A stretch of DNA of 64,000 nt from a virus (taxonomy: Duplodnaviria > Caudoviricetes), in the IMG/VR virus record IMGVR_UViG_3300011339_000106, positions 1,489-65,488 of that record; one strand, 5' to 3'. Position numbers and translations under genes: made by a program. How positions within the stretch are numbered: position 1 is the stretch's first letter; each line of letters begins with the position of its first letter. Below the pieces are notes generated by a model, which saw only the letters and a program-made list of their open reading frames with translations, was not told where the DNA came from and ran no database searches. Below, in pieces: positions 1 through 64,000 of the stretch.

Positions 1-1342
1 AGTCGCCGAGATTGGCCCCTGTTGCTGCACCTGCAAGTGAGGCAATACCTTGCGCTACGTTTCCGCGCTCAATAGCGGATACGGCGTTGACTGCCTGAAC
101 AAGCGGCGCAAGCGGCGTGAATTGCAGGATGGGACCGAGGTCTGCAGCGGCGGTTTTGAGTAGATCCCCAAATCCACCAACCGTTTTGAACTGCCCAGTG
201 CCTAAAAGTTCCCCTGTCGGGCTATAGCGCTGGTACTGTTGTCCAACGGCAGTCTTGGTCGGGTCGTAAAAGTAGTAGCCTTCAAGCGGCCCAGGCGCTT
301 CGCCAGTCTCTGCGCTGGCAGGCATTGACTGCATCGCATCCAACACCCATCCCGGCTTTGTTGCTTGGAGTGTAGCTTTCCAGTCTGTAGGCGCGGCAGG
401 AGCAGCAACAGCAGGGGCCGCAGGCGCAGCAGGGGCCGCAGGCGCAGCAACAGCAGGGGCCGCAGGCGCAGCGACAGGAGCAGCGGCAGGAGCAGCAGGC
501 GGAGCAACATACCCACCAAGTTCACGTATCCGAGCCCAGTCTGCATCTGATACAGCCCCGAAGCGATCTGTGATTTGCTGCTTCAAATCCTCATCAGAAA
601 ACCCAAACCGAGAGTAAGCGCGGTAGTAGTTCCCCGCATCTCCTACTTGGTAACTTGACTGTGTGGCAGAGGTCGGGGCCGCGACGGGGGCGGCAACAGG
701 CGCAGGTGCGTAAGAAGACAGTCCTACAAGGTAGTCCCAATCACTCTGCGTTTGTGTGCCATAAACTTTTTCAGATGCGGCGCGGGCTTGCGCGTCAGTC
801 AGACCAAGCGAACGTAGGCGTTCATACTCGTCTACTTTTTGTTCTACTGTTGTAAGCCCACCAATTGCATCAAAAGGTGATGGTGCAGGAGCAGCAACAG
901 GAGCAGCAACAGGAGCAGCAACAGGAGCAGCAACAGCAGGGGATGCCACTACATCCCCAAGCAGCGGATCGTAATAGACCGCAGGCGCTGAAACATTGTC
1001 AGTGGAGCTAGTGGCAGGAGCCGCAACAGCAGGAGCGGTGCCACCTACGATGTTCAACAGATCTTGTTCAGAAGCCGCATAAGGATCGTAGCTGTCCTCA
1101 AGTGATGCCTCAGTTGCAAGTGTGTTGTACGCGGAGGATGTAATAGGTGACGGTGCAGTCGATGGCATTGGTGCGGGTGCGGGATACGAACCCAAATACC
1201 CATTTGCCAGCATCCAGTCAATGGAGTCCTGGTCTACACCCTGACCAAGCAGCGTATCTACATCAACTTGGTTTTCATTAAACCAGTTGATTTTCTTGGT
1301 AGCACCGTATGTGCCCCAATCTGATGGGAGTGCAAAAGTCAT
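1..1342 (-). CDS. Ala/Pro-rich putative internal virion protein, N-terminal part (runs off the window at position 1)
   Basis: Not in the ORF track. ATG at 1342 overlaps the upstream TAA (TAATG). I read 447 codons with no stop: MTFALPSDWGTYGATKKINWF..., with VAAP and APAPAA linkers. Confidence 0.85.
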   Translation of the reverse strand, partial: MTFALPSDWGTYGATKKINWFNENQVDVDTLLGQGVDQDSIDWMLANGYLGSYPAPAPMPSTAPSPITSSAYNTLATEASLEDSYDPYAASEQDLLNIVGGTAPAVAAPATSSTDNVSAPAVYYDPLLGDVVASPAVAAPVAAPVAAPVAAPAPSPFDAIGGLTTVEQKVDEYERLRSLGLTDAQARAASEKVYGTQTQSDWDYLVGLSSYAPAPVAAPVAAPTSATQSSYQVGDAGNYYRAYSRFGFSDEDLKQQITDRFGAVSDADWARIRELGGYVAPPAAPAAAPVAAPAAPAVAAPAAPAAPAAPAVAAPAAPTDWKATLQATKPGWVLDAMQSMPASAETGEAPGPLEGYYFYDPTKTAVGQQYQRYSPTGELLGTGQFKTVGGFGDLLKTAAADLGPILQFTPLAPLVQAVNAVSAIERGNVAQGIASLAGAATGANLGD

Positions 1343-2721
1343 TACCTGCTCACTTCTTCCCAGTCAACTGAACCAAGCACTTGGTGTGAGGCCCCATCTC
1401 CTGTGCAAGCAAGTGTGATCTCGTATGGAGTGGCCGTAAACGGCTGGCGCTCAAGTTGATTTGCAAACAGCGCTTCCTTCAGAATATCTACGCTGCTGGA
1501 GCCTTGATTAGAGCCCTGGAAGAAGCCCGTTGCCAAGATCCGCCCTCCGGCACTGGAAAAAGCTGTCCCAGTTATGTTGTACTCTACGGCAGAGTTTGTT
1601 CCCGCGCTTACCCATGTGCCGCCTGTTGTAGTGCCTGATGCCACAACTTCCCACTTGTAATTGGCATTGTTGGTGATGCCAAGGATGGAGACTGCGGTCA
1701 TGATAACGATCCCGTCCAACCGAGTTGACTTCAGTCGAATGGACACAACGGGGTAAAAAGTTCCTGCTGTTGTCAAAGTTTTCGGGGCTGTGATCGTCGT
1801 TCCGGCAGACAACTGAGCGCCGCGCAACTCGTAGCCACCTTCGGAAATCACCGTTGAGCACACCTGCTTGAGCGTGCTTGCACTTGCCGTCGCCGCCGTA
1901 TTGGTCATCTCGTAGCGCAAGGGCAGAGACGCCGTGGTGATGTACGTGGTTGTGATCAGGTTGGCGTGGTCAAAATTGTGCGCTGGGACAAACACGCCGT
2001 TGATGATGAACCCCGTCCGCACGGTGCCTAGCCCCAGCCACTCCACATCCATGTAGAGAATCTGCGCCTTTGATGCGTCGAGTGTAAGCCCCGACACCCC
2101 TGTGCCGTCAAGCTTGTCTTGGTTCCAATCGGCCTGGGCAACACGGGTGTTGGTCAATGCGCCTGTTACGCTGCTGCGCTCGACCATGTACAGGCCCGTA
2201 CCGTCACGCTCAAAGTAGATGCCGTTTGCCGCCCCGAAGTAGCCTACACGCTGCCGCAAATTAGCTTTAGCCGTACCAAGCACAAAGGTGTTCATCACCA
2301 ACAAGCTCTTGCCCGGTTGGTATGCAAAAACTTTGATGGTCTCTCGGATAATCTGATCGCCGCTGGCGTTTCCAACGGTCAAGTTAACCAAGCCCTCGTC
2401 TGCGTTGAAGGTAGCCGCTGCAGTGCCGGTGATGCTATTGGCCCAAAGGCCGTTGTCCGCGTAGCGATGAGAAGAGTCAAATAGCGTCAACGGGTTGCTG
2501 ACCCGCAGTCGCCCGAAGGCATCTACGTTGGTTCCGCCGATTGAGATCGGAACAGGGTTTCCGGTAGTTGCCACAATGGCTCCCAGTAACTGGTCAAGCT
2601 GATTGAAGTACAGCCGCAGGATGTTGACAAGGTTCTCAAAGTACGTTCTGTCGTACTCTTGCGTCGGCTTAGGCAGCGCCGGGGCTACAAACCGCTTGAC
2701 GATGGTGGACCAGATAGTCAT
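1342..2721 (-). CDS. Virion/tail-associated protein, beta-rich (possible lectin-like domain)
   Basis: 459 aa, coupled to neighbours by overlaps. The N-terminal APALPxPxxEYD...LRLYFNQLD motif resembles short tail proteins that follow tail tube B genes. Confidence 0.6.
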   Translation of the reverse strand: MTIWSTIVKRFVAPALPKPTQEYDRTYFENLVNILRLYFNQLDQLLGAIVATTGNPVPISIGGTNVDAFGRLRVSNPLTLFDSSHRYADNGLWANSITGTAAATFNADEGLVNLTVGNASGDQIIRETIKVFAYQPGKSLLVMNTFVLGTAKANLRQRVGYFGAANGIYFERDGTGLYMVERSSVTGALTNTRVAQADWNQDKLDGTGVSGLTLDASKAQILYMDVEWLGLGTVRTGFIINGVFVPAHNFDHANLITTTYITTASLPLRYEMTNTAATASASTLKQVCSTVISEGGYELRGAQLSAGTTITAPKTLTTAGTFYPVVSIRLKSTRLDGIVIMTAVSILGITNNANYKWEVVASGTTTGGTWVSAGTNSAVEYNITGTAFSSAGGRILATGFFQGSNQGSSSVDILKEALFANQLERQPFTATPYEITLACTGDGASHQVLGSVDWEEVSR

Positions 2722-4580
2722 CTTGTTCCAGATCTGCCATCAGGCTTGATATCGATTCGCGGACTGCCAAGCTGCCAAGCAACACCTAAGTCCTCAGAAG
2801 CTACCTTGATAGCCATCTGTCTACCACGCACCCGAATGTTGACCTGCCCAGTGAACTGCTCAATCGGCACCGTGGCGATACGCGTAACCGGCCTGTTGTC
2901 TGAGCCACCCAGCGAAGCGGGGCTGTTGTAGCCCGAGCCGGAGTTCTGCAGAGGAAGCAGCGTCAGGATAGCCTGCGGCGAAGCCGCGCTTGACCCACGG
3001 AACGTGATGTCCGGTAGCACCCGCCAGACGAAACCAAAGTTGTGCCCGTCATCAATATCGAACTCAGCCGAGGTGATGTACGCAGAAATCGCCACAGGCG
3101 TGCCGTTGGAGTTGTCATCAACCCCCACTTCTTGATACAGCAAACGGTTGTTATACGCCGAGATTGGGTATGTACTGATGATGCTGGAGTCAATCCAGGC
3201 AGTACGGGTCATGGTGCCGTAGTACCAGATCTTTTCCACAAAGTTGTAAACAACGTACTTGTCAGGCGAAGTGCTATTGGCCGAGCAGTAGAACCACCAT
3301 ATTTCATTGAACTGGCTGACGGTAGCCGCGAAGATCTGTTGCGTCTGTTCAAAGTTGAAGTCGCTAAACACGTACTGCCGCAGATCGCAGGGTAGCGTGT
3401 TTACACGCCCGTCGTAGGTGTAGAACTTCTCCTGCCCCATCCAATACGTCACGCCAGAGGAGGTGACCATAGCGCGGTCACTGACGATGGAGACGTTGTC
3501 GGACAGAAGCTGAGAGCCCCAGACAATCGGAGGCCCAAGGTACTGCAGGGAGTAGAGCGAGGTGTCCGTCCAGACCAGAATTTCCTGTCGGACCTGCGCC
3601 ACGGCTTCGATGGTCGAGCCGTGGGACAAACGCACACTACCCGCTTGGTTGGTCGCTGCCGGGGTCCAGTTGGTGGCGCTCTCCTGATCGCTCCAGCGGA
3701 TCAGCATCGTGTCTTGGATGACCGAGCCGTAGTCGTTGCACCCGAAGGCCAGCACAAAGCGTGAGGTATCAGAGACCAGCAACGCGGTCTGGATGGTCGG
3801 GACATCGGAGGCACCAGACAACGAATCAAGCGCCACACCACGCGCACTCAAACCTGTGGTTGCGTCCCAGTAGTACATCGGACCGTTCTTGGGGCCGAAG
3901 ATCAGGTCTTCACCGAAGTTGTTGTGGTTCCAGATGCGAAGCGGGATGGTGTTGCTACCACCAGTACCCCAGGAGCCAGCGCCCCAAGCACCCGCGCCCC
4001 AGCCGAAGGCAGGTGTTTCAATCGCGCCGCCCACATTGACCTGATATGCGGCAGTGACCGTGCCACCGCCCCCAGGAGGCTGCGTGACCGTGGACGAAGC
4101 GTTGCTGGCTGCAGTGATGGTGTAGTTGTCTGCATCTACAACCGTGACTTGGTACTCACCAGAGATGGTCAGCCCGCCCACAGCAGCGGTGCTGGTGAAC
4201 GTGACGAAGTCGCCCGTAAGGCACCCGTGCGCTACATCTTTGACGCCAACTGTAGGGAGGCCGCTTGTGGTTGAGAACGGATCGGTCAGTGTGGCAGTGC
4301 CGCGCAAGGGCGTGACATCGTTATAGCCACCGCCGTACTGGATGTAGTACTTGAGGTTGGTCCCCATGCCGAGGTAGTTACCGGCACCCAGCGTAGACCA
4401 CGGCCACAGCGAGCGGCACGTACCTTGAAACGTAGCTGACGAAATACGCTCCCACCCGCCAATCTTTTCAGGTGTGCCATAACGGAAGCGAATCTTGTCG
4501 CAGTCATACCAGCCGTTTTCGTTCGTGTAGCGCGTATTTTCCCGGTTCACCCCCGGGCGCATCTGCAGCTTTTTCAGCAC
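2718..4580 (-). CDS. Tail tubular protein B / packaged-DNA stabilisation (nozzle) protein
   Basis: 620 aa beta-rich; N-terminus PGVNRENT..GWYDCDKIRF...PEKIGGW typical of podoviral nozzle proteins; position after lysis genes. Confidence 0.7.
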   Translation of the reverse strand: MLKKLQMRPGVNRENTRYTNENGWYDCDKIRFRYGTPEKIGGWERISSATFQGTCRSLWPWSTLGAGNYLGMGTNLKYYIQYGGGYNDVTPLRGTATLTDPFSTTSGLPTVGVKDVAHGCLTGDFVTFTSTAAVGGLTISGEYQVTVVDADNYTITAASNASSTVTQPPGGGGTVTAAYQVNVGGAIETPAFGWGAGAWGAGSWGTGGSNTIPLRIWNHNNFGEDLIFGPKNGPMYYWDATTGLSARGVALDSLSGASDVPTIQTALLVSDTSRFVLAFGCNDYGSVIQDTMLIRWSDQESATNWTPAATNQAGSVRLSHGSTIEAVAQVRQEILVWTDTSLYSLQYLGPPIVWGSQLLSDNVSIVSDRAMVTSSGVTYWMGQEKFYTYDGRVNTLPCDLRQYVFSDFNFEQTQQIFAATVSQFNEIWWFYCSANSTSPDKYVVYNFVEKIWYYGTMTRTAWIDSSIISTYPISAYNNRLLYQEVGVDDNSNGTPVAISAYITSAEFDIDDGHNFGFVWRVLPDITFRGSSAASPQAILTLLPLQNSGSGYNSPASLGGSDNRPVTRIATVPIEQFTGQVNIRVRGRQMAIKVASEDLGVAWQLGSPRIDIKPDGRSGTR

Positions 4581-5143
4581 AACGACACCTCGTACTTGTT
4601 TGTTTTGCGCTGATTATCTAACCAAGGAATTACCTGCAAATTTTGAGGTACGTGTAGCCCAGACACATTTTTGCCGCGCAGTGGCAGTATGTGGTCAACG
4701 TGATGCTTAACGCCTGTTGCCGCAGTGCGAAGCATGGCTAGAACATACGCCTCAGATATAACCCAGTAATCATCCTCAGTTAGCCACTTTGGTGTTCTGC
4801 GCATCAACGCAATTTTTCTTTTTTGGCACAAGTACGCAAAACGCTCTTTGTTTTGTTCCCGATAACTTTTGCTGTAGCTTGCTACATGCTCTTTATTCTT
4901 TTCTCGCCACTCAAGCATATAAGCAGCCCGTTGCTGCTGTGTCCTGTCCCTATATTCCTTTTTCCAGGCAAGTTCTTTTGCTTTAAGGTCAGAGTTTGAC
5001 CGGTTCTTTATCTTCCTAGCGATATTGTCCGCCTTGTGGCACTCAATACAAAAAGTGTTGACTCCGTCCTTCATGCGCTTGTTTGCATAAAAAAGACTTG
5101 TGTCTTTTTCCTGGCGACATTTACTGCAGATCTTGAGTGGCAT
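4574..5143 (-). CDS. Free-standing HNH homing endonuclease with N-terminal Zn ribbon
   Basis: CSKC...CIEC, and HHVDHILPLRGKNVSGLHVPQNLQVI...N; more AT-rich than flanking genes. Confidence 0.85.
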   Translation of the reverse strand: MPLKICSKCRQEKDTSLFYANKRMKDGVNTFCIECHKADNIARKIKNRSNSDLKAKELAWKKEYRDRTQQQRAAYMLEWREKNKEHVASYSKSYREQNKERFAYLCQKRKIALMRRTPKWLTEDDYWVISEAYVLAMLRTAATGVKHHVDHILPLRGKNVSGLHVPQNLQVIPWLDNQRKTNKYEVSLC

Positions 5144-5145
5144 GA

Positions 5146-5628
5146 TTACCTCAACAGTGCTGCTTCGGCGTCTCTTCGCTTTACCAATCCCGGCAGTACC
5201 TTACCGCCCCCACGCACCCACAACTTCAGTTGTTCCTGAGCACCTTCCCAATCAAGTGCGCGGAGCTTACGCCGCAGAGTAGACGTTTGAAGCCTGCCGG
5301 TACCCAGGTTGTAGGTGAAGTCCGCGATGGCACAGAATTGTCGCCACTGCCCGTTTTGCACACTCCAGACAAAGAGTTCAGGACACAGGCGTGTGACCGC
5401 TGAAGCGCAAACCCGTTGCAGTTCATCCATGAGCCACGCGTCGGCAATATCCCGCGTGATAGGCGGGTCGTCCATCGTGACCTTCTTGCCTGAGGGCTTG
5501 TAAACCGTTCCCCAACCGATGGTAGGGTAGCCTGCTGGGCAGATGTACGGGTAGATCAGGCCGTCTTTACCGACCCGGTGCAGCCCCTCAAACTGCTTAC
5601 ACAGTGCTACCGCTACGTCAAGGTTCAT
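5146..5628 (-). CDS. Endolysin, GH24 phage lysozyme
   Basis: FEG..L..Y.CPAGYPTIGWG catalytic region; DFTYNLG; WVRGGGKVLPGLVKRRDAEAAL C-terminus. Confidence 0.92.
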   Translation of the reverse strand: MNLDVAVALCKQFEGLHRVGKDGLIYPYICPAGYPTIGWGTVYKPSGKKVTMDDPPITRDIADAWLMDELQRVCASAVTRLCPELFVWSVQNGQWRQFCAIADFTYNLGTGRLQTSTLRRKLRALDWEGAQEQLKLWVRGGGKVLPGLVKRRDAEAALLR

Positions 5629-6122
5629 GCCAAGCCCCGTGCCTTCAAAGCCCTGTCAAGGAACCAGAAGTTAATCGTCCCCGCCACCAGTGCGGAGAAG
5701 TCAGCCGACATGGCGGTTTTGAACACTTCCACTGGCGGCATGCCTTGCAGCCAAGCATTCCACGCGAACCAGATGTGAACAAACGACCAGATGAACAAAA
5801 TCCAGTAGGTGACCACCGGGCGAACAGAAGCGCTGAGTGACGCCACCCAGCCGCCTGCGGCCTTGACCATCTCGGTCTGCTGATCAAGTGCGGACTTGAA
5901 CGCGTCCAGTACGCCGACATCCACGGCCATGCCATGCTGAGCGCCAATCTCCTGCAACTTCTGCGCTCCGCGCATCTGCTCCAGTTGGCACTGCTGCTCA
6001 AACATCTTGAGTTCGTGCTGGCGCTCGTTCTTGCGATCCAAGAACTTCAGAAGCTCCGGGGCAAGGCGAAACAGGCCCCCGAAGATGGAGCCCAGCAGGC
6101 CCCCGCCGAGGATGTCGAGCAT
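5625..6122 (-). CDS. Putative holin (multi-TM, GTA holin-like)
   Basis: Hydrophobic N-terminus, WxxxxSASVRPVVTY motif, TM segments and FWF.DR end; overlaps lysozyme start. Confidence 0.65.
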   Translation of the reverse strand: MLDILGGGLLGSIFGGLFRLAPELLKFLDRKNERQHELKMFEQQCQLEQMRGAQKLQEIGAQHGMAVDVGVLDAFKSALDQQTEMVKAAGGWVASLSASVRPVVTYWILFIWSFVHIWFAWNAWLQGMPPVEVFKTAMSADFSALVAGTINFWFLDRALKARGLA

Positions 6123-6131
6123 GGCAGTTCC

Positions 6132-6314
6132 TTAGTCGTTCAAGCCAGCGGTAGCAGGCTCGGCAGCGGGATCAGGGGTGGGGATCTGCGGCACAGCTTG
6201 CGCTTGGATCTCTTGGACGATCTGGAACACTTCGCCATACGGGCGGGTGCCCAGGTACTGCAGCAAACCGTTGATCAGGCCGAGGGTGAGTTCAATTTTG
6301 GTATCAGGAGTCAT
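6132..6314 (-). CDS. Small hypothetical protein (MTPDTKIELTL...), possible tail-fibre assembly helper
   Basis: 60 aa from ATG at 6314 inside track ORF 6132..6401; LxYLGTRPYGEV motif. Confidence 0.6.
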   Translation of the reverse strand: MTPDTKIELTLGLINGLLQYLGTRPYGEVFQIVQEIQAQAVPQIPTPDPAAEPATAGLND

Positions 6315-6570
6315 TTTCTGCCTTTCGAGCAAGCACCTCCAGAGGATTGTTCCGGTAGCCGTGGCGGAGGGTGAACCACAGATACCGGGCGTAGAAACCA
6401 ATCACGCCGTGTTCAGAAATCTGACGGGCGTGTTCAAGCTCATGCCTTCGCAGTCTCTCATCCTGCAGCCGATTCGGCAAGATGTAGATGCCCCACGGGA
6501 GCGTAACTCCCGCGAAGCCTGTGCGACGAAGGGTGAAGGCGATTAAGCCTGAGGCGGGGCGGATGACCAC
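6304..6570 (-). CDS. Small HExxH zincin-like protein (DUF4157-like)
   Basis: RHELEHARQ...G...FY..Y......GYRNNPLEV.A pattern. Confidence 0.6.
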   Translation of the reverse strand: MVIRPASGLIAFTLRRTGFAGVTLPWGIYILPNRLQDERLRRHELEHARQISEHGVIGFYARYLWFTLRHGYRNNPLEVLARKAENDS

Positions 6571-6881
6571 GGCAGCGGCGGAGAAACCACGGGTGGGTTG
6601 ATCTGCGCGTCGATCTGCGTTTGCACAGCAGCTTCAGTCGCGGCCTTGTCCACGCCATCAGCCCAGATCCAGCCCAGCACCATGTCTTGCGTCAGTTGAT
6701 CGTAGGGCACGAAGTCGGCGGGGTCCGGCGCAGGGATAGCGCAGGTGGAGTACACGCTACCGTTGTAGGTGCCGTCAGTACCATTGCACTGCCAATGTAC
6801 CGTGAAGACTACGTCGGTTTCAGTACCGACTTGAGGGTAGCAGTCAAGCCGCGAGACGGTCCAAGTGAATTGTGTGGTCAT
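6543..6881 (-). CDS. Tail-fibre-associated conserved phage protein
   Basis: 112 aa; VVFTVHWQC, FVPYDQLT...VLGW, PPVVSPPLPW; directly downstream of the fibre gene. Confidence 0.7.
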   Translation of the reverse strand: MTTQFTWTVSRLDCYPQVGTETDVVFTVHWQCNGTDGTYNGSVYSTCAIPAPDPADFVPYDQLTQDMVLGWIWADGVDKAATEAAVQTQIDAQINPPVVSPPLPWSSAPPQA

Positions 6882-6892
6882 GGTTTTTCCTT

Positions 6893-9697
6893 TCAGGGTT
6901 GGGATTCAAGCGCCGCCACTCGGGCGCGGAGGGATTGGAGTTCAGCAATGATGTTGGCGATGAACTCAGCAGAGCCGTACTCCATCGCCTGCATGACAGG
7001 CTTGCCGTCCGCGTCTACCGCGTCTTTCTCGCCAACCACGCTGCTGGGGCTGACGGCTTGGGCTTCGTGGGCGATGAAACCTACACCCTTGCTGCCGTCA
7101 ATTTTCCAGTTCCATGTTTTGGGCTGGAGCGCGTCGATGAATGCGCCGGAATTTGTGAGCGGCTGCGGATTGTCTTTAAGGCGGTAGTCGGATGAAGTTG
7201 AGTAAGTTGTTGCCGTTGTTGAAGACGTTATGTCGCCTACGGTAGTGCCGCCGTTAACAAATGCAATATGCGTCTGCACAGCACCAGATGTCCGTCTGGA
7301 AATGACATAGCCGGGGGTTGTCCCACTACACACAAGTCCATTTGCGGTAGAAGAACCAGTGCCGGTAGTAGTCCCCACCAGCAAATCACCCCCGCTGGTG
7401 ATGCGGGCGCGTTCGGTGGAGTTGACCTGAAAGACAAGAGGGTTTGCACCAAGACTGTTGACGTAGCCCGATCCACCATCTCCGTAAATCTGAATGCCAC
7501 TTGACCCAGTAATTGTTTGGATTGTTCCCAGCGCGTGAATTCGTGATGTAGGACTTGTAGTCCCCACCCCCAAATTCCCACTCGCATCCAGCGTCATGGC
7601 CTGGGTGAAGCTGATCGCGTTTCCTGCGGTGCCGGAGGGGGCGGTGAACCAAAAGTGACCACCATTAAATTGCTCGTAGCGCGATGCAATGTTTGTACCT
7701 ATATAGCGCCAGTTTGTGCCGTCATAGCGAGCGTTTATACCGAAGTGCGCATTGTTTACTTGATTGTTAGTGAAACTTGCGCCGTTCTTCAGTTGCAGTG
7801 CGCCTGTGTACGGGGCACCCCAAGCACTCGGCGTAATCCCCAAGCCGAGGTTGCCGGAGGCATCAAGCGTCATCCTCAGAGCATTGCTTGTACCAAAAGC
7901 AATCGGGTACGCCCCGGTGTGCCAGAGCGTTCCTGCGTAACCTGTTCCAGTAACACCGCCAGCAGAGTTGTCGATTCCTGAGTAGAACGTGCCGCCCGTG
8001 TTTGTTGAGCGGTACAAAGCGTTGCTGGTTGCCGTTGACGGGGTGATGTCAACCCACGAAGTTGTACGAATTGAACCGCCGCTGACATCCAGCCGCACAC
8101 CCGGCGAAGGCGTCCCAATCCCGACGTTGCCGCCACTTGCAAGTGTGATTCGGTCTGTGCCGTCTTGATCGATCCGAAGCGAGTTATCTGCGTTGCCTGC
8201 CTTAATGGTGTATGCGACGTTCCCGGCTGAACTCAAGATCAGTCCGGGTGTCCCTCCAGAAGTTGCAATAACCCGAGCGCGTACACCATCTACTCCTGAG
8301 ACATCTAGTTTTTGTCCAGGCGAACTCGTCCCAATCCCCAGCCCCGTGCTGGTGAGGCGCATTTGTTCGGAGCCGCCACTAAGCCACATAAAACTGCGTT
8401 GCGCACTGGTGCTGTTTTGGTCAAACGCATCAAACTGAACGCCGTCAGTTGTCAGCCTAAAACTACCTACTCGGTTGTAGGTTCCGTTCTCAATACGGAA
8501 ATTTGCTGCTGTCGTAGAAGCTGTGTCAGCGGTTAGCGTGGTTCCGTTGTACGCCAGCGCACTCCCCGTAGCAAGGGCAGAACTGCTGCTTGCATAAACA
8601 ACGCCACCGGAGGTGAACGAAGTGAGGCCAGTGCCGCCGTTCGTGGTGGCAAGCGTTCCAGCAAGCGTTACAGCGCCTGAAGTCGCCGTCGAAGGCGTGA
8701 AGCCCGTGGTCCCTGCGCTGAAGGTCGTGACAGCCACACCCGACAAGGTGCTCCACTGCGGAGCCGTGCCAGAAGATGTCAGGATCTGACCATTCGTGCC
8801 AATGCCGAGCTTGCTCAAAGCCGTGGTGCCCGTTGCATAAACCAGATCGCCCACCGCATAAGTAGACTGCCCCGTGCCGCCATTGGCAGCGGGCAAAGTT
8901 CCAGTCACGCCCGTGGTGAGAGGAAGACCCGTAGCGTTGGTCAGCGTAGCGGCTGAAGGCGTACCCAAGTTAGGCGTGGTGAACGCGGGCGAAGTGGCAA
9001 ACACCAAGGCCCCAGTGCCCGTCTCATCCGTAACTGCCGCAGCAAGATTGGCAGAAGACGGCGTAGCCAGGAACGTAGCCACACCCGCACCAAGTCCAGA
9101 AATGCCCGTAGATACAGGCAAGCCCGTGGCATTGGTCAAAACACCAGAGGCAGGCGTACCGAGCGCAGGGGTTACCAACGTGGGGCTGTTTGACAGAACA
9201 ACAGAGCCCGTACCCGTAGACGTAGTCGTGCCCGTGCCACCAGAAGTCACAGCCAGCGCAGTGCCCAGCGTCAGCGAAGCCAGCGAGTTGAACGCCTCGA
9301 CCACATTGGTGCCGTTGCAGTACAGAACCTTGTACTGGCCCGCAGGGACCGCAATACCAGACCCACCAGAGGTCTTCAGCGTCAGGGCAAACCCGCCCGT
9401 CGTGTCGTTGCGAAAGAAGTACAGCTTGCTGACTGCAGGGCAGATGACGTTCTTGGCCTCACCGGGCGCACCACTCGCCACGATGAACATCCGCCGCGCT
9501 TCATCCGCAGCACCATCCGTGTTGCTCAGCGTGTAAGGAACACCTGCACCGCCCCAGGTCGAGATCGTCGTCGTACCTGCAACCGCTGAATCCAGCAGTT
9601 CAGTAATACCGGTGTTTACAACTACCCCCCAAGTTCCCGTCAGTTCACCAGTAGCGGGTAAAGTAAGCCTCAATGAAGGCGTATATGATGAAGGCAT
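6893..9697 (-). CDS. Tail fibre with C-terminal intramolecular chaperone (peptidase S74-like)
   Basis: 934 aa G/T/S-rich; repeated RxTxSGNVGIGTxxP units; SDYRLKDN...LQP...GFIAHEAQ C-terminal autochaperone motif. Confidence 0.88.
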
Positions 9698-9698
9698 G

Positions 9699-10502
9699 TT
9701 ACAGATCCTTTGTCAAATAAACGTGAGCTTTGCGCTGTTTTATGAGTAAAACCATTTTTTTACTCACACCGTAATCTTCTGCCGTTGCACGCAGTGACTT
9801 AGGGCAGTGGAAGATCTGCCTCACCGTGTCTTCTGACAGTTTTGCGTTTGCACCGCGCTTGCCTTTTCTTTGGATTGCGGCCAATTCTATAGCCCGCGCA
9901 TGATGCTCGGCCAAAAGCGCTTTGCATTTAGTTCGCTGCGCTTCTGTCCTGCGAGGTTGACGAGTGCCTGGAGAGGCTTTGACAGGCGGGTACTTTGCGT
10001 TTAAGTGCTTCCAGACGTCACCGCGTCTTGCGTCTCTTACGGCGTCCCTTGATCCGTCAAAACCAAATGCGTCTTTTATCACCTTCAACAATTCCGCGTT
10101 AGATTTGTCCCAGTGCGCTGGATCGCGGATAAAGGCTACCATTTTTTCGGTCAACTTTGCGCTAAAGGACTCTTCTCCTCTAGGTCTTGGTGCCTCCCCA
10201 TGATGGATGCCGTGATCAGTTAAGTTGTAGCCGCCGTCATTTACATGCGTCTTGAGATCCTTAATAAACCTCATCTCCGCTTCCCGCATGTCTTCAAATG
10301 AAGTGGCGGTGTACAACAACTCAATCTTAAATTTCTCTACACCATGTTTCTGCATGGCGCGGTACAGCGGTTTATCCTTATTAAAGTTTGCCGCGCACTT
10401 GTGTTCACGCCATCTTTTTTGCAAAGACCCCGTAGTCAAGCCAACATACAACCGATCATTGACTGTATTGCTGATCTTGTACACGAGGTATGAAGAAGGC
10501 AT
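9699..10502 (-). CDS. Free-standing GIY-YIG homing endonuclease
   Basis: [19 protein letters not shown]...RWREH...E...N; C-terminal HTH-type DNA-binding repeats. Confidence 0.9.
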
Positions 10503-10509
10503 GTTTACC

Positions 10510-11598
10510 TCAGTTGTTTACCTGAATCCAGTTTGGATTCTGTGTCGTGGTGGGCGCTCCCCATCCGGGGGTCTGTGTATCTGGCACCTGAATCCACCCC
10601 GAAGACTGCGTATTTCCGATCAAGGCCCAAGCAGGAATCTGGCCGTCTGCGATGTCTTGCCAGTTCGGAGTTTGGTTATCCGGCACCAGCCCCCAGACGT
10701 TTACGTATCCTACCAGCCCAAGGGCTTGAACACCAGTGGGAAGTATGGTAGCGCCGCCAGTGACGGATACCGTGCCAACAAACCCTTGAGCCTGGACTCC
10801 AGTGACCGGGACAATCAGTCTCAGGTCAACCGTGACCGTGCCTACAAAGCCTTGGGCCTGGACCCCCGTGGGGAAGACGTTTGCCGCCGCAGCAACCGTG
10901 ACCGTGCCAACCTGACCTGTAGCCTGGACTCCCGTGACAGGAACAACCAGCGTGAGGTCAACCGTGACCGTGCCGATCTGCCCAGTAGCTTGAACGCCCG
11001 TGACCGGGACTGTGATGTCCGTGAAGGCATTGACCGTGCCAACCTGACCAGTAGCCTGTACGCCTGTCGGGAAGACATTCGCATCGCCAGTAACCGCAAC
11101 ATCACCAACCTCACCCGTGCCCTGCACACCCGTGACGGGGACCACCAGAGCAAGATCAACTGTGACCGTCCCGACCTCTCCGGTCGCTTGAACGCCAGTG
11201 ACAAGGACCGTTACGTCATTGTTTTGGTCAACAACCGCTGAGTAGAAGGTATTGGTGTTTGTGTAGAGCCCCGGAAACAAGTTCTGTTGCGGGGCCGTCT
11301 GCGTTACCGTCGCAGAGTAGAACGTATTGGTGTTGTCGTAACGCGCCGGGGCCAGTATGTTGCTGGACGCAACGGTGGCCGAGTAGAAGGTATTGGTGTT
11401 GTCGTAACGAGATGGAGTCAGCGTGTTGCTTGTGGCAACCGTTGCGGCGTAAAAGGTATTGGTGTTTGTATAGAGAGTAGGGGCCAGAACATTGCTTGTT
11501 GCAATGGTGGCCCCAAAGAAGCTGTTGGTCTCCGCCAGTAAACTGGGGAACAGCGTTTGCGATGCTGGCGAGCTTCCGCTCGCAAGCAGCAGTGACAT
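10510..11598 (-). CDS. Repetitive virion (tail/collar) protein
   Basis: Four to five PxxYxNTNTFY units, then about eight VTGVQAxGxVGTVTV units. Confidence 0.65.
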   Translation of the reverse strand: MSLLLASGSSPASQTLFPSLLAETNSFFGATIATSNVLAPTLYTNTNTFYAATVATSNTLTPSRYDNTNTFYSATVASSNILAPARYDNTNTFYSATVTQTAPQQNLFPGLYTNTNTFYSAVVDQNNDVTVLVTGVQATGEVGTVTVDLALVVPVTGVQGTGEVGDVAVTGDANVFPTGVQATGQVGTVNAFTDITVPVTGVQATGQIGTVTVDLTLVVPVTGVQATGQVGTVTVAAAANVFPTGVQAQGFVGTVTVDLRLIVPVTGVQAQGFVGTVSVTGGATILPTGVQALGLVGYVNVWGLVPDNQTPNWQDIADGQIPAWALIGNTQSSGWIQVPDTQTPGWGAPTTTQNPNWIQVNN

Positions 11599-11601
11599 GG
11601 T

Positions 11602-13053
11602 TTATTCCCAGTAGGAGTCGAACATGCCGATCAGTGTGATTGCCCCAGCCGAAGTGACCGTACCAACATTTCTTGCAATTAGCTGCACAAATTCACCCGG
11701 CCTAACAATGATGGGTGAATTGAAAGTCACCACTGCCGTACCGGAACCTTCCGTTCCCACCGGTGCTGTTGCAGCAAACGCCTCCATGCCGATTGCCACG
11801 ATTCTTGGTGCGTGGGTCGTGCCGGTAGCAAATGACGCTGACTCGGCTGTTGCCAATGAGACGTTTGTGTGTCCAAATGCAACTGCGTAGGCGTAAACTA
11901 CAGGACCGCCAGTCAAAGCAACAGAGACAGTCCCCTGCATCTTTGCGCCTGTAATGATCAAGTTACGGCCCGGTAACGTGGCAGATGCGGCAGGGTTTTG
12001 GTAGCTGAAAACAATGCCGTCGCTATTGGCGGCAAGCGTCGGCAAAACTGCCGCAATACCTCCAAGCCCCGTGAATGCTGCAGCAGTGTTCTGCAGGGCG
12101 ACAGCCGTTGGCGCAGTGTTATTCGTCCAAATAGACGTCTTACCCTGCGTCATGCCGTCTTGGCCGATATAGCCAGACTGCCCCGCAAGCGCCATCTGAT
12201 GCGCCCAAGGCTTGGTAGTGTGCAAATCTTGAAGAGATACCGCAACACCAGACACGCGCATGGTGTTGGTGTTTGACACGTTGCCCGTGTTGTACTTCAT
12301 CATGAAGAACGGGAGGGACGTGCTTTGGAACGGCTGGCCGTTTGCCGCAGGGATCGTCAGAGAACCAACCAGTTCCTGCTCGTACCAAAACTGGACTTCA
12401 TCTTCGCCGCAAAGAATGATCCAGTGCGCAAGCTCACCGACAGTCAACGACCCAATAGGTAGCATTACGCCGGTCTGAGTAACCGAGCCGTTGTAGTTGG
12501 CAACACCGATTACCCCAGCGCTGGTAACTTGAATCCAGCATCCGTCCGTGGGGGGTGTGGTTGCAGCCGTTGGCAAGCCAAACCCAATCAACCAAACCTC
12601 GTTCGTAACCAAGGCCGACGTAAATTGGCCCATGTCGAACTCCGCCGCAAGCGGGGCTGTTTTGACTAGACCAAAATATTGGAACGTCCGCATGAACGCG
12701 CCGTGCGCGTTGGTTGTGCCTTGAACGGCACCAAAGTTCACAGTGCCTGCTCCTGGCTGCGCGGCGGTCAACGTATTGAACGTATACGACCACTGCGAAG
12801 TGTTCTGTGTCGAAGCGCTGAACGTGTCGTTAAACAGAATCGTGTCAAGGCCTACCCGCAGTCGAAAGTCTGACGATGTCTCTGGAGAGGCCAGAAGTGG
12901 TGTGCCTGTGTAATTTCCTGCATCGTTCTCAGAGAACATCCGCAAACCACCAACGCCAGCAGGGGCCGCGTTTGCATCACCCGTAAAAACTGGGACGCCG
13001 TTGGTGACGGTGGCAATGTTGGTGCCGTCTTTGCCGATGAGTGAAACGCTCAT
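11602..13053 (-). CDS. Beta-rich virion protein, possible receptor-binding/lectin-like
   Basis: 483 aa, T/A/G-rich, in the tail operon. Confidence 0.5.
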   Translation of the reverse strand: MSVSLIGKDGTNIATVTNGVPVFTGDANAAPAGVGGLRMFSENDAGNYTGTPLLASPETSSDFRLRVGLDTILFNDTFSASTQNTSQWSYTFNTLTAAQPGAGTVNFGAVQGTTNAHGAFMRTFQYFGLVKTAPLAAEFDMGQFTSALVTNEVWLIGFGLPTAATTPPTDGCWIQVTSAGVIGVANYNGSVTQTGVMLPIGSLTVGELAHWIILCGEDEVQFWYEQELVGSLTIPAANGQPFQSTSLPFFMMKYNTGNVSNTNTMRVSGVAVSLQDLHTTKPWAHQMALAGQSGYIGQDGMTQGKTSIWTNNTAPTAVALQNTAAAFTGLGGIAAVLPTLAANSDGIVFSYQNPAASATLPGRNLIITGAKMQGTVSVALTGGPVVYAYAVAFGHTNVSLATAESASFATGTTHAPRIVAIGMEAFAATAPVGTEGSGTAVVTFNSPIIVRPGEFVQLIARNVGTVTSAGAITLIGMFDSYWE

Positions 13054-13062
13054 GTTTTTTCC

Positions 13063-13335
13063 TCAGTTATATACCCAGCCGACGTTGTAGACGCCGTGCC
13101 CGAATCCGGTCGATACCTTTGCGTAGATGGTGAACCCGACTCCAGCAACAGGGGGGCCAGCCACTACGCTCAACTCTTCAACCCAGTGGTTGTCTATCGT
13201 GTTCGACGCCGTGTTGGCAGGGAAGATCCACGCTTCGACCAACTGTGAACCCGTGATGGCTGGCTCAGACACAAACACAGACGTATCCGTGGCCTTGCCG
13301 CCAAAGTTGATAGTGGTCGTGCCTTGTGCAGCCAT
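13063..13335 (-). CDS. Small virion protein
   Basis: 90 aa beta-type composition, RBS GAGG upstream, in the tail operon. Confidence 0.6.
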   Translation of the reverse strand: MAAQGTTTINFGGKATDTSVFVSEPAITGSQLVEAWIFPANTASNTIDNHWVEELSVVAGPPVAGVGFTIYAKVSTGFGHGVYNVGWVYN

Positions 13336-13338
13336 GTT

Positions 13339-13743
13339 TTACAGGGCAAAGATGCCCGAGGCATTCCAAGTGATGCTGATGTTCCCACCGTTTGGCGTCA
13401 CGGGCAGGCCGGTTACCCCAGAGTCGATGTAGGCCACAAGCGGGCTGGTCCCCGCCGTGCCGGTATCAACGTAAATGACAAGCGCCTCAACGCTATTGCC
13501 AGTCACACTGGTATAGGTCACATCCCCGCCGTCAAACACACCATCGGTGACCGTCTTGGTCGCGCCAATCGTTTGCGCAGTGCCCACAACACCGGTCAGC
13601 GAAGTCAGGAACTGATGCGCGGCGTTGTAGGTGTAAACCCCCGTGTCAACCAAGGCTACCTTGACCGTTCCAGACAGCAGATTGGTATTGGTAGCCGCGC
13701 CAAGGATGGTTTCCTTATACTTCGGATAGATGGCGTTTGCCAT
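13339..13743 (-). CDS. Conserved phage tail/collar protein (paralog 1)
   Basis: 134 aa; VKVALVDT, TKTVTDGVFDGGDVT, PNGGNISITWNASGIFAL. Confidence 0.65.
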   Translation of the reverse strand: MANAIYPKYKETILGAATNTNLLSGTVKVALVDTGVYTYNAAHQFLTSLTGVVGTAQTIGATKTVTDGVFDGGDVTYTSVTGNSVEALVIYVDTGTAGTSPLVAYIDSGVTGLPVTPNGGNISITWNASGIFAL

Positions 13744-13753
13744 GATTTACCCC

Positions 13754-14173
13754 TTAGGCGATCCGAACAACTGCATCAGAAGCGTTGTTGGCAGGGAACT
13801 GGATCGTGAACGTACCAGCAGTCGAAGTCTTGTCAGATCCGAAGTCCAGCACAGCAACAGCCTTGTTGGACTTGCTGCTGTTGTAAATCAGCGCACCACG
13901 GGCCGTGATGGTTGCCGTCGTCCACGAGGTGTCAGAAAAGTCAACGAAGGCCGTAGTGCCCGTCAAGGACACCGTCGCCCCGGTCAGCGTGTTTCCGCCT
14001 GCAGTGTAGCCAGCGCCAACCACCTCGTTGCTGGTGGTGTAAACCGTCGTAGACGCATCCAGAGTGGCTGACGCAGTGTAAAGCGCGATCTTGAGCGTGT
14101 CAGTATCCATGTCGTGTTCGCCCAGCAGGATCTGCTGCTTGAACGAACTGCACATTGCTTGGGAGATTGCCAT
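13754..14173 (-). CDS. Conserved phage tail/collar protein (paralog 2)
   Basis: 139 aa; SFKQQIL.G.H, LKIALYT, YTAGGNTL, TARGALIYN, VLDFG.DKTST.GTFTIQFP. Confidence 0.7.
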   Translation of the reverse strand: MAISQAMCSSFKQQILLGEHDMDTDTLKIALYTASATLDASTTVYTTSNEVVGAGYTAGGNTLTGATVSLTGTTAFVDFSDTSWTTATITARGALIYNSSKSNKAVAVLDFGSDKTSTAGTFTIQFPANNASDAVVRIA

Positions 14174-14182
14174 GATGGCTCC

Positions 14183-14833
14183 TTAAACGACTTGAGTTCT
14201 AAGTTGCCCACTACGGTAGGCGTCCTGACGGTTCTTGCCATCACCAAGGTTCTTGAGCAACGTCATAGACTGCACAAATTGCTTGTCCATCATCGCCACA
14301 ATGTCCTGCTCCTGTTTCATAAAGCGAGCAGCTTCAACCATAACCGCATTGAACAGCACCGAGTCAAAGTTATCACTGAGCCATGAAGTACCAGCGGTGA
14401 CAATGCTGACGGGGTAGTAGAAATAATGCAGTTCTGCCGTCAAATTGGCGCTAGGCGTTGGGCCAAGGATTAACGTCAACTCGTTAGGGTCGCCACTGTT
14501 GGGGCCGAAGAGCGCGTAATACTTGGGTGTGCCTTGCGTGGACGGGTTTGGAAACGCCGAGCGGATGAAGTTCACATCCTTGTTCAGCAGGTACTCGTAA
14601 TTCCCAGAGCCGTCAATAACAGCAAGGCTGAAGACAGACAGGAAGTCCGTAGGGGCTGACAGGTACTGATTTCCCTGTGTCAAGGTGCCAGTGACGTTCT
14701 TCCGCAAAGCAGGCAGTTGGACCGCGTTGTAGATACGCTGCTCACTTAGTTGTGTAAGCGTAGCAAAATCCGAGGATGAAAACGTGTTCTCGGTGTAATC
14801 TTCGACGGCAGTTTTAAGTTCTGAATAATTCAT
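14183..14833 (-). CDS. Head-tail adaptor / tail tubular protein A-like
   Basis: 216 aa; AEQRIY-like, P.DFL, GTPKYYA, LGPTP, ELHYFYYP, TSWLSDN motifs. Confidence 0.7.
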   Translation of the reverse strand: MNYSELKTAVEDYTENTFSSSDFATLTQLSEQRIYNAVQLPALRKNVTGTLTQGNQYLSAPTDFLSVFSLAVIDGSGNYEYLLNKDVNFIRSAFPNPSTQGTPKYYALFGPNSGDPNELTLILGPTPSANLTAELHYFYYPVSIVTAGTSWLSDNFDSVLFNAVMVEAARFMKQEQDIVAMMDKQFVQSMTLLKNLGDGKNRQDAYRSGQLRTQVV

Positions 14834-15519
14834 GTCTTTTGCCCCCTATTTTTGTGCCCTGGCAAAGATAACGACATGGTTTTTACGTGTTTGTAAAACG
14901 CTTGCTCGCTAATTTTATTCTGTTTACACGCATTCCTAACTGTTGCTCCCGCAAGCAACGCCGCATGCGCTAAACGGGCACGTTGTGCACAGGCTTCCGA
15001 CTTTAACGTACGCGCCTTTTCCCCCGCCTCGTGTAACTTTTGTTTGTATACGTCTGAGGCTAGCAGTTTTAGTTGCCGCTGTCTAGCCTTCTCTCTGCTC
15101 TCAGCATCGTACTCACGCGTACGTGCCGCTTCAGCTAATTTTTCGCAGTGCTCTGCGGTAAGGCGCTTGCCTTTATGAAGCACAGACATTTTTTGACGGA
15201 ACGCTTCCGTATGCTTCCAGCCGCCGCGCACCAACCGTTCCCTGGCGGTGCGTAACACATTGTAACTCTGCAGCGGCATCAGGCAATTTTCGTACTCTAT
15301 ACGCTGCTCTAGCGCACATATAACGAGCACTTTAAACACAAAAGCGTCTTCGCCGTATTTATCCCAAGCGCGTTGCAAAATAAACGAGTGGTGTTTACCC
15401 CTGCGCAAGCTGCTGCGATGCGTATGCCAACGACTTTTGTAGTCGGAGGCGCTGCCAATGTAGCAACGGTTATTCACCGTATTCTCAACGGCATAAACGT
15501 AACCAACGGCTTGCTGCAT
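14830..15519 (-). CDS. Free-standing GIY-YIG homing endonuclease with NUMOD3-like repeats
   Basis: GYVYAVENTVNNRCYIGS...RW..H...L..G.HHS..LQRAW.KYG; HTEAFRQKMS NUMOD3-like motif. Confidence 0.9.
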   Translation of the reverse strand: MQQAVGYVYAVENTVNNRCYIGSASDYKSRWHTHRSSLRRGKHHSFILQRAWDKYGEDAFVFKVLVICALEQRIEYENCLMPLQSYNVLRTARERLVRGGWKHTEAFRQKMSVLHKGKRLTAEHCEKLAEAARTREYDAESREKARQRQLKLLASDVYKQKLHEAGEKARTLKSEACAQRARLAHAALLAGATVRNACKQNKISEQAFYKHVKTMSLSLPGHKNRGQKT

Positions 15520-15522
15520 TTC

Positions 15523-15717
15523 TTACGCCATCGGCCCACGGGCCATCGTGCCCTTGGTAGCAGCGCCAGTGCCCCGGATCTTGATGCCTGAGGTCTTGGT
15601 GCCCGAAGGCTTGCCAACACCGATGTTGCCCACCACCATGCAGATCTCGTCGTCCAAGGTCTCAATGGCTTGCGGCTGACCCGGCTTGGCCGGAGGGAGC
15701 TTCTTGGCTTTCATCAT
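15523..15717 (-). CDS. Small basic protein (IKIRGTGAATKG motif)
   Basis: 64 aa K/G-rich, in the head gene cluster. Confidence 0.7.
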   Translation of the reverse strand: MMKAKKLPPAKPGQPQAIETLDDEICMVVGNIGVGKPSGTKTSGIKIRGTGAATKGTMARGPMA

Positions 15718-15878
15718 GGCTTCTTCATCCCAGTCTTCTGGTTCTGAACCTTGGCGAGACCACGGCCCATCTTGAGCATGTCCGCATCCGTCTTGCCGCC
15801 TTTGTAGAAGGTCTTGGGTTTGCCCGGATGTAGTGCGGCTTCGTGCCTGCTTACAGCCTGTTTAGGGGTCATTGCCAT
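15714..15878 (-). CDS. Small basic protein, not in ORF track
   Basis: MAMTPKQAVSRHEAALHPGKPKTFYKGGKTDADMLKMGRGLAKV...; AAGGAG RBS; TGA overlaps next ATG. Confidence 0.75.
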   Translation of the reverse strand: MAMTPKQAVSRHEAALHPGKPKTFYKGGKTDADMLKMGRGLAKVQNQKTGMKKP

Positions 15879-15888
15879 TTTTTGCTCC

Positions 15889-16320
15889 TTAGGTCGTCAC
15901 GACCACAACTGTACCGACTAAACCTGCTGGTGCCAAGGCATTGGGGGTCAGCCCAATGTCAAAACTTCTGGCACCACCTACGGGGTTCCAGCCCCACTCA
16001 ATCACTCTGCTGCCCTCGCCGGGGTAGCCCTCTTGGTCAGGGCCGGTTCCAGATACTGGGTTTGTCTGCAAACCATTTGTACCAGACTGATACCAAGTAT
16101 TTGTGTCCGGGCGCGGATCTCGGATGGCCTGCGGGTCTGAGATTGGATACATGCCAAGCTGCAACTGCGGCTGGTCAGGCACCCAGCACTGCGGGCAGGC
16201 TTTGGTCTGCGTCTGCTTGGTCTTGACCGTCAGGTTCTTGAGCTTTTTCAGGTCGAAACGGAACCCGCATAGGTCACAGAAACCAAATGCCTTTGCGCCG
16301 TTTGCAAACCTGTTTGCCAT
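15889..16320 (-). CDS. Conserved Zn-ribbon phage protein
   Basis: CDLCGF...CPQCW..DQPQLQLG...DPQAIRDPRPD. Confidence 0.7.
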   Translation of the reverse strand: MANRFANGAKAFGFCDLCGFRFDLKKLKNLTVKTKQTQTKACPQCWVPDQPQLQLGMYPISDPQAIRDPRPDTNTWYQSGTNGLQTNPVSGTGPDQEGYPGEGSRVIEWGWNPVGGARSFDIGLTPNALAPAGLVGTVVVVTT

Positions 16321-16321
16321 G

Positions 16322-17017
16322 TCAGCTTATGAACATCTGCCGTGGGACAAAACGCACTGCGGACTTATCTCTATCTTCTTCCATAGCCAGCGCTAGATCT
16401 TGATCGTACTGCTGCTTTAGGGCAGGCATGCGCTCCATAGCGCCAGGGATTTTCATGGACAAGTAGTACGCAAGTCCTGAGATGAGCGGCGGCAGAAATC
16501 TAAACGGTATGTCTTGCGTGTACGTCCCACCTGCGCCAGCATCTTGAAGCCTACGGAGTCTCCAATACACAAACTGGTATTGCTGTGATCCATCCGGCGT
16601 CGGCCAAATAACGATTTGAGGCGTAGGCGCTTGGCGATTTACCCACACTTGAATGGGCCGTGCTTGTTGCAGCTTATTGGGGATGGATGAGTAGGTAGAG
16701 ACTGAGATGCGTGTGATAGTCAAATCGACTTGCGTGGAAACATTGCCTGCGCCAGTGCGAATAACGTGCTCTATGAGATCTACAGTATCATCCGGCAATG
16801 GGTATGTGCTTGTGCCCTGCGAAAGATTGATTGTGCCAGAGTCTATAGTCCAAAGATTTATACCCAGGTTCGCCCACCCAGCAAGCATTATGTTTAACGA
16901 ACGCCTTGCAGTACGCAGGTCATAACCCGATCTGGCCTCGGCTCCGCACCGCTCAAAACTTTCCTCCAAAATCTCATTAAGATCTGGGTTAAAAACTGTA
17001 GTCCCAGAAGTTGTCAT
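16322..17017 (-). CDS. Head-tail connector / second adaptor protein
   Basis: 231 aa; MTTSG...EESFERCG...YDLRTARRSLN...WAN.G.NLWT; P....D.P.RFLP. Confidence 0.7.
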   Translation of the reverse strand: MTTSGTTVFNPDLNEILEESFERCGAEARSGYDLRTARRSLNIMLAGWANLGINLWTIDSGTINLSQGTSTYPLPDDTVDLIEHVIRTGAGNVSTQVDLTITRISVSTYSSIPNKLQQARPIQVWVNRQAPTPQIVIWPTPDGSQQYQFVYWRLRRLQDAGAGGTYTQDIPFRFLPPLISGLAYYLSMKIPGAMERMPALKQQYDQDLALAMEEDRDKSAVRFVPRQMFIS

Positions 17018-17872
17018 GCTTTACTCCTGCAATTGTCAAAGTGCCAGCGCTTCATGGTGTTTACATGCCCTTCTTTACCACAATGCGGACAGGTTACAGG
17101 AGGTCGTGCCGCATGCGCAGCCCGCATCTTTGCACGAGTGTCTTCAGGGTGCTCTTTACCAAAATACGGATTGTTCTCACCAGACAGCTTTTCTGAAAGC
17201 GCCTTCTTAATCTCTTCCGGCTTTGCTTTGCCGTACATCGGATTAAGCTCCCCTACAAGGCGCTTCCGTGTACCGGACTCAAAGCCGTGCTTTGCAGCCA
17301 AAGCTATTTTTTCTTGCTTTGTTGTTGCGCCTGCTGCATCGTACAAAGCCTGCAACGGTGTTTTATGCACTCGAACAGACCGTTTTTTTTTTTTTTTTTG
17401 GTTGTGACAGCCGTTTCTCTTTTAGCCTCTCTCTATACCCAGCAGTAGCCTCGTAGATTTTGCGTTTTGTTTCTTCTGATACAGGATGGCCTTTTTGTGC
17501 AGCAGACATATTCTGGCGGGTCTGCTGGCTGGCTTTTCTACCTTGGCCGGCTACAGAGATTTTAGCCCGCACTTCAGGTGTGGGCGATCCCAGCCCGCCA
17601 CCGCCGCCGCAAGCGTTATACGTGGGTTGCAACTTCAAAATCCAAGCAATTTCAGCAGCGTTCAACGCGTCTTTGTCTGGGCACTCCTCAACAACATCAA
17701 GCGTGAACGCCTCCTGTCCATACTTGCGAATGGCTGCGGCCAGCACCCAGCCTGCCCCAGAACGAGCGTCGGAGCAGTGCTTAGACCAGCGCTTGCCCAG
17801 CGCCGTTTTTGTCTGCCCGATGTAGATGTGCCCATTCACGGTGTTGGTTACCTTGTAGATGACCCCATACAT
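17014..17872 (-). pseudogene. GIY-YIG/NUMOD3 homing endonuclease split by a frameshift in an A17 tract
   Basis: 17363..17872 is the GIY-YIG N-half; 17014..17370 holds NUMOD3 repeats and TCPHCGK..RWHFDNC. Removing one base of the T17 run at 17383-17399 fuses them into 285 aa. Confidence 0.75.
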
Positions 17873-17930
17873 GCCAGACCCCTTTGAGCTTCGGTCTGGG
17901 TATGATAGCAGCGGTGCAGCATGGCGTCAA

Positions 17931-18176
17931 TCATTTTCCTGCGGTCTTGGCAGACTGCTTGAACGCTTTGGCAGTAGGAGCGCCGGGAGAACCCGGCTTG
18001 CGCATCTTCTCTCCACTACCTGCGGCGATACGAGCCCGCTTGGCATGGATACGGTCGTAGAGCCCAATAGGGCCACCCTCGGCGTAGAGTTCGGTCGGAA
18101 CATCCGCGTCTTTCCGCATCACCGCTTTAGGTAGCTTCTTGGGGTTTACGGCACCCATGCCACGGCTGGCTCTCAC
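17931..18176 (-). CDS. Small basic protein
   Basis: 81 aa; MRASRGMGA..., GLYDRIHAKRARIAAGSGEKMRKPGS.GAPT. Confidence 0.75.
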   Translation of the reverse strand: MRASRGMGAVNPKKLPKAVMRKDADVPTELYAEGGPIGLYDRIHAKRARIAAGSGEKMRKPGSPGAPTAKAFKQSAKTAGK

Positions 18177-18481
18177 ACCATCCGCCCTTTGGTCTTACCC
18201 TTGGACTCGACGCCGCCGCCCTTGGCGTAGCAAGCGCCGCCCTTGGCAAAGGGCTTGCCCTTGGCTTCAGCCATCTCGTGCTTGATCATGGACTTGGGAG
18301 CGCCTTTCTTCTTCATGAAAGACACTTCCTTCTTCATCATCGCTTTGGACTCTTTCATTTCGCCTCCTTCGGCATGGGCTTTCGGCCCGACAAACTTCTT
18401 CGCTACGCTAGGCGGGACATCCGTCTTGCCAGCGAGGGACGCATACATGAACCGGCGCTGTTTCTCAGACTGGACTGGCAC
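18173..18481 (-). CDS. Small K/M/G-rich protein
   Basis: Likely GTG start at 18481 after GGAGAGGG; SEKQRRFM motif; several xAxGG motifs. Confidence 0.7.
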   Translation of the reverse strand: MPVQSEKQRRFMYASLAGKTDVPPSVAKKFVGPKAHAEGGEMKESKAMMKKEVSFMKKKGAPKSMIKHEMAEAKGKPFAKGGACYAKGGGVESKGKTKGRMV

Positions 18482-18654
18482 TATTTCCCTCTCCAACCGC
18501 GCACTGTGTCCGTCTCCCAGATCCGTATCCCGGTCCAGATGATTGTGAAGACAGCAGCAATAGAAGGTAGAAATTCCACAAGCGTACCCAGCACTGTAGC
18601 GACTGATAGGGCGTCAACAACATGCTTTGTGGATTCCGAAACTTCGTGCTTCAT
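18481..18654 (-). CDS. Small membrane protein (holin-like), not in ORF track
   Basis: 57 aa MKHEVSESTKHVVDALSVATVLGTLVEFLPSIAAVFTIIWTGIRIWETDTVRGWRGK; two hydrophobic segments and a basic tail. Confidence 0.7.
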   Translation of the reverse strand: MKHEVSESTKHVVDALSVATVLGTLVEFLPSIAAVFTIIWTGIRIWETDTVRGWRGK

Positions 18655-18655
18655 G

Positions 18656-18901
18656 TCAGCAATTCCACGCCCGCAAGGATTTGTTGATCCGGCTGTTTGG
18701 GTCTTTTGCAGTTTTCTCGCTGGTGAGCTTCTTCTTCATACCCTTCATCCGGGCACAAAATGAGTCACGGCGAGAGCCACCTTCAGGCTGCGGAGGCTTG
18801 AGGTTCATGCCCTGCGCTTTTGCAGAGGCACGGCCTTTGGCGTTCAAACCCCCTTCAGGGTTCTTGCCTTCCTTCCGCGTCCATGCCGGCGACTTAGCCA
18901 T
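18656..18901 (-). CDS. DUF6321-like small basic protein
   Basis: MAKSPAWTRKEGKNPEGGLNAKGRAS...RRDSFCARMKGM...KDPNSRINKSLRAWNC. Confidence 0.7.
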   Translation of the reverse strand: MAKSPAWTRKEGKNPEGGLNAKGRASAKAQGMNLKPPQPEGGSRRDSFCARMKGMKKKLTSEKTAKDPNSRINKSLRAWNC

Positions 18902-19172
18902 AGTACGCCACAGCAGTGGTGCTGGCCCCACAAGTCACCGTCAACCCTTGTTCAGCAAGGATGCCTTCACCGGGGATGATGATGTGGATAGCGCCCACAG
19001 CAGCAGGTGCCGTAAACGAGAACAGCGTGACACTGACCCCGTTCGTTGCAGACACCGTACCGCTGGTGGTATAGCTGATCGTCAACGCCTTGAGACGAGT
19101 ACGATTGGCCGTGACCGCTGTTGCCGCGCCAGCCGCACAGGCAGCTGACTTAACGTCGGTTTGCATCGACAT
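18894..19172 (-). CDS. Small virion protein
   Basis: 92 aa beta-type; IPGEGIL motif; downstream of the capsid gene. Confidence 0.65.
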   Translation of the reverse strand: MSMQTDVKSAACAAGAATAVTANRTRLKALTISYTTSGTVSATNGVSVTLFSFTAPAAVGAIHIIIPGEGILAEQGLTVTCGASTTAVAYYG

Positions 19173-19184
19173 GATGCACTCCTA

Positions 19185-19496
19185 TTAGGCAGCGGTCGTG
19201 ACGTTGGTCCAGCCCGTAGTGCCGTTCGTATTCACGTACAGCCGCGTAGAGGTCGAAGAGCCGTCCGTGCGCAGGTAGATCGAACCCTGAGCCGCAGAAA
19301 TGCTGGGGACGCCAGAACCCACGTAGATGCCCAGACCAGCGGTAGAGGACATCAAGAAAGCAGCCATGCCGCCAGCGACCGGAGCAGTGCCGCTGTCAGC
19401 CGTGATGTTGCCGGTTGCGGAAACGGTTGCGCCAGAAACATCGCCAACAAAACCATTGGTCGAGACTACCGGGCCGGAGAAGGTTGTCGTTGCCAT
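19185..19496 (-). CDS. Small virion (head fibre/decoration-like) protein
   Basis: MATTTFSGPVVSTNGF start; GSGVP..SAAQGSIYLRTDG..TSTRLYVN. Confidence 0.65.
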   Translation of the reverse strand: MATTTFSGPVVSTNGFVGDVSGATVSATGNITADSGTAPVAGGMAAFLMSSTAGLGIYVGSGVPSISAAQGSIYLRTDGSSTSTRLYVNTNGTTGWTNVTTAA

Positions 19497-19581
19497 TGAA
19501 GGCTCCTCAGTTTGCGCCTGCTGTCTGTGAGGTCAGTCCGCCAAGTCGGTCAGCAGGCAAGGTGGGTCTTGGACTGTGAGC

Positions 19582-19610
19582 AGGGTAGCACGGAGCTGCA
19601 GCTCCGTCAA
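19582..19610 (-). promoter_or_regulatory. Sigma70-like promoter with a perfect 18-bp dyad overlapping the spacer
   Basis: Minus strand TTGACG-N17-TACCCT; ACGGAGCTGCAGCTCCGT at 19590-19607. Confidence 0.5.
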
Positions 19611-19621
19611 GCCCTCGCCGG

Positions 19622-19650
19622 AAAAGAAAAAGCCCGCCGAAGCGGGCTTT
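19622..19650 (-). terminator. Rho-independent terminator after the major capsid gene
   Basis: AAAGCCCGC-TTCG-GCGGGCTTT followed by T run on the minus strand. Confidence 0.9.
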
Positions 19651-19673
19651 GGTACTCAATTAACGTATGTTAA

Positions 19674-20582
19674 TTACGCACCGGGGCTTCCATAAATTCC
19701 GAGTGGATCGCTGACCCCAAAAGAATACCTCTCACGTGCCTTATACCTAGCATTGCCGGTATCAAAATCAGCATCCATAGAGGTAGCCATAGGCACACGC
19801 ACGAAGTGCTTCAGACCGTTGGGCACATCCGTGGTCAGGAACCACGCATTGGTGTCGGTCAAGAAGTGGTTAACGGTGTATCCCTCAGGGATAGAGCCGT
19901 TGTTCTTCAGTGCGTTGATGTCGTTATCAGCGGTGCTCACACGCAGGCTGGTTTCCAGCAGGCGGGTTGCCGTGAACATCAGGGCCGGGGGAACAACCAG
20001 CTTACGCGGCTTGGCAGCGATCAGCAGACCACGCTCATCCGTCCAACCAGCGATCTGAATAACGGCGGCTTCCAAGGAAGTCTCGTTCAGGTCGGCGGCG
20101 GTAGCCGGGCGGTTGCTGTTGGTGCCACCAGAGACCAGCGGGTGAGCGGTCGAGAACAGGGCTTGTCCGTCGCCGTAGGTAACAGCGCTGTTGAAACCGT
20201 TGTTCAGGATGGCAGCAGCCTTGACCTGCTTCGTGTAAGCCATAGCACGAGCCAGGGCCTTCGTGTAGCGGGCCGACAGACTGTCGTACAGGTTGTCTTC
20301 CATCGCCTCTTCGGTGACGGAGAAACCCATAGCGATGGTCTCGTGGTTGTAACGAGCGGTCCAGGCCTCTTGCGCGTTGTCGTAAGAGATTGATTGACCT
20401 TCGTTCTTCACCGGAGCGGCGCTGAAGCCGGAGAGCTTGGTTTCTTCTTCGAACGAGCGCTCTGAGGACTCGGTCTCGTAGATTTCCTTGTGCTCTTCGC
20501 CGTAGCGCTTGTACTCCATGCCGAACAGAGCGTTCAGGCCAGGGAGCAGTTCCTTGAGTAGTTGGGCGCGTGAAATTGCCAT
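19674..20582 (-). CDS. Major capsid protein
   Basis: 302 aa; MAISRAQLLKELLPGLNALFG, EG..I.YD, TEEA.EDNLY, RERYSFG..DP; strong RBS; terminator downstream. Confidence 0.9.
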   Translation of the reverse strand: MAISRAQLLKELLPGLNALFGMEYKRYGEEHKEIYETESSERSFEEETKLSGFSAAPVKNEGQSISYDNAQEAWTARYNHETIAMGFSVTEEAMEDNLYDSLSARYTKALARAMAYTKQVKAAAILNNGFNSAVTYGDGQALFSTAHPLVSGGTNSNRPATAADLNETSLEAAVIQIAGWTDERGLLIAAKPRKLVVPPALMFTATRLLETSLRVSTADNDINALKNNGSIPEGYTVNHFLTDTNAWFLTTDVPNGLKHFVRVPMATSMDADFDTGNARYKARERYSFGVSDPLGIYGSPGA

Positions 20583-20595
20583 TTTGTGTTACTCC

Positions 20596-21450
20596 TTAGA
20601 TCGCAACTGCGACATCATAGGCGTGGTAACCGGCATTCCACTTCACCAGCACCTCTTGGAAGCCGTTGAAGGTCAGAGTACCCGTTTGCCCAGTGGTGGC
20701 AGACGTAGCTTGCGACAGCGTCACCGTGGTGCCACTGACAGCCGCCACATACGTACCGGCTTGCACGTTCAGACCCGTGACCAGCATGCCGGTCTTGATC
20801 GAAGCGTTTGCAGCAGCCAGCGTCACCGAGGTGCTTGCGTTACCAGTGGTAGCGGTTTGCGTCACCAGCAACTGGGTCTCCGGCACCATCTGAACGATGC
20901 GGAACGGAGCGGTAGCCGTGCGGCGCACGTTGCCCGAAGCCAGCATCAGACCGACGTTGGAGTTGCCGCTGAAGTTGGAACCCGTACCGTTGTTTGCGGT
21001 GGCGGTAGCCATCGAAGTCAGGTTGGTGCCCAGAGCAGCAGCAGGAACGCAGCCCAGCACCGGGGTGCCAGAAGCGTTGTACTGGATGATCGCAGCCTTG
21101 ATGATGATGTCCGGGTCATCGCTGACGTAGGCCACAGCATCAGAAGCCACGGTGTTAGCCGCCCAGCTCTGATAGCGCTGCTTGCCGAACAGAGGACCGC
21201 CAGCCGGGGTGTATTCACAGCCCAGGAAGACGCCCAGAGTACCGCCAGTTTCTGCCGCAGCAGAGTTGAACGCCAGACCAGAGGTGATCAGCGTGCCGTC
21301 AGAGGTGAACTTGACCGGATCACCGAAGTACAGGGAAGCGTTATACCCGCTGGCAATCGGGATCATTCGCGTGGAACCCGCGAAGACCTGACCACCAATC
21401 AGGTTAACCGGAATTAGACCGTAAGGTCCTTCTACGGTAGGGTAAGCCAT
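20596..21450 (-). CDS. Capsid decoration/accessory head protein
   Basis: 284 aa; PYGL.PV..IGG, I..G.....GD.V, GVF.GCEYT; immediately upstream of the capsid gene. Confidence 0.6.
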   Translation of the reverse strand: MAYPTVEGPYGLIPVNLIGGQVFAGSTRMIPIASGYNASLYFGDPVKFTSDGTLITSGLAFNSAAAETGGTLGVFLGCEYTPAGGPLFGKQRYQSWAANTVASDAVAYVSDDPDIIIKAAIIQYNASGTPVLGCVPAAALGTNLTSMATATANNGTGSNFSGNSNVGLMLASGNVRRTATAPFRIVQMVPETQLLVTQTATTGNASTSVTLAAANASIKTGMLVTGLNVQAGTYVAAVSGTTVTLSQATSATTGQTGTLTFNGFQEVLVKWNAGYHAYDVAVAI

Positions 21451-21466
21451 TTAAGACTCCTTGAAT

Positions 21467-21913
21467 TTACGAGCCGCGTCCGAACGAAACCTCCGAGCGG
21501 CGCTCCCTAAACAGAGGCATCCGAGGATCGTTCTCGCGCATGAAGTTGTTGTCCACTGACTGCATTTGCCCGTCCGCTTGTTGGCGGAAGTGGTTGTTGC
21601 GCTGTTCAGTGAACTCCTTTGGTGTTTTGCAAAGCAGGAGACCGCCAATCTCAATGCTGTCTGGGAACTTGCCGGAGCCGGTGCCCATCAGTTGGATTTC
21701 GGGATGCTCGCTCGCTTTCACAGGCTCCCAGCCTTCGCGGAGCTTTGAGGACACGTTCATCGGGTCATTGGTCCCGAGAGTGCTGACGCGAATCCAACGG
21801 AAAGCATACCCTTCTTCCGGGTTCGGATCGGGCAGGAGTTGGGGAGGCATCCATTGCTTGGGCCGTTCAGCCTTTGCGCGGGTGTCCAATTCACGAGAAT
21901 TACGTTCAGCCAT
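21467..21913 (-). CDS. Conserved head-assembly protein
   Basis: W.PP..LP.P...G..FRWIR...D..NV..KLREGWEPV; IGGLLLCK. Confidence 0.65.
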   Translation of the reverse strand: MAERNSRELDTRAKAERPKQWMPPQLLPDPNPEEGYAFRWIRVSTLGTNDPMNVSSKLREGWEPVKASEHPEIQLMGTGSGKFPDSIEIGGLLLCKTPKEFTEQRNNHFRQQADGQMQSVDNNFMRENDPRMPLFRERRSEVSFGRGS

Positions 21914-22850
21914 TTTGTTTCCTCATATCTTCCGCAACCTGACGCGCATAGGCTTCCAGAGGAACCCCAAGGCGCTTGGCGATGTTGACTTGTGATTGTG
22001 TAAGCACGATCTTTCTGGGCGCTGTGCTACGTGTGGCGGGGGCTACAACAGACGACTTCTTTGCCGGTTTTCCTGAGGGGAACGCATCTGGGAAAACTTG
22101 ACGCATCCGAGAATTGATCTTCTCGTAATACTCGTCGCTTGTTGGGTCAACACCGCCTTTCACAAGTCGTTCATGTGCTGCAAGAGCCAGCGCCGTCATT
22201 TCTTCGTCTTTTCCAAACCACGGATTGGAATCCTGCCACGCACGGGCCTTGGAATCGACTTGCGGCACAAACTCTTGGGCTTGCGGAACGGGTTGTACTA
22301 CAGGCGCGGGAGCTTGTAAAGGGGCCGGCTTGAAGTTATTCACCCGCTCGGCCCGATTGACCGCTTTGGCAAGCTCTTCCTGTGCAGCAACGATACCTTC
22401 AGTATCAAACGCCTCGTGCGCAACCTTGAGCTTGGCTTTGGCCTGCTCAATCTCGTTGGCAACAACCTTCTTGGCCTGCTCAAGCAATGCCTGCTGCCCT
22501 TGCCCCAAACTGCCTTGCAGGCGCTTGTTCTCTTCGACAAGGTTCTGCGCAAGACGTAGCGCTTCCTCGCGCTCGCGCAGTGCAGCTTCTTTGGCCCTGC
22601 GCTCTTCGTGATACCCCTTGGAGAAGTGCTGGATGCGCTTCTTGACGCCTTCGGAATACTGCTCAAGCTCGTCGTCGGTGACCTCTGCCGGGGCCTCCTT
22701 CATGGGCTTGCGACCCTTATCAGCTTCCGGCGTGTCGTCTACAACCTCAATTTCAGGCGCAGTTTCAACTTCGTATTCCACCTTCTCTTCAGAGGTAGAC
22801 ACAGGGGTCTCATCGGGAAACTTAAATTCTTCGTTTTGGACATTTGCCAT
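21906..22850 (-). CDS. Capsid scaffolding protein
   Basis: 314 aa acidic coiled coil; W...NPWFG; C-terminal LTQSQVNIAKRLGVPLEAYA; lies between portal and capsid genes. Confidence 0.7.
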   Translation of the reverse strand: MANVQNEEFKFPDETPVSTSEEKVEYEVETAPEIEVVDDTPEADKGRKPMKEAPAEVTDDELEQYSEGVKKRIQHFSKGYHEERRAKEAALREREEALRLAQNLVEENKRLQGSLGQGQQALLEQAKKVVANEIEQAKAKLKVAHEAFDTEGIVAAQEELAKAVNRAERVNNFKPAPLQAPAPVVQPVPQAQEFVPQVDSKARAWQDSNPWFGKDEEMTALALAAHERLVKGGVDPTSDEYYEKINSRMRQVFPDAFPSGKPAKKSSVVAPATRSTAPRKIVLTQSQVNIAKRLGVPLEAYARQVAEDMRKQNG

Positions 22851-22860
22851 GAGTTACTCC

Positions 22861-23259
22861 TTATGCGCGCTTGATACCACGGGGATCTTGCACAACAGCC
22901 TCAACGCTGTCGTCATTGATCAGGCGGAACTCTTGGCCGTGGATCTTCAGTCGCGTACCCGTGTTAGGGCGCACAAGGACAAAATCTCCTACCTTGCACG
23001 AAGGCCCACTGGGAAAGCGCAGTGGATCTTTGTAGCAGTCTGGCCCCATCTTGGCGACAAACAGCACCGGACTCATCACCTCTTCAAAGTGCATGGTCTG
23101 ACCTGCCTTAGCAAGCCCACTCTCATACTCTTCTTCAGCTTTGGGCAAGACGCACAGCAGGTGGTAAGTCACCGGATCGGGCACCTGACGGGCCTTTTCA
23201 GCGTCGGTTTGCGGCAATACCGTTGTGGTTTCGCCATCACTCAGGAGAATTTCACTCAT
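22861..23259 (-). CDS. groES: GroES-like co-chaperonin
   Basis: P....LL.LP...E....G; V.KMGPDCY; CKVGDFVL...G.....G.EFRLINDD.V.AVV. Confidence 0.85.
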   Translation of the reverse strand: MSEILLSDGETTTVLPQTDAEKARQVPDPVTYHLLCVLPKAEEEYESGLAKAGQTMHFEEVMSPVLFVAKMGPDCYKDPLRFPSGPSCKVGDFVLVRPNTGTRLKIHGQEFRLINDDSVEAVVQDPRGIKRA

Positions 23260-23446
23260 CGTCGTTTTCCATCTTTCGCACGAGGTCGATTACAAAAGCA
23301 TGTACGCGTGATAGACCTCGGATCTCACCGCACAAGTCCTTGTACTCAGCGAAATCTTTCGCTGAGCCTGAGATAAGCGCCTGGGCGATGGACTCCCGGC
23401 GCTCCTCAATTTCCTTAATGACTACGTCGAACGCAGTAGTCGCCAT
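23252..23446 (-). CDS. Small conserved phage protein
   Basis: 64 aa; G.AKDFAEYK.LCGEIRGL. Confidence 0.7.
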   Translation of the reverse strand: MATTAFDVVIKEIEERRESIAQALISGSAKDFAEYKDLCGEIRGLSRVHAFVIDLVRKMENDDE

Positions 23447-23449
23447 TCG

Positions 23450-25921
23450 TTACTCCTTGGGTTTCTGCGTCTGTTGACGCATTGCTTGCTGCTGCATCTG
23501 CTGCCGAATCTTCTGCTGGTGCATGCGCTCTTTGTGCGTCATGTCCTGCTGGGCGCGGGCTTGGCGTTCTTGCAACTCCTGCTGCGCCCGCACGGCCTTC
23601 ATCTGCGGCGGCTCGCCCTGGTTCTTCTGGGCCTCCATCGCCAGTCGCTGCGCCTCAAGCTGCAACTTCTGCTGCGCGATCTGGAAGTCCATCTGATCGT
23701 TCTGAGACTTGCGCTGCATCTCAGCCTGCTTCAACTGCAACTCTGCCCGGGCCATCTGAAGCTCAGGGTTCATCGCTTGCTGCTGCGCCTGCATCTGTGC
23801 CGCCATCGCTTGGTTCTGGACCATCGTGCGCTGCGCTGCAGCGGCGATCAGCGGAGCCAGTGCCTTCTCGTCTTCAGGTGCGATGGGAGCGTTCTCTTCC
23901 TCATCCAGCGTGGGCAACGGGACACCCAGAGCCATCTCGACCTGAGCGCGGTATGCAAACGCCGCATGCTCTGCGATGTGCGCCATGAGAGCGGCCATCA
24001 TTTGCTGCGCCATCGGGTTCTGTCCCAGCGTGGACATGACCTTCGGGTCCTGCATGAACATCTGATGCGTGCCCATGTGGGCCTCGTGGTCCTGATACGC
24101 AAACGCCTTGATGGGCTTGCCCCGCAGCACGTTCATGTTCTCGGTCACGGGATCTTGTGGCTTCTGGTCTTGCGGCAGCGCAACAAGTTTCTCGGCATTC
24201 TTGATCCCCAGCACCTCCAGCATCTGCCGGTGCAACTGCGGCAGGTCATAGATCTGCGGAGCACCCTGTGCGAGTTGAAGCGCGGCTTGGTACTGCATGA
24301 TCCGCTGCGCCATCGTGGCGGCGTTCGGATCGCTGACCGGGATCACTTCGACTACGTCGTAGTCGGCCTGTTTAACGGACCTGTCACCACCTTCCGGGGT
24401 GTAAGCGTAGTCAGGCGGCAGGAAGTCACGGATGATGTTCTTCAGGAGCTTGAACTCCATGCGAAGGGACGCATGGACCCGCGCTTGAACAGCGCTCATG
24501 GTCTTCAACTGCCGCTCAAGGATAGCCAGCGTGGTGCCTACAGGGGCCTGGGCGCTCATGTCAGAGACCTTCAAGTCCGCGATGGCGGCAAGGCGACGGC
24601 CTTCTTCTGTGATGCGCTCCAGCAGTGCTGCAAGCACCTGTGAGGGCTCCTTGTACGGCAGCGGCATGAGGTTGTCACGCACGGTGCCGGAGGGCACATC
24701 TACGTCACGGAACTCACCCGGAGCGATGGGCGTGTCATCGCCCTTGATCCGCAAGCCACGGCTCTTCAGACCACCGGGCAGGTTCGCCAGGGTGCCCGCG
24801 TCAACGAGTTGACGGATGATGGAAGTGCCTGCACGGGCGTAGCCACCGATGATGTGGATGTACCCCAAGCCGTACGCGCCAAAGCCGGGGATGTACGTGT
24901 ACTGCACGAAGTGCTGGCGCTTGAGCTTGCGCTCGTCGTCCTCTTCCCAGTTACGGCGAATAGCCAGCACCTCTTGGGTCCCTCTGTCGAGGGTCACCAC
25001 GTAAGGCAGAGGAACCTCGTCCTCATACCCAGGCATGTCCCAGTCAACGTGGATTTCCAGAAGCTGGAACCGGTCGTCGTCAGTAAGGGAATACCCTTGC
25101 TCTTCTGCCTTTTTCTTCTCAATGTCCGTCAGGATGCGCGTGGGCTCACCTAGGTCTACCTCGCGGTAGAAACCTGCAACCTGCAGTTTCTTGATCTCGT
25201 TCTCCGTCTTGCGCATCACATGGGTGACGCGCTCAGCGGTGTAAACATTGCTTGCCCCATAGGGCATGATCAGGTCTTCAGCCGGGACAAACGGCGCAGC
25301 AGGCAGTTCCGTGCTCGGGTTCGGGTAGATCTTCTTGAACGCAGCACCGGACAGGCCCAGGCTGTAGAGCATGCGCTCGTGCTCTGAGCGGTAGTCGATC
25401 ATCCGCTCGGTCAGCATGAAGTTCATGTCATCACGGACACGGTCTGCAGCCTCTTCCTTCATGCGGTCGATGGCACCGATGATCTGCGTCTTGACCGGAC
25501 CCTGCGCAGGGAAGGTCTCGGTGATCATCTCTGACTGGAAGCGGATTGCCGCCTCTGTGAGGAGGGGCGAGTAAACGCCACAAGCACCAGACCAAGGCTC
25601 GGTGCGCTCTTCGTACTTCATGCCAAGGACTTCCAAGCCCTTGACAAACATCTCTGTCCAGTCTTTGCGACTGTTGATGTCGGCGTCTACCAGCGCGATC
25701 AGTTCGCTGGCGAGGGACTGAAGCTCCGAGCCGTCCATGTACTCGGCCAAGTTTGCGTCAAACGAGTCGGCGGTTTCGGGTTCCGGCATCAGATCGATCT
25801 CTACGCCGTCAAGTCCTATCTTGACACCCTTCGGGTCCTCAATTTCAATCTCGATGGCGGGTTCGTCGCTCATGAGGGCGGGGTCGAGCGGAGAGAGCGC
25901 TTGGTCGATGTTGGTAGCCAT
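23450..25921 (-). CDS. Portal protein (P22-like)
   Basis: 823 aa after TerL; SRKDW, EPW.GAC.V..PLL.EA..RFQ, G.AFKK; Q-rich C-terminal barrel. Confidence 0.9.
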   Translation of the reverse strand: MATNIDQALSPLDPALMSDEPAIEIEIEDPKGVKIGLDGVEIDLMPEPETADSFDANLAEYMDGSELQSLASELIALVDADINSRKDWTEMFVKGLEVLGMKYEERTEPWSGACGVYSPLLTEAAIRFQSEMITETFPAQGPVKTQIIGAIDRMKEEAADRVRDDMNFMLTERMIDYRSEHERMLYSLGLSGAAFKKIYPNPSTELPAAPFVPAEDLIMPYGASNVYTAERVTHVMRKTENEIKKLQVAGFYREVDLGEPTRILTDIEKKKAEEQGYSLTDDDRFQLLEIHVDWDMPGYEDEVPLPYVVTLDRGTQEVLAIRRNWEEDDERKLKRQHFVQYTYIPGFGAYGLGYIHIIGGYARAGTSIIRQLVDAGTLANLPGGLKSRGLRIKGDDTPIAPGEFRDVDVPSGTVRDNLMPLPYKEPSQVLAALLERITEEGRRLAAIADLKVSDMSAQAPVGTTLAILERQLKTMSAVQARVHASLRMEFKLLKNIIRDFLPPDYAYTPEGGDRSVKQADYDVVEVIPVSDPNAATMAQRIMQYQAALQLAQGAPQIYDLPQLHRQMLEVLGIKNAEKLVALPQDQKPQDPVTENMNVLRGKPIKAFAYQDHEAHMGTHQMFMQDPKVMSTLGQNPMAQQMMAALMAHIAEHAAFAYRAQVEMALGVPLPTLDEEENAPIAPEDEKALAPLIAAAAQRTMVQNQAMAAQMQAQQQAMNPELQMARAELQLKQAEMQRKSQNDQMDFQIAQQKLQLEAQRLAMEAQKNQGEPPQMKAVRAQQELQERQARAQQDMTHKERMHQQKIRQQMQQQAMRQQTQKPKE

Positions 25922-25930
25922 TTGGTGTCC

Positions 25931-27484
25931 TTAGTAATACGCAGCGCGGCGCAGGCTGCGCCACTGTTTCGGTTCTTCGGGCTCGTCTGACGGCAGACGG
26001 ATGAACCCGCCCTGTCGCATCCGCATGAGCGCTTGTGTGCAAGTATCGACGTAGTCGTCATGTTCGCCCGCTGGGAAGGCTGCAACTTCTTCGACGACCT
26101 CGCGTGCCCAACGCGTGTCTGGGGCCCATACGCGGCCCGAGGAGAACATATCCGACACGGCGTTGAGGCGCACTACCTTGTCGTTGCTGGAGCCCGCCTT
26201 GCCCCGGCTGGGGCTGAACTCGCTGATGGGGATGCCCATCGAGCGTAGCTCTTGTATCAGGGGCGCTCCTGCGGCCTTCTTCTCGATCAAACACGCGTCA
26301 GGTTCCCACTCCTTGTAGTACTCGATGGCACGCTTCTTGAGGTCGGGGAACGCCCACCGCCCCTTGATGGCGTCGAGAATGATGATGTGCGCGTTGTCGT
26401 TGTCTTCCTCGTTGAACCACACGCCCCACGTTGTGCAGGCGCTGTAGTCAGCGGAGGTCTTGGTCTCATGCGCCGTGTCCCACGACTGGATGATGTACTC
26501 GCACTTCGGCGGCTTCTCTGGTTCCCAGATCTGCCACATATCGCGCTTGATAACTGCGGCCACCTCTGAGGTGGGGTTCTGCATGTACTGCGCCTGCCAG
26601 AACCGTGGGTCCATGCCTGCGCGTTTGGCCTGAAGCTGTTCCAGGGGCCACTGTCCGGGCCAGAGCGACTTCTCATCGGGCGTGTTCTCGTGCAGGATGG
26701 CCGGAAGCTCGACGATTTCCCACTTGTCGGCGTCAGGATTCTTGATCTGGTGGCTGATAAGCTGCCCAGTGAGGTCAATCTGTGACCACCGGGTCATGAT
26801 GACGATGATCGCACCCCCAGGCATCAAGCGCTGGAGAGGACCGGTCTGGAACCAGTTCCAAGCCGCGTCGAACGGCGTGCGTGTACCGGCTTTTAGATCT
26901 TGTTCCGAGTGCGGATCGTCAATGACAAAGAGATCGGCACCACGGCCAGCAATAGAGCCCCCTACGCCTACGGCATAGTACTGCCCCCCATCAGTTGTAG
27001 ACCATTTTCCTGACGCTTTTTGGTCTTCTGACACCTTTGTATCAGGGAAAACGGTCGGATAGTCCTCGGCAAGTATCAAATTCTTGATGCGACGACCAAA
27101 ATCCTCAGACAGGGACGCAGTGTGCGTACCCATGATGATCTTTTTATGTGGGAATTTGCCTAAAAAATAGGCAGGAAACAGGTATGAACTGAATTCTGAC
27201 TTCCCCATACGAGGCGCGATGTTGATGATCAAGCGCTTTTTCTTGCCTGAAACAACGTCCTCGAAGATTTTTGCCAGTTGGCGGTGGTGCGGGCCTTCTT
27301 TGAAGCCCGGATAGAGCATATGAGCGAAGCCCAGCAAGGAGTTTTGAGCGGATGCTATTTTGTGTCGGCGCTCTTTCTCTTCTAGCAGGTCAAAAAGCTC
27401 CATTTTCTCCTTGACGGACATGGCTGGAAGCGCCATTTGAATGGCGTTAGCCTCCTGCTGCGTCAGGAAATCAGGCAGACGCAT
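25931..27484 (-). CDS. terL: Terminase large subunit
   Basis: INIAPRMGKS Walker A, GRGADLFVIDDPH Walker B, MTRW, QSWDTA...ADYSAC, IEKKAAG, FP.GEHDD.VD. Confidence 0.95.
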   Translation of the reverse strand: MRLPDFLTQQEANAIQMALPAMSVKEKMELFDLLEEKERRHKIASAQNSLLGFAHMLYPGFKEGPHHRQLAKIFEDVVSGKKKRLIINIAPRMGKSEFSSYLFPAYFLGKFPHKKIIMGTHTASLSEDFGRRIKNLILAEDYPTVFPDTKVSEDQKASGKWSTTDGGQYYAVGVGGSIAGRGADLFVIDDPHSEQDLKAGTRTPFDAAWNWFQTGPLQRLMPGGAIIVIMTRWSQIDLTGQLISHQIKNPDADKWEIVELPAILHENTPDEKSLWPGQWPLEQLQAKRAGMDPRFWQAQYMQNPTSEVAAVIKRDMWQIWEPEKPPKCEYIIQSWDTAHETKTSADYSACTTWGVWFNEEDNDNAHIIILDAIKGRWAFPDLKKRAIEYYKEWEPDACLIEKKAAGAPLIQELRSMGIPISEFSPSRGKAGSSNDKVVRLNAVSDMFSSGRVWAPDTRWAREVVEEVAAFPAGEHDDYVDTCTQALMRMRQGGFIRLPSDEPEEPKQWRSLRRAAYY

Positions 27485-28067
27485 CCGCGTCCTCCCCGCT
27501 ACGCTCTACAAGCACGGCGTCGGTAGGACTGAGGTCCGTAACGCCCATGAACCGCGACAATTTTTCCTTGATCTTGGCATCAAGCTCCGTGTCCTTCATC
27601 TCGGTCTTCTTGACCTCGACACGGTCGGTGAAGAGCGCCACTTCAGTGACTCGGCCCAGTAGCTCCAGAGCGCGTAGGCGTATGCGGGCGTCGGGGTGTT
27701 CTACCTCTTCGAGGATTTTTGACACCGCGTAGCCGCGTAGTTCCTTGGCCTGATGAACAAACTCCCAGTCGTAGGCAGTCAGCATGCCTGTCAGGTGCCT
27801 GACAGCCGCTGGAGTCTTGAGCGCCAGGAGCTTGGCGCGTTGCTTGTCGTCGGTGTCGGGCTTGACGAGCGCTTGAAATGCACCCTGAGCCAGCGAAGAG
27901 GCTGCTGTGGCGTCGGCGGTGTCTGCCGTAGGCGCACCTAAAGAGGTGAGCCAGTCAGTTGTGCTGTGCTGCGCGTTGAGTAGCTCTTCAGGCGTGGCCT
28001 TATCTACCGGGCGCAGCCCGCCTATGGCGTCTATTGGCGGCTCGAAGTCAAGCAAATGGTCCAGCAT
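27471..28067 (-). CDS. Putative terminase small subunit
   Basis: 198 aa directly upstream of and overlapping TerL; RIRLRALELLG helical motif. Confidence 0.6.
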   Translation of the reverse strand: MLDHLLDFEPPIDAIGGLRPVDKATPEELLNAQHSTTDWLTSLGAPTADTADATAASSLAQGAFQALVKPDTDDKQRAKLLALKTPAAVRHLTGMLTAYDWEFVHQAKELRGYAVSKILEEVEHPDARIRLRALELLGRVTEVALFTDRVEVKKTEMKDTELDAKIKEKLSRFMGVTDLSPTDAVLVERSGEDADASA

Positions 28068-28099
28068 ATTGTCGCAGGGCTTGCGCCCGAGTTGGGCGC

Positions 28100-28128
28100 A
28101 GTGTATGCTTGCGCCTGTCTCCTTGCAA
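28100..28128 (-). promoter_or_regulatory. Sigma70-like promoter for the packaging/morphogenesis arm
   Basis: TTGCAA-N17-TACACT on the minus strand, just upstream of the TerS ATG. Confidence 0.6.
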
Positions 28129-28174
28129 GTGTGCTACTTGCTTTCTCCCTGAGTGGTCGTAAGACTGCTTTAAG

Positions 28175-28202
28175 TCCCGGGCTAAACCCCCGGGATTTTT
28201 TT
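28175..28202 (+). terminator. Hairpin plus T-run in the divergent region
   Basis: TCCCGGG-CTAAACC-CCCGGGA-TTTTTTT. Confidence 0.55.
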
Positions 28203-28521
28203 ATTTGTGCTTGTCAAAAGTTTGACAGAAATAGTCTGGGATTTTTTAGAAATTTAAGCTACGTTTTATGTGGCGTGGTATGGGGGTGGGCAGCAAAAGT
28301 GCAGATTTGACGTGCACAGCAAAAATCTGATTTGTGGTGCCGCTGCGATTTGTAAAAAATGTGTAGTGTGGTTGGGGATTCGTGTTCATACCACGACGCA
28401 GTACCTTGCTGCATACAGGGCCTCCCCGGGTACGGTGGGTTCTGGACTACGGGCAAAACGAATCGAAATACCCCCATATGTTAAAATGAACGTAGTGATT
28501 CGGTGGTTCGAGTCACACAAC

Positions 28522-28538
28522 AGGGACACGTTGTCCCC
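28522..28538. promoter_or_regulatory. Early-gene palindrome copy 1
   Basis: AGGGACA-CGT-TGTCCCC about 20 nt before ATG 28559. Confidence 0.7.
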
Positions 28539-28558
28539 ATTCACTCTGGAGATCTGTA

Positions 28559-28999
28559 ATGTCAATCAACAAGCAAGCATTCGTTGTCCTGAATCGTTTC
28601 GCTGACGCTGTCAATGAGGGTGTGAAGCAGCTTCGCCAAGGCCTGATGAGTGTCGGCATCACCACGGTCGAGGACGCGGAGCCCGTCGTGGTCGAGTGGG
28701 CAGCGCATCGGTACGCCTGTCCCCTCGTGGACGGCAAAGGCAAAGCCACGGGGCGCAAGGTCCTCGACAAGCACGCCGACACTTACGAGGCTGCACGCAA
28801 GGCCAAGCAACGCGTGATGGAAGCCCTGCGCGGTGACAGCGTCAACGGCAAGGCCGAGGGTCAGCACGCCGAGGCTGAGGAGGTCGAGATCCCTGCCGAG
28901 CTGCTCGCCGCTGCTCGCAAGCTGGCTGCTCTGGCGCAGCAGTACGAAGGTGCCCGCAAGATGGCCTCGCGTGCTCTGGCTACTGCGTTCGCCAAGTGA
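28559..28999 (+). CDS. First early gene, hypothetical helical protein
   Basis: 146 aa; GGAG RBS; phage-like codon usage. Confidence 0.8.
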   Translation: MSINKQAFVVLNRFADAVNEGVKQLRQGLMSVGITTVEDAEPVVVEWAAHRYACPLVDGKGKATGRKVLDKHADTYEAARKAKQRVMEALRGDSVNGKAEGQHAEAEEVEIPAELLAAARKLAALAQQYEGARKMASRALATAFAK

Positions 29000-29007
29000 T
29001 CGACAAC

Positions 29008-29024
29008 GGGGACACGATGTCCCC
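29008..29024. promoter_or_regulatory. Early-gene palindrome copy 2
   Basis: GGGGACA-CGA-TGTCCCC before AAAGGAG and ATG 29043. Confidence 0.75.
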
Positions 29025-29042
29025 AATCAAAGGAGAGAGACC

Positions 29043-29237
29043 ATGAGCAAGTCATACAAGCGTGAAGAGCGGGCGCAAGCCCGCGCTGTGCAGCAGCGGC
29101 GCGAAGCCCGTCATTCAAAGATTGAATCACGCCATTCAAGTTTTGAATCAAAGCCCCATGCAAGAACCGTGCCAACTACCCTCGTGGACGCAAGTCCAGG
29201 AACTGAGCGGCCCTGGCCACCAATAAAGACGCGCTAA
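29043..29237 (+). CDS. Small basic hypothetical protein
   Basis: MSKSYKREERAQ...; strong RBS AAAGGAG. Confidence 0.55.
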   Translation: MSKSYKREERAQARAVQQRREARHSKIESRHSSFESKPHARTVPTTLVDASPGTERPWPPIKTR

Positions 29238-29262
29238 GTGGTTGATGCACAAAGCGTTATCC

Positions 29263-29302
29263 ATATATATATAGATAAAGACAATTCTATTTATATATAT
29301 AT
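29263..29302. repeat. AT-rich imperfect inverted repeat with (TA)n arms
   Basis: ATATATATATAGATAAAG...CTATTTATATATATATA in a non-coding stretch of a GC-rich genome. Confidence 0.7.
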
Positions 29303-29538
29303 AAGGCTGGGCAAGCGGCTCTATCCACGAGGGCTCCTCAGCCTCTTTTCTTTTTCTCTTTTCTTTTGCCTTGTCTGTGTGTATGTTTTTTGTTTTGATC
29401 TTGTCTCGGGTACGTGTTGTGTTGCTTGCGCTTTGCGTGACAAGGACTTACAGTGCGCACCGAGGTGGCCAGTACTGCTCATTTGTTGGACAGCACTGGA
29501 CGCAACACTTATCATTCTGGTAACCATCAACCCTCAAC

Positions 29539-29555
29539 GGGGACAGTCTGTCCCC
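29539..29555. promoter_or_regulatory. Early-gene palindrome copy 3
   Basis: GGGGACA-GTC-TGTCCCC before AAGGAG and ATG 29578. Confidence 0.75.
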
Positions 29556-29577
29556 ATTCACCAAGGAGAACGCCATC

Positions 29578-30411
29578 ATGGCCCTACCTTTCTACGACCG
29601 TGTCGCACCGCGCTGCCCGAAGTGCCAACTACGTAAAACCCCCGACTTCTTTCGCAAGTGGCATGAAGGGCGCTTCGTGCTGCGCCCTTGGTGTCAACTC
29701 TGTGAGCCGAGCGTGCGGCCCGAGTCTCCTGCGAAGGAAGAGTTGCAGAAAGAGCGCGCCTATCTCGCTGCGCTCGAAGCCGAGCGGGAAGCCACGCGTT
29801 CGCCGCCACCGAAGCTGGTGCCTATGGCGGTTTGTCCTGGGTGCAAGCACACGTTTTCTCTGCAGCGTTTCCGCAAGTGGTGGGGCACCAAGCGGATCAA
29901 GCGCACGCTGTGCATCGAGTGCGAACCTGAGCGCCGATTGGAGAGCATGACACCTGAGGAGCGCGAGGCGCTGATGCTTGCGGGCAAACCCCGTGTGACG
30001 CCTGCTCGTGTGGCTCGGTTGAACGCGGAAGAAGCCGATGCTGAACGGCGACGCCGCAGTCTTGCGGGCAAGCGCAGACACAGCGCTGAGCGCACGCGTG
30101 CTTGGTCGCCCACGTTGTCGGTGTTGCGTGAGGAGAAGTGGTGGTGCATGCAGCACATAAAAGATGCCGTCACGCCTGAGTGGCGCACGTTCTTCGAGGC
30201 TTACGCTGCGGCGGTGACGGACGCACTGCAGCGGGCCAAGATCAAGAAGGCGCAGACCTCAAGCACGAGCGCTGCGCCACCACCCGAGACCTTTTTCTTT
30301 CGAGAGACGCTGCAGTCTTTGGGCAGGCTGTACGCAGCGTGTCAGGTCTTGCGTGGGCGCAAGCACTATCGAGACCCCGCATGCATCGGCTGGCTAAACG
30401 ATGTCAAGTGA
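29578..30411 (+). CDS. Arg-rich protein with two Zn-ribbon modules
   Basis: CPKC...CQLC and CPGC...CIEC. Confidence 0.7.
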   Translation: MALPFYDRVAPRCPKCQLRKTPDFFRKWHEGRFVLRPWCQLCEPSVRPESPAKEELQKERAYLAALEAEREATRSPPPKLVPMAVCPGCKHTFSLQRFRKWWGTKRIKRTLCIECEPERRLESMTPEEREALMLAGKPRVTPARVARLNAEEADAERRRRSLAGKRRHSAERTRAWSPTLSVLREEKWWCMQHIKDAVTPEWRTFFEAYAAAVTDALQRAKIKKAQTSSTSAAPPPETFFFRETLQSLGRLYAACQVLRGRKHYRDPACIGWLNDVK

Positions 30412-30424
30412 AAGGAGCGAAGTG

Positions 30425-30499
30425 ATGTCTAGTGAAGATGCAGCACTGCTGCTCGTGTGCGCCACGGCAGTGGCCTTGATGCTGAGTGGTGTGATTTAA
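30425..30499 (+). CDS. 24-aa hydrophobic micropeptide
   Basis: MSSEDAALLLVCATAVALMLSGVI; AAAGGAG RBS; fills the gap between two genes. Confidence 0.45.
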   Translation: MSSEDAALLLVCATAVALMLSGVI

Positions 30500-30520
30500 C
30501 AACCTGAAAGGAGAAAGCAA

Positions 30521-30847
30521 ATGAACAGTCAACAACGCCGCACCCATGACGAGGTCGTCGGGCAGTACATCGATGACAAGGGGCGCACAGTCACGCGCAA
30601 GTTGTACCTCGTTACACGCAAGAACGCCGAGCGCAAATGCTTGGAGTCCAGTGTGCGGGTCGATAGTGTGGACCCCGAGAACCCAATGTGGCTGACACAC
30701 GCTGTATATCGGGACTACTACCAGATGCTGGCGCGTAATAGTGACCGGGCCACGGCCAAGAACATCGACGCTTTACACGAAGGCAGCATGCAAGAACTGC
30801 CAACCATCCGCGCATGCATACGCGCTCACTACACCGACTGGGTTTGA
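30521..30847 (+). CDS. Hypothetical early protein
   Basis: 108 aa; GGAGAAAGCAAATG initiation motif. Confidence 0.75.
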   Translation: MNSQQRRTHDEVVGQYIDDKGRTVTRKLYLVTRKNAERKCLESSVRVDSVDPENPMWLTHAVYRDYYQMLARNSDRATAKNIDALHEGSMQELPTIRACIRAHYTDWV

Positions 30848-30860
30848 GAGGAGAAAGCAA

Positions 30861-31040
30861 ATGAGCAACGACAACACCGTGATCGGATACCTCATGGAAG
30901 CGCACCTCATGGAGCGTCTGCAGCAGATCAGCACCGGCCTGCATGGTGGCACTGACCGAGAGCGCGACTACGGGCACCGCCTGTGGCTGATCATCAACGA
31001 ACTGCGCAACAACCCCATCACCGAAGGAGAAAGCAAATGA
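30861..31040 (+). CDS. Hypothetical early protein
   Basis: MSNDNTVIGYL...; GGAGAAAGCAAATG motif. Confidence 0.7.
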   Translation: MSNDNTVIGYLMEAHLMERLQQISTGLHGGTDRERDYGHRLWLIINELRNNPITEGESK

Positions 31041-31327
31041 GCAACGACAGAACATACAACGGCTGGTCCACATACTAAACGTGGCTGGTCAACCTGTGGT
31101 TACAGAATGACCAAGCACTGCATGCGGAACTGCATGCCGCCGTCTGCGAAGCAGACACACTGTTCGACGCCAAGGAGGTTCTCCAGGCGAAGCTTGAGAA
31201 CGAGGTGGACCTCCACCTTGAGGCCGCAGGTGCTACGCATGGTGGGTTGATACCTGACCTGTTGCGTGGGGCCCTGCAAGAAGTCAACTGGTACGAGATC
31301 GCCAAGAACTGGCGTGGTGAAGAGTAA
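31037..31327 (+). pseudogene. YNGWxxYETW-family phage gene with an in-frame TAA at codon 14
   Basis: MSNDRTYNGWSTY*TWLVNLWLQND...LQEVNWYEIAKNW; TAA at 31076-31078 where GAA (Glu) is expected; RBS intact. Confidence 0.75.
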
Positions 31328-31347
31328 CTAACCAAAGGAGAAAACAG

Positions 31348-31713
31348 ATGCAGATTAAGACACAAGACCTGACCGGCCCCGCCTTGAACTGGGCGGTGGC
31401 GGAAGCATTGGGATACCAGCCCCGCGTCTACAGCACGCAGTCAATCCGCGCAGAACTCCCTACAGGTGGCGTGATCGCTCCGTTCATGCCGGGGTTTCGT
31501 TGGGACCAAGGCGGACCGATCATCGAGCGGGAGGGATTGAGCATCATACACGTGGGAGACGACTGGCTCGATGCGTGGAAAGCCAGAAAAGGAGACGGCC
31601 ATTGGAAGGGGGAATACAAACACGGCCCCACGCCCCTGATCGCAGCCATGCGCTGCTTCGTAGCATCCCGCCTCGGTGACGCCGTCGAAGTGCCGGAGGC
31701 ACTGCAAGAGTGA
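31348..31713 (+). CDS. DUF2591 / NinX-like phage protein
   Basis: LTGPALNWAVA, W.QGGPIIERE..SI, GPTPLIAAMRC.VAS.LGD.VEVP. Confidence 0.85.
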   Translation: MQIKTQDLTGPALNWAVAEALGYQPRVYSTQSIRAELPTGGVIAPFMPGFRWDQGGPIIEREGLSIIHVGDDWLDAWKARKGDGHWKGEYKHGPTPLIAAMRCFVASRLGDAVEVPEALQE

Positions 31714-31715
31714 CT

Positions 31716-31740
31716 GAACGGGGACACGCTGTCCCCGTTC
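31716..31740. promoter_or_regulatory. Early-gene palindrome copy 4
   Basis: GAACGGGGACA-CGC-TGTCCCCGTTC (11-bp arms). Confidence 0.75.
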
Positions 31741-31787
31741 GCAACCGTGGCCCCTGCGGTCCAGGGGTAGTTCATCAGGAGAAAGCA

Positions 31788-32318
31788 ATGAACAAGTTCA
31801 CACAAGCACGCCAAGACGCAATCGCCAACGCTCATCGTGCCGCGCTACGCGTCCGCATACTGGATGCGCCTGCCGTGCAGGCCATCATGCAACTGTTCCC
31901 ACGCAGCATGCGTAAGGATGTGCGGATCTACCCGTCCGACCACAGCAACAGCGTCTCGTTCAACCTGTACATGCGCGACCTCGACAGCCTGAAGGACAAG
32001 CGCCTGATGCGCGTGCTGGAGACCTTCGCTACCGACCCGTCGTGGAACTCATCAAGCAATGACTACACCTACGACACGCCCAACCGTGACTATCGCTTCG
32101 ACAAGAAGCTGTCCATCCCGATGCCAGCTAACGAACACGCTCGCTGGCTAGACAAGCACGGTTACTTCTGGCACGAGGACAAGACCGTGCTGCCTGTGGA
32201 GATCCACATCTACATCAGCGCTTACGTCAAGGCCGACAGCGATAGCTGCCGCATCGAGGTCGTTGACCGTGTCGAGAAGGTCGTGATCGAGGAAGTGAAG
32301 CGCATCGTCTGCGCTTGA
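31788..32318 (+). CDS. Hypothetical early protein
   Basis: MNKFTQARQDA...; GGAGAAAGCAATG motif. Confidence 0.8.
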   Translation: MNKFTQARQDAIANAHRAALRVRILDAPAVQAIMQLFPRSMRKDVRIYPSDHSNSVSFNLYMRDLDSLKDKRLMRVLETFATDPSWNSSSNDYTYDTPNRDYRFDKKLSIPMPANEHARWLDKHGYFWHEDKTVLPVEIHIYISAYVKADSDSCRIEVVDRVEKVVIEEVKRIVCA

Positions 32319-32336
32319 GGCATCCGCCTCACCCTT

Positions 32337-32360
32337 GGCCCGGGGGTTCCGGGCCTTTTT
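32337..32360 (+). terminator. Rho-independent terminator
   Basis: GGCCCGG-GGGTT-CCGGGCC-TTTTT. Confidence 0.8.
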
Positions 32361-32375
32361 GTTTAGGAGTAAGCG

Positions 32376-32702
32376 ATGTATTGGGAAGTAGTAAACGTCG
32401 AAGCCAAGGACGGCTTTGAGATCGTCTTGTCCACCACCCCTGAGGACATGCCGCCTGATTGGGATGAGACAGAAGAACAACGCGCCGAGACACTGCGCAA
32501 GATAGAGGATGGCACATGGTTGTACTTCATCGCCCGTGTCGAAGCCTGCAAGGAGGGCATCGCGCTTGGCACCTCGTACCTGGGCGGCTGCTGTTACGAG
32601 AACATGCAGCAGTTCCTCAAGGAGTCCGATGACTACTACCAAGACATGGTGCACGAAGCCATCGAAGAGGCGCGCGCCCGCATCAACCGTTTCAAGGAGT
32701 AA
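32376..32702 (+). CDS. Acidic hypothetical phage protein
   Basis: 108 aa; YLGGCCYE motif; AGGAG RBS. Confidence 0.75.
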   Translation: MYWEVVNVEAKDGFEIVLSTTPEDMPPDWDETEEQRAETLRKIEDGTWLYFIARVEACKEGIALGTSYLGGCCYENMQQFLKESDDYYQDMVHEAIEEARARINRFKE

Positions 32703-32706
32703 TGCA

Positions 32707-33027
32707 GTGACGACAACCTACGAATCCATCCCTCCCCTCAGCCTCGCTGAGGCTGAAGACGATCAAGAGGCGTACCGCCAATGGAAGGCATTGGACGCAT
32801 ACATCACCGATGGTCACTGCCGTGAGTGGGTGCTGTGCTGGGATGGCGATGCCGCTGAGCCCGTGCTCAAGAACGCCAAGGCCGCTAGCTTCCGTGGCGA
32901 AGTCCACACCATCATCGGAGGACGCGCACCACACAAGCCCGGGTCAACGGGCAGGGTGTGGACCAGCGACAACGCCGAGTACTACCCCGGCGTCTTCGAC
33001 ATGAAGTGGGTGAACACGCTCGGCTAA
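32707..33027 (+). CDS. Hypothetical phage protein
   Basis: Probable GTG start; SFRGE...GGRAPHKPGSTGRVW....EYYPGVF. Confidence 0.6.
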   Translation: MTTTYESIPPLSLAEAEDDQEAYRQWKALDAYITDGHCREWVLCWDGDAAEPVLKNAKAASFRGEVHTIIGGRAPHKPGSTGRVWTSDNAEYYPGVFDMKWVNTLG

Positions 33028-33031
33028 ACAC

Positions 33032-33059
33032 TTCCCACAATCCTGGGAACGTGTACAAT
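33032..33059 (+). promoter_or_regulatory. Possible sigma70 promoter
   Basis: TTCCCA-N16-TACAAT upstream of the DUF932 gene. Confidence 0.4.
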
Positions 33060-33118
33060 GTTTGATACCCGAAGGGGCGGCGGGCAATCCGCCCCACATC
33101 AACTAGGAGAAAGCAATC

Positions 33119-34096
33119 ATGGCTCATCAAATCGACACCACCTCCCTCAACCGCGCTTCCTATGCCTCCACCAAGCGTGAGTGGCACGGGCTTGGCGAAC
33201 TCATGCCTATGGGCGCAGACATTGAGACCTGGGCGCAAGCCGCAGGGATGGAGTACCGTGTCCAGCGCGGCGTCATCCGCTACGCCACCGAATGTCTGAC
33301 CCCAGACGCTGCCATCCACAACCTGAAGACCATCGAAGACAAGCTCGTGCTCTTCCGCTCCGACACCGGCGCTCCCCTGGGCGTGGTGTCTGACAGCTAC
33401 AAGGTCGTGCAGCCCCGTGAGGTGCTGGAGTTTTTCAGGGAGTGGGCGCAAGCTAACGCATGCACCATCGAGAGCGCTGGCGTGCTGTTCGGCGGCAAGC
33501 GGTACTTCGCCACAGCCAAGATGTCCGATGGTGTGTTCGTCGGTGAAGGGGACAAGGTTGTCCCCTATGTGCTGCTCAGCACCAGTGCTGACGGTTCACT
33601 CGCCACCGAGGGGCGCATCACGACTGTGCGTGTGGTGTGCAACAACACGCTGCGTCTGGCAAGCGCCGGGGCATCATCTTTCAGGGTGTCACACCGCACC
33701 ACGTTCAAGGCCGAGGAGTGCCGCAGCATCATCGAGACTGCACATCAGGAGTTCGGTGCGTTCATGGACATGAGCCGCAAGCTTGCGTCCATCAAGGTGG
33801 AGTCCCGGCTTGCCGAGGACATGACAACGCTCCTGCTGACTACGTCAACCCGCGATGCGGATGCAGCGCGTGACTCTGCCGGGTTCACCAAGATCATGTC
33901 CCTCTTCAGCGGAGGCGGCAAGGGCAGCACGCTGGAGACGGCACGCGAGACAGCCTTCGGGTGGCTCAACGCGTGTACCGAGTACGTGGACCACCATGTG
34001 CGTGCGCGTAGCGACGAGAACCGTACAGCCGCAGCCCTGTGGGGCCCAGGCGCTGACCTCAAGCAGCGTGCAGTAGAGATCGCACTGGCGGCATAA
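33119..34096 (+). CDS. DUF932 family (phage/plasmid TIGR03299-like) protein
   Basis: WHGLG, R.DTG..LGVVSD.YKVVQP.E, ESAG.L.GGKR, LL.TS.DGS, TTVRVVCNNTL, H..T. Confidence 0.9.
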   Translation: MAHQIDTTSLNRASYASTKREWHGLGELMPMGADIETWAQAAGMEYRVQRGVIRYATECLTPDAAIHNLKTIEDKLVLFRSDTGAPLGVVSDSYKVVQPREVLEFFREWAQANACTIESAGVLFGGKRYFATAKMSDGVFVGEGDKVVPYVLLSTSADGSLATEGRITTVRVVCNNTLRLASAGASSFRVSHRTTFKAEECRSIIETAHQEFGAFMDMSRKLASIKVESRLAEDMTTLLLTTSTRDADAARDSAGFTKIMSLFSGGGKGSTLETARETAFGWLNACTEYVDHHVRARSDENRTAAALWGPGADLKQRAVEIALAA

Positions 34097-34120
34097 GCAG
34101 AAGCCAACCAGTGTCAGTCA

Positions 34121-34145
34121 GGGGGAGCATGTCGCTCCCCCTTTT
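34121..34145 (+). terminator. Rho-independent terminator
   Basis: GGGGGAGC-ATGTC-GCTCCCCC-TTTT. Confidence 0.8.
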
Positions 34146-34149
34146 CGTT

Positions 34150-34166
34150 GGGGACAAGTTGTCCCC
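34150..34166. promoter_or_regulatory. Early-gene palindrome copy 5
   Basis: GGGGACA-AGT-TGTCCCC right after the terminator, before AAGGAG and ATG 34187. Confidence 0.75.
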
Positions 34167-34186
34167 GTTCAACCAAGGAGAGAGCA

Positions 34187-34804
34187 ATGCAAGTAGTTCA
34201 CATCAGTGTCATGACCGGCAAGCTTGACGGCTTGCGTGCCATCAGTACCAACACGCGCACCAACCCGTACTGCATCAAGCAGAACGCGTCCGGCGATCCC
34301 ACCAACATCTGCACCAAGTGCTACAGCCACACGATGCTGTCCAGCTACCGCAAGAACATGCAACCTGCGCTGCAGAGGAATAGTGACGCGCTGTCCGCCC
34401 ACATACTGGCTACGCACGACCTTCCTCGGATCGTAGATCCGGTCTTCCGCTTCGACGCACACGGTGAGTTGATCAACGAGACGCATCTGCTGAACCTCGT
34501 GGCTATCTGTGAGTACAACCCAGCAACCTCGTTCGCGTTGTGGACTAAGCGCAATGACATCGTGAGCAAGTACTTCCGCACGCGTGCCAAGCCAGCGAAC
34601 ATGACGCTGATCTACAGCAACCCCAAGATCAGCCACATCATGGCGAAGCCGCCGAAGCACTTCGACCGCACGTTCAACAACGTGCTGGAGCACGAGTACG
34701 TCGAGCGCCAGAACTGCACAGGGCAGCAGTGCAAGGATTGCTTGCTTTGCTATACCCCTGGGAACGGTGTCACGACCATCGTAGAGAAAGTGAAGAAGTA
34801 CTGA
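34187..34804 (+). CDS. Gp88-like Cys-rich protein (radical-SAM-like fold suspected)
   Basis: C...ICTKCY, FRFDAHGEL, LWTKR, C.GQQCKDCLLCY. Confidence 0.6.
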   Translation: MQVVHISVMTGKLDGLRAISTNTRTNPYCIKQNASGDPTNICTKCYSHTMLSSYRKNMQPALQRNSDALSAHILATHDLPRIVDPVFRFDAHGELINETHLLNLVAICEYNPATSFALWTKRNDIVSKYFRTRAKPANMTLIYSNPKISHIMAKPPKHFDRTFNNVLEHEYVERQNCTGQQCKDCLLCYTPGNGVTTIVEKVKKY

Positions 34805-34813
34805 GTCAAGCGC

Positions 34814-34842
34814 TTGACACCCCGGTGCTAGGCACCGATACT
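34814..34842 (+). promoter_or_regulatory. Strong sigma70-like promoter with a dyad in the spacer
   Basis: TTGACA-N17-GATACT; CGGTGC-TAG-GCACCG inside. Confidence 0.7.
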
Positions 34843-34873
34843 ACGCGTCCTCATCAACTAACCGGAGTCATCA

Positions 34874-35125
34874 ATGACTTTCAACATCGAGAGCGGCATC
34901 GAGATGCCCAAGCGTGCACGCGGTCGTACCCCGACCAAGTTCCCCATCTCTGACATGGCTGTGGGTCAGTCTTTCCTGATCCCCTGCGACACCGCAGATA
35001 AGAAGGCGCTGACCAACTGGCGGCGTAAGTTCTTGGTTGCCAAGCAAGCCTTCCTGAAGCAGTACGAGGGCGAGTTCAAGACCGCTACGGTGGACGGTGG
35101 CATCCGTGTCTGGCGTACGGCGTAA
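34874..35125 (+). CDS. Small phage protein (FPxxxMxVGxSFxIP family)
   Basis: 83 aa; KFPISDMAVGQSFLIP...GGIRVWRT. Confidence 0.8.
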   Translation: MTFNIESGIEMPKRARGRTPTKFPISDMAVGQSFLIPCDTADKKALTNWRRKFLVAKQAFLKQYEGEFKTATVDGGIRVWRTA

Positions 35126-35143
35126 CCGCCGCTAACACCACTC

Positions 35144-35170
35144 AACGCTCTGCTTCGGCAGGGCGTTTTT
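35144..35170 (+). terminator. Rho-independent terminator
   Basis: AACGCTCTGC-TTCG-GCAGGGCGTT-TTT. Confidence 0.85.
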
Positions 35171-35203
35171 GTTGGCTAAACGATTTTCATCAGGAGAAAG
35201 CAA

Positions 35204-35563
35204 ATGAACGAAATTCAAAAACTCGCGTTAAACAAAGCCCTTGCTATGCTCAAGGGTGCGGATGCGAAATACATCGTGGTGTTGCCTGACGGCACCGAGC
35301 ACAGCCTGGGTGATCTGAAGCTGGCCCCACCGGAGCCTGTGCGTAAGCGACATCAAGTCGTACCGATGGGCACATACAAAAAGATCTACGAGCCGCACCT
35401 CAAGGACCTGCAGGTGGGTGAAGTAGCGCTGGTTCCTACAGAAGGTGTTGACGGTAAGGCACTGCAATCTGCATGCACCGCGTGGTGTAACAAGCAGTGG
35501 GGTATCGGCGCTTGCATGTCGCATCGCACTGAACAGCATATTGAAATCATGAGGGTTGCATGA
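35204..35563 (+). CDS. Hypothetical protein; C-half resembles the 34874 family
   Basis: 119 aa; HLKDLQVGEVALVP...IEIMRV. Confidence 0.75.
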   Translation: MNEIQKLALNKALAMLKGADAKYIVVLPDGTEHSLGDLKLAPPEPVRKRHQVVPMGTYKKIYEPHLKDLQVGEVALVPTEGVDGKALQSACTAWCNKQWGIGACMSHRTEQHIEIMRVA

Positions 35564-35724
35564 TGACCACTAAACAACTCGTTCGTCACGCTCGTGAACT
35601 CTGGAATTCCCCACTGGTGCCTCCGCAAATCAACCGGCACAATCGAAAGGCTTGGGTCAGGAGCGTCCTGCGCCTGGGTGATAAGTGGCTTCTGGCACAG
35701 AAAGTAAGGAGGATCACGCAATGA
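35560..35724 (+). CDS. Small basic protein, not in ORF track
   Basis: MMTTKQLVRHARELW...NRHNRKAWVRSVLRLGDKWLLA; ATGA overlaps on both sides. Confidence 0.7.
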   Translation: MMTTKQLVRHARELWNSPLVPPQINRHNRKAWVRSVLRLGDKWLLAQKVRRITQ

Positions 35725-35942
35725 ACAAGGAATATCACGACGGCACCGAACCTGACTCGTTGCCGCACTACACGTTCTGTTCAGGGCCTTGCAACCAAGG
35801 CCGAGAGCCCTGCCCATGCCCGATGGCATGTGAGCGGGAAGCTGCTGAGACGGACATCAGCATCCTTGGTCTGTTCATCCGGTTTGTCATCGTGACCCTG
35901 GCCTTTGTCGGCCTGGGTGCAATCGTAGGAGTATGGGCATGA
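35721..35942 (+). CDS. Cys-rich protein with C-terminal TM anchor
   Basis: CSGPCNQGREPCPCPMAC followed by a hydrophobic helix. Confidence 0.7.
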   Translation: MNKEYHDGTEPDSLPHYTFCSGPCNQGREPCPCPMACEREAAETDISILGLFIRFVIVTLAFVGLGAIVGVWA

Positions 35943-36121
35943 AAGTTGAAGTCACACACGCCGACATCTCAAACGAGATGGGTGTCGTTGCCACGGTGCA
36001 GTTGGTAGATGAGAACGTGGTGCAGGTAAACATCAGACAAGTCACCGGCTGGAACGACTGGATCGAAGTCTACGAAGCGGTCAAGCGCATCATGATGTTG
36101 ATGGAGGTGAAGAATGACTGA
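35939..36121 (+). CDS. Small hypothetical protein
   Basis: 60 aa, translationally coupled. Confidence 0.65.
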   Translation: MKVEVTHADISNEMGVVATVQLVDENVVQVNIRQVTGWNDWIEVYEAVKRIMMLMEVKND

Positions 36122-36188
36122 TACCGGAGGACCGGCGTTTCCTACCAAGAACTACGCCGCCATCAAGGCGGTGGAGGAGGTGAAATGA
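36114..36188 (+). pseudogene. Truncated TGGPAFP-family minigene
   Basis: MTDTGGPAFPTKNYAAIKAVEEVK; overlaps both neighbours. Confidence 0.45.
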
Positions 36189-36526
36189 GCAAGCGATGGG
36201 AGTTCCGCAAGGACGGCTTTGTCTACGACGTTGAAACGAACGAGCGTGTCTGCTCGCCTCACTCAACGCTGCCCGACAGCATCAAGAAGTTCGGGCCACA
36301 CAAGCAGGACTTGATCGCCAACGCCCGCCTGATCGCCGCCGCGCCAAGGATGTTGGAACTGCTGAAACGTCTTTTGTCGATAGCAGAGGACGCGGCAGAG
36401 TCGTTGGGTAGGTTTTGCAGTGACGAGGGCCGGGCTCAGAAAGACATGGACCGCATGGACAACGTGGACGGGATGCTGCCGTTGATGCGCGCCGTTATCA
36501 AGGCTGCGGAAGGAGAGGAAGCATGA
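36185..36526 (+). CDS. Phage protein with ANARLIAAAP motif
   Basis: 113 aa; LIANARLIAAAPRMLELL. Confidence 0.8.
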   Translation: MSKRWEFRKDGFVYDVETNERVCSPHSTLPDSIKKFGPHKQDLIANARLIAAAPRMLELLKRLLSIAEDAAESLGRFCSDEGRAQKDMDRMDNVDGMLPLMRAVIKAAEGEEA

Positions 36527-37131
36527 TCTACACCACCCTGAACAAAATCCGTGCTCATGGTCCTTGCGCTAACGGCTGGGCCAAACTGCTGCGCCATCTG
36601 GGCAAGACGCAGGCCGATGACGAGCCGCTGGCGCTCGCCACGATCCTCGACAGCAACGGCCTAGACGACGCGCTCTGGTGCCTGCGTGCCGTCAATGGGC
36701 ACGAACGCGAGATGCGGCTGTACGCAGTCTGGTGCGCTCGACAGGTGCAGCACCTGATGACCGACCCGCGCTCACTGGCCGCGCTGGATGTGGCCGAGCG
36801 GCACGCCAATGGCGAGGCGACTGACGAGGAGTTGGCCGCAGCGTGGGACGCAGCGTGGGGCGCAGCGACTGACGAGGAGTTGGCCGCAGCGTGGGCCGCA
36901 GCGTGGGGCGCAGCGACTGACGAGGAGTTGGCCGCAGCGTGGGCCGCAGCGTGGACCGCGAGGGCCGCAGCGTGGGCCGCGAGGGGCGCAGCGAGGGACG
37001 CAGCGAGTGCCGCAGCGTGGGCCGCGAGGGGCGCAGCGAGGGACGCAGCGAGTGCCGCAGCGAGGGGCGCAGCGTGGGCCGCACAGACGGCAGAGTTCCG
37101 GCGTGTGTTTTTCGGGGAGGTGACGACATGA
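36523..37131 (+). CDS. Ala/Trp-repeat phage protein (Imm5-like helical domain)
   Basis: TTLNKIRAHGPC..GW.KLL, DDALWCLRA, AVWCARQV, TDEELAAAW repeats. Confidence 0.8.
   Translation: MIYTTLNKIRAHGPCANGWAKLLRHLGKTQADDEPLALATILDSNGLDDALWCLRAVNGHEREMRLYAVWCARQVQHLMTDPRSLAALDVAERHANGEATDEELAAAWDAAWGAATDEELAAAWAAAWGAATDEELAAAWAAAWTARAAAWAARGAARDAASAAAWAARGAARDAASAAARGAAWAAQTAEFRRVFFGEVTT
36817..37055 (+). repeat. Coding tandem repeats: 3 x 48 bp and about 2 x 45 bp
   Basis: GCGACTGACGAGGAGTTGGCCGCAGCGTGGG units start at 36817, 36865 and 36913. Confidence 0.85.
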
Positions 37132-37328
37132 CCGACCCGCAAGGCACCAAAACATCGTACACCGATGACTCGATCATGCACGTTGTACCGCTCAACGATC
37201 TACGTGAGCACGTTGCCAGCAAAGACTGCTGGTGTAAACCGACCGAGGACGAAGGCTGGCCCGATATTTGGGTGCATCACGCAATGGACCAACGAGAGCA
37301 GTACGAAGAAGGAAGGAAACCGACATGA
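37128..37328 (+). CDS. Small His/Cys-containing phage protein
   Basis: HVVPLNDLREH...CWCKP...VHHAMD.RE. Confidence 0.75.
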   Translation: MTDPQGTKTSYTDDSIMHVVPLNDLREHVASKDCWCKPTEDEGWPDIWVHHAMDQREQYEEGRKPT

Positions 37329-37909
37329 CCACCCTGAGAACCGCCGCCCAGCAGGCGCTGGAGGCGTTGATTGAAAACGCACGGTTGCTCGGGGCAACAC
37401 AGGCCAAGAAGGGCTTTGGTTGCTTCTCGCAGGAAGACGCCAGGCTTGAACGCGCATGGCACGAAGGCATTGCCAAGCACAGTGCCGCCCTACGCGCCGC
37501 GCTGGCAGAGCCGGTGCAGGAGCCACTCACTAATACATACGTGCAGGTTGTTCCAAACAAGTGTGACCGTATTGTTTGGCGAGGACACTATTTCCATTTG
37601 CCCGTTAACTCAACATCAGAGCCGGTGCAGGAGCCGGTGGCGTGGGTGCTGGCGCTACCAGATGGCAGACTTGATCGTCTGTCGGTTGTTGCTTACGACG
37701 ATGAAGCAGAAGAAATGCTGCAACGAAGCATTGCCGGATGCACGTTGGTGCCCCTCTACGCCGCCCCACCCCAGCCCCCAGCAGAGCCGGTGCAGGAGCC
37801 GTCTATGTGGGGCAGTGGTGACGGCTATTGGGTTCGACATGATGATCTGCATCATCGGCCTGACAAATATCGTTTCACGATCCCCCTCTACACCGCCCCA
37901 CCAAAATGA
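37325..37909 (+). CDS. Modular EPVAW...PLYTAP-type phage protein
   Basis: LRTAAQQALEAL, three EPVQEP junctions, two PLYxAPP ends. Confidence 0.8.
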   Translation: MTTLRTAAQQALEALIENARLLGATQAKKGFGCFSQEDARLERAWHEGIAKHSAALRAALAEPVQEPLTNTYVQVVPNKCDRIVWRGHYFHLPVNSTSEPVQEPVAWVLALPDGRLDRLSVVAYDDEAEEMLQRSIAGCTLVPLYAAPPQPPAEPVQEPSMWGSGDGYWVRHDDLHHRPDKYRFTIPLYTAPPK

Positions 37910-38250
37910 AACTGAACTGGGAAAACGTCAAGGGTGTGCTTGAGCAGTGCGGGCCGATGACCATGCGTGAGGTGGCTACGTACTTCCCTGACCACCCATA
38001 CCCAAACGTGAGCAGCCTACTCTCTGCCATGCGTTTGCGGGTACAGACCAAGCAGGTTTACATCCACTCATGGACTCGTGAAGGTATCGGCAGGAAGTAC
38101 CTCCGCGCTGTTTACGCAGTGGGCAACAAGCGCAATGCAAGTAAACCTCCGGTCATCAGTGACTACGAGAGGAAGAAGGCATGGCGCGAGAAGAAAAAGG
38201 TGCCGCAGGTTGTGGCTAACTCAGTGTTTACATGGGGGCAACATGGATAG
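37906..38250 (+). CDS. Putative winged-helix DNA-binding protein
   Basis: GPMTMREVA...NVSSLLSAM...YI..WTR....RAVYAVG. Confidence 0.65.
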   Translation: MKLNWENVKGVLEQCGPMTMREVATYFPDHPYPNVSSLLSAMRLRVQTKQVYIHSWTREGIGRKYLRAVYAVGNKRNASKPPVISDYERKKAWREKKKVPQVVANSVFTWGQHG

Positions 38251-38458
38251 AAATGACATCATCCGCATGGCGCGGGAGGCTGGTTGCGAGGAAACATGGG
38301 GCGCAGACGCATTCAGGTTTGTTGAAGAAGAACTTGAGCGCTTCGCCGCCCTTGTCGCAGATGCCGAGCGTGACCGTTGCTGCAAGATCGTTTACGGCAT
38401 GGCCGGGTCGGACAACGTGGCGCAGAGAATTGTGGATGCGATAAGGAGGAAGAAATGA
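38243..38458 (+). CDS. MxRxDIIRMAREAG-family protein, copy 1
   Basis: DIIRMAREAG...LERFAALV..AER. Confidence 0.75.
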   Translation: MDRNDIIRMAREAGCEETWGADAFRFVEEELERFAALVADAERDRCCKIVYGMAGSDNVAQRIVDAIRRKK

Positions 38459-38778
38459 ACCGCGATGACATCGAACGTATGGCAAGAGAAGCCAAGGGCC
38501 ATCCGTACACCAACAGGTACACGCCTGGAGAAACTGCGTTTGCGTTCTCAATCGACAGGCTGGAGCACTTTGTTTCACTTGTTGCCACTGCCGAGCGGGA
38601 CAAATACGAAGCCAAGTTCAAACAGCTAGAAGCGATCATGCAGGAGCGGGAGCAGCAGCCTAATAAGCCATGCTGTTTGGCCGAGCGTGAGGCGTGTGCT
38701 GCGTGGGTACGAACTAACTATATGGACCACAGCGTTGATTCGTTGTGCGAATCACTCCGTGCAAGGAGTAACCCATGA
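38455..38778 (+). CDS. MxRxDIIRMAREAG-family protein, copy 2
   Basis: DIERMAREA...LEHFVSLV..AER...AEREACA. Confidence 0.75.
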   Translation: MNRDDIERMAREAKGHPYTNRYTPGETAFAFSIDRLEHFVSLVATAERDKYEAKFKQLEAIMQEREQQPNKPCCLAEREACAAWVRTNYMDHSVDSLCESLRARSNP

Positions 38779-38975
38779 GATACGAAGCACAAGACTTCGC
38801 CCGCTGTGCGGGCAACCCATGCTTCGCGTATTGCAAGCAGTGCAAGCGCAACGTGTTCAACAGCCCGGTCGATCCTGACGCCATGCGCCAGTGGTACATG
38901 GGTCCGTGGGTTGTTGAGGATGAGAAGTGTCCCAGCTTTATCGCGGTGTCGAATTCGCGGAGCAAGGAGGAATGA
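38775..38975 (+). CDS. Small Cys-rich protein
   Basis: D.ARC.G..C....CKQCKR. Confidence 0.7.
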   Translation: MRYEAQDFARCAGNPCFAYCKQCKRNVFNSPVDPDAMRQWYMGPWVVEDEKCPSFIAVSNSRSKEE

Positions 38976-39232
38976 AATGCCCCGAGTGCAACAAGTGGAC
39001 CGAGGTTCTGGAGTCAGTTTTGAGGGACGATGGCTCCCGCCGCCGACGCTACCAATGTGCGAACCTACACAGGTTCTCGACGGTGGAGAGAATAGAAGTG
39101 GTAAAGACAGGGGGCTGGAGACACGGACAGAAGCGCGGACCCAATGGCCGTTTCTCTACAGCTACCGAGACGGACACTGCATCGTCAACCGACAACCCAC
39201 CAAGTCAAAATACCAAGAAGCCCTCGCCGTAG
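38972..39232 (+). CDS. NrdR N-terminal-like Zn-ribbon protein
   Basis: MKCPEC...TEVLES.....RRRRYQC...HRFSTVE; no ATP-cone. Confidence 0.75.
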   Translation: MKCPECNKWTEVLESVLRDDGSRRRRYQCANLHRFSTVERIEVVKTGGWRHGQKRGPNGRFSTATETDTASSTDNPPSQNTKKPSP

Positions 39233-39248
39233 GCGAGGCACAGTTCTA

Positions 39249-39393
39249 AGCGGGTTGCATCACTGCAAGACTGGTTTTAGCCTAACAGATGTGAAGCCTT
39301 TTCTTGCGCACCATACGTACCCGCTGAGAGTAGATAGCGTGTGGTGCTCTCCTAACCTAGACCGAGGGGGCTAGGAATCTGTTTCTCCCCCTC
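39249..39393 (+). ncRNA. Candidate structured non-coding RNA (pseudoknot-capable)
   Basis: 39249-55 pairs with 39319-25; 39308-17 pairs with 39338-47; 39364-70 pairs with 39387-93. No family recognised. Confidence 0.35.
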
Positions 39394-39421
39394 ACTAATT
39401 CAACCAACACATCCGAAAGCA

Positions 39422-39643
39422 ATGAACGCAAACGACACAATGGTCGGCGGCGACCACTACAAGCGCCACAAGTACGAGACCTGGGATGTCATCCTCGACT
39501 GGCAACTCGGCTACCTTGATGGAAATGCCGTTAAGTACCTGAGTCGCTGGCGACTCAAGGGCGGCGTGCAAGACCTGAAGAAGGCAGCGCACTACATCCA
39601 AAAACTGATTGAAGTGGAAGAAGCAAATGGCAAGAACTCCTGA
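39422..39643 (+). CDS. DUF3310 (SaV-like) protein
   Basis: VGGDHY...ETWD...GYL.GNAVKYL.R...KGG.QDL.KA.HY. Confidence 0.9.
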   Translation: MNANDTMVGGDHYKRHKYETWDVILDWQLGYLDGNAVKYLSRWRLKGGVQDLKKAAHYIQKLIEVEEANGKNS

Positions 39644-40013
39644 GAATGCCGTGAAAGCAAAATGTGTAGAGGTGATTAAAAAGTACAAAGCCTACTACTT
39701 CTTCCCTGCACAGAATGGCTACGGCATTTCCGGAACTTTTGACATCTGCTGCGTGCTCAACGGGTATTTCATAGGCATCGAGTGCAAAGCCACTTCCAAA
39801 AGCCGCCCAACCGGATTACAATCCCGCAATGCGGCCAAAACATTGGCAGCGGGGGCCCCGGTTCTTCTGATTCACGCAGAAAACACGGGCGTGTTGGATG
39901 CCTTACTCGGAAAGATTGCAAATGAAAAAACCGCTGGATTTGACGGGGCAAGTGTTTGGCCGTTTGACGGTGTTGTCGGAGGACACACTAACGGCGGTGG
40001 GGAAGCGTCGTAG
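39627..40013 (+). CDS. VRR-NUC / PD-(D/E)XK nuclease, copy 1
   Basis: TPE..VK...YYFFP..NGYG.SG.FDI...G.FIGIECKA...PT.LQ. Confidence 0.8.
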   Translation: MARTPENAVKAKCVEVIKKYKAYYFFPAQNGYGISGTFDICCVLNGYFIGIECKATSKSRPTGLQSRNAAKTLAAGAPVLLIHAENTGVLDALLGKIANEKTAGFDGASVWPFDGVVGGHTNGGGEAS

Positions 40014-40704
40014 GTGGCACTGTGCCTGCCTTTGCGGAACGTCTAAGTCTGTCGGCCAGCAAGAGCTTCTGAACGGGCAAGCGCGTTCGTGCGGGTGTAT
40101 ACGCAAAGAACAACTACGTACCAGAAATACTATACATGGAGCCTCTCCTAGAAACGCCGAGACCTATACGTATAAGAAATGGAAGGGTATGCACCGCCGT
40201 ATAAAAGACACAGACAAACCAAAAAACGAATTCTATAAAAACGTGCACGTTATCCCCCGATGGGAGACATATGAAAACTTCTTGGCTGACATGGGGGAGT
40301 GCCCTCCTGGCTACTCCTTAGACCGTATAGATAACGCCAAAGATTATGGACCCGATAATTGCCGTTGGGTTCCCCTATTCGATCAGGCGGCTAATACTTC
40401 GCGTAACCGGGTAGTGACAATAGACGGTGCTACAAAGCATATATCCGCCTTGGCACGAGAAGCAGGTCTGCACCCAGACGTTGTGTTTGATCGAATCAAC
40501 AAACTTGGTTGGGACGTAGAACGCGCATTGCAGACCGTTAAGGTAAAAACTAAAACAAAAATAACACCAGAGATGGTGCAGGCAATGCTGCGTTTGAGTG
40601 CGGCAGGTGAATCGCAGTACGTTATTGCCAAACAGCTAGGGCTGTCTCAGGGTGGCGTGTCTTTGACACTTAAACGGTATAAAGGAAACAACCGCAATGA
40701 CTAA
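39922..40704 (+). CDS. Free-standing HNH homing endonuclease
   Basis: LTGQVFGRLTV, WHCAC.CG, SCGC, W..YENFLADMG..P...SLDRIDN...Y.PDNCRW. Confidence 0.9.
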   Translation: MKKPLDLTGQVFGRLTVLSEDTLTAVGKRRRWHCACLCGTSKSVGQQELLNGQARSCGCIRKEQLRTRNTIHGASPRNAETYTYKKWKGMHRRIKDTDKPKNEFYKNVHVIPRWETYENFLADMGECPPGYSLDRIDNAKDYGPDNCRWVPLFDQAANTSRNRVVTIDGATKHISALAREAGLHPDVVFDRINKLGWDVERALQTVKVKTKTKITPEMVQAMLRLSAAGESQYVIAKQLGLSQGGVSLTLKRYKGNNRND

Positions 40705-40981
40705 AGAATCAGAAGTTGTAGCGCAAGTAGAACGCATACTGCGTAAATACAAGGCGTACTACACAAAACAAAAAGGTGTAGGTGTTGTAGACATCATCGT
40801 GTGCTATCGAGGCATGTTCTTGGGTGTAGAATGCAAGGCAGGCTTTAACAAGCCTACGCTGCTACAAGAGCGTGAGATGGCAGACATCCACAAAGCCGGG
40901 GGCTCGGCTATGGTGGTGCGTGAAGACACCCTTGAACTGCTGGAAGAGTGGTTCGCAGAGAGGCAAGCATGGGCACAGTAA
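40697..40981 (+). CDS. VRR-NUC / PD-(D/E)XK nuclease, copy 2
   Basis: ESEV...GVVDIIVCYRG.FLGVECKA...KPTLLQ.RE...I.KAGG.A.VV. Confidence 0.8.
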   Translation: MTKESEVVAQVERILRKYKAYYTKQKGVGVVDIIVCYRGMFLGVECKAGFNKPTLLQEREMADIHKAGGSAMVVREDTLELLEEWFAERQAWAQ

Positions 40982-41277
40982 GCAATGAAGAGAGCGTGGC
41001 TGCACGCCTCGAAATGATCGACATGATGGAGCAGATTGCTGAGCTTCACAAAGACGAAGCGGATCAGTTCATCCGCGCCATCCTCATGGTGGGTAGCTGT
41101 TTCTTGAACAAAAAGAACCACGGTGTGTTCTGTCTTGTTGAGGACGAGGCTATGCTCAAGATCATGGGGGTGAATTCGTCGCTACACGAGACGGGGCACA
41201 TCGTCACACAGGCTGCAGAGATGTTGATCACAAACCTGCACGCCAACGACCTACATAGAAAAGGAGAAACACATTGA
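40969..41277 (+). CDS. Hypothetical protein upstream of DNA polymerase
   Basis: 102 aa acidic helical, coupled to polA. Confidence 0.7.
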   Translation: MGTVSNEESVAARLEMIDMMEQIAELHKDEADQFIRAILMVGSCFLNKKNHGVFCLVEDEAMLKIMGVNSSLHETGHIVTQAAEMLITNLHANDLHRKGETH

Positions 41278-44156
41278 GCAACAACGCGCCATACGACCGC
41301 ATAGTGGTCATCGACTTCGAAACGGCTTGGTCTCGATCCGAGTACACGCTCAGCAAGATGACCACCGAAGAGTACGTACGTGATCCCCGCTTTAAGGCAT
41401 GGGGTTTGTGTTGGAAGGAAGTGGGCACCGATGAGATCCCGGTATGGGTACGCGGCGACCGCATCAGGCGCTGGGCAGTGAGCATCGACTGGTCTCGCAC
41501 AGCCATCCTCGCGCACAACGCACAGTTCGATGTGACCATCCTGTCCTGGGTCTACGGCGTCAAGCCTGCGTTCATCTTCGACACCCTCAGCATGGCCCGC
41601 GCACTGCGTGGCGTGGAGGTGGGCAACAGTCTGGCTACGCTGGCTGAAGCGTTCGAGCTACCACCCAAGGGCAAGGCGGTGCACTCAACCGATGGCCTGC
41701 TGGACTCGATTCCGTTCCACGTTGAGCAAGAACTTGCCGACTACTGCAGGCATGACACGTACCTGTGTGAGCAGATCTTCCTGCGCTTGATCGAGGGCTA
41801 CCCAACCAAGGAGTTGAAGCTCATCGACATGACGCTCAAGATGTACACCAACCCGCTGCTGGTGCTGGACAAGGAGCTGCTGGCACAGGCCATCGAGGAA
41901 GAAAGGATTGCACGTGAAGGTCTGCTCCGCAGGCTTGGACTGCAAGAGGCTGCGCTGGCTTCAAACCAACAGTTTGCAGAAGTACTAAAGGCTTTTGGCG
42001 TAGCCCCGCCGACTAAGACGAGTAAGACAACAGGCGAAGAAACGCTTGCGCTTGCCAAGAACGATGCTCACTTCCAAGCCCTCCTCAATCATGAGAATGA
42101 GGCTGTTGCTCTGTTGTGCGAAGCCCGACTGAAGGTCAAGAGCACCAGCGAGCGCACGCGTGCACAGCGCTTCCTCGACATCGCAGAGCGCGGCTCACTC
42201 CCGGTGCCACTGAGTTACTACGGTGCAGCCACAGGCCGGTGGACAGCAGCCAAGGGTAGCGCGATCAACATGCAGAACCTCAAGCGTGGAAGCTTCCTGC
42301 GCAAGGCCATCATGGCCCCTGAGGGTTATGTCATCGCCGTGGGTGACCTCTCGCAGATCGAGCCTCGGGTGCTTGCATGGCTGGCCGACTATGACAACCT
42401 GCTCGACATCTTCCGCTCAGGCGGAGACCCCTACGCCCAGTTCGGTGCGCAGATGTTCAACCTCCCCGGCATGACCAAGGACAGCCATCCGACGCAAAGG
42501 CAAAGCGCAAAGTCCGCCCTTCTGGGTTGCTTCGGAGGCAATACGCCTGTACTTACACAAAGGGGCTGGGTTATCATTCAGGATGTTTTGCCGGAGGACA
42601 GGGTATGGGACGGGCTGGAGTGGGTGACGCATCAGGGGGTGGTGCCACAAGGGGAGAAGGACGTTCTGACAGCGTATGGGATAAGCGTAACTTCGGACCA
42701 CGAAATCCTGACGGAACATGGGTGGGAGGAGTGGAGCGCGGTCCTAGCCGACCCTTCCCTTTTCCAGTCGGCACGGTCTTTGGCGAACTTACTTGCTTGG
42801 ACTGGCGCAGGCACACAGGAGGGCCTGAATGGCGGCGTTGTTCCATGTACCAGCCGTACATGCGCTGCTCCTGCGGATGGGAAGGCTTCGTTACACGCGC
42901 CAACTTGCGTGGGGGGAGAACTACCCGCTGCAACGCGTGCGCCAAAAAGAAGTCACATGCAACGCGCATGGCAAGGCTCGGCTTTGAGCAGGTTTGTCCA
43001 GATGCTGCACACCGCGACCGGCTACTTGACCGCATCAGTGCAATCGTTGTGCGTTGCACCAAGTCAAAAAGCGCAACGTATCCGGACTATGGTGGTCGGG
43101 GCATCACGGTTCATCCGGCATGGGTTGAAAACCGCATCGAATTCTTGCGCTACCTCGTTAGCCTCGATGGCTGGGATCAGCCCGCGCTTCAACTCGACCG
43201 CATCGATAACAACGGCGGTTACGTACCCGGCAATCTTCGATTCGTTACGCGCAGTGAGAACATGGCGAACAAGCGCCGGATTACTGCCCGAGAAGTCGAA
43301 GCCCTCAAGCAACGCATCGCCGTTCTTGAGGCAGAGAATGCAGACCTACGACATCGCTTACGCAGGGCCGAGGAACCGCTACACGATTTTGACTGACGCG
43401 GGGCCGCTCATCGTTCACAACTGCGGCTACCAGCTAGGCTGGGCATCGTTCGCGGCTCAGCTTCTCACCGGCTTCCTCGGCGCACCACCCAAGCGCTATA
43501 CCAAGGAGGAGGCCAAGCAGTTGGGCGTGACCGGCGCTGAGGTGCAGAAGTTCCTGTCCTGGGATGAGAACATCAAGAAGATGGCCGAGATCCCCCACAC
43601 CTGCACCGAGCTTGAACTGGGCATCCACTGCCTCGCGGCCAAGGCCATCATCGACAAGTACCGCGCTGCGTCTGCGCCTGTCGTGGCGTTCTGGGAACTG
43701 ATGGGGCAGCTTATCGAGCACAGCCTGTATAAGGGCAAGGAATACACCCATAAGTGTCTGACCTTCCGCAAGGGCGAAATCGTCTTGCCAAGTGGTATGA
43801 GTGTGAGGTATCCTGACCTCCGCCCGGATCAGGATGAGAAGGGCCGAGTCCAGTGGTCGTACGCTGACGGCAAAGACGGCAAGCGCACGAAGCTCTACGC
43901 GGGCAAGGTCACCAACAACGTGGTCCAAGGCACGGCGCGATGCGTCATGACGGACGGGATGCTGCGAATAGGAAAGCGGTATCCGGTCTGTGGAACCGTG
44001 CACGATGAGGCGCTATGCGTAGCGCCCGAGAGTGAAGCGACTGAGGCCAAAGAGTACCTTCTGGCCTGCATGACCATTGAGCCGAAGTACATGCCAGGAA
44101 TCCCGCTCGCTGCCGATGGTGGCGTGCACAAACGATACGGACTTGCTAAAGGATGA
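41274..44156 (+). CDS. polA: Family A DNA polymerase with 3'-5' exonuclease, intein-containing
   Basis: IDFET (ExoI), AHNAQFD (ExoII), YYGAATGRW, NMQNL, DLSQIEPR (motif A), K..LLG-intein-CGY (motif B), NNVVQG, VHDE (motif C). Confidence 0.95.
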   Translation: MSNNAPYDRIVVIDFETAWSRSEYTLSKMTTEEYVRDPRFKAWGLCWKEVGTDEIPVWVRGDRIRRWAVSIDWSRTAILAHNAQFDVTILSWVYGVKPAFIFDTLSMARALRGVEVGNSLATLAEAFELPPKGKAVHSTDGLLDSIPFHVEQELADYCRHDTYLCEQIFLRLIEGYPTKELKLIDMTLKMYTNPLLVLDKELLAQAIEEERIAREGLLRRLGLQEAALASNQQFAEVLKAFGVAPPTKTSKTTGEETLALAKNDAHFQALLNHENEAVALLCEARLKVKSTSERTRAQRFLDIAERGSLPVPLSYYGAATGRWTAAKGSAINMQNLKRGSFLRKAIMAPEGYVIAVGDLSQIEPRVLAWLADYDNLLDIFRSGGDPYAQFGAQMFNLPGMTKDSHPTQRQSAKSALLGCFGGNTPVLTQRGWVIIQDVLPEDRVWDGLEWVTHQGVVPQGEKDVLTAYGISVTSDHEILTEHGWEEWSAVLADPSLFQSARSLANLLAWTGAGTQEGLNGGVVPCTSRTCAAPADGKASLHAPTCVGGELPAATRAPKRSHMQRAWQGSALSRFVQMLHTATGYLTASVQSLCVAPSQKAQRIRTMVVGASRFIRHGLKTASNSCATSLASMAGISPRFNSTASITTAVTYPAIFDSLRAVRTWRTSAGLLPEKSKPSSNASPFLRQRMQTYDIAYAGPRNRYTILTDAGPLIVHNCGYQLGWASFAAQLLTGFLGAPPKRYTKEEAKQLGVTGAEVQKFLSWDENIKKMAEIPHTCTELELGIHCLAAKAIIDKYRAASAPVVAFWELMGQLIEHSLYKGKEYTHKCLTFRKGEIVLPSGMSVRYPDLRPDQDEKGRVQWSYADGKDGKRTKLYAGKVTNNVVQGTARCVMTDGMLRIGKRYPVCGTVHDEALCVAPESEATEAKEYLLACMTIEPKYMPGIPLAADGGVHKRYGLAKG
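42528..43421 (+). mobile_element. Intein (298 aa) inserted in PolA motif B
   Basis: Starts CFGGNTPVLT..GW..I (block A), has TSDHEILT (block B), YDI...R (block F) and IVHN followed by C+1 (block G). Removing it restores AKSALLG-CGYQLG. Confidence 0.92.
42731..43396 (+). CDS. HNH homing endonuclease nested in an alternative frame inside the intein
   Basis: Frame differs from PolA. GTVFGELT, CSCG, RCNAC, YPDYGGRGITV...W, LDRIDNNGGYVPGNLRFVTRSENMANKR. Start uncertain (GTG 42731 or 42722). Confidence 0.88.
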   Translation: MERGPSRPFPFPVGTVFGELTCLDWRRHTGGPEWRRCSMYQPYMRCSCGWEGFVTRANLRGGRTTRCNACAKKKSHATRMARLGFEQVCPDAAHRDRLLDRISAIVVRCTKSKSATYPDYGGRGITVHPAWVENRIEFLRYLVSLDGWDQPALQLDRIDNNGGYVPGNLRFVTRSENMANKRRITAREVEALKQRIAVLEAENADLRHRLRRAEEPLHDFD

Positions 44157-44371
44157 AAACCCAAACTGTTACCGACTACGCCATGCCTCTCATTGAAATC
44201 GAGCGCATGGCTAGAGCAATCCACAGCCTGTGCCTTGAGCACAAGTATGGAGAAGCGCGGGAACTCACCGTCCACCTGGGCGTTGAGAACCGCATCCTGC
44301 AAGCCACGCTTGCACTACTAGAAGAAAAGGAGAAAGCGTTTGCAAATCCCAAGGAGCTTCAAGCTGGGTAA
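44153..44371 (+). CDS. Small hypothetical protein
   Basis: 72 aa; DYAMPLIEIE; coupled to polA. Confidence 0.7.
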   Translation: MKTQTVTDYAMPLIEIERMARAIHSLCLEHKYGEARELTVHLGVENRILQATLALLEEKEKAFANPKELQAG

Positions 44372-44639
44372 CCAGCCCTACAAAGTGCGACTCGTTCAGG
44401 TAATGCCTGGGCCGGGGAGGATGGGCGAGGTTGATCACAACACGCGCATCGTCACCATCGCACACACAAGCAACCTGACCGGGCGCTCATTCAAGAGCGA
44501 AGAGATCGACGACACGTTCTGGCACGAGGTCACTCATGCCATCCTCAAGGACATGGGCCACAAGCTCTGGAACAACGAACGCTTCGTCACTCGCTTCGCT
44601 CGCCGTCTGACCGAGGTCGTCAACACAGCCAAACTCTGA
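44340..44639 (+). CDS. Small HExxH metalloprotease-like phage protein
   Basis: IP.SFKLG...Y.V; TFWHEVTHAIL; N.E.FV. Confidence 0.75.
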   Translation: MQIPRSFKLGNQPYKVRLVQVMPGPGRMGEVDHNTRIVTIAHTSNLTGRSFKSEEIDDTFWHEVTHAILKDMGHKLWNNERFVTRFARRLTEVVNTAKL

Positions 44640-45310
44640 TGAGTACACAAGTCACTTGGTCACATTCAGCACTGAAAGATTTCGAGGGATGCGCCAAGCG
44701 CTACCACGAGGTCAAAGTGCTGAAGCGGTTTCCGTTCACGGACACCAAGCACACCATCTACGGCAAGGACGTTCACAAGGCCATCGAGGACTACGGACGC
44801 GACGGCACACCCATGCCGCCTGAGTTCATGCTCTTCAAGCCGGTGGTGGATGCGCTCCTTGCCAAGCCTGGACGCAAGTTGTTCGAGCATGAGATGGCGC
44901 TGACCAAGGACTTGCGGCCCTGTGACTTCAAGGACGACAGCCGCTGGGTGCGGGGTATCGCTGACCTGCTGATCGTGGACGACGACAACCTGACCGCTCG
45001 GGTGGTGGACTGGAAGACGGGCAACGACAAGTATCCTGACCGGGACCAGCTAACGCTGATGTCCCTGATGGTGTTCGCCCACTTCCCCCACATCCGCAGC
45101 GTGTCGTCCGCGCTGTTCTTCATCGTCAAGGGCAGCATGGTCAAGCACAAGATGTCCCGCGAGGATGCTGAGGCAGCTTGGTGGGACTACCGAGAGCGCG
45201 TTGCCAAGCTTGAGGCAGCGCATGAGTTTGATGTGTGGAACCCCTCACAGAGCCCGCTGTGCGGATGGTGCCCCGTCAAGGACTGTACGTTCAACACGAA
45301 GAGGTACTGA
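44639..45310 (+). CDS. PD-(D/E)XK (RecB/Cas4-like) exonuclease
   Basis: WSHS.L..FE.C, G..VH, RGIADL, VVDWKTG, QL, CGWCPV. Confidence 0.9.
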   Translation: MSTQVTWSHSALKDFEGCAKRYHEVKVLKRFPFTDTKHTIYGKDVHKAIEDYGRDGTPMPPEFMLFKPVVDALLAKPGRKLFEHEMALTKDLRPCDFKDDSRWVRGIADLLIVDDDNLTARVVDWKTGNDKYPDRDQLTLMSLMVFAHFPHIRSVSSALFFIVKGSMVKHKMSREDAEAAWWDYRERVAKLEAAHEFDVWNPSQSPLCGWCPVKDCTFNTKRY

Positions 45311-45311
45311 C

Positions 45312-45551
45312 ATGACGCAAGTAAACGGCAAGCGTGACTACAAGCACGCGTACAAACTGCAGAAGGCCAGCGGTGAGACCACCGATCAGATCGAGCGCCA
45401 ACGCGCACGCAGGGCCTACGACAAGGCTGGCGTGGACCGCGCAGGCAAAGACATCGACCATGTCAAGCCACTGCGGGCAGGCGGCAAGAGCACCCCAGGC
45501 AACATGAGATTGCGCTCACGCAAGGCCAACCAAGCCGACAACGGCAAGTAA
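45312..45551 (+). CDS. Small HNH-motif protein
   Basis: KDIDHVKPL..GGK....N.R.RS..AN. Confidence 0.8.
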   Translation: MTQVNGKRDYKHAYKLQKASGETTDQIERQRARRAYDKAGVDRAGKDIDHVKPLRAGGKSTPGNMRLRSRKANQADNGK

Positions 45552-45570
45552 AACAACACGGAGAAGGCAC

Positions 45571-47142
45571 TTGGAGATCATCGACAACCGCATACTGCTC
45601 TTCAACACACGCAACCCCCACCGCTACAGCATCATCCCCAAGCACAAGGTAATGCCCATTGAGGGTGGTTACCAAGTCGCTGTCTTCTGGGGGCTTGATG
45701 AGACCAGGGTGCTGCGCAACCTGGGGGTGAAGAACATCCCCTCCCCGATCCAGGGGAGGTATGAGTGGCCCGGACGCTACCGTCCGATGGACCACCAGCG
45801 AGACACCGCGTCCTTCCTCACGCTCAACCGGCGTGCGTTCGTGCTGTCTGAGCCGGGGACAGGCAAGACGCTATCAGCCCTGTGGGCGGCTGACTACCTG
45901 ATGAAGCGCGGAGAAGTCCGACGCTGCCTCATCCTGTGCCCCCTGTCGATCATGCACAGCGCGTGGATGCAGGACATCGGCAACTCCATCATTCACAGAA
46001 GCGCAGTGGTTGCCCACCATGCGCAGGCCGCACGCCGCATCGAGTTGATACAGGAGGACTACCAGTTCGTGATCACGAACTACGAAGGCCTGAACCTGAT
46101 TGCCGATGAGGTGAAGAACGATGGGCGCTTCGACCTCGTCATCGTGGACGAAGCCAACGCGTACAAGAACCCGCAGACCCGACGCTGGAAGGCGCTGAAC
46201 TCCATCATCAAGCCCGAGACCTATCTGTGGATGATGACGGGCACACCTGCGGCGCAGAGCCCTGTGGATGCGTATGGTCTCGCCAAGCTGGTCAACCCCA
46301 ACGGGGTGCCGAAGTTCTACACGGCGTGGCGCGATCAGGTGATGAACAAGATCACCATGTTCAAGTGGGCACCCAAGGCTGACGCAGCAGACAGGGTCTT
46401 CAGTGCACTGCAGCCCGCCATACGCTTCACCAAGGAGCAGTGCCTGGATCTGCCGCCTGTGCTCACGACCACACGCGAGGTGCCGCTCACCCCGCAGCAA
46501 GCCAAGTACTACAACCTGCTGCGCGACCAGATGGTGGCTATGGCTGCAGGCGAGACGATCACTGCGGTGAACGCAGCGGGCGTGCTCAACAAGCTCCTGC
46601 AGATCAGCACAGGCGTGTCCTACACGGACAACCAAGAGGTAGTGGAGTTCGATGCCACGCCTCGCCTGAATGTCTTGCTCGAAGCATTGGAGCAGACCGA
46701 GCGCAAGGTCATCGTGTTCGCGCTCTTCCGCGCCGCCATCAGCACCATCAGCGCCTTCCTTGCCAAGAACGGTGTGGCTTGCGAAGAGATTCACGGGGGC
46801 ATCACCGCCACCAAGCGCAGCGACATCATCAAGCGCTTCCAGACGCAGCCCAACCCGAGGGTGCTGGTCATGCAGCCGCAGGCCACAGCGCACGGCATCA
46901 CGCTGACGGCTGCTGACACGGTGATCTTCTACGGCCCGCTGATGAGCGTCGAGCAGTACGTGCAGTGCATCGCCCGTGCTGACCGCAAGGGCCAGGACTC
47001 CGACAAGGTCACGGTGATCCACATCGAGGGCTCACCCGTGGAGAAGCGCATGTTCAAGGCGCTGTCCAGCAAGGTGGATGACAACGCCATGCTGGTCAAA
47101 CTTTTTGAGGACGAAATCAAAGAAAGGGGGTTGCCTAAGTAG
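45571..47142 (+). CDS. SNF2-family (SF2) helicase
   Basis: EPGTGKT, IVDEAN, MMTGTP, HGITLT, Q..ARADRKGQ; TTG start. Confidence 0.92.
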   Translation: MEIIDNRILLFNTRNPHRYSIIPKHKVMPIEGGYQVAVFWGLDETRVLRNLGVKNIPSPIQGRYEWPGRYRPMDHQRDTASFLTLNRRAFVLSEPGTGKTLSALWAADYLMKRGEVRRCLILCPLSIMHSAWMQDIGNSIIHRSAVVAHHAQAARRIELIQEDYQFVITNYEGLNLIADEVKNDGRFDLVIVDEANAYKNPQTRRWKALNSIIKPETYLWMMTGTPAAQSPVDAYGLAKLVNPNGVPKFYTAWRDQVMNKITMFKWAPKADAADRVFSALQPAIRFTKEQCLDLPPVLTTTREVPLTPQQAKYYNLLRDQMVAMAAGETITAVNAAGVLNKLLQISTGVSYTDNQEVVEFDATPRLNVLLEALEQTERKVIVFALFRAAISTISAFLAKNGVACEEIHGGITATKRSDIIKRFQTQPNPRVLVMQPQATAHGITLTAADTVIFYGPLMSVEQYVQCIARADRKGQDSDKVTVIHIEGSPVEKRMFKALSSKVDDNAMLVKLFEDEIKERGLPK

Positions 47143-47159
47143 CTTTGACAATGTAAAGT
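47131..47159 (+). promoter_or_regulatory. Sigma70-like promoter
   Basis: TTGCCT-N17-TAAAGT, with TTTGACA at 47144-50 and 47161-67. Confidence 0.45.
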
Positions 47160-47191
47160 GTTTGACACTGTCCAACTAGAAAGGAGAAAGC

Positions 47192-47584
47192 ATGGAAGAC
47201 CAAGTGCCAGTAGACAAGCTCGTGCGTATCTACATGAAGATGCGTACGGCCATTCAAGACCTTGACGCCCAGATCGAGGCGATCAAGGAGCAGCAGCAAT
47301 CTGTCAAGAACGAGATCAAGGACCGGATGCGAGACACAGGGGTCAAGTCCCTGCGCACCGATCATGGCACCGTCTCTCTGATGGAGAAGACCCGGTTCTA
47401 CACCACAGACTGGGACAGCTTCAAGAAGTTCATGGTGGAACAGGACGCGCTCGACCTGCTGGAGAAGCGCATCTCCCAGTCCAACATGAAGCTCTTCTTG
47501 GAAGAGAACCCAGGGGCGGTGCCCCCTGGACTGAACTCTGACACCGAGTTCGACATTTCCGTTCGCAAGCCTTCAACCAAGTAA
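47192..47584 (+). CDS. Conserved coiled-coil replication-module protein (Gam/Gp157-like)
   Basis: DKLV..Y.K.R, S.RT.HGT, DWDSF..F......DLLEKRI.Q.N. Confidence 0.7.
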   Translation: MEDQVPVDKLVRIYMKMRTAIQDLDAQIEAIKEQQQSVKNEIKDRMRDTGVKSLRTDHGTVSLMEKTRFYTTDWDSFKKFMVEQDALDLLEKRISQSNMKLFLEENPGAVPPGLNSDTEFDISVRKPSTK

Positions 47585-47596
47585 GGAGTTACCTAC

Positions 47597-48559
47597 ATGA
47601 GCAATATCGCTTTGTTCAGCGGCTCTGCCGTTCCCGCGTTCGCCAAGAAGGGCGAACTGTCTGCCCTCGCCAAGTCCCTCGCTGGGGGTGGCGGTGGTGG
47701 CAAGCGCATCTCGATCAAGGGCGGTGTGTTCCGCCTGATGGTGGACGGCAAGGAAGTTGCCGCCATCGACGAGCGCTTCCTCGATGTGGTCATCGTCAAC
47801 GCTGCTCCCAAGATCGGGCGTACGTTCTACATGAAGTCCTACGACGGGGACGCACCGTCTGGCCCCGACTGCTGGAGCGCTGATGGCGAGAAGCCCGATG
47901 CGTCTGCCGCCAACCCCCAGGCTACCAACTGCGCCTCGTGCCCCCAGAACGTCAAGGGTTCTGGTCAGGGTGAGTCGCGTGCTTGCCGCTACAGCCAGCG
48001 TCTGGCAGTGGTGCTGGCGAACGATGTGGACGGTGACGTCATGCAGCTTCAGTTGCCTGCCACCAGCATCTTCGGCAAGGAGGAAGGTGAGAACCGCCCG
48101 CTGCAGGCATACGCCCGCTACCTCGCTGCGCAAGGCGTGTCGCCCGAGACGCTGGTCACGCGCATGAAGTTCGACACCAAGTCGGAAGCCCCCAAGCTGC
48201 ACTTCAAGCCGATGCGCTGGCTGAGCGAGGACGAGTACGCTTCGTCGGTGGAGCAGGGCCAGAGCGAGGATGCCAAGCGTGCCATCACCATGACGGTGGC
48301 GCAGACCGACAAGGTCGAGCCGCTGAAGCTGGAAGGCACCAAGACTGTTGCCAAGGTAGCAGCGCCTGCCCCCGCGCCTGCACCGGCTGAAGAAGAGGAA
48401 CCGCCCGCACCCGCCCCCAAGCGTGGTCGCCCGCCCAAGGCCAAGGCTGAAGAGGTGGTTGAGGAAGAGGTCGAGCCGACCGTGCGTAAGGAAGAGAAGC
48501 CTGCTCCTGCGGCAAAGTCCTCTCTTGCCAAGCTGGCCGCTGATTGGGATGATGAGTAA
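47597..48559 (+). CDS. Putative single-stranded DNA-binding protein
   Basis: RISIKGG.FR, LDVVIV, PDCWS.DG..P, C..CP.N.KGSG, ACR...RLAV; acidic C-terminal tail WDDE. Confidence 0.7.
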   Translation: MSNIALFSGSAVPAFAKKGELSALAKSLAGGGGGGKRISIKGGVFRLMVDGKEVAAIDERFLDVVIVNAAPKIGRTFYMKSYDGDAPSGPDCWSADGEKPDASAANPQATNCASCPQNVKGSGQGESRACRYSQRLAVVLANDVDGDVMQLQLPATSIFGKEEGENRPLQAYARYLAAQGVSPETLVTRMKFDTKSEAPKLHFKPMRWLSEDEYASSVEQGQSEDAKRAITMTVAQTDKVEPLKLEGTKTVAKVAAPAPAPAPAEEEEPPAPAPKRGRPPKAKAEEVVEEEVEPTVRKEEKPAPAAKSSLAKLAADWDDE

Positions 48560-48568
48560 AGGGTAATC

Positions 48569-48587
48569 GGGGGCTTCGGCCCCCTTT
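48569..48587 (+). terminator. Rho-independent terminator
   Basis: GGGGGC-TTCG-GCCCCC-TTT. Confidence 0.75.
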
Positions 48588-48594
48588 CAATGCC

Positions 48595-48873
48595 ATGACC
48601 TACTCCGTCAAAACTGTGCATGACGTAAAGAACGCTCCGAGGGGCCTGGGCAATACGCTCGGGCGTCTTGCTGTGAGTCTGGACTTCAGCGTCATGCGCC
48701 TAGCCAAAGCCACTGGAGCTTCCCGCCAAACCATCTACAACTGGATGCTGGGCGGCGAAGTGATGGGTGTTTATCAACCGCGTGTCGAGCGCATTGTCCA
48801 AATCCTGAAGGACGCACGCTCGGCTGACACTGCATGGGGACAGATGTGCAAGGAATTCAACCTTCAAGCCTGA
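48595..48873 (+). CDS. Cro/XRE-like HTH protein
   Basis: VMRLAKATGASRQTIYNWMLGG. Confidence 0.8.
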   Translation: MTYSVKTVHDVKNAPRGLGNTLGRLAVSLDFSVMRLAKATGASRQTIYNWMLGGEVMGVYQPRVERIVQILKDARSADTAWGQMCKEFNLQA

Positions 48874-48995
48874 CGCCAGAAGAACTGGTCCGGTATGCCT
48901 ACCTGAAGAACGACAACGGGCTACCTAAGGACTGGTGCGATGCGCTGATCAAGGCAATCGAGACGCTGCTCGACACAGCCGACGACCTCAAATAA
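48846..48995 (+). CDS. Small protein upstream of primase, not in ORF track
   Basis: (V/M)QGIQPSSLTPEELVRYAYL...LPKDWCDALIKAIE. Confidence 0.55.
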   Translation: MQGIQPSSLTPEELVRYAYLKNDNGLPKDWCDALIKAIETLLDTADDLK

Positions 48996-49008
48996 CCTCG
49001 GGAGCTTC

Positions 49009-51921
49009 ATGGAACCGCTTGAGTTTCTAGCGGCTGTGCTTCCGCCACCCGGTTTCGGGTACTACTGCGCAGCAGAACTGTCTTCCAAGAAGAAGCAGCA
49101 CGCCTTTGTCGAGAACCTAGAGGAGATTCAGAGAAATGCAGACCTGTGGCTGACCCAGAGCAAGGACGTTTACTTCGCGCTGGCTACGTTCGAGGAGGCG
49201 GGCAAGCGCACCGCTGACAACGCCGAGTACATGCGCTCCATGTTCATCGACATGGATGGCTACGCGACCAAGAAGGACGCGGCTGAAGCGCTTGGTGGCT
49301 TCCTTGAGTCCACTGGGCTGGATGATCTGGCTACGCCCTACATCGTTGCCTCAGGCGGCGGACTGCACTGCTACTGGGCGTTCACCAAGCCGGTGACGGT
49401 AGGCATCTGGAAGCCTGTGGCCGAAGCGTTCAAGCGTCTGTGCAAGCAGCGCTCGTTGGCTATCGACATGACAGTCACCGCCGACGCGGCCCGCGTGCTG
49501 CGGGTGCCAGGGACACGCAACTTCAAGAAGAAGTACGGCACCCCACGCCCAGTCAAGCTCATGACCGAGGGCACAGCGTGTTCGTTCGAGGACTTCGCTG
49601 AAGCCGTGGAGCGTGCGCTGGGGCCGACCAGTGTCACTTCTGCGCAGGCACCAATGCCTGCCGCAAAGCTCGACATCCCCGGTAAACGGATTGAAGCACC
49701 CGCAGCCAGCAGCGTCAAGCTTGTTGAGAACAGCGTCACCAAGTTCAAGCTGATCATGCAACGCACCGCTGCAGGCGATGGTTGCGCACAACTTGCGCAC
49801 TTCGTTGAGCACGCCGCTGATGAGGGCATGGAACCGCTGTGGCGTGGCTGGCTGTCCCAGGCCAAGCACTGTACGGACGGTGAGCGTGCTGCCATTTGGC
49901 TAAGTCAACTGCACCCCTACGAGCCTGAGCGCATGCAGACCAAGCTGCGCGAGATCAAGGGCCCGTACCCCTGCCTGAAGTTCGACAGTGAGAACCCCGG
50001 CATATGCGAAGGCTGCAAGCACTTCGGCAAGATCACCAACCCTCTGGCGCTCGGTCGAGAGATCCTCGCAGACAACACCGAGAAGCAGATTGAACTCACG
50101 CCCGTGGACCCGGAAGATCCCGAGGCACCACCGGTTACCGTCACGCGTCCTGTGCCTCCCAAGGGCTACTCCTACGGAGCCAAGGGCGGCGTGTTTGTCG
50201 AGCGTATGGTGGAGGAAGCTGACGGCACCAAGCGCAAGCAGCAGATCATGATCGTGCCCTACGATCTCTTCGTCGTAGACCTACTGAACAAGGACGGCGA
50301 GCACACCGTCCACATGGTGGCGAACCGCCCAGGCGCTCCCATCGATGTGCTGATGGCACAGCGCTACACGGTGTCCAAGGATGAGTGCCTGAAGACTCTG
50401 GCGCAGCAGAACATCATCGCTTCGTTCGGCGCTGGCAACGACAAGAACTTGTTCGAGTACGTACGCGCCTGCATCGAAGAGGCCAGCGTTACGAAGAAGG
50501 CCATCAAGATCCCAGGCCAGTACGGCTGGCAGGAAGACGGCACGTTCGTCTACAACGGCAAGGTCTACATGCAGGACGGCAGCACGCGCACAGTGCCGAT
50601 GCCAGACCTAGTCAACATCACGCGCATCACGCGGTCACAGGGCACGCTGGAGGAGTGGAGACGCTTCCCTCAGATGCTCATGCGCAAGAAGCTCTACGAC
50701 CTGATCGGCATCGCTTGCATCGGCTTCGGTGCGCCGCTGATGAAGTTCACACAGATGTCGGCGCTGACGTTCCACGGCGGGTCTACGGACTCAGGCACGG
50801 GCAAGTCGCTGGCGCTGAACCTCCTGAACTCGATCTGGGGCCATCCGATCCGCTACCGCACAGGCAAGTCCACATCGCCTGTGACCATGCAGCAGCGCAT
50901 GGGTAACCTGAACTCGCTGCCGTTTACATCGGACGAGATCACGCACAAGTCTCGGCACGACATCGAGTGGTTCCCAGGCTTCATCTTCGACGCCTCGGAA
51001 GGCCAGGGCAAAGAGAAGAGCGAGGCGCATCACAACCGTGAGCGCTTGAACCTTGTGTCGTGGGCTACGTTGGTCTTCCTGACCTCCAACACCCACATGC
51101 ACGACTACTTGTCGGGGGCACGGGAGCACACCTCACAGGGTGAGTTGCTGCGCATGCTGGAGTGGACGCCTGAGAACAAGCTGAACTGGACGCCGGAGGA
51201 GGAAGACCTCCTCAAGATCCCCATCAACAACCACGGCGTGGCGGGCGACAAGTACGTGCGCTGGCTGGTGCAGAACGCTGACGTTGCAGAGCGCCTGACC
51301 AAGGAATGCATCCGCCAGATCAAGGTCGAGTGGAACATGACAGGTGACGAGCGCTACTGGGCTGCAGGCTGCGGCTCGGTCATTGCCGGTGCCATCCTGG
51401 CGTCAAGCAAATATGCGGACATCATCGACCTGCCGGTGGACAAGGTCATCGAGTTCCTGAAGAACTTGGTGGAGAAGGCCCGCAAGGTGGTCAAGGCCGG
51501 CGGGCGCAGCGCTGAGGATGTGCTCAACGCCTTCACCCGTGAGCACTACGGCCAGTTCGTCGTGATCAAGCAGAGCAACGGCGCTCTGTTGGCTGCGCTC
51601 GGCAGCGGTCAGGAGATCGACCAGACGGTCACGCGCAGCAAGGTCATGGGCCGCGTGGAGCACGGCATCAACAAGAAGGGCCACGTTGAGTACTTCATCG
51701 AGGAGCAGGTGCTCAAGACGCACTGCGTGGCGCTGTCCTTCGGCTATGAAGCGTTCAAGAAGCAGATCCAGGCTACGCCTGGGTATGCGGTCGGCTTCGA
51801 GCGCAAGGACATGATGGCTAAGACCCGAGGCCCGCAGATGCGCGTGCGAACCATCTGCATCAGCAGGCCGGCTGAGGAAGACCCCCACGATGCTGCGGCA
51901 CTATCCGTGGGACAAAGTTGA
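49009..51921 (+). CDS. Primase-helicase (AEP primase plus DUF927-type helicase)
   Basis: DMDG, SGGGLHCYW, D.ARVLRVPGT.N.K; GTGKS Walker A, DEIT Walker B. Confidence 0.88.
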   Translation: MEPLEFLAAVLPPPGFGYYCAAELSSKKKQHAFVENLEEIQRNADLWLTQSKDVYFALATFEEAGKRTADNAEYMRSMFIDMDGYATKKDAAEALGGFLESTGLDDLATPYIVASGGGLHCYWAFTKPVTVGIWKPVAEAFKRLCKQRSLAIDMTVTADAARVLRVPGTRNFKKKYGTPRPVKLMTEGTACSFEDFAEAVERALGPTSVTSAQAPMPAAKLDIPGKRIEAPAASSVKLVENSVTKFKLIMQRTAAGDGCAQLAHFVEHAADEGMEPLWRGWLSQAKHCTDGERAAIWLSQLHPYEPERMQTKLREIKGPYPCLKFDSENPGICEGCKHFGKITNPLALGREILADNTEKQIELTPVDPEDPEAPPVTVTRPVPPKGYSYGAKGGVFVERMVEEADGTKRKQQIMIVPYDLFVVDLLNKDGEHTVHMVANRPGAPIDVLMAQRYTVSKDECLKTLAQQNIIASFGAGNDKNLFEYVRACIEEASVTKKAIKIPGQYGWQEDGTFVYNGKVYMQDGSTRTVPMPDLVNITRITRSQGTLEEWRRFPQMLMRKKLYDLIGIACIGFGAPLMKFTQMSALTFHGGSTDSGTGKSLALNLLNSIWGHPIRYRTGKSTSPVTMQQRMGNLNSLPFTSDEITHKSRHDIEWFPGFIFDASEGQGKEKSEAHHNRERLNLVSWATLVFLTSNTHMHDYLSGAREHTSQGELLRMLEWTPENKLNWTPEEEDLLKIPINNHGVAGDKYVRWLVQNADVAERLTKECIRQIKVEWNMTGDERYWAAGCGSVIAGAILASSKYADIIDLPVDKVIEFLKNLVEKARKVVKAGGRSAEDVLNAFTREHYGQFVVIKQSNGALLAALGSGQEIDQTVTRSKVMGRVEHGINKKGHVEYFIEEQVLKTHCVALSFGYEAFKKQIQATPGYAVGFERKDMMAKTRGPQMRVRTICISRPAEEDPHDAAALSVGQS

Positions 51922-52078
51922 GAAGGGGCAGGGGTTCTTTGTCCCTGCCCTGGATCTAGAAGCCGAACGAAGAGCGGGACTGCTGGCTGCAGTCCCGCAT
52001 CACCTCAAGGACGCCCGCGCCGCGTTCGTGATCAGGCGGGGGAAGCTTGGGGTGTTTTTCTATCGGCTACCGCCCTGA
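51890..52078 (+). CDS. Small protein of the 34874 family
   Basis: YPWDKVEKGQGFFVP...GKLGVFFYR. Confidence 0.65.
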   Translation: MLRHYPWDKVEKGQGFFVPALDLEAERRAGLLAAVPHHLKDARAAFVIRRGKLGVFFYRLPP

Positions 52079-55000
52079 CCGACTCAGCAAGCTTGATCTT
52101 CATCTGCCGCGCTTGGTCGAGCTTCTCGCGCTTCTGATCAGGCGTCAGGTTGGATGCACGGACACCGCGCTCGAACTCGGTGATCTGCCCCATGTACTCG
52201 CGGAAGCTTCCAGCCACAGATGCCAGCGCCATGTCGTCCATCCGCGCTGCGATGTACTTCTGGGCGTCAGCCGTACGCCCCTTGTTCATCAAGTCCTCGT
52301 AGGTCTCCTTGACCTGATTGACCTGCTTCATGCGCTCGTAGGTGGCGTCGATGATGCCGCTGGCATCCTTGGGCTGGAAGAGTGTGCCGATCACCGGCAT
52401 GTCAGACATGCGCTTGGTAGCCGACTCAGGGCCACTGGAGCCGAACGGAGCGCTAAGCGCCTGGAGCAGCGCCATGCCCATGCCGCCCGTGTAGCCACGG
52501 ATCAGGTACTCCAGCTTGACCGGCGAGAAGCCCGTGAGTTCGCCAACTTCCTTGGCAAGCGCTGTGGTGTTGTCGCGGTAACGGAACCCAGGCTCGACCA
52601 TCTGCTCCCGAGAAGACTCGATGCTTCGCCCGGTATAAAGAGAAGTACCCAGGATGGTTTCCAACGCAGGCTTCACGGCTTGCGGCAGGAAGTACGACGA
52701 TGCGCCTGGGATCATCTGCTGCACGATGTGCTTGCCAGCCTTCAGTGCTTCCTCGCCACCCTTGTCGTTGACGAGCGTGTTCACTATCGCCTCGGGCAGC
52801 GCCTTGAAGACATAACCCAACTCGAACGGGATGGGCAGACGCACCATCTGCTCGAAGCCCGGAACCTGCACGAACCAATTGCCGTACTTCTCTTCAGGCT
52901 TGGCGTTCTTGTAGGTCTCGTCGTCCTGCATCGCCAACGCGTAGGCCATGCTCATGCCGGCCAGCAGCAAGCCACGGGTCCAGAGCTTCTCGCGGATAGC
53001 CAAGCGCTCGTTCATCGGCATCTGACCTGCAAACGCCTTGTACAGAACGTCCAAGCCCTGGATCTGCGCGTTGAAGAACGGGATCAGCGTGCTGACCATG
53101 TGCAAGGTGGGCGACAGACCACGCGTGCTGAAGTTCATCGACTCCAGCGCCATGTACGTGGCTTCCATCTCGGACAAGCCTTGGTCTCGGTAGCTCTGAT
53201 ACTGTGCTTCACGAGTGAGCGCATCAGCCTGGGCCGACTTGGCCTCCAGCCATGCGAGCCCGCTGGTGACACTGACCTTGCCTGCTTGCATGTCCTTGAG
53301 CATGCGCGTGACATCCTCGGGCATGCCGGTGAACACCTGACCGCCTGTGATGCCTCGGGCACCGAGCGCCTTGGGCTTGCCGATCTGCTTGAGGGAGTCC
53401 AGTACCGGGACGAGGTTCGCGCCGCTGGTCATCGATGCCGCCAGCGAGTCACGGAACAACTGCCGCGCCATGTACACGGGAGACGCCACCACCGCACGCC
53501 GCAGGAACCGCGCAGGAATACCAAGGACGCGCACGAAGGACGGGAACATCGTCGGGATACCCGCCAGCCCCTTGACCAACAGATCACCATCAATGCCGAT
53601 CTTGTCTGTGTCCACCACCGCGTAGTAGTCCTCGCCGTCACGCTTGAACGTCACTGCGCCGTCAGGCGTCTTGCCGCTCTTGGGCACCTTGGACACAGTA
53701 GCCAGCCCAACGTCCTTCAACTCGAACATCGCGTTCTTGGTAGCGAGGTTCTTCATCGACATGTCGAGCAGCATCGCCGTGTTCTGCACGCTGCTGGTCA
53801 AGAAGTCGAAGATGGCCTCATCACCACCGACAAGCTCCTTGAGGTGCGGGCTGTCCTTCAGGTTGCCGATGCGGATGGGCGTCTCCTTGCCCACGATAAG
53901 CTGCGCCACGCCATCCTTGACGCGGTAGTACGGCACATAGTCGTTGGACGCCAGCAGCGCCTTGGCATCGGACCTAGCCAACGCACCAGTCTGAACAGCG
54001 AACTCGATCAGGTTGCGGTTGTATTGGTTGTAGATGTCCCGCGCTTCGCTGAACGCTTCACGCAGCGTGTCGTTGGCTTCGATCTCAGCGCGTGCTGCAT
54101 CCAAGTCAGCCTGCGTCACCTTGCCACCAAAGTTCAGTGCGTCGATACCTACGCGCTCGGCACGGATCGCAGCCAGATACAGCGTGAACAGACGGTTGGC
54201 AGCATCGGGACTACCAGCGGCCTTGACCACATCCTTGCCCTTGAGGATGTCTACGATCTGGCTGATGTTGGCTCCCGGCTTGGTCTCGATCAGACGCTCA
54301 GTGCCGCCGTCCTTGCGAGCCTTCTCCACGATCTCAGGCACACCATCAGAGATGGCTTGCGAGGTGAAGTGCATGCGCTGGTCATACATCCGCAGGTAGT
54401 ACATCGCCTGCAGCGCCTTCTTCTGGTCGATGCCGCCCTTCTTGAGCGCCTCTTCCAGCGGTGCCAGCTTGTCCACGAACTGGGCACGGAAGCCCATGCC
54501 AAGGAAGTTGTCCTTGAGGTTCTGGATGACGCCCTTCTCTTTGGCGATCAGGCTGTCAGCTACGCGGTTGGCGGTAGCCATGCCCGGAGCCTCACGGCGT
54601 GCGGACGGTGCCGGTGCTGCCTGGATAACCTGAGACGGCATGAACAGCTTGTAGGCGTTCTCCACAGCCTTCTCGGATGCAGACATGCGCGGCATGCCGA
54701 TGAGACGCATGAGCGCGTTGTAGATGCGCTTGAGCAGTCCGGGCTTCGTGTCCAGCTTGTCGCGGAACGCTTGGTTGGACATCAACTCAGAGACGAACTC
54801 CTTGACATCCGTACGCCCGTACTCGCGTGCAAACTCGGGCTGCTTCTGGATGGCCGCGTGGAGGTTCTCGATCTCTTGACGAGCAGCACGCTGCTCAGGC
54901 GTCAGCGTCTTGGGGTCAGCCTCCAGCACCCGCATGGTGGCCGCATGGGTCAACTCGTGCGTCAGCACTTCTTCGGACAACGCGTCACGGTGTAGCTGCA

Positions 55001-58000
55001 CCAGATTCTTGGACGCAACGTACAGACCTTCGATCTGCTTGCCGTCCTTGGCAAGCTGGTCACGTACCTCCAGCTTGGTACGCATCGTCATGTCGCCCAA
55101 GCGCTTAGCCAGCGTACGCACAAACTCCGTGGAACCGTTCTCGCTCAGATCTGCAAGAGCCGTACGGATGTCGCCGTCTTCAACAGCTTCCGTAGTCGCA
55201 GCGTTGAGCGCAGTGGACTCACGCGACTCGTACTCGGGACCAGCTTCACGGAAGAACACATCTTCGTTGGGCCCACCAAGAATCTCGGGTTCAAACGCCT
55301 CAAGCTCTTCGCTCTCCGCCACAGCCCTGGCCCTGCGCTTGGCCTTTGCTGCTTTGCTCTGTACCGCCTTGAGGCGTGCTTTGGCTTCATCATCCGCTTG
55401 CTTGCGTTCCGCAGCCCGCTGCGCTGCTACCTCTGCTGCCTTTGCGGCGCGTGCCTTACGTTCAGCACGGATGGGCGCAGCCGCTTCTTCTGCGGCAGCT
55501 TGCTCTGCCCGAGTGATCGCCACATCGCGTTGCTTCTCACCACGAGCTTCGGTCAGACGCTGGCGGGTATCCGTTGCAGTGATCCCGGCACGGCTTTCGG
55601 GAGACTCGGTGCGCAACGCCTTGGGCGGAATAACTTCAGCGCGGGTCAACGGGCCGATGGCGCGTTGTTGCGTACCTTCAGCGACACCCAGGCGCTCGCC
55701 TGGGATGCGGTTGCGTAGGATCTCCGTGTTCAGTTCTTCGCGGTATGCACGAAGTTCTGCGGGATCAACACGCGTAACTTTCGGGTAGTTCTGCGCTGCC
55801 GCCAGCAAGCGTTGGTGCTTGTCGCGCTTGGCCGTATCCACATCGATAGCGGCCTGAATCTTGGCCCGCTTACCTTCAAGGATCTGCTCTTGTGCTGCCG
55901 CATCGCCTTTGGTTTTGGCCTGCTCACGCGTGGTGAGTTTGACAGCGGCAAGCTGCTTGTTCAGACCATCCAATCGTTGCTCAGCCGCCGCAAGATCCGC
56001 TTGCTTCTTCTGGATCAACGCAGGGCGTGTAGCCTCTGCCGCTTCCATCTTTTGCAGCTTCTGCTGCAGGTATGCATCTGCCTGCTCAGACGCCTGAATG
56101 CGTTCATCCGCACCTAGGCGTGGGTTGTACGCGGCCTCGACAAGCTTGGTGTACTTCTCATCTGCCAGCGTCTCGCCGGTCTGCTGCTCGAACTGCACAA
56201 GAGTGCGCGGCCCAGCCTCGGCACGCTCCAAGCGTGCCTGCTCTTCACGGCGTTTAGTGGCGTCTTCGGCTTCGCGGGTAGCAAGTGTGGAGATAGGCGC
56301 AGCGGGTGCGGGCGCTGGAGCAGGTGCAGGCTCAACACCGGGAAGCTCGGGCTGCGGCGCTGCTTTTGCGGTCTCCATCGTCTGAAGCACATTGCGTATG
56401 CGGGCAGTATCGGCAGGGTCCGCACGCCCCGTGTTCAGCGTCTGATAGAGCCACGTAGCTACCTGCTGCGGAGGCATGACTTCTGCAGGAGCGGCGGGCA
56501 CCACCTTGCTTGGGCCTTGGGTCATCGCCGTAGCCGCACGTTGGCGCATTTCAGTAGCGCCCTCTGCAGCGCGTGCCGTAGCGGCACGCATGAACGCTGG
56601 CACATCCGCCTGGATCTGCTGAACAACCGTCTTGGTCTCTTCATCCACACGCGGAGACGCCATCACCCGCTCGGTCAGCGCACCGATTTGCTTTGTCAAT
56701 GCAGGCGCAGGTTGAGTGGACGGTACAGCCTCTTGCGGAGGTATTGCGACACGACGGGTTTCAGTCGCTTCTGGAGCAAGCGTGTCCAGCTTGGACTGCA
56801 GCGCACCAAGCTGTTTGTCAATCGCGGCGGCACGTTCGGGACGGTCCGCCGCTTCACTGCGCCGGACTTCCAGGGCATCAATCTGAGCTTGAAGCTTTTG
56901 TGCTTGCGCTCCCATCTTGGGAGCCTCCACCGTGCGCGTAACCTGCTCGCGTGCCGGAGCAAACATATCCAACTGAGGCGCTTGGCGGAACTGCTCGGCT
57001 TCTTGAGCACGTTGCGTTTCGACTTGTGCGGCCTCTTCACGAGCGGCTTGCTGTTCCAACGCGCCTTGCGTACGCATGGTGGCTGCTGCTTCACGGCCTG
57101 CGCCCATAGCTTCGCCCAGAGCGTCCCGGCGTTGCTGCTCTGCAGCAATTGCTGCAGGCGCAAACAGCCCTTGATCAGGCGTTGGGATCTGCTGAAGCTT
57201 CTGCCGCGCAGCAATCAGTTGCTGACCAAACTTCAGTACGTCATCCTGTTCGCCCGCCTCCTTGGCTTGAGCGAACTTCTTCTCCAACTTCTGTACTTCT
57301 TTCTGTACAGCCTCAAACTGCGGAACCTGGGGCAGCTTGCCTAGCGCCTCTTGCGCCTTATCAAGCGCGACTTGTGTACGCTGCGCTTGCTCAGCGACCT
57401 TCATCGCGTCTTCAGGCGACTCGGCTTCAGACATGGCCGTGCGCTGCTGTGTCAGCAGATCGTTCAGTCCACGGGCTTCTTGCTCGTAGCGAGGACGCGC
57501 AACTTCTGGCGCTTCAGGCTCGGGCTCCGCCGCAGGCGGCTCAGTCACACGCCCAGGTGGCGGTGTCAACTGCAGCACTTGCTCTCGTGCTTTCTCGACA
57601 GCATCGGGGCCACCAGCGGCGAGGTACTCTTTGCGCTGCTCCTTGAGCTTGGGCTCAAGCTCTTTAAGCTGCTGCTGGATCAGGACGTTGCGGTCCTTGT
57701 CCTCTTGCGACAGCGGCGCTTCCTTGGTTCCCTTGATGATCTGCGCCATCAAGTCGGACTTCTGCTTGTTCAGCGCTTCGTACTGGTCTGCCAAGCCCAG
57801 AATGTAGTCCGGCTGGGACTTCTTGGCCTTCTCTTCGGCCTGTTGAGCCTCGCGCTCTTTGGTCGCCTGCTGCTCTAGCAACCCTCGCGCTTCGCGTTGC
57901 TCACGCCCACGCTCCACATACCGGCCAGCAGGAGCCAAGGTGCCGCCCAGGACGGCACCGCCAAGGAAGCTTTCAAAGTACTCTGCCCGAGCCTTCTCGT

Positions 58001-58766
58001 CCGTGATGTTCAGGCCCGCTTGCAAGCGCTCAAACACCTGCTGTGCGGACTCCGTCAAACCTTCGATGCCTGCGGTCTTGCCCGTCTTGGCGGTGTAGTC
58101 GATGAGCGTCTTCTTCAGGCCTTGCTCAGCGATGTCCTTGGCGGTCTCGGCAGTGACCTTGACGCCTGCCTGACCGAACATACGTCCGATGCCAGGGATC
58201 ATCCGCATGGACAGCGTATCAAGCGCGGCCTGAGGGACTGCTGCCAGCGCGGCAGCACCCAGATCTGTCTCAGAGAGCTTCTTGCCCTCTTCCATCTGAC
58301 GCGACAAGTTGGTCGCCGTGAACTGACCAGCGGAAGTCAGACCAGCAGCGCCAAGGCCCGCAACGGCAGCAGCCGTACCCGTGAGAGGCAGTGCAGCAGC
58401 GCCAAGACCAGCGGCAAGAGGAGCCGCCATATACGGCAAAGAGCCGCCCAGAAGCTCAGTGAACTTCGTGACGGGCGCTTCGGTCCAGCCTGCTTCGGTA
58501 GGCTTGAAAATCTCCTTGGCTCGCTTCTGTGCGGCTTCGTACTCCGCCTGGGCCTTGGCTTCGTCCTTCAGGCCGACCTTGCCCAAGAGGGCAGAGATGC
58601 CCCCACCAAGCTCGGTAGCACCGGCCTTGAGCGCGGGGATGAAGCCAGATTCAGGCTGACCGCCGCCCCCTAGTTGGCGTCGAATGATTGCCGCCGCCTC
58701 TTCCCTGGACACACTGTCCGGGAATTCAACTGTGCGTCCGTCAGGAAGAGCTACGGTGTAGGGCAT
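52032..58766 (-). CDS. Large polyvalent virion/ejection protein (zincin HExxH plus LPD38-like C-terminus)
   Basis: 2244 aa; N-terminal hydrophobic G/A helices, long coiled coil, EEVLTHELTHAAT, C-terminal EEK..NW...PG.....RLPIPFELG...KALPE. Confidence 0.8.
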   Translation of the reverse strand: MPYTVALPDGRTVEFPDSVSREEAAAIIRRQLGGGGQPESGFIPALKAGATELGGGISALLGKVGLKDEAKAQAEYEAAQKRAKEIFKPTEAGWTEAPVTKFTELLGGSLPYMAAPLAAGLGAAALPLTGTAAAVAGLGAAGLTSAGQFTATNLSRQMEEGKKLSETDLGAAALAAVPQAALDTLSMRMIPGIGRMFGQAGVKVTAETAKDIAEQGLKKTLIDYTAKTGKTAGIEGLTESAQQVFERLQAGLNITDEKARAEYFESFLGGAVLGGTLAPAGRYVERGREQREARGLLEQQATKEREAQQAEEKAKKSQPDYILGLADQYEALNKQKSDLMAQIIKGTKEAPLSQEDKDRNVLIQQQLKELEPKLKEQRKEYLAAGGPDAVEKAREQVLQLTPPPGRVTEPPAAEPEPEAPEVARPRYEQEARGLNDLLTQQRTAMSEAESPEDAMKVAEQAQRTQVALDKAQEALGKLPQVPQFEAVQKEVQKLEKKFAQAKEAGEQDDVLKFGQQLIAARQKLQQIPTPDQGLFAPAAIAAEQQRRDALGEAMGAGREAAATMRTQGALEQQAAREEAAQVETQRAQEAEQFRQAPQLDMFAPAREQVTRTVEAPKMGAQAQKLQAQIDALEVRRSEAADRPERAAAIDKQLGALQSKLDTLAPEATETRRVAIPPQEAVPSTQPAPALTKQIGALTERVMASPRVDEETKTVVQQIQADVPAFMRAATARAAEGATEMRQRAATAMTQGPSKVVPAAPAEVMPPQQVATWLYQTLNTGRADPADTARIRNVLQTMETAKAAPQPELPGVEPAPAPAPAPAAPISTLATREAEDATKRREEQARLERAEAGPRTLVQFEQQTGETLADEKYTKLVEAAYNPRLGADERIQASEQADAYLQQKLQKMEAAEATRPALIQKKQADLAAAEQRLDGLNKQLAAVKLTTREQAKTKGDAAAQEQILEGKRAKIQAAIDVDTAKRDKHQRLLAAAQNYPKVTRVDPAELRAYREELNTEILRNRIPGERLGVAEGTQQRAIGPLTRAEVIPPKALRTESPESRAGITATDTRQRLTEARGEKQRDVAITRAEQAAAEEAAAPIRAERKARAAKAAEVAAQRAAERKQADDEAKARLKAVQSKAAKAKRRARAVAESEELEAFEPEILGGPNEDVFFREAGPEYESRESTALNAATTEAVEDGDIRTALADLSENGSTEFVRTLAKRLGDMTMRTKLEVRDQLAKDGKQIEGLYVASKNLVQLHRDALSEEVLTHELTHAATMRVLEADPKTLTPEQRAARQEIENLHAAIQKQPEFAREYGRTDVKEFVSELMSNQAFRDKLDTKPGLLKRIYNALMRLIGMPRMSASEKAVENAYKLFMPSQVIQAAPAPSARREAPGMATANRVADSLIAKEKGVIQNLKDNFLGMGFRAQFVDKLAPLEEALKKGGIDQKKALQAMYYLRMYDQRMHFTSQAISDGVPEIVEKARKDGGTERLIETKPGANISQIVDILKGKDVVKAAGSPDAANRLFTLYLAAIRAERVGIDALNFGGKVTQADLDAARAEIEANDTLREAFSEARDIYNQYNRNLIEFAVQTGALARSDAKALLASNDYVPYYRVKDGVAQLIVGKETPIRIGNLKDSPHLKELVGGDEAIFDFLTSSVQNTAMLLDMSMKNLATKNAMFELKDVGLATVSKVPKSGKTPDGAVTFKRDGEDYYAVVDTDKIGIDGDLLVKGLAGIPTMFPSFVRVLGIPARFLRRAVVASPVYMARQLFRDSLAASMTSGANLVPVLDSLKQIGKPKALGARGITGGQVFTGMPEDVTRMLKDMQAGKVSVTSGLAWLEAKSAQADALTREAQYQSYRDQGLSEMEATYMALESMNFSTRGLSPTLHMVSTLIPFFNAQIQGLDVLYKAFAGQMPMNERLAIREKLWTRGLLLAGMSMAYALAMQDDETYKNAKPEEKYGNWFVQVPGFEQMVRLPIPFELGYVFKALPEAIVNTLVNDKGGEEALKAGKHIVQQMIPGASSYFLPQAVKPALETILGTSLYTGRSIESSREQMVEPGFRYRDNTTALAKEVGELTGFSPVKLEYLIRGYTGGMGMALLQALSAPFGSSGPESATKRMSDMPVIGTLFQPKDASGIIDATYERMKQVNQVKETYEDLMNKGRTADAQKYIAARMDDMALASVAGSFREYMGQITEFERGVRASNLTPDQKREKLDQARQMKIKLAESVRAVADRKTPQASPA

Positions 58767-58769
58767 GCT

Positions 58770-60374
58770 TTACTCGATCTTGCCTGTTGCAGGGTTGTAC
58801 TTTAGCTGTCTGCCCGGAGCAGCGCCAGAGGCCGCGCCCGAAGCGGTCTTGAATCCCGCGACAAAATCTTCAAACGTCGGGTTGCCCAACATAAGCTTGT
58901 TCTTGCTGTAGATCTCATACAGCTTGACCATCCGATCCTCATCCCGCTTAGATGACTGGATATCTTCATACATCTTGCGGTTCTTGGGATCTTGCAGCCA
59001 CTGCATCAGCGCGATTTCGCCAGGGGGCTTGCCCGCTTGAATCATCGCCGCCCGCGCTTGTGTCTCGCTCGAAGCCGCATTACGCAGTGCCGCAATACCC
59101 GACGCCTGCTGTACCTGCTCTCCTACTGCTTCCTTGCGAATGCCGCGCTGCGTGTTGAACAGTTCGGCCTTGATGTCCTCTGCTTTTGCCAGAGCATCGC
59201 GCTTGAGTTTGTCATCGCCGACAACATCCGCATGCTGAGCTTGTGCCATCGTGATGTTCAACTGCGCAGTCAGATCGTTGTAGCGACCCTGCAGGGCCTG
59301 AACACGCTTGCGCTGTTCGCCCATGAACTCTGAACCCGCGCCTGCAGCAGCGGCAAGACCTTGACCAAAACGCTTAGCACCGCCAGTGGCAGCAGCCATA
59401 CGGCCCAACGCTTCAGCGTTACCGAACAATCCTGCGGCTCTTTCTGCCCGGGCCTCCTCAAGCGCTTTCTTTTGCGGGTCATAAGCACTGCCCAAGACCT
59501 GTTGCAGGCGTTCGCGTGAAGCCAAAACGTCGGGATTCACCGTGCCCATCTGCCGCGCAAGCGCTTCTCTGGATCGTGCAAGCGCTTCTGCCCTTTCCTG
59601 ATCCGCCTTGATCTCTGCTTGACGTTCTGGAGACAAAGACGGAAGCCCCATGATTGGGGTTGAAGCCGGTGCCGCAGCCTGCATACGCGGACCTGCAGGA
59701 GGAGCCGATAGTGAACGTCCGATGGACGGAGCCATTGGTGCGGCTGCAGCCGCAGTAGGCGCAGGTGCTCTGCGAAGCAGGCGGGCAAGCTCATCGCCCG
59801 TATCCGCCGCAGGAATGTCCGCTTCTCTGGGAAAGCGCTCTGCAAACGACCGACCGATGCCTTGTTGGCGTGACAACTCGGCCCGCTTTTGCGAACGCCT
59901 GATACGCTCCATGAGCGGCAAACCCGGATCATCACTCAGATCTTCCGTTTCGCCACCGTCTTCAAATGCCACCGCTCCGCCGCCTGCGTAGGCTTGGGGC
60001 TCCATCTGCTCCGCCGCTTGGACAACTTGTGCTGCCACCGGGGGCTGCTGCTGCATTTGGGCGTTCTGCGCCATGGCCTGCTGCCCTTGCGCAGCCATCA
60101 TCGCTTGGGCTTCTTTCTGCTTCTCAGCCAGCGCAGAGATCACCGCCCAAAGCGGGGGATTACCCGGCTGTGGATTCTGGTACAGCATCTTCAACTGCTC
60201 AAGCGGCATGTTCTTGAGCGAACCCGTCATAGCCTGCGGCGTAGGAGCGCCTTGCTGCTGCGGCATCATTCCTGGCATCTGCTGCATGGGAGCCTGCCCA
60301 GGCATGGGGGCTTGACCCGGCATCGGGCCTTGTTGTGCTTGTGGCAGAGAAGCCAATCCTTGCTGCGGAATCAT
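58770..60374 (-). CDS. Internal virion (ejection) protein
   Basis: 534 aa Q/A-rich; YAGGG and FEDGG motifs; GLAAAAGAG hydrophobic patch; LKYNPATGKIE end. Confidence 0.7.
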   Translation of the reverse strand: MIPQQGLASLPQAQQGPMPGQAPMPGQAPMQQMPGMMPQQQGAPTPQAMTGSLKNMPLEQLKMLYQNPQPGNPPLWAVISALAEKQKEAQAMMAAQGQQAMAQNAQMQQQPPVAAQVVQAAEQMEPQAYAGGGAVAFEDGGETEDLSDDPGLPLMERIRRSQKRAELSRQQGIGRSFAERFPREADIPAADTGDELARLLRRAPAPTAAAAAPMAPSIGRSLSAPPAGPRMQAAAPASTPIMGLPSLSPERQAEIKADQERAEALARSREALARQMGTVNPDVLASRERLQQVLGSAYDPQKKALEEARAERAAGLFGNAEALGRMAAATGGAKRFGQGLAAAAGAGSEFMGEQRKRVQALQGRYNDLTAQLNITMAQAQHADVVGDDKLKRDALAKAEDIKAELFNTQRGIRKEAVGEQVQQASGIAALRNAASSETQARAAMIQAGKPPGEIALMQWLQDPKNRKMYEDIQSSKRDEDRMVKLYEIYSKNKLMLGNPTFEDFVAGFKTASGAASGAAPGRQLKYNPATGKIE

Positions 60375-60386
60375 GGGGTGTCGTCC

Positions 60387-62879
60387 TTACTTCGGCGTAG
60401 CGGTAGGGTTCAGCATTTGATACAGCGCAAGCCCAGAGAGTCCACCAGACAACGCTGCGGACAGACCAGATTGCCCCTCGTTGTATGCACGCGCTTGGAG
60501 AGGCAGACCTTGCAGCAGACTCTGCATGTACGTGGCCTGTTGGTACGGGTACTTCATAGATTCTTGGAATTGCTGGTACGCAAAGTCAAGCGGCTGTTGT
60601 GCCAACTGCTGCTGTGTAGCGCCAGCGCCAAGAAGCGCCTGCAGACCTGCAAGCTGCTGACCGTACTGCTGCGTACCCAATCCACCAAGCGCTTGTGCTG
60701 CGGCGATCTGCTGCTGCAGACCTTGGAGACCGTATTGAGCGCCGAATTGCCGTGAGGCTTCCGTCTGTTGAGCGCCTTGCAGACCGTACTGTGCAGCAAG
60801 TTGAGCAGCGTTCATCTGTTGGCCGTAGCCAAACTGACGCGAAGCCTCCTGTGCCTGCAGTCCCGACAACCCATACTGAGCGCGGAGTTGGTCGATATTG
60901 GTCTGTTGCTGTGCAGTAAACTGGCGCGACAGGTCAGACGCCTTCTGAGCGTCCATCCCGAACTGAGCCTGCAACTGCGCTGCAGTCATCTGTTGACCAG
61001 ACGCAAACTGACGCGCTGCTTCCTGAGCCTGCTGGGCGGACAATCCATACTGCGCTGCAAGCTGCGCTGCCTGCATCTGCTGACCGGCACCAAACTGACG
61101 CTCCTGAGCCGTCTGTTGCTGTGCTTGCAAGCCAAGCTGGGAACCAATCTGCGCGGTATTGAGCGCCTGCTGCTGTGCAAACTGCCGGGACAGATCCGTC
61201 GCCTTCTGAGCGTCAAGACCGAACTGCGTTTGAAGCTGCTGGGCCGTGAGCATCTGGCCTGCGTTGAACTGACGCGCAGCCTCTTGTGCCTGTTGTGCAG
61301 ACAGGCCGTACTGTGCTTGCAGTTGAGACGCTTGCATCTGCTGCCCTGCGCCAAATTGGCGTGAGGCTTCTGCAGCTTGCTGTGCAGTCATGCCTTGCTG
61401 AGATGCAAACTCAGCGCTACGTGCGGCCTGCTGTGCGCCAAACTGACGCGACATCTCTTCAGCCTTCTGCGCATCCAGACCAAACTGAGCCTGGAGTTGT
61501 GCAGCGGTCATCTGCTGACCTGCATTGAACTGCCTTGCAGCTTCCGTAGCTTGTTCACGCGACAGGCCGAACTGGGCTTCAAGCTGGGCTGCAGTCATCT
61601 GCTGGCCTGCGCCAAACTGCTTGGCCTGCTCGGTGGCCTTACGTGCCTCCAGCAACTGCGCCAAACCCTGCATGCCGTACTGAGCACCGAACTGGCGAGA
61701 CGCCTCGGTAGCCTTCTGCGCTTCAAGCCCAAACTGAGCACCGCGTTCAGCGCCAAACTGCTTCGCCGCTTCAGTGGCTTGCTGGGCAGTCATGCCAAGC
61801 TGAGCTTCCTGTGCGCGTTGAGCCAGCGCCCGGTCGTATGCCCCTTGCAGCCCCTTGGCGCGAATGTCGCCCATCTGAGTTGCCAGATTACGCTGCGCTT
61901 CTGCGTTCTCAATGGCTTGACGGGCACCACCGAAGGCCCCCGCCTGAGCATACTTGGCACCACGGGCAGTACCGGCAATGTCTGCTTGCCGCTGCGCTTC
62001 ACGAGCTTCGATATCAGAGACAGCGCTCTGGTACGGGCTCATGTAGGACTGCACGGACCCTACTGGACCAAGCCCTGTGGTGATGCCTTCTGGGTTGTAG
62101 TTAAACCCAGGACTGAACTGGCTGGTCTGGTACGTGGTCGGCGTGATGCCTTCAGCCAGATTTGATGCCTGATAAGCGCTGGGCGCTTGGAACTGATCAG
62201 AAAACTGCGTGGTAGGCCCAGTCTGAGGAGCCTGGAAACCCGGCCTAAATGCCCCGGTCTGATACTGTGAAGGCGCTTGATAACCAACCTGAAACTGTCC
62301 GGCTTGGAACTGCCCAGGCGCTTGGAACTGATTGCCGAACTGCGTTGCCTGAGAGGGACCGTACTGGAAGTTTGCAGCGTAGTTGGTAGGCGTAAACGCA
62401 CTCGGCGCTTGGAACCCAGACGTTGCAGTGGTGGGTTGATACCCAGGCTGCTGTTGGAACTGGTTCGTGAACTGCGTCTGCTGCGTCGGAGTAGGCGCGT
62501 TGAACTGGGAACCAAACTGCGTTGGCGCATACCCAGCGGTGCTGGCAAACTGATTGCCAAACTGACCTGTTTGGAATTGCCCCGGCGCTTGGTAGAAGTT
62601 ACCGAACAGTCCCGGAGAGTACCCGAGGTTGCCCGCCGCCTGCCCTGCTTGAGTCAGGAAGTTAGTCGCAGTGCCAAACTGGGACGGCAACTGCAGGTTG
62701 CCAAGACCTTGAAACGCTTGGGTCTGAAGTCCAGACGGGCCTGCGTAGCGCTGGCCGGTGTACTCTTGGTACGGCAGGTTGGCAAGCCCCTGCCCACGCG
62801 ACAGCATGTCGTAAACATACGGCGCAAAGTTTGGAGAGAGGGTTGACTGTGCGGGGTCGATAACTTCGTCAGCCATCAT
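60387..62879 (-). CDS. DNA pilot/ejection-tube protein with 15-aa and 29-aa repeat arrays
   Basis: 830 aa; core YMSPY...A...A..AGAFGG.RQA...AE..RN; Q-rich repeats; C-terminal GLSAALSGGLSGLALY. Confidence 0.75.
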   Translation of the reverse strand: MMADEVIDPAQSTLSPNFAPYVYDMLSRGQGLANLPYQEYTGQRYAGPSGLQTQAFQGLGNLQLPSQFGTATNFLTQAGQAAGNLGYSPGLFGNFYQAPGQFQTGQFGNQFASTAGYAPTQFGSQFNAPTPTQQTQFTNQFQQQPGYQPTTATSGFQAPSAFTPTNYAANFQYGPSQATQFGNQFQAPGQFQAGQFQVGYQAPSQYQTGAFRPGFQAPQTGPTTQFSDQFQAPSAYQASNLAEGITPTTYQTSQFSPGFNYNPEGITTGLGPVGSVQSYMSPYQSAVSDIEAREAQRQADIAGTARGAKYAQAGAFGGARQAIENAEAQRNLATQMGDIRAKGLQGAYDRALAQRAQEAQLGMTAQQATEAAKQFGAERGAQFGLEAQKATEASRQFGAQYGMQGLAQLLEARKATEQAKQFGAGQQMTAAQLEAQFGLSREQATEAARQFNAGQQMTAAQLQAQFGLDAQKAEEMSRQFGAQQAARSAEFASQQGMTAQQAAEASRQFGAGQQMQASQLQAQYGLSAQQAQEAARQFNAGQMLTAQQLQTQFGLDAQKATDLSRQFAQQQALNTAQIGSQLGLQAQQQTAQERQFGAGQQMQAAQLAAQYGLSAQQAQEAARQFASGQQMTAAQLQAQFGMDAQKASDLSRQFTAQQQTNIDQLRAQYGLSGLQAQEASRQFGYGQQMNAAQLAAQYGLQGAQQTEASRQFGAQYGLQGLQQQIAAAQALGGLGTQQYGQQLAGLQALLGAGATQQQLAQQPLDFAYQQFQESMKYPYQQATYMQSLLQGLPLQARAYNEGQSGLSAALSGGLSGLALYQMLNPTATPK

Positions 62880-63598
62880 GCTTTCCTTTCAAGCTCGCGC
62901 ATCAGGGCGTAGAGCCCTTTGGTACTTCGACCGGGCGGAATGTAGGCTTCGCCGTTAGAGACTTTGGCAGGAGTGGTCCCGTTGCGCCCGTGGATTGTCG
63001 CTGGGATTGAGTCGCTTGTGGACGTTCCTGGGCCAGTAATTGGGCGTGCTTCGGGGAGTATCTGCTGCAGCGCTTCTTGCCCCCCAGCGCCTTGCACAGC
63101 GTCACCGGTCATCACGAAGCCACCGTCTTCCATCTGCACCTGTCCACCACCTGCGTAGGCTTGCATCAGACCGCCATTGGCTGCATATCGAGCGATGGGT
63201 GTGCCACCAGCACCGGGAGCAACAGTGCGTGTGTACTGACGTGGGCCTTGGTAAGCCAGCTTGGTGCCACCACCTCCGGCTTTTTGCCGATCAAGCGCGG
63301 ACAGCAGCGCCATGATGGCCGCGAGACCGCCCTTGGATGTTGCAAGGTCAAGACCTTGACCTAGTAGCTTTTGCGCCCCGCCCGCACGATTAAGCGCATT
63401 GATGAACCCAGTCATTCCGGTTCCGGTCCACCCAGGATAAAGCTCTACGCCACCAGCAGGGATGGTGTCTTGTGTACCGCCGCCATAACCCTTGTCGTAC
63501 TCGTCGGCGTATGTGTAATTGGGGTTGCTACTAACAACATCCCATTCGGGCTGCTCATTAGCTGTTGTGTCTAGGTTTAACAAATCAAACCAATCCAT
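62876..63598 (-). CDS. Internal virion protein
   Basis: 240 aa; YAGGG, EDGGFV, GPGTSTSDSIPATI, KVSNGEAYIP. Confidence 0.75.
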   Translation of the reverse strand: MDWFDLLNLDTTANEQPEWDVVSSNPNYTYADEYDKGYGGGTQDTIPAGGVELYPGWTGTGMTGFINALNRAGGAQKLLGQGLDLATSKGGLAAIMALLSALDRQKAGGGGTKLAYQGPRQYTRTVAPGAGGTPIARYAANGGLMQAYAGGGQVQMEDGGFVMTGDAVQGAGGQEALQQILPEARPITGPGTSTSDSIPATIHGRNGTTPAKVSNGEAYIPPGRSTKGLYALMRELERKA

Positions 63599-63600
63599 TT

Positions 63601-64000
63601 TTAACCTCTCAGAATTCTCAACAGATCATCTTCTGTTGTAGGTGTTTCGGCAAGTAGCGAACCAAAAGGACTGTCGGGCATATCAACAAGTTTCTGCGCC
63701 GCTTCCCGCTGTTGCTGAGGCGTCCCCATGAATCCCAATGCAAAGAGGAGCAACGCATCATACGTTGGCCGTGCAGGTGGAGGTGGCGGAGGTGGCGGTG
63801 GCGGAGGTGGCGGAGGTGGCGGAGGTGGCGGAGGTGGCGGAGGCGGAGGTGGCGGTGGCGGTGGCGGTGGCGGTGGGGGTGGCGGTGGCGGTGGCGGCGT
63901 TACAACTACCGGAGGCCTTGGCGGGGGCTCAACAACTTCAGGCGTCTCGGTAGGCGGTATTACGGCGGTGTCTACAGGAGTCGGGGCAGGGGCAGGAACA
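63601..64000 (-). CDS. C-terminal end of a Pro-rich protein containing 41 consecutive prolines (partial)
   Basis: Open from 64000 to TAA at 63601-63603: ...VVT(P41)ARPTYDALLLFALGFMG...LLRILRG; stop sits just before the next ATG at 63598. Confidence 0.8.
   Translation of the reverse strand, partial: VPAPAPTPVDTAVIPPTETPEVVEPPPRPPVVVTPPPPPPPPPPPPPPPPPPPPPPPPPPPPPPPPPPPPPPPPPARPTYDALLLFALGFMGTPQQQREAAQKLVDMPDSPFGSLLAETPTTEDDLLRILRG

Follow-up and report, generated by a model that had tools for sequence, protein, structure and literature searches.

The window, a stretch of 64,000 nucleotides of viral (Caudoviricetes) DNA, carries a gene for a family-A DNA polymerase I precursor (PolA) that is interrupted by an intein, and most of this intein is overlapped on the same strand by a second open frame encoding an endonuclease-like protein (Table 1). 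The PolA ORF stays in a single frame that runs without break through the intein, and it matches the Pfam models PF00476 (E=1.2e-22) and PF01612 (E=7.6e-5). Its TTG start was assigned mechanically by the program. Comparing the whole polA gene with GenBank phages by blastn gave no match. The extein context of the intein is …RQSAKSALLG/C…HN/CGYQLGW (slashes mark the junctions), and the junctions themselves read ...SAKSALLG/CFGGNTPVLT... and ...PLIVHN/CGYQLGW.

Table 1. Features of the polA locus, with positions in the window
Feature	Position	Strand	Description
DNA polymerase I (family A) precursor, PolA	41274..44156	+	ORF of 960 aa; 3'-5' exonuclease and polymerase domains
Class-1 intein, 298 aa	42528..43421	+	inserted in PolA motif B
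N-terminal splicing domain, intein aa 1-88 (block A Cys1, block B TSDH)	42528..42791	+	pLDDT >90; HINT match
Polymerase-frame filler, intein aa 89-263	42792..43316	+	stop-free; amino acid sequence not conserved; predicted unstructured
C-terminal splicing domain, blocks F and G (TYDIAYAGPRNRYTIL…LIVHN)	43317..43421	+	pLDDT >90; conserved in alignment; within HINT match
Nested endonuclease gene, -1 (= +2) frame	42605..43396	+	likeliest extent, 263 aa; ATG 42605 to TGA 43394-43396
GGAGG, Shine-Dalgarno-like	42593..42597	+	7 nt upstream of ATG 42605; sequence match only
Conserved endonuclease core (G.LT, CxC…CxxC zinc motif, YGGRGI, LDRID…GY.PGNLRF…N..N.R)	42770..43282	+	phrog_374 match; invariant columns
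C-terminal helical/coiled-coil tail of the nested protein	43289..43393	+	model helix 191-219; overlaps intein block F in the other frame
Free-standing paralogue of the nested endonuclease, 268 aa	39898..40704	+	C-terminal HTH; phrog_374 E=1.2e-51

The intein and its nested endonuclease

The AF2 model of the intein is confident (pLDDT >90) at residues 1-88 and 264-298. Compared with solved structures, it matches the Mtu RecA intein with a Z score of 14.9 (117 aa aligned, rmsd 2.4), consistent with a HINT fold, followed by Npu DnaB (14.5), DnaX (14.1) and gp41-1 (14.0). These matches align about 115 aa at an rmsd of 2.0-2.7, and all 33 structural matches of the model are inteins or HINT proteins. 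The N-terminal splicing domain is conserved across 17 aligned loci, and the invariant columns of the locus alignment include C1, T55, H58, H297 and N298, which cover the T-x-x-H of block B (TSDH at aa 55-58) and the C-terminal His-Asn. As the first C-extein residue the window has Cys, and 20/20 aligned loci have Cys or Ser. As modelled, the two ends of the intein are the HINT splicing domain of a class-1 intein with blocks A, B, F and G intact. Between them, the polymerase frame encodes a filler with a pLDDT of about 30. The Pfam and NCBIfam models did not recognise the intein; both it and its nuclease were recognised through PHROGs, structure prediction and alignment.

Over the same DNA, the frame at offset +2 (equivalent to -1) stays open between 42395 and the TGA at 43394-43396, and the program listed an ORF of 289 aa there (42527..43396). 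The stop lies 25 nt upstream of the intein end, within the C-terminal splicing region. The nested protein matches phrog_374 'HNH endonuclease' over aa 82-252 (E=1.5e-31) and four further HNH/endonuclease PHROGs, including phrog_2081 (6.4e-21) and phrog_3377 (1.1e-20), while no HNH model of Pfam or NCBIfam matched it. In the family alignment, the motifs CSCG, RCNAC, YGGRGI, LDRIDNNGGY, GNLRFV and N..NKR fall into invariant or nearly invariant columns; 44 columns are invariant, including the four Cys and the DR.D…GY.PGN.RF core. The CxC…CxxC motif, a putative Cys4 zinc site, is found in 29/29 sequences. The canonical first His of the H-N-H motif is absent, the corresponding LDRID having an Arg that is invariant in 9/9 and 29/29 sequences, and PacI has the same D-R in the aligned motif DR.D…GY.P.N.R. 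Because Arg replaces the first His, suggesting a variant active site, we label the protein HNH-like (PacI-like) rather than canonical HNH, and its catalytic competence is putative.

The AF2 model of the nested protein has a pLDDT of 90.7. Its best structural match is PacI, although the match is weak (Z 4.9, 82 aa aligned). Foldseek against the PDB returned nothing at E≤0.001 (E 0.55), a profile search of PDB sequences gave PacI as the best nuclease (E 0.39) and I-HmuI (E 0.67), both below significance like the Z score, and phmmer against PDB sequences found nothing. PacI and I-HmuI are solved HNH/ββα-Me nucleases. In these structure and profile searches, two regions had no solved counterpart: the β-barrel-like N-terminal part, which holds the zinc motif, and the long helix at the C-terminus. 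The tail has a weak bZIP-like match. About 60 free-standing homologues of the nested endonuclease were found in viral contigs, and the phage's own genome holds a second match, the paralogue upstream of polA (27% identity, E=6e-7).

These results agree for the most part with the first-pass annotation, which had proposed that a 298-aa intein with intact splicing blocks splits PolA motif B. The junctions and the conserved residues confirm this interval. It had also placed a complete HNH endonuclease in the +2 frame, which is borne out by the open frame, the conserved motifs and the PHROG matches, but not with respect to the canonical first His. The overlap of this ORF with block F holds, as shown by the position of its stop codon, and the view of a free-standing-type HNH gene nested in a mini-intein is in line with the free-standing homologues, the paralogue, the HINT ends and the filler centre.

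Conservation, selection and distribution

The same architecture and the same frame offset occur in 21 divergent PolA loci (the window, L001-L019 and L038), among them Salmonella Jerseyviruses, Pseudomonas MR14, EBPR siphovirus 2 and 16 metagenomic contigs. In these loci the polymerase frame contains no stop in about 4600 codons, whereas the third frame over the same DNA has 7-29 stops per locus. In the free-standing homologues, the frame equivalent to the polymerase frame has at least one stop in 60/60 cases, with a mean of 4.5 per 100 codons. Taken alone, the window is only marginally unusual, since 6.3% of synonymous shuffles likewise leave the polymerase frame without a stop, and the corresponding probability per locus ranges from 0 to 0.12; it is the cross-locus comparison that makes the stop-free frame decisive. 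The nested frame is stop-free in 20/21 loci. In L038 the nested ORF is truncated to 138 aa in an otherwise open polymerase. The dN/dS of the HNH frame is 0.08-0.33, with dS saturated, while that of the filler is 0.9-2.0, which resembles the third frame, i.e. is non-coding-like.

An in-frame intein endonuclease shifted by two compensating sequencing or assembly indels might be mistaken for such a layout. The marginal shuffle result for the window alone would allow this, and the old GenBank record of Salmonella phage SS3e does have two 1-nt insertions here relative to its relatives. However, isolates and metagenomes together supply 21 independent loci with the same offset. The region is also spanned, with 0 gaps and without any listed indel, by metagenome contigs of four runs, of which two are independent of the source, being from other samples or studies. 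Together with a third frame that is stop-rich while the other two are clean, this makes an artefact extremely improbable. Judged from the sequence comparison, the out-of-frame layout is real and is kept by selection in many phages. The first-pass annotation had described the polymerase-frame centre as odd filler whose frame stays stop-free, and this part of its reading holds.

In four other inteins, the same nuclease family is nested at offset +1. Counted by intein context, there are at least five: two sites in PolA motif B that lie 4 aa from each other, another site in PolA, a helicase and an unknown gene. None of the intein cases examined has the family in frame. Two candidates for in-frame or nested cases, L024 and L065, were rejected because they are free-standing genes that lie, in high-GC DNA, next to long ORFs that are spurious.

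The intein is absent from 78 of the 80 closest PolA relatives (71-95% amino acid identity), and all ten relatives at 89-95% identity lack it. This sporadic distribution fits a mobile element, and related intein-less polA alleles are present in the same metagenomes. No co-conversion tract was seen in the ±75 nt extein flanks of the window against the sampled intein-plus and intein-minus alleles, so a recent transfer is not demonstrated; the flanks resemble those of the intein-less nearest relative, L090, and not those of the sampled intein-bearing alleles. We draw no conclusion from a slight drop in identity at the junction.

We also considered that the nested ORF is dead, with only the polymerase frame under selection and the intein immobile and vertically inherited. 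The truncated ORF of L038, the lack of a co-conversion signal in the flanks of the window and the missing catalytic His would be consistent with such a relic. Yet the low dN/dS of the HNH frame across lineages with saturated synonymous sites, the near-universal absence of stops in that frame, the invariant columns with the four Cys and the core motif, the confident fold of the nested protein and the sporadic presence of the intein among close relatives all argue against decay, which we regard as quite unlikely.

Start and translation of the nested gene

The distribution of stops in the HNH frame points to where the nested gene begins. Across 20 loci, intein codons 1-31 contain 32 HNH-frame stops against 35.4 expected, whereas codons 32-65 contain 1 against 13.9 expected. 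Stop avoidance therefore sets in at about intein codon 32, and the nested gene probably starts near ATG 42605 or GTG 42620. A start at GTG 42731, as suggested in the first-pass annotation, is probably too far downstream. The onset of stop avoidance at this codon, with a start probably near ATG 42605, is new here. The GGAGG motif upstream of this ATG falls in the polymerase codons P-E-D. Besides the ATG, candidate starts in the window are GTG 42620, 42722 and 42731.

In six loci, the HNH frame opens within one codon of an ATG or GTG at codon ~31, with a stop directly before it. The position of the start codon is not conserved among loci: in L009 a stop follows codon 32, which calls for a later start, and L003 has no start-capable codon at the downstream candidate position. 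The candidate NTG starts arise as a side effect of conserved Trp codons. One of them, the downstream 'W2' (42722 in the window), is start-capable in 16/17 loci, and a hand estimate from four-fold sites gave no significant enrichment of such codons (P about 0.1). SD-like motifs are weak in most loci. With a start in this region, the nested ORF appears to overlap about 55 codons of the N-terminal splicing domain, and that stretch would be truly bifunctional dual coding.

The nuclease could instead be made by recoding, where programmed -1 frameshifting yields an N-extein/N-intein/HNH fusion or, with a second shift, a conventional intein-HNH fusion. The nested frame is exactly -1, stop avoidance from codon ~32 also fits a shift site there, and the Trp-derived starts and weak SD-like motifs are in keeping with this idea. 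On the other hand, a search for a conserved -1 slippery heptamer (X XXY YYZ) found none in 20 loci, and frameshifting was set aside on this result. Two shifts would make a stop-free polymerase-frame centre needless, yet this frame is strictly kept. The six loci that open beside an ATG or GTG and the free-standing relatives with their own starts argue in the same direction, as do the inteins with the family at +1, since one frameshift mechanism would not serve both offsets. Recoding is thus very unlikely.

Proposed cycle, related systems and implications

We favour, with a probability of roughly 0.8, a mobile class-1 intein in PolA motif B whose homing endonuclease is a separate gene overprinted in the -1 frame. 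As the selection pattern shows, ribosomes read the polymerase frame through, giving a precursor with the two HINT halves (aa 1-88 and 264-298) and a filler of ~175 residues. The intein would then be spliced out with its filler, which is expected because blocks A, B, F and G are intact and the polymerase is essential and replicative. Internal initiation on the same mRNA, near intein codon 26-31 (ATG 42605 or GTG 42620), would produce a nuclease of ~263 aa, PacI-like and of the HNH family, that carries a Cys4 zinc motif and a helical tail and ends at TGA 43396 within block F. When relatives with an intein-less polA co-infect, this nuclease may cut their allele at the insertion site or close to it, and the intein would be copied in by repair; homing is suggested by the nuclease family and the sporadic distribution. 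The arrangement may have arisen when a free-standing endonuclease gene invaded a mini-intein. Out-of-frame insertion would be tolerated because the stop codon of the invader is invisible to the host frame, and after invasion only chance host-frame stops would need purging.

To the first-pass annotation, this layout was not known as a described class. It was, however, reported in 2025-26, by Gosselin et al. (bioRxiv 2025) for out-of-frame homing endonucleases in other inteins and by Phillips et al. (bioRxiv 10.64898/2026.09.14.751524) for a cyanobacterial dnaX intein. The PolA intein is a further case of these recently described inteins. As in those of Gosselin et al., the endonuclease ORF lies on the same strand between the splicing blocks, in frame 3 (= -1) with the host frame open, no structure can be recognised in the centre, free-standing phage genes are relatives of the endonuclease, and the proposed origin is invasion by a free-standing endonuclease. 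Their inteins start with CMTGDTPVLM… and represent another intein lineage, in Pol III alpha, minor capsid, terminase and ThyX genes of actinobacteriophages, whereas ours lies in motif B of a family-A polymerase, in Salmonella, Shigella, Pseudomonas and Vibrio phages and river/estuary viruses. The nucleases were compared by PHROG match only, and ours matches an 'endonuclease VII' PHROG secondarily (E=4.5e-10 vs 1.5e-31 for phrog_374). The dnaX intein is likewise a replication-gene intein with a sporadic distribution and a homing endonuclease in an overlapping frame, and secondary invasion of a mini-intein is its proposed origin; it differs in its cellular host, its host gene (Pol III gamma/tau) and its endonuclease family.

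Two further systems share part of this organisation. The ShiLan domain, in a phage DNA methylase (Arsenault et al. 2025, PMC11855218), also hides an out-of-frame HNH, within an insertion that has no stops in the host frame, and its in-frame product is a tolerated loop. It has no splicing domain and the insertion stays in the host protein, whereas the intact blocks and HINT fold of the PolA intein imply that the filler is presumably removed. In fractured genes (Dassa et al. 2009, PMC2677866), a free-standing-type endonuclease gene also occupies the endonuclease slot without being fused, between the halves of a split intein. There the host gene is divided into two trans-splicing ORFs, unlike the continuous PolA ORF with its overlapping frames; PolA is a single frame in the window and in the 20 other loci.

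If the nuclease is translated within the polymerase mRNA, this would set homing dosage independently of polymerase dosage. The preprints of Gosselin et al. and Phillips et al. call the out-of-frame layout rare. In family-A polymerases of phages of Gram-negative bacteria it is old and widespread, including the well-studied Salmonella Jerseyviruses. The Jerseyvirus PolA intein is annotated with splicing domains only. More generally, nested genes of this kind are mostly missed in annotation, or the polymerases are broken into several CDS. The Jerseyviruses are tractable laboratory phages for studying splicing with ~175 residues of junk, internal translation in an essential mRNA and homing with separate proteins. 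Tentatively, and at somewhat less than even odds, out-of-frame nesting could be a stable, possibly obligatory, intein lifestyle of the PacI-like family and not a brief intermediate on the way to fusion. The finding supports the model of intein evolution in which splicing comes first and the endonuclease invades later, and it suggests why invaders sit out of frame: an in-frame invader would cut the host protein short with its own stop codon.

The polymerase intein and the frame nested within it

The window covers 64 kb of the 65.5-kb virus record, which has a completeness rating of 100%. Its PolA precursor combines family-A polymerase and 3'-5' exonuclease domains, and the Pfam polymerase match is interrupted at aa 419 of the 960-aa ORF. 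Together with the junctions (slashes), …RQSAKSALLG/CFGGNTPVLT… and, 298 codons on, …PLIVHN/CGYQLGW…, this break defines an intein with exactly the boundaries given by the first-pass annotation (Table). In an AlphaFold2 model built on a 17-sequence alignment, aa 1-88 and 264-298 of the intein have pLDDT >90 and aa 89-263 a pLDDT of ~30. The confident parts resemble solved inteins, with Z scores of 14.9 (Mtu RecA), 14.5 (Npu DnaB), 14.1 (DnaX mini-intein) and 14.0 (gp41-1). C1, T55, H58, H297 and N298 are invariant, and the first C-extein residue (+1) is Cys or Ser.

At offset +2 (= -1), an open frame runs from 42395 to a TGA at 43394-43396. The encoded protein has matches to phrog_374 'HNH endonuclease' (E=1.5e-31) and four further endonuclease PHROGs, confirming the earlier observation of an out-of-frame HNH gene in the PolA intein. 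It is 27% identical to a free-standing paralogue in the same phage. This paralogue is flanked by two small ORFs, sharing 116 nt with the first; both have a VRR-NUC-type nuclease look by eye (…D…ECK…) and may represent a single gene, in two alleles or paralogous copies, on either side of a homing endonuclease gene.

Table. Features of the window and of homologous loci (L-numbers; GenBank phages or IMG/VR)
Feature	Coordinates	Strand	Remarks
PolA precursor ORF	41274..44156	+	960 aa
Intein	42528..43421	+	298 aa; SALLG/C…HN/CGYQLGW
Nested gene, predicted extent	42605..43396	+	263 aa; stop avoidance, ATG 42605 with GGAGG
Free-standing paralogue	39898..40704		
Small ORF, first	39609..40013		
Small ORF, second	40697..40981		
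L048, another PolA intein	1796-4582		nested nuclease at +1
L101, second PolA site	1984-4872		VTNN/C…HN/CVQGTAR; nested ORF 3860-4627 at +1
L069, ResIII/DEAD helicase intein	2144-4444		nested nuclease at +1
L055, intein in 934-aa protein	2318-5119		nested nuclease at +1
L003 (vB_SenS-Ent1), helicase intein	4565-5540		annotated with in-frame LAGLIDADG endonuclease
L171 (Salmonella phage SS3e, NC_006940.2)	407-3507		annotated as polymerase / HNH endonuclease / polymerase, three CDS
L038, PolA, third intein position	760-4770		1337 aa; …LGLGY/CHAADTLILT…

Conservation and constraint of both frames

Searching GenBank phages by tblastn with the nested protein as the query, we found matches inside the DNA polymerase genes of EBPR siphovirus 2, Pseudomonas phage MR14, Vibrio phage 97.13, Shigella EP23 and many Salmonella Jerseyviruses. 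The match lies at offset 2 to the annotated polymerase CDS, with both frames open, in the three GenBank records examined; the vB_SenS-Ent1 intein is annotated only as 'encoding splicing domains'. Two IMG/VR scans gave 17 further PolA loci with the same offset. Across 21 loci, no stop occurs in ~4600 codons of the polymerase frame under the endonuclease match, against 7-29 per locus in the remaining non-coding (third) frame, so the double-open architecture seen in the window recurs in other PolA inteins. The equivalent of the polymerase frame carries stops in 60/60 free-standing homologues (mean 4.5 per 100 codons), and synonymous-codon shuffles of the endonuclease leave the polymerase frame stop-free in 0-12% of trials per locus (6.3% for the window itself). 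Compensating frameshifts were checked on Logan contigs from four runs (X1 and X4, maybe the source sample; X7 and X9, other samples or studies), which cover the region with 0 indels. The shared offset, the stop counts and these contigs exclude sequencing error as the origin of the frame offset.

The SS3e record, an early one, has two 1-nt insertions relative to vB_SenS-Ent1 (97% identical) that bring part of the N-intein into frame with the endonuclease; they are probably sequencing errors.

Nei-Gojobori estimates for 70 pairs in the intein centre agree with the first-pass view of a nuclease gene overlying filler. The endonuclease frame has a dN/dS of 0.08-0.33 wherever dS is finite, dS being mostly saturated, and the polymerase frame 0.9-2.0, the same as the third frame, so that in the middle of the intein protein only the absence of stops is maintained. 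This pattern argues that both frames are functional, each differently.

Start, extent and family of the nested gene

For 20 loci together, we set the endonuclease-frame stops in three segments of the N-terminal intein against the number expected from shuffling synonymous codons of the polymerase frame. Codons 1-31 held 32 stops (35.4 expected), codons 32-65 held 1 (13.9 expected) and codons 66-85 held 0 (3.9 expected); the third frame had 76 against 71.5 expected in codons 32-65. Stop avoidance thus begins at the second Trp of a conserved W-D-G-x-E-W motif, whose codon forms ATG or GTG with the preceding codon in every locus read. At 6 loci this ATG/GTG is immediately preceded by a stop, the HNH frame opening within one codon of it. 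The corresponding codon in the window is GTG 42620. An ATG at 42605, five codons further upstream, follows a GGAGG at a spacing of 7 nt. Stop avoidance and this ATG make the extent in the Table the most likely one, which would share ~55 codons with the N-terminal splicing domain and ~25 with block F. GTG 42731, the start proposed previously, is disfavoured, as avoidance is evident from codon ~32. The start position varies: L009, another homologous locus, has a stop after codon 32, so its nested gene must begin later. No conserved -1 slippery heptamer was found across the aligned loci, and internal initiation is the best reading of the sequences.

The nested product is modelled with a mean pLDDT of 90.7, and a nine-sequence alignment has 44 invariant columns, including CxC…CxxC, YG.RGI and DR.D…Y.PGN.RF…N..N.R. 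Pfam and NCBIfam searches returned no match. The HNH restriction enzyme PacI is the best solved relative by structure (Z 4.9) and profile (E 0.39), both below significance, with DR.D…GY.P.N.R in common; I-HmuI is likewise below significance (E 0.67). Given these scores and an invariant Arg in place of the first His of the HNH motif, we call the protein HNH-like (PacI-like), a putative nuclease.

Distribution, target alleles and relation to described inteins

Homologous inteins occupy two motif-B sites four residues apart, GK./CEL.LG and GK..ELA/CG[FY], and nucleases of this family are also nested, at +1 offset, in four further intein contexts (Table). The L101 PolA, 80% identical to that of the window, has an intein-free motif B and a different ~300-aa intein at the second site, whose nested endonuclease matches phrog_374 at E=1.5e-51. 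No in-frame placement of this family was found among the cases examined. Because a free-standing gene arrives with a stop codon of its own, in-frame insertion would truncate the host protein, which may explain the out-of-frame bias. The helicase intein of vB_SenS-Ent1 indicates that canonical and out-of-frame inteins coexist in one phage. The related L038 intein may be a decaying copy, as its nested frame is shortened to 138 aa.

Of the 80 IMG/VR sequences most closely related to this PolA (N-extein identity 71-95%), the site is uninterrupted in 78 and occupied by the intein in only 2; all 10 relatives with 89-95% identity lack it. Uninterrupted sites read SALLG/CGY… in 45 and SALLG/AGY… in 33 (L089-L168). 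Since Ala(+1) is unable to supply the splicing nucleophile, such alleles are predicted not to support a working intein; insertion would be lethal unless the +1 residue changed too, and the Ala(+1) class may reflect resistance to invasion. The same metagenomes hold contigs of related intein-less alleles. The extein flanks of the window resemble those of its nearest relative, which is intein-less, and thus show no tract of co-conversion from a sampled donor.

Out-of-frame endonuclease inteins have been described in Pol III alpha, minor capsid, terminase and ThyX genes, with free-standing HENs proposed to invade inteins (Gosselin et al., bioRxiv 2025), and a further preprint reports a cyanobacterial dnaX intein with an out-of-frame HE (Phillips et al., bioRxiv 10.64898/2026.09.14.751524). 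A methylase with an out-of-frame HNH lacks splicing domains (Arsenault et al., Genes 2025, PMC11855218), and a split-gene variant is known (Dassa et al., 2009, PMC2677866). The layout is therefore not the undescribed class that the first-pass annotation took it for; apart from this and the start codon, its interpretation is largely right. Our literature search found no paper giving this description of the motif-B intein in the PolA of Jerseyviruses and their relatives, and a Jerseyvirus genome paper mentions inteins only in general terms. The intein in the window belongs to this recently described kind but differs in intein lineage, nuclease family, host gene and phage hosts, and the present analysis adds strong comparative evidence that both frames are under selection, together with a refined model of the nested gene.
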